27,354 nucleotides of DNA from a virus. Lineage: Duplodnaviria; Caudoviricetes. The position numbers and the translations under genes were made by a program. This document shows positions 1-27,354 of this stretch, in pieces. A model generated the notes under the pieces. That model worked only from the letters and a program-made list of their open reading frames with translations, searched no databases and had not been told where the DNA came from. The stretch is taken from the IMG/VR virus record IMGVR_UViG_3300031689_000043, positions 1-27,354 of that record. The stretch is one strand, 5' to 3'. The stretch's first letter is position 1, and each line of letters begins with the position of its first letter.

Positions 1-88
1 TACTATATAGATATTAATAGGCTATTGTCACTATGTAAAATTTCTTTGTTCATGTGTTAATTATTTTATATAATAAAATATTATTAGT

Positions 89-304
89 TTAATAAGACAT
101 ATTTTTAAGTCTACGGCTGTATTTACGTATCCGCATTGCTTTACGCTTAAGTTCAGCTTCATCTAAATGCCTATCGTTTCTTGTAGATTCCAATATATCA
201 TCTATTATGTCTTGTCTAAGAGTGTATATTTCATTCCAAAGATAAGCCTTATGATCTCTTTTTCTGGAGCAAATTATTCTGTGATTTCCGAACTTTATTG
301 TCAT
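89..304 (-). CDS. hypothetical phage protein (71 aa, basic)
   Basis: ORF track; co-oriented with the minus-strand module; no recognisable motif. Confidence 0.6.
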   Translation of the reverse strand: MTIKFGNHRIICSRKRDHKAYLWNEIYTLRQDIIDDILESTRNDRHLDEAELKRKAMRIRKYSRRLKNMSY

Positions 305-357
305 CTTTTCTTTTACGTTTAAGGTTAATATTAAATAGGTTTGTTTCAGTAATGTGT

Positions 358-477
358 TTAAATAGTTTTACGCTCATTTGTTTTTGTTTTATTACATTTA
401 CCACAGGTTTCTTTATATCCTGCGTTTAAAGCTCCACATGCACAGTTCCATGTGCTATCTACTAACGGTTTATTCAT
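358..477 (-). CDS. small zinc-ribbon protein, RanBP2-like (39 aa)
   Basis: Manual translation MNKPLVDSTWNCACGALNAGYKETCGKCNKTKTNERKTI; W-x-C-x-C-x3-N-x6-C-x2-C pattern; start overlaps the ligase stop. Confidence 0.6.
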   Translation of the reverse strand: MNKPLVDSTWNCACGALNAGYKETCGKCNKTKTNERKTI

Positions 478-1312
478 AGTTACGTATAGCTTTGAATAGC
501 GGGTGACGATAAGAACCTGCTGGAGTTTTTTGGAAGAAAGTGAACGTTGCTACTTTGCCGACATAATCATTAGCGTTGGCAAACATAGTACGCATGATGT
601 CATAATTTTCCATGACAGGCATGCCAAAAGTAATACCATTGCTATCAATAGCCATGAATTTGCCAATAGTACCGCTTCGCTTACCTTTTCCTTCGACGAA
701 GCCAGTGATTGTTGCTTCTGTGTCTTGGAAAGCTTTGAACTTGAGTAAGTTGTTTGATCGTTTGTTTTCATAAGGTAAGTTTGTACGCAGTATAGAGCCT
801 TCGTAGCCTGCTTTTAAGTTTTGGTTATTGAATATAGTAGCTAAGCCTTTGTTAGGTGTTAGCGTGGTTGGTACAGTATGCACTTGAGGCAAACCTTTAG
901 CCATAGTACGTATGCATCTGTTGCGGTAGTCGTACGAGTGACTGTTAGTTGTTTGGATATAATCATAGCAATGGAACTGAATAAGAGTTTGATCTTTAGT
1001 AGCACGCTGAGTACGTACAAGAGATATAATCTTATTGAAGTTATTTTTGAATTCATGATTGTATAGCTCGCCATCGAGCACAACAGTTGGGTTGGCAACG
1101 AAGAAAGGTTTTAGCTGACGACGTAAGTGCTGTACGTTTTTGAACTTTTTACCGCTGCGACTGTATGCGCCTTGCTTTGTGAACAAGCAGCGTACGCCGT
1201 CAAGCTTAGGTTGTAAGAACATAGTTTGATTCCAGTTGATAGCTTTTTTTTGTTGTGCGAATGCAAGCATTGCAAATTTACCTTGTTTAATTAAATCCGT
1301 CATATTCATCAT
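470..1312 (-). CDS. lig: ATP-dependent DNA ligase (minimal nucleotidyltransferase plus OB domain)
   Basis: Motif I QPKLDGVR (KxDG), motif III LDGELY, motif IV EGSILR, motif V LLKFK, C-terminal RHPLF; the true start may be 1303. Confidence 0.93.
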   Translation of the reverse strand: MMNMTDLIKQGKFAMLAFAQQKKAINWNQTMFLQPKLDGVRCLFTKQGAYSRSGKKFKNVQHLRRQLKPFFVANPTVVLDGELYNHEFKNNFNKIISLVRTQRATKDQTLIQFHCYDYIQTTNSHSYDYRNRCIRTMAKGLPQVHTVPTTLTPNKGLATIFNNQNLKAGYEGSILRTNLPYENKRSNNLLKFKAFQDTEATITGFVEGKGKRSGTIGKFMAIDSNGITFGMPVMENYDIMRTMFANANDYVGKVATFTFFQKTPAGSYRHPLFKAIRNYE

Positions 1313-1574
1313 TTAGTTTTTGTATTTTTCTTTTTATTATGTGTGCTTTTTCGAAAGCTTCTTCTTGTATGTATCTATCTAGTAGGCTTTGCAACCTTAT
1401 AAGTTCTAGCTCTATTGATTGTCTTGCTAGATCTTCTGTATCATTGATCATTAAGTCATCTGGGTTTTCTTTGCCATCGAAGACTAGATGAACTTCTGAT
1501 GATATATTGAATATAGCTTTGATAACTTTAGTAGCTACACGCACTGCTAGATCATCCATTTGTTTGTCTGTCAT
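1287..1574 (-). CDS. hypothetical protein with a UvrB/UvrC-like C-terminal coiled motif
   Basis: ORF track; C-terminus LDRYIQEEAFEKAHIIKRKIQKL resembles the UVR motif (E.FE.A..I...I); starts just after repeat copy 1. Confidence 0.7.
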   Translation of the reverse strand: MTDKQMDDLAVRVATKVIKAIFNISSEVHLVFDGKENPDDLMINDTEDLARQSIELELIRLQSLLDRYIQEEAFEKAHIIKRKIQKLNDEYDGFN

Positions 1575-1577
1575 ATA

Positions 1578-1609
1578 TATTATCCTTTATTGTTCGTATT
1601 TACTTTGTA
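1578..1609 (-). promoter_or_regulatory. bipartite repeat copy 1 (putative phage early promoter)
   Basis: Plus strand tattatcc-N8-tcgtatttactttgta; one of six copies with an invariant 8-nt spacer length. Confidence 0.75.
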
Positions 1610-1749
1610 TGTTGATTAAGAATATGTAGCATTATCTGCTTAGCTGAACCTTGAACAGCTTCATTAGAACCTTGTTCGTTAATATAGTTTAGCGTGTATG
1701 AATAAGGCTTATAAGGCCTTTTAGGTGGATTGTATTTATTTTCTGCCAT
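1600..1749 (-). CDS. hypothetical protein (49 aa, MAENKYNPPK...NQHTK)
   Basis: The ORF track start at 1809 lies inside tRNA-Gln, so the ATG at 1749 is preferred; stop codon lies inside repeat copy 1. Confidence 0.6.
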   Translation of the reverse strand: MAENKYNPPKRPYKPYSYTLNYINEQGSNEAVQGSAKQIMLHILNQHTK

Positions 1750-1769
1750 AGTATATAGTTTAATGTTAG

Positions 1770-1842
1770 TTGGTCTACTAGGGCTCGAACCTAGACTCTT
1801 CTGGACCAAAACCAGACGTGTTACCGGTTACACCATAGACCA
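1770..1842 (-). tRNA. tRNA-Gln (TTG)
   Basis: Acceptor TGGTCTA/TAGACCA, D arm GTGT/ACAC, anticodon arm TCTGG-TT TTG GT-CCAGA, T arm CTAGG-TTCGAGC-CCTAG; CCA not encoded. Confidence 0.95.
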
Positions 1843-1849
1843 ATTTAAA

Positions 1850-2068
1850 TTAGTAAATCTGACAGACTTCGTCTTGTTCGTTTAAAAAAGCTATATGATT
1901 CCATAGCTCTAAATCACGTTCTTTAAAACTTATTTGCCCATCAATCATATCTTGAGTATAAGCAAAGTAAGGGATTGTCTCGTCTAAAGATTTAATCTCT
2001 ATCTTTAATGTTGCTATCATTGCAAATGCTTTGTTGTATATTCTGTCTTTTCTTTCTTGTTGTTTCAT
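1850..2068 (-). CDS. hypothetical protein (72 aa)
   Basis: ORF track; tight packing with neighbours. Confidence 0.65.
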   Translation of the reverse strand: MKQQERKDRIYNKAFAMIATLKIEIKSLDETIPYFAYTQDMIDGQISFKERDLELWNHIAFLNEQDEVCQIY

Positions 2069-2069
2069 A

Positions 2070-2156
2070 TTATTTTTCGTGTTGATCTATAAGTAGATTT
2101 GCTACTTCAATTGTTATTATATTATCGCTGTACAGTTGGAATATTAACTTTCTCAT
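2070..2156 (-). CDS. hypothetical mini-protein (28 aa, MRKLIFQLYSDNNITIEVANLLIDQHEK)
   Basis: Manual translation; ATGA overlap with the upstream gene and ends 1 nt before the next start. Confidence 0.5.
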   Translation of the reverse strand: MRKLIFQLYSDNIITIEVANLLIDQHEK

Positions 2157-2350
2157 TGTCCTATGTATGTTAAACCCTTGTGATTAAACCAAGATTTAAT
2201 ACCTGGAGTGTTTTCTACTTCGCCAAACTCGTTTATGTCTTCTACTGTAATATAAGCAAATGTAGGAGGTAGATCGCCGACTAAATAGCCTTTGTAAGAT
2301 TTACCATTAAGTTTGATTCTAGTTTTGTTTACTTTTTTTAGTTTGTTCAT
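2153..2350 (-). CDS. hypothetical protein (65 aa)
   Basis: ORF track; ATGA overlaps at both ends. Confidence 0.7.
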   Translation of the reverse strand: MNKLKKVNKTRIKLNGKSYKGYLVGDLPPTFAYITVEDINEFGEVENTPGIKSWFNHKGLTYIGQ

Positions 2351-2457
2351 TTTAATCCGTATTCGTTAATAAGTTTGTTTTTAGTAATGTTAAGCATTTT
2401 GCTTATCTCTGTCAAGCTCTTGTTATCGAGCAAGTATAATCGCCATGGTTCATTCAT
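2347..2457 (-). CDS. hypothetical mini-protein (36 aa, MNEPWRLYLLDNKSLTEISKMLNITKNKLINEYGLK; HTH-like segment)
   Basis: Manual translation; ATG abuts repeat copy 2; TGA overlaps the ATG at 2350. Confidence 0.5.
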   Translation of the reverse strand: MNEPWRLYLLDNKSLTEISKMLNITKNKLINEYGLK

Positions 2458-2488
2458 ATTATCCTATTGTTTTCGTATTTAGTTTGTA
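2457..2488 (-). promoter_or_regulatory. bipartite repeat copy 2
   Basis: tattatcc-N8-tcgtatttagtttgta, directly 3' of tRNA-Gly. Confidence 0.75.
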
Positions 2489-2493
2489 AGTTG

Positions 2494-2564
2494 AGCGAGA
2501 TACAGGAATCGAACCTGTTTGGTTGCCTTGGAAGGGCAATGCATAACCATTCTGCCAATCTCGC
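2494..2564 (-). tRNA. tRNA-Gly (TCC)
   Basis: Acceptor GCGAGAT/ATCTCGC with U73, anticodon arm TTGCC-CT TCC AA-GGCAA, T arm ACAGG-TTCGATT-CCTGT; CCA not encoded. Confidence 0.95.
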
Positions 2565-2569
2565 TTTAG

Positions 2570-2687
2570 GCGCAAGAGCGGGATTTGAACCCGCTAGATT
2601 ATAACCTAGCCTCTCTATGCTATTACGTAATTCACATATCGTGCATCATAAGCTATAACGTTTTACCTTTTATAAACTACCTTGCGC
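2570..2687 (-). ncRNA. tRNA-like RNA A (118 nt) with a His-type G-1:C73 acceptor and an expanded anticodon arm
   Basis: 8-bp acceptor GCGCAAGG/TCTTGCGC, TA at positions 8-9, D stem GTTT/AAAC with GG in the loop, stem TTATA/TATAA enclosing 50 nt instead of 7, T arm GCGGG-TTCAAAT-CCCGC; ends 5 nt before tRNA-Gly. Confidence 0.8.
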
Positions 2688-2701
2688 TGACGTTAATGTT
2701 T

Positions 2702-2803
2702 TTATTCCTCTTCATCTCTACAGTCTCCACAGATGTCGCAAAATTCATAATCTTCTACGCTCATATATTTACTGCAGAACTCACATGTATAATTAGTATC
2801 CAT
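2702..2803 (-). CDS. small Cys-rich acidic protein (33 aa, CxxC...CxxCxxC)
   Basis: Manual translation MDTNYTCEFCSKYMSVEDYEFCDICGDCRDEEE; fills the gap between ORF 2793-3149 and RNA A. Confidence 0.6.
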   Translation of the reverse strand: MDTNYTCEFCSKYMSVEDYEFCDICGDCRDEEE

Positions 2804-3149
2804 CATCGAAGCTGTCTTGTCTACCCCATTTACCTTCTTCGCTAGCTAGATACTCTGACCTTGCTTTGTCACGCTTTAAAGTTTTAGTGAAGTTCATTTC
2901 GTGATTAGTTATGTACTCAGCCATCTCTACACTGTCACATGATAGTGAAACGTAAGAGCTTTGAGAGCCGCTGTGTAAGACTAAAGTGTTCTTAGGACTA
3001 TTAGTATTGGCTTCTGAATAAAGCCCTTTAGAGCCTCTGTATAAGCTCCAACACTTATTACCGTTTTTACTGTTGTGATAAGCTGGCCACACGCCTGACA
3101 TTACGTCTTCAGCTATCATTTGATTCATTAAATTTCTTTTGATTCTCAT
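2793..3149 (-). CDS. hypothetical protein (118 aa)
   Basis: ORF track; starts 13 nt after repeat copy 3. Confidence 0.75.
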   Translation of the reverse strand: MRIKRNLMNQMIAEDVMSGVWPAYHNSKNGNKCWSLYRGSKGLYSEANTNSPKNTLVLHSGSQSSYVSLSCDSVEMAEYITNHEMNFTKTLKRDKARSEYLASEEGKWGRQDSFDDGY

Positions 3150-3162
3150 ATATTGTTTATTA

Positions 3163-3194
3163 TATTATCCACTTGTACTCGTATTTACTTTGTA
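3163..3194 (-). promoter_or_regulatory. bipartite repeat copy 3
   Basis: tattatcc-N8-tcgtatttactttgta. Confidence 0.75.
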
Positions 3195-3409
3195 AAAAGC
3201 TCTCTGTTTTTAGTATCATTAAAATTCCAGTGATTGCCTTTAGAGTGGGTTCTACGCGTTCTAGATTTAATTCTATCAACTTCCATAGACTGTTCAAACT
3301 CTTTTTGTGTAAAGCCTTGACAGTGATTGCCTTGACGATCTTTATTCCATTGAGCTACTTTGATTCGCTTGTTATCTATCATGTATTGTTTAAGTTCTGT
3401 CATATTCAT
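3185..3409 (-). CDS. hypothetical protein (74 aa, ends TK inside repeat copy 3)
   Basis: ORF track; stop TAA provided by the repeat. Confidence 0.7.
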   Translation of the reverse strand: MNMTELKQYMIDNKRIKVAQWNKDRQGNHCQGFTQKEFEQSMEVDRIKSRTRRTHSKGNHWNFNDTKNRELFTK

Positions 3410-3463
3410 ATTGTTCTGGTTTTTGGTTTGTTAAAAAAGTTACTGTGTCTTAGTTTAAATTTT

Positions 3464-3562
3464 CTACTCATATAAGTTTTCGTATTGTTGTTGTTGTAAG
3501 TAAATTTCTAGCTCTGCATCTAGTAGCATATTGTATTGCGCTATTATGTCTTCGTTTTTCAT
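3464..3562 (-). CDS. hypothetical mini-protein (32 aa, MKNEDIIAQYNMLLDAELEIYLQQQQYENLYE)
   Basis: Manual translation; starts 1 nt after the upstream stop. Confidence 0.45.
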   Translation of the reverse strand: MKNEDIIAQYNMLLDAELEIYLQQQQYENLYE

Positions 3563-3563
3563 A

Positions 3564-3725
3564 TTACTTGGTTAGATTTGATTTAAAATATTCTCTTGCT
3601 TCATCTAGTGTTTCTTTAGGAAAATGCTCTCTAAAGCCATTATAAATGTAATTTACTTTGCCATCTATGTTTAGTAGCTTGATCTTGTCTGTTCTGTCTA
3701 GTATTTCTATTTGTTTGTCTGTCAT
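3564..3725 (-). CDS. hypothetical protein (53 aa, MTDKQIEILDR...)
   Basis: ORF track gives 3564-3791; the ATG at 3725 directly follows the upstream stop at 3727 and is preferred. Confidence 0.6.
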   Translation of the reverse strand: MTDKQIEILDRTDKIKLLNIDGKVNYIYNGFREHFPKETLDEAREYFKSNLTK

Positions 3726-3726
3726 A

Positions 3727-3978
3727 TTATGCTGTGTATAAATCGTATAGTGCGCAAAATGCTGCTTGTTCGTAACTTTTAGCTTGACCAAATTCGTGTT
3801 CTTGAAATATGTCGTAATCTAAATCGTTTATAATTTGCTTACAAGTCGATGTATATATCACCATAGTGTCTATGACTTCATGTAAATAATCGTAATGATT
3901 ATCTTCGTTAACCTCATAATCGCTTAATGCTTCTTGCATTTGATGTAAGTACTCGTTTGGTGTTTGTATTTGATTCAT
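3727..3978 (-). CDS. hypothetical acidic protein (83 aa)
   Basis: ORF track; strongly D/E-rich; first gene after repeat copy 4. Confidence 0.75.
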   Translation of the reverse strand: MNQIQTPNEYLHQMQEALSDYEVNEDNHYDYLHEVIDTMVIYTSTCKQIINDLDYDIFQEHEFGQAKSYEQAAFCALYDLYTA

Positions 3979-3993
3979 ATTGTTTGTTTATTA

Positions 3994-4025
3994 TATTATC
4001 CGTTTATTATCGTATTTACTTTGTA
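3994..4025 (-). promoter_or_regulatory. bipartite repeat copy 4
   Basis: tattatcc-N8-tcgtatttactttgta. Confidence 0.75.
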
Positions 4026-4246
4026 AGTATGTGAGCAAAAAACTCTGATCTTACAACATCTGTATTAGTCCATTCATTAAATGGATTGAAAGATTCTAAG
4101 TAGAAATTAAAAAGATCTTCCTCATTTCCTTCAAGTACTAATGTATCTAATCCATCAGCGCTCGCATACGCAACTAATTTTACTTTGCGATCATATAATT
4201 GCTCGAGTGTGTTCTGTAAGTCTACAGTGTCTATTTCTATTTGCAT
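4016..4246 (-). CDS. hypothetical acidic protein (76 aa, ends TK inside repeat copy 4)
   Basis: ORF track; stop TAA provided by the repeat. Confidence 0.7.
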   Translation of the reverse strand: MQIEIDTVDLQNTLEQLYDRKVKLVAYASADGLDTLVLEGNEEDLFNFYLESFNPFNEWTNTDVVRSEFFAHILTK

Positions 4247-4328
4247 AATAATGTTTTTAATTCTTTTTGTAACTGTAATAATTGTTTTCTACTGGTTAAG
4301 CAAAATCTACTTCTTGTAGATAAATAAC

Positions 4329-4457
4329 CTATACGCTTGCGATATTCCTTTTCCATATTTTGATTTGTGTTAAGCATTCTTGTAAGCTAATCGTATCTAA
4401 GTTAAAACCTTTTTTTACTAAGTAGATTTCAAACTTCTTGTCGTAGATGTTATTCAT
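4329..4457 (-). CDS. hypothetical mini-protein (42 aa, MNNIYDKKFEIYLVKKG...)
   Basis: Manual translation; starts 3 nt after the upstream stop; a further 39-aa ORF (4237-4356) may follow. Confidence 0.45.
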   Translation of the reverse strand: MNNIYDKKFEIYLVKKGFNLDTISLQECLTQIKIWKRNIASV

Positions 4458-4460
4458 AAT

Positions 4461-4595
4461 TTACTTTTTTAAGTTGTGTAATAACAGTTTAATAACTGCT
4501 TTTTGTTCATCACTGCTACATGTATCATAGCCAAATTCGCCGAAGTGTACTTCTGCTAGACGATCCATTTCGCCTACAAATTCTATTGCATTCAT
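4461..4595 (-). CDS. hypothetical protein (44 aa, MNAIEFVGEMDRLAEVHFGEFGYDTC...)
   Basis: The ORF track start at 4643 lies inside RNA B; the ATG at 4595 with an A-rich leader is preferred. Confidence 0.6.
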   Translation of the reverse strand: MNAIEFVGEMDRLAEVHFGEFGYDTCSSDEQKAVIKLLLHNLKK

Positions 4596-4609
4596 ATTTA
4601 TAATTTTAG

Positions 4610-4717
4610 TTGAGTGAGAAAGAATCGAACTTTCTAGACACATCGACGGAACTATTTTTTATATGCAAGTTTCTCAAACTTACTAGCTATCGTGGTTTAC
4701 ACTAATCCATTCACTCA
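4610..4717 (-). ncRNA. tRNA-like RNA B (108 nt) with an expanded, branched anticodon arm
   Basis: Perfect 7-bp acceptor TGAGTGA/TCACTCA, T arm GAAAG-TTCGATT-CTTTC, weak D-like arm TGG..CCA, 49-nt central domain (CGAT/GTCG, AGCTA/TAGTT, hairpin GTAAGTTT/AAACTTGC); 3' trailer A-CTAA as in tRNA-Gln. Confidence 0.72.
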
Positions 4718-4770
4718 TTTTTCATTGATTAATATTGTAGAGGCAATCAATTTTATAAAACTCTCACTAG

Positions 4771-4802
4771 TATTATCCAGCTATACTCGTACTTACTTTG
4801 TA
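4771..4802 (-). promoter_or_regulatory. bipartite repeat copy 5
   Basis: tattatcc-N8-tcgtacttactttgta; followed by RNA B rather than by a start codon. Confidence 0.75.
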
Positions 4803-4949
4803 AAGCCATTCTTCTATAGTTTCATTGTAAAGCATTTCTATCTTACTAGCTTTCATTATAACTATTTCTTTAGCTATCTGCTTTTCGCTACCATAATAGC
4901 TTTCATTCATTTTCGCTAATTCTAGCTTAGCTAAGTTTTGTATAGTCAT
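4773..4949 (-). CDS. hypothetical protein (58 aa, MTIQNLAKLELAKMNESYYG...STSIAG)
   Basis: Manual translation; first ORF of the module; stops at the TAA of the GGATAA box in copy 5. Confidence 0.5.
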   Translation of the reverse strand: MTIQNLAKLELAKMNESYYGSEKQIAKEIVIMKASKIEMLYNETIEEWLYKVSTSIAG

Positions 4950-4994
4950 TGTAGTGATATTAGGTGTAAGAGCTTCGTTGCTTGCTTACATATA

Positions 4995-5026
4995 TATTAT
5001 CCATATGATATCGTATTTAGTTTGTA
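4995..5026 (-). promoter_or_regulatory. bipartite repeat copy 6 (most upstream)
   Basis: tattatcc-N8-tcgtatttagtttgta at the edge of the non-coding region. Confidence 0.75.
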
Positions 5027-5077
5027 TAAAGGTGTGTATATATTTAATTATAGAATAGTATTGAAGAGTATAACACT

Positions 5078-5105
5078 ATGACATAATGTCATGACACAGT
5101 GTCAT
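5078..5105. promoter_or_regulatory. two overlapping palindromes ATGACA-N3-TGTCAT (operator-like)
   Basis: ATGACATAATGTCAT at 5078-5092 and ATGACACAGTGTCAT at 5091-5105. Confidence 0.6.
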
Positions 5106-5394
5106 ATGATATATACTATAGATTAAGATGATAGTAGTGTAGTGTAGTATAGTTTAAACTAATAGTAGTAGTATAATGTAAAGTTATAGAACATATAACT
5201 ATATAAATATAAATTATAGTAGAGAAACCATGAATATATAGGGGGTATAACCATGAAAAGCCGAAACCTAAGGCGAAAAACATGAAAAAGATGGGGGGCT
5301 GGGGGAAAAGGAAACCATTCTGTAACTGGCTGACTACTAGTGATATAGAGGTATAAGACTTTACTTCCCTATAATAGCATGCCGGACATATAGG

Positions 5395-5440
5395 TAGTGA
5401 CAGTAGCCTATTAAGGTTACTAGTAAGGGGCTATTGTCAC
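5395..5440. repeat. inverted repeat GTGACAGTAGCC-N20-GGCTATTGTCAC; the arm recurs at 14-33
   Basis: Arms at 5397-5408 and 5429-5440 (11/12 match); 5395-5414 matches the reverse complement of 14-33 at 19/20. Confidence 0.8.
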
Positions 5441-5537
5441 CCCCTGTAGTAATTATTCGTACTAAGTTTGTAAGAATAGTAAAACACATGTAAAACATGT
5501 AAGTATATAGAGTATACGAACACATAAAATAATCAAT

Positions 5538-5636
5538 ATGGCCGTTAACATAGGTGAAATACCAATATCAAACATATACATAGGAGACACGCCTGTGTCA
5601 GCAGTATATATAGGAGCTATACAAGTATATCCATAA
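5538..5636 (+). CDS. tail-fibre-associated mini-protein (32 aa)
   Basis: Manual translation MAVNIGEIPISNIYIGDTPVSAVYIGAIQVYP; the IYIG..V..VYIG...VYP beta-repeat is typical of phage fibre-associated peptides; A-rich leader. Confidence 0.75.
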   Translation: MAVNIGEIPISNIYIGDTPVSAVYIGAIQVYP

Positions 5637-5649
5637 CAAAATATAACAC

Positions 5650-8600
5650 ATGTCTATAATTTATTCTTACCCAACAACATCACCAACGCTAGATGACCTA
5701 TTAATAGGTACCGATGTTGGAGAAGATAATGCTACTAAGAGCTTTACAGTACAAAGTTTAGTGTCGTTGATAAACGCAGCTGCAGGCACAGGTACGGTAA
5801 CCGATATTACTATATTTACTTCAGACGCATTTCTAACAGCTACAAAAACATCACAGCCTGGTGCCCCAGCTATAACCTATACAGTAGGATTAACATCTTT
5901 ACCCTCTGTGGATGCTGCAATAGCTGCCACTCAATTTCTACGAGGAGACAATGTATGGACAACACCTACAGTTTCCGCTGGTATTAGTGTGTTTGGCAAT
6001 GGAGCTCAATTAATAACTAATGATGTAAGCCAGTTTTCTTTTATAGGTAGTGGTGTTTCTACTACCGCTGGAGCTAATGGCTCTGTAACTGTAGAAGTTT
6101 TAGAGCAAACTAGCGACGTGAGCTCCGTAATAGGTAGAGATGGAATATCCGTATCTCCGGTATCTGGTCAAGGTGATCTTGTTGTTACTAATTCTGGAGT
6201 TACTCAAATAACTACAGGCACAGGCCTTACGGCCACTAGAGGCGGAACAGCTGTTACTACTGGAGACATACTATTAAGTCTAGACGGTAACGCAGTAGGA
6301 GCTGGAACAGTTACTTCTGTATTTGCAGGACCTGGTCTTAGAATACAGTCTGGATTAGCAACAGTATCTCCAACTTTAGCAGTACAATATACAGGAGATC
6401 AAAACATAATAGCTCAAGGAATAAATGCAGATGCTGTAACTGAGTCTGATCAAATACTATTCAATCAAGTAAGCTCAACCCCCGCAAATGTAAAGTCTAC
6501 AACGTTAGGAACTATTCCTATGGACTCTTTACCTTTAGTAAAAGAATATATAGACAGCTCAGAAAGGGGTTTTGTATCTAATTTAACAGATACATTTGAC
6601 ACTGCAGTAGCTAAAAACATAATAACATTAGAGCAAAGTCAATATAATGGACTAGTAACAGCTGGAACTACTAATGCTAATACATTATATTTTACAACTG
6701 GCGTGGTTGTTGTTCCTACAGAAACTAGACTAGCTATAGACATATCAAACATAACAAACAGTACTGGAGTTACTCCAATACCTGTAACTTTTAGTGGAAA
6801 CCAACCTTATTCGGGAACAGGCTCTACTAGAACAGGTCAACCAGGGGCAACAATCGCACCTGCTTATAGTTCTAATATAGTAATAGACACAGCTCTATAC
6901 GCTTGGCAAAATGGTGTAGTTCCAGTAATTACAAATGCTACTGGAGTTTATCCAGCAACAGGCTTTAGCACGGTTGCCTCTTCATTTAGCACAGCGGTAC
7001 TAATATTAAAGCCAGCAACACAAAGTACATCGACATTAAACACTTCATTTGGAAGAACATTTACTTTAGATGGTATTTCATGGCCATCAGCTCCTTCTAA
7101 TTTAATTAATACTACCTACACTGGATCACCAGCAGTTAATCCAGCTATATCTGGAGGCGCTGGAACTAATTACAACAATATAACTCAGTGGAATGTAGAC
7201 TTCACTTATTCAGGTACTGATTATGTGATGAGCAATAAAACCATTACTTACGACCCGGTTCAAGGTAATTACGATGGCGGAACTGTTGACGTTGCACTAA
7301 CTGCTGACTTTGTTACAGCTACAGCTTCTGGTACCCCTAGCGTTGTTATACAAGATTTAGTTAATACAGATCAAGGAGCTCAAAGAAATATAGCATACGA
7401 AGTTGGAATATGGCCTAATCCTTTGACTGGTAGCGCCTTCGACGGTTATAAGGTTCCTGCATCAACAACTGGAGAAACAATAACAATACCCATAACGTAC
7501 GCTCCTTTTTTAACAGTTGGTACTTCAACGATTTTCCAAATGAACGCTACTTCATCTTTTATTGGAACTCCTCCAACTAATGATTATCAGTTTATTAATC
7601 CCGTTAGCAATTACGCTACAGCAACATCAGGCCCAGGAAACACAGCTACATTCGCCGTGGCTGCAGGTGGAGGAACAAATGCATTAACTATTGCAAGCAC
7701 TGGAAATAATACAGCATCGTTTACAATCAGTGGAACTACTGCAATAAAAACAGGTAGTTCAAGACTTTCATCTGTTGGCTTTAACACTCCATACGGCTGG
7801 GATAATATGACGCCTGGATCTGGATTTAGTACTTGGGCAGGACAATGGAAAGCTAGGGCTCAATATAGATTGACGCCTGACGGAGAAGCTGCTGGAGGTT
7901 GGATTCCTACACCATTTAGCACGGGCGGAACTGATGGTCAAAACGACCCTCCTGTTTTTCCCACGCCTAGAATTGAAAATATAAATTTAAACACTACGGT
8001 AGAGTGGAGATATGAAATTGTTTTTAGTTCACAACTTACAACTCAATTGCCTTTTGTAATAAGCTCTATATCAAGTCCAGCATCTCCCGACACAACAGAT
8101 TTTGGACCTCAAACGGCTTTAAACGGGAATAACCAATCAACAGGCGCAAACAACACAGGTGCTTCTGTTAGTTATATAACACCAGTAATAGCTTCTCATT
8201 ATGTTCATTTATCAAATGTAGGATCAAGCGTACAACCTTCATCTATTATTAAGTTTGACAGTGGTAAATTTATAGAAAATCTTACTTACCTTCAAAATGG
8301 AATATCACCGGGACAAAGTTCAGCTGTAAATGCTTGCTGTGACGTTGGTAGACAAGACGATCTTTACTACTACTTAGGATCAGGATCTGCTACAAGTTTA
8401 CTTGGAGCTACATTATACAGTGACGCGTTAGGTTTAAATGTGTTACCTTCTAAATTCTATCAAGTTGCATCGGGCGCTTCAAATGCATCTATATATATAA
8501 ACAATAGCAATGGTATCGTAAGTATAGGAAAAGTACCATGCGCAGCGTGTGTTACTATTGTTAGATATCCAATACAGTTAATACGTCAAGGACCAGAAAG

Positions 8601-9258
8601 TGGCACGACCCTTGGAGGCTCTTTTAGTAATGAAGTTGATGCAAATAGATCAGCTAGTTATATAGGTTACCAAAGAAATACCTTTAACACCGCTACTCTA
8701 GGAATTCCTCAATTAATAACTGTTTGGTTACAAAAAGGAACCGGAAACACAAACACAACTAAAATAGAGAGTGGTGATGGAGTGTTTAGATATTCTGACA
8801 CCTCTGACGGTAGCGGCATAGGCAGCAACACTTGGTGGGCCACGTCTGGAAATGCAGCAACAAACACACTAGACCAGGCTCAAGCATTCTTTATGAGTGG
8901 TTCTGGTAGTGAATTTGCAGGAAGTCAGGTTACTACTGTTTCCGATGCAACCTATACAATGGTAGAATTAACAAGATCCTTTTCCACCAACAGTACTGGT
9001 CAAGCGTGTGCTGCAAATCTAGATGCGCCTATTTATATACTTAAAAGCGGAAGAAACTTGAATGCTTTAGCTTTACAGAATCAAGATTTTGTTTTTGGTA
9101 ATTTCAATCGAACAAATCTACTTACAGCTGGTAAGTATTACAAGATTAGTTTTCAAACCTCTGCTGGAGCTGGAGGAGCGCCTGTGGTAGGTCGATTCAA
9201 TTTGCCAAGTGGATCTGTATCTCAAGGGATAGCATCTTCAAGTATTCAAAATTGCTAA
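5650..9258 (+). CDS. large tail fibre/adhesin-like virion protein (1202 aa)
   Basis: T/G/S-rich; fibre motifs FLRGDNVW, GTGTVT and GVTQITTGTGL; N-terminus shared with the next gene; Cys-containing C-terminal modules. Confidence 0.8.
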   Translation: MSIIYSYPTTSPTLDDLLIGTDVGEDNATKSFTVQSLVSLINAAAGTGTVTDITIFTSDAFLTATKTSQPGAPAITYTVGLTSLPSVDAAIAATQFLRGDNVWTTPTVSAGISVFGNGAQLITNDVSQFSFIGSGVSTTAGANGSVTVEVLEQTSDVSSVIGRDGISVSPVSGQGDLVVTNSGVTQITTGTGLTATRGGTAVTTGDILLSLDGNAVGAGTVTSVFAGPGLRIQSGLATVSPTLAVQYTGDQNIIAQGINADAVTESDQILFNQVSSTPANVKSTTLGTIPMDSLPLVKEYIDSSERGFVSNLTDTFDTAVAKNIITLEQSQYNGLVTAGTTNANTLYFTTGVVVVPTETRLAIDISNITNSTGVTPIPVTFSGNQPYSGTGSTRTGQPGATIAPAYSSNIVIDTALYAWQNGVVPVITNATGVYPATGFSTVASSFSTAVLILKPATQSTSTLNTSFGRTFTLDGISWPSAPSNLINTTYTGSPAVNPAISGGAGTNYNNITQWNVDFTYSGTDYVMSNKTITYDPVQGNYDGGTVDVALTADFVTATASGTPSVVIQDLVNTDQGAQRNIAYEVGIWPNPLTGSAFDGYKVPASTTGETITIPITYAPFLTVGTSTIFQMNATSSFIGTPPTNDYQFINPVSNYATATSGPGNTATFAVAAGGGTNALTIASTGNNTASFTISGTTAIKTGSSRLSSVGFNTPYGWDNMTPGSGFSTWAGQWKARAQYRLTPDGEAAGGWIPTPFSTGGTDGQNDPPVFPTPRIENINLNTTVEWRYEIVFSSQLTTQLPFVISSISSPASPDTTDFGPQTALNGNNQSTGANNTGASVSYITPVIASHYVHLSNVGSSVQPSSIIKFDSGKFIENLTYLQNGISPGQSSAVNACCDVGRQDDLYYYLGSGSATSLLGATLYSDALGLNVLPSKFYQVASGASNASIYINNSNGIVSIGKVPCAACVTIVRYPIQLIRQGPESGTTLGGSFSNEVDANRSASYIGYQRNTFNTATLGIPQLITVWLQKGTGNTNTTKIESGDGVFRYSDTSDGSGIGSNTWWATSGNAATNTLDQAQAFFMSGSGSEFAGSQVTTVSDATYTMVELTRSFSTNSTGQACAANLDAPIYILKSGRNLNALALQNQDFVFGNFNRTNLLTAGKYYKISFQTSAGAGGAPVVGRFNLPSGSVSQGIASSSIQNC

Positions 9259-9281
9259 TTTTAAAAAATAAAATATAAAAT

Positions 9282-12200
9282 ATGTCAATAATATATAGTT
9301 ATCCAGAGCAAACGGCTCTAAACGACAATGATACTCTACTGGGTACGTCAGCTGCTCTGGTTGGCGGCAAGAAAAAGAATATAACTAGAAATTTTTCTTT
9401 AAGCGATTTGTCTACTTATTTTGGGGTTGGTAGCGTAATAAATCCAACTGCTAGTGATTTTAAATTAGCTGTATTTAACCAAGGCGGCACTAAAATAACA
9501 GACTCTATAATAAGTCAAGATGCTTTAGTTGGAACCTCTGTAACTATAGCTGGTAACTTAACAGCAGCTGGTAACTTAACAGCGAACACAACTACATTAA
9601 ACGGATTTCTTACCGTAAATGGAGGAGCTAATTTAGGTACAGGCGCTACAGGCGAATTAATAGCACTTGTCTCTACAACGAGACTCAATGCTCCAATTCA
9701 AGATCAACTTGGCAATGTAGGAGCGTTAGATCAAATTTTAATTTCAGATACAGCTGGTAGAGTTAGCTGGCAAAATTATACTTCTGGTTTAACTTACACA
9801 GGAAATTGGGATGCTACTAACAATATAACAGCGCCACAAGGAGTTCCTATTGTTTCCAGTGTTGGAACTAATGGAGAGTTTTATATAGTAACAGTAGCTG
9901 GTAATACGCAATTAAATGGACAACCACCAACTGCAACTACGCCTGCTTATTGGCAAACAGGAGACTGGGTTGTTTTTGTTGAAAACGGAGGTTCAGGCAT
10001 TTGGCAAAAAATTGATAATAGTTCTGCATTAACAGGCACAGGTACAGATAACAAAATAGCGATGTGGACAGGCGGTGCAACTCCATCTACTTCATTAACT
10101 GATTCTTTAATATCTCAAGCAGGTACAGTTGTTTCTGTAGCTGGTTTTTTAAGAGTTGATGACACTATTGAAAGTACAACGGCTAATACAAATCTTAAAA
10201 TTCAAGGAAGTGGAACCGGCGCAGTAGAAGTTAGAGGTTTTGGTGGAATAACAGGACAAGCAGGTAGAATACAATTCAATTGCTCAAACAATAACCATGG
10301 TGTTTCTATTCAAGGTCCGCCTCACTCAGCTGCACAAAATTACACATTAACATTACCTGTGAACGTAGGTAGTTCTGGCGACGTTCTAACAACAGACTCA
10401 GCTGGCACACCTAGTCAACTATCATGGTCAACGCCTGATACTTATGATTTAAGTGCAGGTGCTAAATCAGGCACTAGCGTTCCTTTGAATTTAACCTCTG
10501 TATCAGGCACTGATGATTCTGCTGTTAATTTAACAGAAGGAACTGGTATAACATTAACACAAACCTCAGCTACAGAAATAACAATAGCGGGTACAGCTCA
10601 AGGAATAACAGGTTCAGGAACAGCATCAAAACTACCTAAATTTGCAACTTCAACTTCTTTAGATGATTCAATCGTTACTCAAGGTGGAGGTACTACAACC
10701 ATAACACCACTTAATGAAGGTGGTCAAATTCCCGCGTCGATTAATTTTAATATGCAGACCTCTTCGTTTTCAATGGTGAGTTATGCAACCAGAAACACAG
10801 TGACGGGTCCTGCTCCTCAAGTTGGAGATGTATTTAATTTTGTATTAACATCAGACTTAACGTGGGCAGTAGGTGGAGGAGTGATTCCAGCCGGCACATA
10901 CCCATTTACAATAACATTTGTGGGAAGCGGTACGCTATCATGTAATTTCAATTCATATTCAACAACTGGAGGTGCTACGGGCACTGGTTACAATAACTTA
11001 GTAGGTAATGGATCTTCTACAAGTGTCAGTTCTTTAAGCACCTTATCTATAGATGGTGAGCTTAGTATGGCTACGCATCAAATAAAAAATGTAGTAAACC
11101 CTACGGATGCTCAAGATGCAGCTACTAAAAACTATGTAGATTCAATACCTACAGGGGTTACTACGTTTACAAACGTAAATGGAACTTATGTTTCTGCAGC
11201 TACTGAAAACACAAGTCAAAATGGAAATGTAACTACAGGTATTATAGATCTAAGTGCTGTAGATGGAACGTCAGATTCTACTACTAAATTTCTAAGTAAA
11301 GATAACACATGGGATGTTCCTAGCTATACAACAAACACAGACACAACCTATAATTTAAGCGCAGGCGTTTTAGGTTCTAATAGTATTCCTTTAAAACTAG
11401 ACGCCAGCACTGGTACTGATTCTGCTGTTAACTTAACAGGAGGAACTGGTATAACGCTAGCTCGAACTTCAGGAACTGAAATAACAATAACGGGTTCTGC
11501 TCAAGGAGTAACAAGTGTAACTGGTGATAGCACTACTATCGCAGCAACTGCAGGAAATACACCAGTAATATCCGCTATAACAGCTCCAGGAATTGCATTA
11601 GGTAATGCTAATTTAGCGACAGGAGGTCAAATACAATCTGCAATAAACACAGCTTTATCAGGCGCAATTACTTTTAAAGGTACATTCGATGCTAATACAG
11701 GTACAATAACAGGTGGAACTGATAAGTTATATAATCCAGGTGCTAACTCCAACACGATAGCTGTTGCGATAGGTGATATGTATGTGGCAAGTACTGCTGG
11801 TAATTTTTTCGGTAATGCTTCTACTCCATTAAGCGTAGGAGACGAGGTTATAGCTACTGTAGCGTCCACTATAAGTCCTTCTGTTTCTGTAGAGAGCAAT
11901 TACAGTGCAGTTCCTTCATCTGGTGGAGCTTTCTTACCACTATCCGGTGGAACTTTAACAGGAAATTTAACAGGAACATCTGTAACTTTTACAGGAGTTG
12001 TAAGTTTAGATGGCACCAATCAAATTTATTTTGTACCACAAGCAGGAGAAAGTAATAACGAAGCAATGAGGATAGTAAGGTCTTCAGATACAATGTTTTT
12101 TACTTATGGTATAAATGCCCCTGATACAGCATTTTCTTTTAATAGCTCAGGTAATACAACTTTTGAAGGAGACTTAACCCTTAACGGTGCACTTACTCAA

Positions 12201-13940
12201 ACAACCAATGTTGTTAGTTCGTTTGTAGGAAACTTAGGGATAGGAACTACTGCTCCTCTCAGTGGATTTAAATTAGATGTTGTTGGAGGAGATTTAAGAG
12301 TAGCGGATGATGCTACTACTAATGGTTTCGAGGCAGGGTACTCAGCTGGAGGTTCTAATGCGTTTATTCAAGGATACAATAGAGCTACTAACGTCTTTAC
12401 TGACATGTTAATTAATAATTCTGTCACAGTGGAAGCAGGTGGCGACGTTGGTATCGGAACTACTGCTCCTGATACAGCTTTAACTGTTAACGGAAGTATA
12501 AGCCTTTCTTACAATGCAACATCGTCTTTTCAAGGTATGAAAAGAGGAGCTATTTACACTGAGACAGAATTTTACAACGTTACAACAAGCGATCCGACAA
12601 AACCTTTATATAATTTCACTAACAGTGTGGGAGGTTCAAATTTAGTCATAACACAAGGAGGCAATATTGGTATCGGAACTCTTACTCCTGATGCACTTTT
12701 AAATATAGAAAGTCCTAATGTTGATACAGCTAGAATTAGATTGGGATGCACAAGGGATGGAACGTGGGCTATAGGAAACACTATAGGCTCACTAGACTTT
12801 TTCTCAGCAGATACTAACACACCAGGAGCAGTGCTTAGAGGTTCTGTGTCCATGAAAGCAGAGACTACAACTGGTTCTGATATGGGTATGGCATTTGCTA
12901 CTTACAACAATACCGAGCGCATGAGAATTGCAGCTTCAGGTAATGTTGGTATAGGATCAAACTCCCCGCAAGCTAAACTTACTTTAAGAGGTAACACTAA
13001 TAACTACGCCCAAGCACCTGTAATTAGATTTGATTCAACAGCTACGAATGCTAATGTTAGAAACTGGGGTATTGGTCCCGCGGATTCTAATTTTGGTAAT
13101 TTTCATATTTATAAGAGTGGAGCAATAGGCAACAACCCTATAACTAACGCTGGGGCGGAAACTTTCACTATTGATTACCTAGGCAGCGTTGGTATTGGGA
13201 ACATAAATCCTGGAGATTACAGCAGTGATGCTAATAATCTAGTTGTAGGCTCTTTGAGTGGAGATAATGGTATAACAATATTATCTGGATCAAACAGTAA
13301 ATTTGGTAGTGTATATTTTGCTGATGCCGCAACTAATAATAAAGTTTATTCAGGATATATAAGGTATCAACATGATCAATCTGATATGACCTTTGGTACT
13401 AATGAAGTTGAAAGAATGCGTATAACAGTTGACGGAGATATTAAGTTTTCGGGGAATAGTCATACTCCTTACATTCAACTTGTTAATAGTGGTAGAACTG
13501 CAGCAAGTCCTGGTTATACTTTTAATAACGACGTAAATACAGGAATGTTCCAACCTTCTGGAAGTGCTGATACTATTGCTTTTTCAACTGCTGGCACAGA
13601 AAGAATGCGTATAACATCTGCGGGTAGCATCCAACTTAACGCTTATGGTGCTGGTACATTGGTTTCAGATGCTAATGGTAATATTACAGCATCAGGTAGT
13701 GGTGGTGGCGGAGGAGTATTAACAAAAAAACTATTTGCATCTTTATCTTCAGCTACGACTTCTTTCGCGTTAACCTCTGGTATAAACCCTGCAGACATAA
13801 ACTATGTAAATATATTTATAGATGGTGTTTATCAAAATTCAGGTAGCTATTCAATAGCACAAGCAGGAGCCATTACAACAGTAACTTTATCCGTTGCAGC
13901 ACCTGTAGGAACGAGTGTAGAAATAGTATCAACAACATAA
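9282..13940 (+). CDS. long tail fibre protein (1552 aa)
   Basis: Five GNVGIG-type repeats, three ERMRI motifs, DAATKNYVD, YTGNWDA..GDW and FLPLSGGTLTG fibre motifs; internal duplication. Confidence 0.88.
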   Translation: MSIIYSYPEQTALNDNDTLLGTSAALVGGKKKNITRNFSLSDLSTYFGVGSVINPTASDFKLAVFNQGGTKITDSIISQDALVGTSVTIAGNLTAAGNLTANTTTLNGFLTVNGGANLGTGATGELIALVSTTRLNAPIQDQLGNVGALDQILISDTAGRVSWQNYTSGLTYTGNWDATNNITAPQGVPIVSSVGTNGEFYIVTVAGNTQLNGQPPTATTPAYWQTGDWVVFVENGGSGIWQKIDNSSALTGTGTDNKIAMWTGGATPSTSLTDSLISQAGTVVSVAGFLRVDDTIESTTANTNLKIQGSGTGAVEVRGFGGITGQAGRIQFNCSNNNHGVSIQGPPHSAAQNYTLTLPVNVGSSGDVLTTDSAGTPSQLSWSTPDTYDLSAGAKSGTSVPLNLTSVSGTDDSAVNLTEGTGITLTQTSATEITIAGTAQGITGSGTASKLPKFATSTSLDDSIVTQGGGTTTITPLNEGGQIPASINFNMQTSSFSMVSYATRNTVTGPAPQVGDVFNFVLTSDLTWAVGGGVIPAGTYPFTITFVGSGTLSCNFNSYSTTGGATGTGYNNLVGNGSSTSVSSLSTLSIDGELSMATHQIKNVVNPTDAQDAATKNYVDSIPTGVTTFTNVNGTYVSAATENTSQNGNVTTGIIDLSAVDGTSDSTTKFLSKDNTWDVPSYTTNTDTTYNLSAGVLGSNSIPLKLDASTGTDSAVNLTGGTGITLARTSGTEITITGSAQGVTSVTGDSTTIAATAGNTPVISAITAPGIALGNANLATGGQIQSAINTALSGAITFKGTFDANTGTITGGTDKLYNPGANSNTIAVAIGDMYVASTAGNFFGNASTPLSVGDEVIATVASTISPSVSVESNYSAVPSSGGAFLPLSGGTLTGNLTGTSVTFTGVVSLDGTNQIYFVPQAGESNNEAMRIVRSSDTMFFTYGINAPDTAFSFNSSGNTTFEGDLTLNGALTQTTNVVSSFVGNLGIGTTAPLSGFKLDVVGGDLRVADDATTNGFEAGYSAGGSNAFIQGYNRATNVFTDMLINNSVTVEAGGDVGIGTTAPDTALTVNGSISLSYNATSSFQGMKRGAIYTETEFYNVTTSDPTKPLYNFTNSVGGSNLVITQGGNIGIGTLTPDALLNIESPNVDTARIRLGCTRDGTWAIGNTIGSLDFFSADTNTPGAVLRGSVSMKAETTTGSDMGMAFATYNNTERMRIAASGNVGIGSNSPQAKLTLRGNTNNYAQAPVIRFDSTATNANVRNWGIGPADSNFGNFHIYKSGAIGNNPITNAGAETFTIDYLGSVGIGNINPGDYSSDANNLVVGSLSGDNGITILSGSNSKFGSVYFADAATNNKVYSGYIRYQHDQSDMTFGTNEVERMRITVDGDIKFSGNSHTPYIQLVNSGRTAASPGYTFNNDVNTGMFQPSGSADTIAFSTAGTERMRITSAGSIQLNAYGAGTLVSDANGNITASGSGGGGGVLTKKLFASLSSATTSFALTSGINPADINYVNIFIDGVYQNSGSYSIAQAGAITTVTLSVAAPVGTSVEIVSTT

Positions 13941-13947
13941 TTATAAT

Positions 13948-14994
13948 ATGGCATTAACTAAAGTTTCAACTGGAGTAGTAGATATGAGTGGTAGCACTGG
14001 AGCTTTAGAAATAGCTAAAGGTGCTACAACTGCGGTCGCGGCACCACTTGGTACGCTTCGAGCTAACACAACCACCAATAAAATGGAAGTCTACGCTTCC
14101 ACTGGCTGGAGAATTTTAAAAGAAGGTGGAGATGTTTTAACTGCTTTAACGGTTGACTACTTAGCAGTTGCTGGTGGTGGCGCTGGAGGAAATTCATATG
14201 GAGCTTCAGGTTCTGGTGGTGGTGCTGGAGAGTTTTTATATAAAACCGGGCAATCTTTAGCTGCTGGAGTGCAATATAATGTAACTATAGGGGCTGGAAG
14301 TATTTGCGCGGCAAGTCCAAACAGCCCGTCTCCAAATGGAGGTGATTCAACTTTTAATTCCGACACGACAAATGGCGGTGGTGGTGGTGTAAATGCAGAG
14401 GCAATTCCAAATCCAGGCATTAGCGGAGGTTCTGGAAGTGGGGGTTTGTTTAATGGCACTGGAGGATCTTCTTTAAAAACAGCAGGAGGATTAGGTAATA
14501 GTGGAGGAGCTGGTGGACCTGTAAGTGGTCGTTATACAGGTGGTGGTGGTGGTGGCGCTTCAACCGCAGGCGGCGCAGGCGCATCAACGTTAGCAGGAAA
14601 TGGTGGTGATGGTGAAAGCAACAGCATTACAGGAACTGCGGTAATATACTCAGCTGGTGGAGGCGGTGGAAATTACGGGGTAAACCCAACAGCTCAAGGT
14701 GGTTCTAGTGGTATTGGAGGAAATGCATCTATTACCGGAGTTCCAGCAACTCCAACTAATTACGGTTGTGGTGGAGCCGGTGGGTCTTATAATGGTGCTC
14801 TAAGCATAGCATACCAAGGAGGAAATGCAAGTGACGGAGTTGTAATACTTAGATACCCTGATGCTTATCAAATAAATCTTACGGCTGGAGCTAGCCCTGC
14901 ATTTAACAGTACTAATGCTGTCGTAGGCGCTGATACTATAGTGACAACAATAACCGCTGGCTCAGGAACAATAACATTTAGTTTAAAACCATAA
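13948..14994 (+). CDS. glycine-rich tail/receptor-binding-type protein (348 aa)
   Basis: VDYLAVAGGGAGG...GGGGAG...DGVVILRYP glycine-rich domain common in aquatic phages; MALTKV N-terminus. Confidence 0.8.
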   Translation: MALTKVSTGVVDMSGSTGALEIAKGATTAVAAPLGTLRANTTTNKMEVYASTGWRILKEGGDVLTALTVDYLAVAGGGAGGNSYGASGSGGGAGEFLYKTGQSLAAGVQYNVTIGAGSICAASPNSPSPNGGDSTFNSDTTNGGGGGVNAEAIPNPGISGGSGSGGLFNGTGGSSLKTAGGLGNSGGAGGPVSGRYTGGGGGGASTAGGAGASTLAGNGGDGESNSITGTAVIYSAGGGGGNYGVNPTAQGGSSGIGGNASITGVPATPTNYGCGGAGGSYNGALSIAYQGGNASDGVVILRYPDAYQINLTAGASPAFNSTNAVVGADTIVTTITAGSGTITFSLKP

Positions 14995-14995
14995 T

Positions 14996-16843
14996 ATGGC
15001 AATAACAAAAGTAACGACACCTGTAACTGGTTTTGAATCAGCTGTAGATATAGGTTTAAAAATACCTGTAGGAACTAATTCTAATTTACCTACTGGATTA
15101 GAAGGTATGATTAGAAATGACACTGATGAAAACAGTGGTGGCAGTGGATCTACTACAGCTATAACGCATTACAATGGAAGTATTTGGAGATATTTTAGCT
15201 CTACGATTTCCACTACACCTTTAGAAAACTTTAATCCTGTTATTTGGAATGGTAATTCTACTACTGGAACAGATATTGATTGCGGATTTGCTCCAGATTT
15301 AGTTTGGATAAAGAAAAGAAGCGGAGGTGTTGCGAGGAACCATAGATTATTCGATACTATTAGAGGTGAAGGAGAGAGGATTTTCTCTGACCTTGCTAAC
15401 GCGCAAAGCTCTAGTAGTGACGAGATGACCGCTTTTTTAGATGATGGTTTTACTTTAGGAAATAGTGACGCTACAAACGGAAGTACATCATCTGCAGAAT
15501 ATGTTGCTTGGTGTTTTAAAGCGGGCGGATTAACAAATAAAGCTGCCGATTTTAATGGAAGTAGTAGCAAGATAACTTTATCATCTTCTTTTACTAGCGC
15601 TTTAGATGTATCTACTAAAACTATTTCGACGTGGGTAAATGCAGACAATGTATCTAGCGGGTATGGTATGGCCTTCTCTATGAATGCCACATCTTTAAGT
15701 TACGGTAGGGTTATTTTTCAATTACAAAATTCAAATAAAGAACTTACTTTCCTTATAGGTAATTCCTCACCTTATATTACAACTACTTTAGTTCCAAACA
15801 CTTGGTATCATATAGCTGTGTCATTAAATGGAAGTTCTTTTGAGTGTTTTGTAAACGGAACGTCAGTAGGTACTGGCACTAATAATAACTATAGCGATTC
15901 AAGTGGTGACACAACGATAGGAGCTTACAATGTTAGTGGTAATCCCTATAATTGGACTGGTAAAATAGGTCAAGTAAGATTTTTTAATAGCGCTCTATCG
16001 GCGTCTCAAGTAACTGAATTGTACAACGAAACAGCAGCGGATAACAGCGTTTTAAATTATCCAACTGGTGCTGGTTGTATTGCTGCTTATCCTTTAGGTG
16101 AAAATGCAAACGGCTTAGATGGTCTTTATAATGGAACTGCTTCAAACGTAACTTTTGGTAAACCTGGTTATTTAACTAGAAATAACAATGGAACAATTGA
16201 AAGTACTGTAAGCGTTAATGATACTATAGGGTTTAGTATTGTTAGTTACATTGGGGTTGGAGGAAGCCTCAAGACCATAGGGCATGGATTAGATGCGGCT
16301 CCTGAAATGATTATTGTAAAAAGTACTTCTAACAGCGATCAGTGGTGGGTGTGGCATAAAGATTTAACTAGTATAGACTACTATCTAATATTAAGCGGCA
16401 TAAACCCGGAGACTTATTATGCAAATAATGAAGGTTTATTTGGTAGAACGTTACCAACTAGCACTGTGTTTAGTGTTGGATACGCCAGCGAAACCAACGG
16501 ATCCGGAAGGCAATACATATCTTATTGCTTCACGTCTAAACCTGGGTTTAGTAAAGTAGGCAATTATACTGGTAATGGAGGTAATAATCCGGTAGATATT
16601 GGATTTGAACCTGCGTTTGTTATGATAAAAAATACTACATCAAATGCTTCTTGGGCTATGTTTGACAACAAAAGAACAACAGCTAACCCCTCAACTTCTG
16701 CTTTATTCGCTAATGAATCTGTTATGGAAGATGATCTTCAACTTTATTTCGAGTTCACATCTACAGGCTTTAAAAATTTACAATCAAGCACAACATTAAA
16801 TGCCAATGGAAGTAAATACATATACTTAGCATTTGCAAAATAA
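14996..16843 (+). CDS. LamG/concanavalin-like domain tail protein (615 aa)
   Basis: LamG motifs TISTWVN, NTWYHIAV, FVNGT, IGQVRFFNSALSASQVTELY, embedded in a PDLVWIK...YIYLAFA phage structural domain. Confidence 0.82.
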   Translation: MAITKVTTPVTGFESAVDIGLKIPVGTNSNLPTGLEGMIRNDTDENSGGSGSTTAITHYNGSIWRYFSSTISTTPLENFNPVIWNGNSTTGTDIDCGFAPDLVWIKKRSGGVARNHRLFDTIRGEGERIFSDLANAQSSSSDEMTAFLDDGFTLGNSDATNGSTSSAEYVAWCFKAGGLTNKAADFNGSSSKITLSSSFTSALDVSTKTISTWVNADNVSSGYGMAFSMNATSLSYGRVIFQLQNSNKELTFLIGNSSPYITTTLVPNTWYHIAVSLNGSSFECFVNGTSVGTGTNNNYSDSSGDTTIGAYNVSGNPYNWTGKIGQVRFFNSALSASQVTELYNETAADNSVLNYPTGAGCIAAYPLGENANGLDGLYNGTASNVTFGKPGYLTRNNNGTIESTVSVNDTIGFSIVSYIGVGGSLKTIGHGLDAAPEMIIVKSTSNSDQWWVWHKDLTSIDYYLILSGINPETYYANNEGLFGRTLPTSTVFSVGYASETNGSGRQYISYCFTSKPGFSKVGNYTGNGGNNPVDIGFEPAFVMIKNTTSNASWAMFDNKRTTANPSTSALFANESVMEDDLQLYFEFTSTGFKNLQSSTTLNANGSKYIYLAFAK

Positions 16844-16852
16844 TAACGTAAC

Positions 16853-17758
16853 ATGGCAATAACAAAAATTACAACACCCGAGTTATTTAACTTACAGTCT
16901 AATAACACTGAAGGTACACGACTACCTGTCATGACAACAACACAAAGAAACGCTATGACTAGTATGTCTAATGGCGAATTAATATTTAACTCTACAACGG
17001 ACTCTGTAGAATACTATGACACAGGCGTCCCTACTTGGTATAAGATAACCTCTGAAGCTGCGGTTGATATAGAATTAAGATCATTCTTAAACGCTAGCAA
17101 TGCAGCTTCGTACGATGGATCACAAGGGACTGTATGGACGGATTTAACCACTAATTCAAACAATGGAACTTTAACAAATATGAACGCTTCTAATTGGAAT
17201 TCAAGTGGTTACTTTGATTTCAACGGAAGTAATGAGTATGTAGTGATGGCATATCAATCAAGTTTGACTAATGTTAATTTTTCTAATAATTTTTCTTATT
17301 CTTTGTGGTTCAACGCAGATTCTTTTACTAATAACGCTCTACCAACTTTGTTTAGTGCTTTTGGAACACACTATACTTATACGGCATTAACAGCCGCAGG
17401 GAAGTTAAGAACAACTGTTTACTCAACTTCAGCCGTACAAGTAGACGAAATTAGCACAACTACACTGTCAACAGGCGTTTGGTATAATGCAACTATTACA
17501 AAATCTGATAGTAGTGGAGCAAATCCAGGACTTACTGTATATCTATATGGACCTAGCGGTTTGCTAGAAACTATGACAAAATCCTACGCAACTCAACCAA
17601 ACTACGTAACAAATGCGTATACCGCTTGGGGTGCTTATAATAGTTCAACTTCTTGGAATTACTATTTTAATGGGCAAATGGCTCAAACAAGAATTTACAG
17701 TAAAGTTTTAACATCCGCAGAAGCAACAGCTATTTTTAATAAAGGTAAAGGCTTTTGA
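16853..17758 (+). CDS. LamG/concanavalin-like domain tail protein (301 aa)
   Basis: WTDLT..NNGTL, FDFNGSNEY, SYSLWF, GVWYN, RIYSKVLT; MAITKI N-terminus. Confidence 0.82.
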   Translation: MAITKITTPELFNLQSNNTEGTRLPVMTTTQRNAMTSMSNGELIFNSTTDSVEYYDTGVPTWYKITSEAAVDIELRSFLNASNAASYDGSQGTVWTDLTTNSNNGTLTNMNASNWNSSGYFDFNGSNEYVVMAYQSSLTNVNFSNNFSYSLWFNADSFTNNALPTLFSAFGTHYTYTALTAAGKLRTTVYSTSAVQVDEISTTTLSTGVWYNATITKSDSSGANPGLTVYLYGPSGLLETMTKSYATQPNYVTNAYTAWGAYNSSTSWNYYFNGQMAQTRIYSKVLTSAEATAIFNKGKGF

Positions 17759-17868
17759 TATAAAAACTGGAAATTTAACAAAAAACAAGTGATAATATAA
17801 AACATAGTTAATGGTTTACTAGCTATGATTAAACCAAAAGTGTAAACCAACCAATAAAACCAAAACCA

Positions 17869-18159
17869 ATGACGTTTTTTTACCAGACTCAATCGTGGAA
17901 TAGTCAACCGCAAGTAACCGAAGAAACCGTAGAACTATGGAAACATTTATCTGAAAAATCAAACTGGAGGATAGTGCAACTAGCAAACGGGTTTTATCAA
18001 ACCGAACACCAAGATGTTAAAGAAAAAGACACTTGGCACGACGTTACCAGAAGAGAAACAATTGAAGGCGCTGAAAAAGCAATAGACTCTTCAGTTGAGC
18101 ATTTTAAAAGAAAAACTGCTTTCTTAGACGGACCAAAAGTCGTTAAAACCTTTAAGTAA
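17869..18159 (+). CDS. hypothetical protein (96 aa)
   Basis: ORF track; directly upstream of groEL. Confidence 0.75.
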   Translation: MTFFYQTQSWNSQPQVTEETVELWKHLSEKSNWRIVQLANGFYQTEHQDVKEKDTWHDVTRRETIEGAEKAIDSSVEHFKRKTAFLDGPKVVKTFK

Positions 18160-18188
18160 AAAGTAAATCTAATCTAATTTAATTAAAT

Positions 18189-19745
18189 ATGTCAGACTTA
18201 ATAGTCAAGAACCTTAATTTTGGGCAAGAAGCTCAGGATAAAGTATTTGAAGGAATAAACAAACTCACAAAAGCCGTTAGCTCTACATTAGGCGCTAGCG
18301 GTAAATGTGTACTGCTAGAGGATGGTTCAGGTAATCCGCTAATCACTAAAGACGGTGTAACAGTTGCTGATAGCATAGTGCTATTAGATCCAGTAGAAAA
18401 TATGGGTGCTACGCTTTTAAAAGAAGCAGCACGTAAAACGGTAAGAGAAGCTGGTGATGGTACAACTACCGCAACAGTTTTAGCTTATGCCGTACTAAAG
18501 GAAGCTCAGAGAGTTCAAGCTGATATAAGTTCTAGAGACTTAAAAAACGGTATCGAAAAAGCTACTGAAAAAGTAATAGCATACCTAGAAAAGAATAGTA
18601 CTAGTGTTCAAGGTGACATGATTGATCAGATCGCCACTATATCTACTAATAATGATCCTTATTTAGGTAAAGTTATTGGTGATGCATTTAGAGCAGTAGG
18701 AGACACTGGTGTAGTCATGATGGAGCAGTCAGCTGAGGCTGATACAGTTGTTGAGATAGTTGATGGAGTTCAATACGATAAAGGTATGACTAATCAGCAT
18801 TTCATTACTGATCACGTTAAGAAAACGGCAGAATTAAAAGATGCTGCAGTACTTCTTATTGAATCACCTGTAGAAAACGTAAGACAAATACAGTCTGTTT
18901 TAGAACATGTTATTAAAAATGACAAACCTTTATTAATTATTGCAGACGTGGAACCAGCAGTTGCTTCTACGCTCGCCATGAACAAGACTAAAGGTAATAT
19001 AAAAGTAAACATTATTAACGCACCTACTTTTGGTATCAATAAAAGAGAAATACTAGATGATCTAGCTTTATTAACAGGAGCAACTGTTATTAATGAAGAT
19101 CTTGGTGATGATATGGATTTAATTCAACCCGAGCTTCTAGGTAATTGTATTAGATCAGTTACAACTGAAAAAGATACTATTATACAGGTTCAGGATTCAT
19201 CAGAAGAAGTATTAAAGATCATAGAGCAGATTAAAAAAGATTTATCAACTACACAAAACCCAGGAGCGGTAATACGCTTAGAAAGAAGATTAGCTAGATT
19301 ATCAGCTAAGATTGCAGTGGTAAAGGTTGGTGCTAATTCTGATATAGAGTTAAAAGAAAAAACAGATAGAGTAGAAGATGCTATATGCGCTACTAAAGCT
19401 GCGATTAAAGAGGGTATTGTTCCAGGAGGCGGAATTGCACTATTAAATGCTTCACAAAACATAGTTGCTAAATCAACTGGGGAAGAAGTATTACTAGAAG
19501 CTGTTAGAGCGCCTTTTAAGACAATATTAGATAACGCTGGTATATTAGAATATGAATTACCAAAGAGTAAAGGTAGAGGTCTTAATGTGGTTACAGGTAA
19601 TATGGTAAATATGATTAAGCAAGGAATTATAGATCCTCTATTAGTTACCAAAAGTGCACTTCGTAACGCAGCTTCCGTAGCTACTACAATATTATCAACT
19701 GATTGTGTAATCAATAATTTAAGAATTGATGAAAGCAATAGGTAA
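18189..19745 (+). CDS. groEL: phage chaperonin GroEL (Cpn60)
   Basis: ITKDGVTVA, AGDGTTTATVLA, ERRLARLS, VEDAICATKAAIKEGIVPGGG, GIIDP; no C-terminal GGM tail. Confidence 0.97.
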   Translation: MSDLIVKNLNFGQEAQDKVFEGINKLTKAVSSTLGASGKCVLLEDGSGNPLITKDGVTVADSIVLLDPVENMGATLLKEAARKTVREAGDGTTTATVLAYAVLKEAQRVQADISSRDLKNGIEKATEKVIAYLEKNSTSVQGDMIDQIATISTNNDPYLGKVIGDAFRAVGDTGVVMMEQSAEADTVVEIVDGVQYDKGMTNQHFITDHVKKTAELKDAAVLLIESPVENVRQIQSVLEHVIKNDKPLLIIADVEPAVASTLAMNKTKGNIKVNIINAPTFGINKREILDDLALLTGATVINEDLGDDMDLIQPELLGNCIRSVTTEKDTIIQVQDSSEEVLKIIEQIKKDLSTTQNPGAVIRLERRLARLSAKIAVVKVGANSDIELKEKTDRVEDAICATKAAIKEGIVPGGGIALLNASQNIVAKSTGEEVLLEAVRAPFKTILDNAGILEYELPKSKGRGLNVVTGNMVNMIKQGIIDPLLVTKSALRNAASVATTILSTDCVINNLRIDESNR

Positions 19746-19989
19746 CAACGTAGTGATTGTGCCTGTTAAAATAACAGGTGACAAAACTAAAGGTGGTTTG
19801 CTTTTAGTTAAAAAAGATAGAGAAGACATAAGATACGTTAAAGCTGTTATATATTCAGTAAGCGACGAGATTAGTGCTTTGAATAAAGGTGACGAGATCT
19901 ATTACGATAGACATGCTGGTCATTCTATAGAATTTGATAAAGAACAATATACTGTTATTAAGATACAGGACATTGTTGTTGTTTTGTGA
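19729..19989 (+). CDS. groES: co-chaperonin GroES (Cpn10)
   Basis: MKAIGNNVVI, mobile loop KTKGGLLL, GDEIYY, DIVVVL; overlaps the 3' end of groEL. Confidence 0.93.
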   Translation: MKAIGNNVVIVPVKITGDKTKGGLLLVKKDREDIRYVKAVIYSVSDEISALNKGDEIYYDRHAGHSIEFDKEQYTVIKIQDIVVVL

Positions 19990-20429
19990 GAAAGTTAAAT
20001 GCAGGTGACATTAGGGACTTAAACCTATTAAAGCATTATAGAGTAGTAAGAAAATGGGCGTGTAGAAATAACAATTTAAACGATGCTGATTTAGAACTAC
20101 TTATATATTTTGACTGCATGGGATTTTTCACTAAACAAGATTTTAAAATCGGTACCTATGCTTACAGTTGGGACAATAGACGCTGGAACAAGTTAGTTAA
20201 AGATGGATGGGTTGTAGTTTTTAGAAATAGAAACAGAACTACTCAGAAATACAACATATACAAAGTTTCTTTAAAGTGTAAACAACTAATAGCAAGAATG
20301 TATCGTATTATGCTTGGAGATGAAGACATCCCAACTAGTTCAAGAAATAACATAATGTTAGGTAAAACTTACACAGATAAAGTTCTTATAACTGCAATTA
20401 AAAACGTAAACAACGACAAAAATAGATAA
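19986..20429 (+). CDS. hypothetical protein, possible winged-helix DNA-binding fold (147 aa)
   Basis: GTG start overlapping the groES stop; LNDADLELLIY...LVKDGWV...YKVSLK pattern is reminiscent of MarR-type wHTH (inference). Confidence 0.65.
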   Translation: MRKLNAGDIRDLNLLKHYRVVRKWACRNNNLNDADLELLIYFDCMGFFTKQDFKIGTYAYSWDNRRWNKLVKDGWVVVFRNRNRTTQKYNIYKVSLKCKQLIARMYRIMLGDEDIPTSSRNNIMLGKTYTDKVLITAIKNVNNDKNR

Positions 20430-20430
20430 T

Positions 20431-21426
20431 ATGCAATCAAAGTCACCATTTAAAAAAGTAGATATATTTGACGGAAGAGCATCTTCTTATAGAAATCCAT
20501 CTACAGTTATACAGCCAATAGTGGGTGCTATAGTAGGCAAGCAGATAGCTAAAACCGCTAGCGAATTAGGCACTAAAGCTATTACCACATCTATGAATAA
20601 AGATCAGAGAGCAGCTGAAGCTGCTGCTGGTGATTTAAAGCATCAACGAGCTATGGAGATTAAATGGGGTAAAGGTAATACTGGTCCAGCTAAAAAACCT
20701 GCAACGCATGCAGAAAATATGGCAAAATATAACTTAAAAAGCTATAAAGATACTAAAGTTGATGAATTCATGGATACTGATTATTCAACCCAGAAAAAAG
20801 AAGGAGGTGGTACAAATAATAGTAATAGTGGGAATAATCCGAAATTAGGTGATAATTTTTACCATTTATTTAAAGCTCAACAAGCAGAAGCCAGCGGGAT
20901 TCAAGACAGAAAAAAAGGTTCAGTTAAACCTAATTTTCAATTTGAGGATTCACAAGGAAACTCACCTTTTTATCACAATGAAAGTGCTGTAGGTTCAATT
21001 GCTGGGGCACAACCTCAAAGTCAATCTGCTATGTCAATAGCTGGAAGCATGCTAGGAGGAAAATCAATGGCGGAAATAAAAGCTATAGGACAAAAACCAA
21101 CTGATTCTGCACAAGGCGGTGGTGGTGTATTTGGAGCCGCAGCTCAAGCAGCTGGTGGATTAATGGATAAGTATGGATTAAGAGGAAAAGAAGCAACTCA
21201 AGAATCATTACCTCCACCAAATCAAGTTGCTGAATCTGGATCTTACGCAGGCACCGGAGAAAGAATGCTAGAAATGGATTCAAATCCTGTTGGCAATCAA
21301 TCAATAGGAAGAGACACTGACGTAGCCTCACAATTATTTGGAAGCGGTCAAAGAGCATCTATGCTAGCTATGAAGGGAACACCCTTACATATTGAAGATC
21401 AAGAAATGGACGAATTAGATAATTAA
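20431..21426 (+). CDS. low-complexity protein, possible internal virion protein (331 aa)
   Basis: ORF track; G/S/A/Q-rich; SPF motifs. Confidence 0.75.
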   Translation: MQSKSPFKKVDIFDGRASSYRNPSTVIQPIVGAIVGKQIAKTASELGTKAITTSMNKDQRAAEAAAGDLKHQRAMEIKWGKGNTGPAKKPATHAENMAKYNLKSYKDTKVDEFMDTDYSTQKKEGGGTNNSNSGNNPKLGDNFYHLFKAQQAEASGIQDRKKGSVKPNFQFEDSQGNSPFYHNESAVGSIAGAQPQSQSAMSIAGSMLGGKSMAEIKAIGQKPTDSAQGGGGVFGAAAQAAGGLMDKYGLRGKEATQESLPPPNQVAESGSYAGTGERMLEMDSNPVGNQSIGRDTDVASQLFGSGQRASMLAMKGTPLHIEDQEMDELDN

Positions 21427-21435
21427 AATAAAAAT

Positions 21436-21636
21436 ATGAAATCACCATTTTACAAAAAAGGTTTTCCTGAAATAAAAAAGAAAAACCAAGGTAAATTTAC
21501 TAAGTGGGCTAAATCAAATGGCTTTGATGATGCCTGCAGTGCTGCTTCTGCAGTTATGAGTGCTGGTGAAGATAAATATAGTCCTAGCGTTAGAAAAATG
21601 GCTAATTATGCTAACAACTTTGGTTGTAAAAAATAA
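21436..21636 (+). CDS. small basic protein (66 aa, KKNQGKFTKWA...KMANYANNF)
   Basis: ORF track; A-rich leader. Confidence 0.75.
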   Translation: MKSPFYKKGFPEIKKKNQGKFTKWAKSNGFDDACSAASAVMSAGEDKYSPSVRKMANYANNFGCKK

Positions 21637-21640
21637 AACT

Positions 21641-21757
21641 ATGGATGCTAAAAAACTAAAACAAATATCAGCTGAATTAAAAAAAGCTTCTGCACTACAT
21701 AAAGGACAAGCAGTTAAGATTGATAAAATGTTAAAATCAATAAAAACAAAAAAATAA
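21641..21757 (+). CDS. small basic protein (38 aa, MDAKKLKQISAELKK...)
   Basis: ORF track gives 21560-21757; the ATG at 21641 follows the upstream stop and is preferred. Confidence 0.6.
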   Translation: MDAKKLKQISAELKKASALHKGQAVKIDKMLKSIKTKK

Positions 21758-21761
21758 AATT

Positions 21762-21983
21762 ATGCACAACGACAAAGCACATCAAAAAGCAGACAAAGGT
21801 TCTAGTGGAGTAGTAGGTGAATCAGCAATATGGGACGGACCGTTAGACCAAACAGGTCGTTTACATGGATCTGGATCTAGCTCTGGTATTACAGGTATGC
21901 AGGTTTTAAAAGCCCCTACAATGTACAAAGCTGGACCAATAACTCAGATCGCTAAAGGTGATGCTGGATTAGGAATGAACTAA
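21762..21983 (+). CDS. hypothetical protein (73 aa)
   Basis: ORF track; tight packing. Confidence 0.7.
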   Translation: MHNDKAHQKADKGSSGVVGESAIWDGPLDQTGRLHGSGSSSGITGMQVLKAPTMYKAGPITQIAKGDAGLGMN

Positions 21984-21987
21984 AAAA

Positions 21988-22140
21988 ATGAATCATTTGG
22001 ATTTTAAAGTATTAGGAACTAATGCTATAGCGTTGGGATTGAGTATGACACACATAGAAGTAGGTCTAAAGGTTATTTTATTACTTATAAGTATAGGGTA
22101 TACAATAGCTAAATGGGTAAAACTTAAAGAAAAGAAGTAA
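21988..22140 (+). CDS. small membrane protein, holin-like (50 aa)
   Basis: Manual translation MNHLDFKVLGTNAIALGLSMTHIEVGLKVILLLISIGYTIAKWVKLKEKK; hydrophobic helix with a basic tail. Confidence 0.65.
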   Translation: MNHLDFKVLGTNAIALGLSMTHIEVGLKVILLLISIGYTIAKWVKLKEKK

Positions 22141-22150
22141 TAATCATAAT

Positions 22151-22429
22151 ATGGCTTATATACAATATAACTCGCCTTTAGCTAAAGTAAGAAAAACTAC
22201 TAAAGGGAAAGGTAGAAACTTCAGAACAACTGAAGAGGGCGCTGGCATGACTAGCAAAGGAGTTAAAAAATATAAAGCACAAAATCCAGGTAGTAAGTTA
22301 AAAACTGCTGTTACTGGAGATGTAAAACCAGGGAGCAAAGACGCTAAACGTCGTAAATCTTTCTGTGCTAGATCAAAAGGTTGGACCGGAGAAAGAGGTA
22401 AAGCCGCTAGAAGAAGATGGAAATGCTAA
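22151..22429 (+). CDS. basic phage protein with an RRKSFCAR motif (92 aa)
   Basis: NPGSKLKTAV...RRKSFCARSKG...RRRWKC, a motif widespread in phage small basic proteins. Confidence 0.8.
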   Translation: MAYIQYNSPLAKVRKTTKGKGRNFRTTEEGAGMTSKGVKKYKAQNPGSKLKTAVTGDVKPGSKDAKRRKSFCARSKGWTGERGKAARRRWKC

Positions 22430-22450
22430 ACAAACATAAATACTAAAACA

Positions 22451-23170
22451 ATGGAAAAAGGACACTTCGGTCAATATACCGGAAATGCAAGACACTCAAG
22501 AAAAGAAGAAATGATTCACGATCGTGAACTAATCTATGATGCTAAAAAACAATTGCATGATGCTGATAAAGATTATAAAAAAGATTCACCTTTTGAAAAA
22601 GCTTTAGTAGGTGATCAAGATCAATTACCTCAACATCTACAAAAAGCTATATCTGATTCTCCTGCAGAACTCCATGGAGGAATCCACACGACGCCCCCAG
22701 GTCGCTCTACAAGCCGTGTTAATTTAGAACCAGAAACCCTAACTTCAGTACCTAAAATAAGTACAGGAATGGGTAGTGGTAACAAAGTGAATGCTAATGC
22801 GGAAACCAAGAAACCACAAGCTTTTGGAATGATTACGATTGGAGATAAACCAGCTTCTCTTAAGGGATCTTATGGCGTTTCTGAAGCTTCTACTGGTGGA
22901 CTTGGACTTACTGGCGGTAGCGGTAGATCAAATCCAATGACAAGTGCTAGAACAGCATCAGCGTCAACTGAATCTAATTCAACTTCATCTTATACTACTT
23001 TAGGACAAAATAGAAGAGAAAAAAGACTAGGTAAAGCAGAAAGAAAAGCTGATCTTAAAAAATCTCAAGGTAAATTGGTTGCTACTAATAGACTTGAGAA
23101 AAAAGCAAGTAGAATAAAAAACAGAGCATACGTAAAAGGAGACAAAGGAGCTACAAATCAATATAAATAA
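22451..23170 (+). CDS. low-complexity basic protein (239 aa)
   Basis: ORF track; SP motifs; KALVGDQDQLP segment. Confidence 0.75.
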   Translation: MEKGHFGQYTGNARHSRKEEMIHDRELIYDAKKQLHDADKDYKKDSPFEKALVGDQDQLPQHLQKAISDSPAELHGGIHTTPPGRSTSRVNLEPETLTSVPKISTGMGSGNKVNANAETKKPQAFGMITIGDKPASLKGSYGVSEASTGGLGLTGGSGRSNPMTSARTASASTESNSTSSYTTLGQNRREKRLGKAERKADLKKSQGKLVATNRLEKKASRIKNRAYVKGDKGATNQYK

Positions 23171-23190
23171 ACCAACTAAAAAATAAAATT

Positions 23191-23433
23191 ATGTATAAAG
23201 ACAAAACTCCAGTAAAAAACCTAAACAAAGGTTACGGACAAGAATCTTCATCTCAAGAAAAGAAAAACTTAATGAGTGACAATCCTATAGCTTCACACGC
23301 TAGCGGAGGTTCATTTATGTCTAAGCATTCTAATTCATCTCCATTATCTATGTATGGGAAAAAAGAATCACCCGCTGCTATGTATGGTGGTAAAAAAGGT
23401 GATGACAGTAAGTCTAAAAAAGATTACGAATAA
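23191..23433 (+). CDS. low-complexity protein (80 aa)
   Basis: ORF track; tandem SPxxMYG repeats. Confidence 0.72.
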   Translation: MYKDKTPVKNLNKGYGQESSSQEKKNLMSDNPIASHASGGSFMSKHSNSSPLSMYGKKESPAAMYGGKKGDDSKSKKDYE

Positions 23434-23462
23434 AAACAGATTAGGACTGTCTAAAACCTAGC

Positions 23463-23504
23463 CAACAAACAACAAACAACAAACAACAAACAACAAACAA
23501 CAAA
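23463..23504 (+). repeat. tandem repeat (CAACAAA)x6
   Basis: Six perfect heptamers ending 4 nt before the ATG at 23509. Confidence 0.95.
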
Positions 23505-23508
23505 CACA

Positions 23509-23907
23509 ATGGCAAAATTCATCAAATTTAACATTACGCTTACAGGCGCTACTCAACCAGCTGCCCCGATTTCACCGCTCTTGATAAACGTAGAAGACAT
23601 CACAACAGTTGCTGGAGCAGGAGCAGCAGGAGCTCAATCTAGTGTAATTATTGGACTTACTGGTAGAAACACTATCGCTGGTTACACATCTTTAACTCTT
23701 CAACCTTCAACTAGTCAATCTGCTTTAGTAGCTCCAGCATTTGTAGACGGACAAAGAAATCCTTTAGAAGACGCAGTATATTCAGCTATGACAGCAAATC
23801 CAGGTGGCGTAGTAACTACTTGTTCTTTAGGTAATGACCAAGCAGCTGCTACAGTAGCACTTCCAAATGGAGCTCAAATGTTCTGGGGAACAGCTACTTT
23901 TGCATAA
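23509..23907 (+). CDS. putative structural protein (132 aa)
   Basis: A/T/G-rich, beta-type composition; MAKFIKF start. Confidence 0.72.
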   Translation: MAKFIKFNITLTGATQPAAPISPLLINVEDITTVAGAGAAGAQSSVIIGLTGRNTIAGYTSLTLQPSTSQSALVAPAFVDGQRNPLEDAVYSAMTANPGGVVTTCSLGNDQAAATVALPNGAQMFWGTATFA

Positions 23908-24065
23908 TGAGCAAATCAAAAGGTTTCGGTGATAGCGTAGAGAAATTTACAGAAGCAACTGGAATCAAAACCTTCGTTGACAAAGTATCACAGGGATTAA
24001 ATATTCCCTGTGGTTGTCAACAAAGAAAAGAAACTTTAAATAAAGTTTTTCCTTATAAACAATAA
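23907..24065 (+). CDS. small phage protein with GxGD...TGIK...CGC..RK..LN motif (52 aa)
   Basis: Manual translation MSKSKGFGDSVEKFTEATGIKTFVDKVSQGLNIPCGCQQRKETLNKVFPYKQ; TAATG overlap with the upstream gene. Confidence 0.8.
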   Translation: MSKSKGFGDSVEKFTEATGIKTFVDKVSQGLNIPCGCQQRKETLNKVFPYKQ

Positions 24066-24068
24066 TTT

Positions 24069-24386
24069 ATGAGCTTTATAATGAAAGGTGCGCCTTACAG
24101 TACTGATAACACTCCTATTTACAATGTAGATATGGAAGATGGTGTATTAGGTAAAGCTAACAATAATGGAAGCATTACTTTAAATAACAAAATAAAAGAT
24201 CCTGAACAGATAGACGAAGTTATAGATCACGAAATGGTTCATATCGACCAAATGAAACGAGGCGATTTAGACTATGATGATGACAACGTTATATGGAAAG
24301 GTAAAAAATACTCAAGAGCTTCAATGAAAGAAGGTGCTAAAAATCTTCCTTGGGAAAAAGAAGCGTATAATAAAACTAAAAAATAA
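24069..24386 (+). CDS. minimal zincin-like metallopeptidase (HExxH, 105 aa)
   Basis: IDHEMVHIDQ with a downstream PWEKEAY third-ligand motif. Confidence 0.75.
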   Translation: MSFIMKGAPYSTDNTPIYNVDMEDGVLGKANNNGSITLNNKIKDPEQIDEVIDHEMVHIDQMKRGDLDYDDDNVIWKGKKYSRASMKEGAKNLPWEKEAYNKTKK

Positions 24387-24766
24387 TGTGGAAAGTACTA
24401 CTCGGTCTTTTAAAAGGAGGTGAAGGTAGGAAGTCTGTAGCTGGAGGTTTAGCTTGGGAAATAAGAGAAGCAATTAAAGGGAAAGAATTAGATCCCGAAA
24501 AATTAATAGAACTTCAAACCAAAATAAATCTAGCTGAAGCTTCACATAGAACCTTATTCGTTGCCGGATGGCGACCGTTTATAGGTTGGATATGTGGGTT
24601 TGCATTAGCTTACAACTTCGTTATTAGAGATCTCTTTATATGGATAACTAATACAACTGACGCTCCACCACCATTACAAATGGAACATTTAATGACCGTA
24701 CTTCTAGGTATGCTAGGATTAGGAGGTCTTAGAACATACGAAAAAATAAAAGACAAAGTAAAATAA
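24386..24766 (+). CDS. holin (3TM/GTA-type holin family)
   Basis: FVAGWRPFIGW and LLGMLGLGGLRTYEK signatures; hydrophobic helices. Confidence 0.88.
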   Translation: MWKVLLGLLKGGEGRKSVAGGLAWEIREAIKGKELDPEKLIELQTKINLAEASHRTLFVAGWRPFIGWICGFALAYNFVIRDLFIWITNTTDAPPPLQMEHLMTVLLGMLGLGGLRTYEKIKDKVK

Positions 24767-24772
24767 AAAATT

Positions 24773-25372
24773 ATGTATCAAAAAAATCAAAGTGATTTCA
24801 CTACAAGTGCTATTGATCTTCTTTTAGTTTCTACGCTAAAAGCTGAAACCGTAGTGTTAGCAAACGCTGCTTTAGTTAGCACTGTAGCTAATTTACCCGC
24901 AAGTTCAACAGCTGTTGTTTATGCCGACGGTGGAACATTTACCGGTTCAGCAACTAAAAGCACGCTAGGAACAACTGCAGGTGCTTTATATCAAGTAACC
25001 TCAGCTGCTGATGGCACAGTAGCCAGTATAACAGTAATTACTAAAGGACCTAATTCTGCATCAGGTAAAACTATTACATTTAGTTCAACCGCTTTAATAC
25101 AGGGTTTTGGAGTTCAAAATCCAGCTATAACAGGAGCAATAACATACACTCCAGCGGCGGCTAATTTAGAATTACCAAGCACGGATTTTACTCAACATCC
25201 GGTATCTCTATACGCTGGAACCGCATGTGACGTAACTCTAACATTAGCAAGTGATTCTACTGAAGTAAAATTTGTAGGTGTAGCAGCTGGAACTTTTTTA
25301 AGCGTACTATGTTCTAACGTTAATCTTGCGGCAGCTGGAAGTGCAACATCAGGATTACTAGCTCTTAGATAA
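24773..25372 (+). CDS. putative structural protein (199 aa)
   Basis: A/T/S-rich; C-terminal LYAGTACDV...FVGVAAGTFL...LLALR beta domain typical of spike/decoration proteins (inference). Confidence 0.7.
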   Translation: MYQKNQSDFTTSAIDLLLVSTLKAETVVLANAALVSTVANLPASSTAVVYADGGTFTGSATKSTLGTTAGALYQVTSAADGTVASITVITKGPNSASGKTITFSSTALIQGFGVQNPAITGAITYTPAAANLELPSTDFTQHPVSLYAGTACDVTLTLASDSTEVKFVGVAAGTFLSVLCSNVNLAAAGSATSGLLALR

Positions 25373-25390
25373 TAATAATAATAATAATAA
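25370..25390 (+). repeat. (TAA)x7 microsatellite
   Basis: Seven tandem TAA triplets starting at the stop codon of ORF 24773-25372. Confidence 0.9.
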
Positions 25391-25408
25391 TCAATTAAAT
25401 TAAATCAA

Positions 25409-25666
25409 ATGAAAAAAGTAGAAAGTAAAGAAGTATCAAAAATTACAAGTGAGCAATTAGAAGTAATCACAAAGCATCAAAAAGATTTAAACAAATCTTT
25501 AACTAATATTGGCTTTTTAGAAACTCAAAAGCATAGCTTACTGCATGAGTATGCTGGAATTGTAGATGACATTGAAAAGTATAAAAAAGAATTAGAAGAT
25601 ATTTACGGAGCCATCAATATAAATATAGAAGACGGAACATATACTGAAATTGAAAAAGAGGAATAG
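25409..25666 (+). CDS. coiled-coil hypothetical protein (85 aa)
   Basis: ORF track; LEDIYG.ININIEDG C-terminal motif. Confidence 0.75.
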   Translation: MKKVESKEVSKITSEQLEVITKHQKDLNKSLTNIGFLETQKHSLLHEYAGIVDDIEKYKKELEDIYGAININIEDGTYTEIEKEE

Positions 25667-25893
25667 TGGACAATATCATAAGAAAAATCAGCATTGGTTC
25701 TGATTATAAAAATGATGCTATGCACTACGCGGTTGGTCAGTCTGTATATGGAGGCCATACGATATCTCATATTCTTTTTGAAGAAGACGAGCAATCGTAT
25801 AATATACATATAAAAAAGAGTGATGAGATTTTGCCTTGGAAGAAGTTTAATAAAAACATGGCAGTATCAATTGAATACGATTTAGAATATTAA
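25666..25893 (+). CDS. hypothetical protein (75 aa)
   Basis: GTG start overlapping the upstream TAG; IRKISIG.DYK.DAMHY motif. Confidence 0.75.
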   Translation: MDNIIRKISIGSDYKNDAMHYAVGQSVYGGHTISHILFEEDEQSYNIHIKKSDEILPWKKFNKNMAVSIEYDLEY

Positions 25894-26498
25894 TGAATAG
25901 TATTCACCAATTCATAGTAAAACCTATAGGTGAAAGATATAATAACGAGTTAACTATTGGTGATAAAAAACTAATAGTTAATTCTAGTATCTCTGACCAT
26001 AAGTTTGTAAATAGAGAAGCAGAAATAATAGCTACGCCTTTAGCTTATAAAACTAAGTTAAGTAAAGGTGATAGAGTTATTGTTCATCACAATCTATTTA
26101 GAAGATACTACAACGTGAAAGGTAAGTCAGTTAATAGCACTAAATTCTTTAAAGATGATATGTGCTTTGCTTCTATCGATCAGGTTTATATGAAAAAGAG
26201 CAAAAGCTCTTGGGAAACCCTAGACAACTACTGCTTTATTAAGCCTGTGGTTGATAAGGACACTTCTAACTTAAGTAAGCTTAAAAAGTGCATTGGTATA
26301 GTTAAATATAGTAATAGCACCTTAGAAGCTCTTAAAATCAGCAATGGAGATTTAGTCGGATTTAAAAAGAACAGAGAGTTTGAGTTTTTAATTGACGGTG
26401 AGGTACTTTATTGTATGCAATCAAATGATATTCTAATTAAGTATGAAAATAAAGGAAACGAAACTGAATATAATCCAAGCTGGGCAAATAGCAGTTGA
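25893..26498 (+). CDS. putative tandem GroES-fold protein (201 aa)
   Basis: Both halves show GroES-like patterns: FIVKP...KGDRVIV and LDNYCFIKP...GIVKY...NGDLVGF...FLIDGEVLYCMQSNDIL. Confidence 0.65.
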   Translation: MNSIHQFIVKPIGERYNNELTIGDKKLIVNSSISDHKFVNREAEIIATPLAYKTKLSKGDRVIVHHNLFRRYYNVKGKSVNSTKFFKDDMCFASIDQVYMKKSKSSWETLDNYCFIKPVVDKDTSNLSKLKKCIGIVKYSNSTLEALKISNGDLVGFKKNREFEFLIDGEVLYCMQSNDILIKYENKGNETEYNPSWANSS

Positions 26499-26715
26499 AG
26501 AACTTATAAAGGTAGCAAAAGAAAAGATCGTAGACTCAGAAGATGATATCTCGGCTGATAGACTTAAAAATGCTGCCGCTACTAAAAAGTTAGCTATATT
26601 TGATGCTTTTGAAATATTAGCTAGGATAGAAGCTGAAGAAAATATTTTAAATGACAAACCATTAGAAGCAAAAGTAGAAGCTTTTAAAGGATTTGCAGAA
26701 GGTAGATCAAAATGA
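26443..26715 (+). CDS. putative terminase small subunit (90 aa)
   Basis: Helical protein immediately upstream of, and ATGA-coupled to, the large terminase; function inferred from position. Confidence 0.5.
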   Translation: MKIKETKLNIIQAGQIAVEELIKVAKEKIVDSEDDISADRLKNAAATKKLAIFDAFEILARIEAEENILNDKPLEAKVEAFKGFAEGRSK

Positions 26716-27354
26716 TTTATATTCAAAATCTATATAGTGTAGTTGATAACCACATAAAACCTCATATTGTAAAAAGAAAAAACCGTTACAACCAATGGGA
26801 TTACGGATATAACAAAGAGCATGATGTTGTTGTTATAAGCAAGACAGGTAAGATAGGTGAAATATACGAGATTCAAAATCTAAAAATAGCATTACCTTTA
26901 GCTGAAAAAGTATATAAAAGATCTAAAAAAACTAACGAGCAATTCTGGGAAGTTAAAAAGCTACCTGAAGAATTAAAAAAAATACAAACAGTCTTTGACT
27001 GGAATCAATACCCGCAAGGGTTTAAAGATAAATGGTATGACTATATTAACCAAGAATTTATCAAACGTGAAGAAGGTTATTGGTACTACAACAAAGGTAT
27101 TCCTACTTATATTACTGGTACTCAGTACATGTACTTGCAGTGGACTAAAATTGATGTGGGGTCAGCAGACTTTAGGGAGTCAAACAGATTATTCTATATA
27201 TTCTGGGAAGCTTGCAAGGCAGACAATCGTAGTTACGGAATGTGCTATCTTAAGAACAGGCGTTCTGGATTCTCATTCATGGCATCCGCAGACACTGTTA
27301 ACCTCGCTACAATATCAAGAGATGCTAGGTTTGGGATACTCTCTAAATCGGGAG
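26712..27354 (+). CDS. terL: terminase large subunit (5' part, runs off the window)
   Basis: Manual translation MIYIQNLYS...PTYITGTQYMYLQW...GMCYLKNRRSGFSFM; the YITG.xYxYL and Walker A-like KxRRxGFS motifs match Bacteroidota/crAss-like terminases. Confidence 0.88.
   Translation, partial: MIYIQNLYSVVDNHIKPHIVKRKNRYNQWDYGYNKEHDVVVISKTGKIGEIYEIQNLKIALPLAEKVYKRSKKTNEQFWEVKKLPEELKKIQTVFDWNQYPQGFKDKWYDYINQEFIKREEGYWYYNKGIPTYITGTQYMYLQWTKIDVGSADFRESNRLFYIFWEACKADNRSYGMCYLKNRRSGFSFMASADTVNLATISRDARFGILSKSG

Follow-up and report, generated by a model that had tools for sequence, protein, structure and literature searches.

The window, the whole 27354 nt stretch of DNA analysed here, is a linear virus record that is 44% complete, and a PHROGs scan of 36 ORFs identified virion proteins, a holin, GroEL/GroES and an ATP-dependent ligase. 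Small ORFs on the minus strand form an array at ~1300–4950; it includes tRNA-Gln and tRNA-Gly genes and is punctuated by six copies of a 39 nt repeat (1576–1614, 2455–2493, 3161–3199, 3992–4030, 4769–4807 and 4993–5031), which presumably fits neither the canonical sigma-70 spacing nor the Bacteroidota consensus. The early cassettes seem to have been shuffled at the repeat copies among relatives. The whole early region is bracketed by a 20 nt inverted repeat (95%; 14–33 and 5395–5414), and the segment between 5050 and 5520, which separates divergent gene blocks, is low-coding and AT-rich.

An SD-like motif was found at two of the 38 listed starts, and A was present at -3 in 30 and at -11 in 30 (one start is mis-indexed). 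The scarcity of SD-like motifs together with the A residues would fit a Bacteroidota host, this phylum being described in PMC6847099 as lacking SD sequences. Protein similarity does not single out one host, with GroEL at 39–41% to Flavobacterium phages, the ligase at no more than 34%, and the tail protein similar to those of Pelagibacter and others.

The element under study, RNA B, starts 53–54 nt beyond the end of one repeat copy, matching the 53 nt given in the first-pass annotation, which was made from the sequence alone. That annotation had treated the promoter-like motif as RNA B's own; however, the inferred promoter occurs six times in the window and is therefore not special to RNA B. 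The features of the locus are listed in the table.

Table. Features of the early region around RNA B (window coordinates)
Feature	Position	Strand	Remarks
RNA A, separate tRNA-like RNA	2570..2687	-	real D arm and 85 nt centre; directly before tRNA-Gly
Downstream 44 aa ORF	4461..4595	-	start 14 nt past discriminator; kept behind B1, B2 and minimal alleles
CTAA trailer	4606..4609	-	without encoded CCA, as in phage tRNA-Gln
RNA B, tRNA top-half mimic with 76 nt centre	4610..4717	-	U1 at 4717, discriminator A73 at 4610
T arm	4618..4634	-	B1 and B2 differ at both positions of three of the five pairs
Swappable central module	4635..4706	-	interrupted helix, 5 bp helix, 8 bp hairpin (4683–4665), A-rich strand (4664–4655)
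ATGG linker, predicted G18/G19 equivalent	4707..4710	-	putative docking on T loop
Acceptor 5' strand	4711..4717	-	pairs with 4611–4617
Leader RNA, predicted H-type pseudoknot	4724..4764	-	8 bp stem and 4 bp invariant stem
Early-repeat copy, putative promoter	4769..4807	-	GATAAT box at ~4772–4777
Upstream 58 aa ORF, synteny anchor	4773..4949	-	

All seven acceptor pairs of RNA B (4717–4711/4617–4611) are Watson-Crick, including U1:A72, G2:C71 and A3:U70, the T stem is paired at five of five positions, and the T loop reads TTCGATT (4629–4623). Two tRNA hallmarks, a 7 bp acceptor and a T arm with a TTCRA loop, are thus present. The 7 bp acceptor, the TTCGATT T arm and the ACTAA shared with tRNA-Gln had been noted from the sequence alone and were recovered on the minus strand, and the 49 nt domain (4692–4644) contains the 8 bp hairpin and A-rich linker as described. 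An anticodon is absent, and there is no 5 bp anticodon stem with a 7 nt loop. Behind the acceptor lies a stemless D loop with GG, followed by a long interrupted helix as in the tRNA-like domain (TLD) layout, while the enclosure of an expanded, anticodon-less centre by acceptor and T arm is the layout of rnaC. As in t-elements, a T-arm motif occurs in a non-decoding fold that abuts neighbouring RNAs. The strand order is normal rather than permuted as in YrlA.

No tRNA match at RNA B was obtained with default ARAGORN or in an Rfam scan that included RF00005, the RF00023 (tmRNA) covariance model gave no match there and no tag reading frame was found, and no YrlA match was obtained with Rfam (E≤1). 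When the window was simulated 300 times with an order-2 Markov model, no perfect B-type element arose, and a relaxed rule gave eight elements in the 300; the real window contains three strict elements (RNA B and two tRNAs), with RNA A added under the relaxed rule. The whole-molecule folding energy of RNA B is ordinary (z -1.2; 25 of 200 shuffles as good), so the support for RNA B comes from motif and covariation, not stability.

The slot was examined in related DNA using the 58 aa ORF upstream of RNA B as synteny anchor, which yielded 47 metagenome and 3 viral loci. As one of these 50 (L097) is the window's sequence and some others are near-copies, the slot counts are not independent events. 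The leader was missing within covered DNA in eight loci, and the other 42 contain 46 leader copies, 45 of which are followed by a tRNA-like element of one of four kinds. A minimal form of 39–40 nt, made up of a 6–7 bp acceptor, a 9–10 nt linker and a T arm with no centre, follows 21 of the 46 copies; B2, which is homologous to RNA B and has an 83 nt centre, follows 12, the window type, B1, with its 76 nt centre, follows eight, and a form with a 46 nt centre follows four. The remaining copy, in the close relative L117, is followed by an unrelated hairpin. Loci L101 and L102 carry the minimal form despite flanks almost identical to those of the window.

Comparison of B1 with B2 covered 32 pairs in seven distinct sequences, in effect two alleles. 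Four pairs differ on both sides (three in the T stem and one in the outer central helix), seven are altered on one side and still paired, and two are broken in some rows. These changes indicate that the centre of RNA B is a maintained structure, yet one that is dispensable for the slot. The first-pass annotation had named translation of a frame from 4643 through the element as grounds for rejecting it; this frame is not conserved, its ATG being absent from B2 and the minimal alleles, and the ORF start at 4595 is kept.

With introns allowed, ARAGORN called a tRNA-Thr(agt) with a 15 nt intron at RNA B, which would make the element an intron-interrupted tRNA-Thr(AGT) or a decaying tRNA pseudogene. 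This reading is scarcely credible and was largely refuted by the alleles: the putative anticodon stem has one mismatch in B1 and two in eight of the 12 B2 alleles, the region is missing in the minimal alleles, and there is no D stem, the 2 bp GG/CC of B1 being lost in B2 and having no counterpart in the minimal forms. The stems covary rather than decay, and neither default ARAGORN nor Rfam gives a tRNA.

A pattern scan of viral sequences for the minimal form identified 60 loci, 59 of which pair at all eight pattern-free positions. Among 25 distinct sequences with a 9 nt linker, nine of 12 pairs covary, with changes on both sides, and in slid-register controls the paired fraction drops to 28–49%; pair 7:66 is mismatched in 18 of the 25. 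These homologues with compensatory changes bear out the earlier proposal of a class of phage tRNA-mimic RNAs. Pair 3:70 is AU, UA or CG, and the freedom of pairs 3–6 to vary suggests that no synthetase identity is retained. The fixed features are the linker GG (25/25), G53:C61, TTCGATT, an 11–12 bp stack and a CTA trailer, all of a kind by which RNase P, RNase Z and the CCA-adding enzyme recognize their substrates.

Searching for the scaffold together with a centre returned 66 loci, of which 19 pair in the B-family register. Fifteen of these share one 44 nt centre, two have a 47 nt centre, one has another, and one is a hybrid of the 5' acceptor strand of RNA B and a centre resembling the 46 nt one; the other loci belong to a sister class described below or are ordinary tRNAs or chance matches. 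A viral-contig scan for B-like long forms gave 10 loci, none of them B-like. The centre of RNA B had no viral matches, a profile search of 717 kb found nothing outside the B scaffold, and no antisense match to it longer than 11 nt was present in the window. The minimal-form model matched only the 3' half of RNA B in the window (E 0.007), hence the link of RNA B to the family is based on synteny and shared motifs. No full match to the element was found in cultured phages, and it was absent from both Flavobacterium phages tested (immuto_3-5A and elemoC_15-9A). Six matches were found in bacterial genomes, two of them unpaired; the four that fold, on contigs of 1.4–6.7 kb from unrelated assembled genomes, are probably phage DNA. 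In the relatives, no Rfam family was matched by the minimal forms, the centres, the leaders or a 27 nt module considered below.

RNA B is therefore a real, conserved and uncatalogued tRNA-mimic family with an exchangeable centre, and the window contains the long version of this conserved phage element, which consists of acceptor stem, GG linker and T arm with a centre that is either missing or 39–83 nt long. Portability is seen for other centres only, not for RNA B's own.

RNA A had been assigned the same expanded-anticodon architecture as RNA B. This is not supported, as RNA A has a 4 bp D stem, found also in a partly covered homologue with a different centre (L129 and L131, near 5110), whereas RNA B has no conserved one, and the commonest relatives of RNA B lack any central arm. 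The ATAGCT and TCTAG motifs said to be shared are present in both RNAs of the window, but ATAGCT is missing from eight of the 12 B2 alleles and TCTAG from all of them. The two RNAs are two classes within one broader toolkit. The RNA A slot is occupied by a TLD-like RNA with G3·U70 in L127 and L146, and RNA A may have a His-like extra G:C pair on top of the acceptor.

RNAs with G3·U70 form the sister class, which was found at 47 viral loci (38 distinct sequences), with G3·U70 in 46 of the 47 in clear register. They are TLD-like, with a fixed D loop, an AAC connector (47/47, fixed by the search pattern), a highly variable 41–87 nt centre and no tag frame, and on the tmRNA model they score E 7.5e-11 and 35.4 bits, below the cut-off of 47. 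Examples are L127:5042–5120, L013:6002–6073 and L239–L285, and the position is often directly before tRNA-Met. By analogy with the DS6A RNA discussed below, they are likely alanine-chargeable SmpB decoys. Many phages carry both this class and that of RNA B. Yet another class of tRNA-like RNA was seen at L016:5999–6088, L017:5979–6075 and L023:227–312; its 3' connector is fixed and its centre, of 57–68 nt, is variable.

RNA B could itself be viewed as a shrunken tmRNA, in which the A-rich strand precedes a resume codon. The layout is TLD-like, and the A-rich strand ending in UAG might resemble the resume region of tmRNA. However, A3:U70 stands in place of G3:U70, a pair whose absence, with that of a tag frame, the first-pass annotation had already noted, RF00023 gives no match, the UAG sits in a helix backed by a one-sided change, and the frame after it stops after three codons in B2 and crosses the T arm in B1. 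This origin is very unlikely.

The main alternative, though less likely than not, is that the matured top half is the effector, an uncharged and non-decoding decoy. It would titrate a host protein that recognizes the elbow or acceptor end of tRNA, such as SmpB or a defence toxin attacking tRNAs, and the centre would serve only to tune it. No other form is as common as the empty one (21 of 46 leader copies; 59 loci), whose linker looks as if the central helix had been removed from the G3·U70 sister class, a class that scores on the tmRNA model. A TLD-only RNA of phage DS6A is described as inhibiting tmRNA in Escherichia coli (in the relevant part of PMC11915505), and a similar molecule as inhibiting it whether charged or not, perhaps by titrating SmpB (PMC4131195, relevant passages). 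Against this, RNA B lacks both G3·U70 and the AAC connector of the 47 sister-class matches, the abutting leader pseudoknots and portable modules are left unexplained, and the presence of both classes in many phages suggests separate jobs. As a decoy would need processing too, this alternative is compatible with the scaffold explanation given below.

The 41 nt leader between the repeat and RNA B ends 6 nt upstream of the latter, and in most loci the structured leader ends 2–8 nt upstream of the element. In eight leader sequences two compensatory pairs were found in the 8 bp stem, and the 4 bp stem is invariant. An H-type pseudoknot ending no more than 8 nt upstream of the element was detected in 36 of 60 distinct contexts, which are related and of which 24 fail the descriptor, compared with 74 of 600 shuffles (12%) and 23 of 335 offset positions (7%). 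The upstream pseudoknots fall into about five sequence families. They may resemble type III antitoxin or preQ1 pseudoknots, for which Rfam gives no support, and those of the minimal elements had no Rfam match among those scanned. Several families of small H-type pseudoknots with an A-rich loop 3 and compensatory changes were seen upstream of the minimal elements in L004, L006, L013, L014, L028, L035, L040, L046 and L050.

On the other side of the element, the distance from the predicted cut to the downstream ATG is 14–15 nt in 10 of 13 RNA B contexts (the other three have no ORF within covered DNA), 14–15 nt for the form with the 46 nt centre and 13–22 nt in 49 of 69 minimal contexts. Type I hammerheads, identified by pattern from core and stems, lie directly behind the promoter repeat in close relatives (L127:2857–2935; L101, L102, L106, L114, L119, L128, L129, L131–L133, L138, L143 and L146), and their predicted cut is 14–17 nt from an ATG in 12 of 14. 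The candidate hammerhead has compensatory substitutions in stem II and a long loop on stem III, and it matches RAGATH-1-hammerhead weakly (E 0.25). Its position is promoter-proximal, analogous to but not exactly the slot of RNA B, and in L127 and L146 a hammerhead is followed in series by leader and minimal mimic.

These distances raise the possibility that the element acts only in cis, a cut or stable fold determining where the message of the downstream gene begins, how stable it is or how it is translated, with the excised RNA as waste. The fixed 14–15 nt gap to the start codon is matched by the hammerheads before similar genes, and hammerheads flanking phage genes, such as ardA, are described in the relevant passages of PMC3088659. 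However, true tRNAs in these regions lie 14–22 nt before an ATG in nine of 18 contexts and promoter-to-ATG gaps are mostly 14–20 nt, so that the spacing is weak evidence; it may be the room that any A-rich initiation region needs. The same downstream ORF is often found directly behind the promoter without an element (L106, L116 and L119–L122), and a mere cut site would not need structured centres of 39–83 nt that are kept with covariation. A role confined to cis is accordingly improbable.

One central module is not confined to the tRNA-like scaffold. This 27 nt module was found both in a tRNA-like scaffold (L035/L160 and L162) and in the stem III loop of a hammerhead (L163 and close relatives), and also, nearly unchanged, on free or terminator-like hairpins or other stems (L168–L172). 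Eight of the 14 matches in the module scan are genuine, and the other six are unrelated and apparently coding. The invariant module has the look of an aptamer or decoy that can be moved between contexts, and the stems closing it are of five kinds (tRNA-like scaffold, hammerhead, free hairpin, terminator-like hairpin and larger fold).

The explanation that we favour, and to which we give an even chance, is a tRNA-shaped scaffold that tRNA-maturing enzymes of the host would excise from the early transcript. Transcription would start at the repeat, and a predicted RNase P cut at 4717 would fix the 3' end of the leader pseudoknot RNA. RNase Z or trimming, followed by CCA addition as for the CCA-less tRNAs of the phage, would then mature the 3' end, freeing an uncharged RNA of ~110 nt with the central module on display, and the downstream mRNA would retain a short, A-rich 5' leader. 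Small RNAs released in this way probably act early, as effectors of host takeover. More tentatively, the phages may possess a natural tRNA-scaffold expression system, in which host tRNA-maturing enzymes, hammerheads and terminators release from early transcripts a library of swappable structured RNAs, anti-host or anti-defence effectors that would diversify as early proteins do; the 39–40 nt empty form would then be a natural minihelix-like tRNA mimic.

Parts of positions 1700–5200 are contained in 17 of the 20 RNA runs listed, which are labelled seawater or marine. In contigs of four RNA runs the early region of related strains is covered, with 4514–4650 uncovered; ends and strand are invisible in these contigs, which are possibly DNA. 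One RNA-run contig, which may also be DNA, extends into the T arm of the form with the 46 nt centre.

Among known RNAs, RNA B has the build of a TLD-only RNA and may act in the manner of T4 rnaC or a t-element, but it does not fit tRNA, tmRNA or YrlA. In a comparison of folds only, T4 rnaC (species 1 RNA; NC_000866.4, coordinates 70908–71046) shares with it the 3' T arm and acceptor-like closure, and long hairpins replace the D and anticodon arms as the centre does in RNA B. However, rnaC is part of a tRNA cluster and counts as a late RNA, whereas RNA B follows a promoter repeat in a region of small early genes and has a perfect acceptor and relatives with no or other centres. The function of rnaC is given as not known in the relevant section of PMC9697503. 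In the parts of PMC4131195 and PMC11915505 that describe them, the TLD-only tmRNA of mycobacteriophage DS6A and organelle tmRNAs without a CDS have the acceptor, stemless D loop with GG and T arm of RNA B, and likewise no anticodon or tag frame. RNA B differs from them in having A3:U70 and no tmRNA model match, and the sister class is closer to them.

The mascRNA of MALAT1 is also a non-decoding tRNA-like processing fold. Plant mitochondrial t-elements, as described in the relevant passages of PMC1920247, likewise fold as tRNAs without decoding; RNase P and RNase Z are recruited to them and cut there, setting mRNA ends; for RNA B such cleavage is only predicted. Unlike RNA B, t-elements and mascRNA are eukaryotic, organelle or nuclear, and carry no swappable cargo. 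Phage hammerheads would cut polycistronic transcripts beside small genes, as RNA B would (Perreault et al. 2011, PMC3088659, relevant passages), but they are self-cleaving and of unrelated fold, whereas RNA B would depend on enzymes of the host. RNA B has normal strand order and no YrlA match in Rfam, in contrast to the permuted YrlA with its Ro60-binding stem. YrlA is described, as a bacterial Y RNA, as a tRNA mimic in bacteria and phages (PMC4201824). No description of the B family was found in the literature searched, which covered few subscription journals; supplements of PMC5737381 or the tmRNA database could list relatives.

Anticodon-less phage tRNA look-alikes such as T4 rnaC and the DS6A RNA have had no clear job for decades. 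The slot of RNA B offers a natural allelic series (empty, 46, 76 and 83 nt centres, with the G3·U70 sister nearby), which makes the roles of scaffold and centre directly testable. If the modules are effectors, host takeover would have an RNA component, concealed in phage early regions and overlooked by gene callers, tRNA finders and Rfam alike.

Minimal mimics were also seen beyond the group of 60–70 kb phages, in L034 and L084 (154–160 kb phages), L066 (GC-rich) and L151. The one in L034 lies near a tRNA cluster that also contains a D-arm element without an anticodon arm (1960–2018). A 371 kb phage has a tRNA-like gene (L096:1206–1322, minus strand) that resembles RNA A in plan: its D arm is normal and its anticodon arm carries a long insert.
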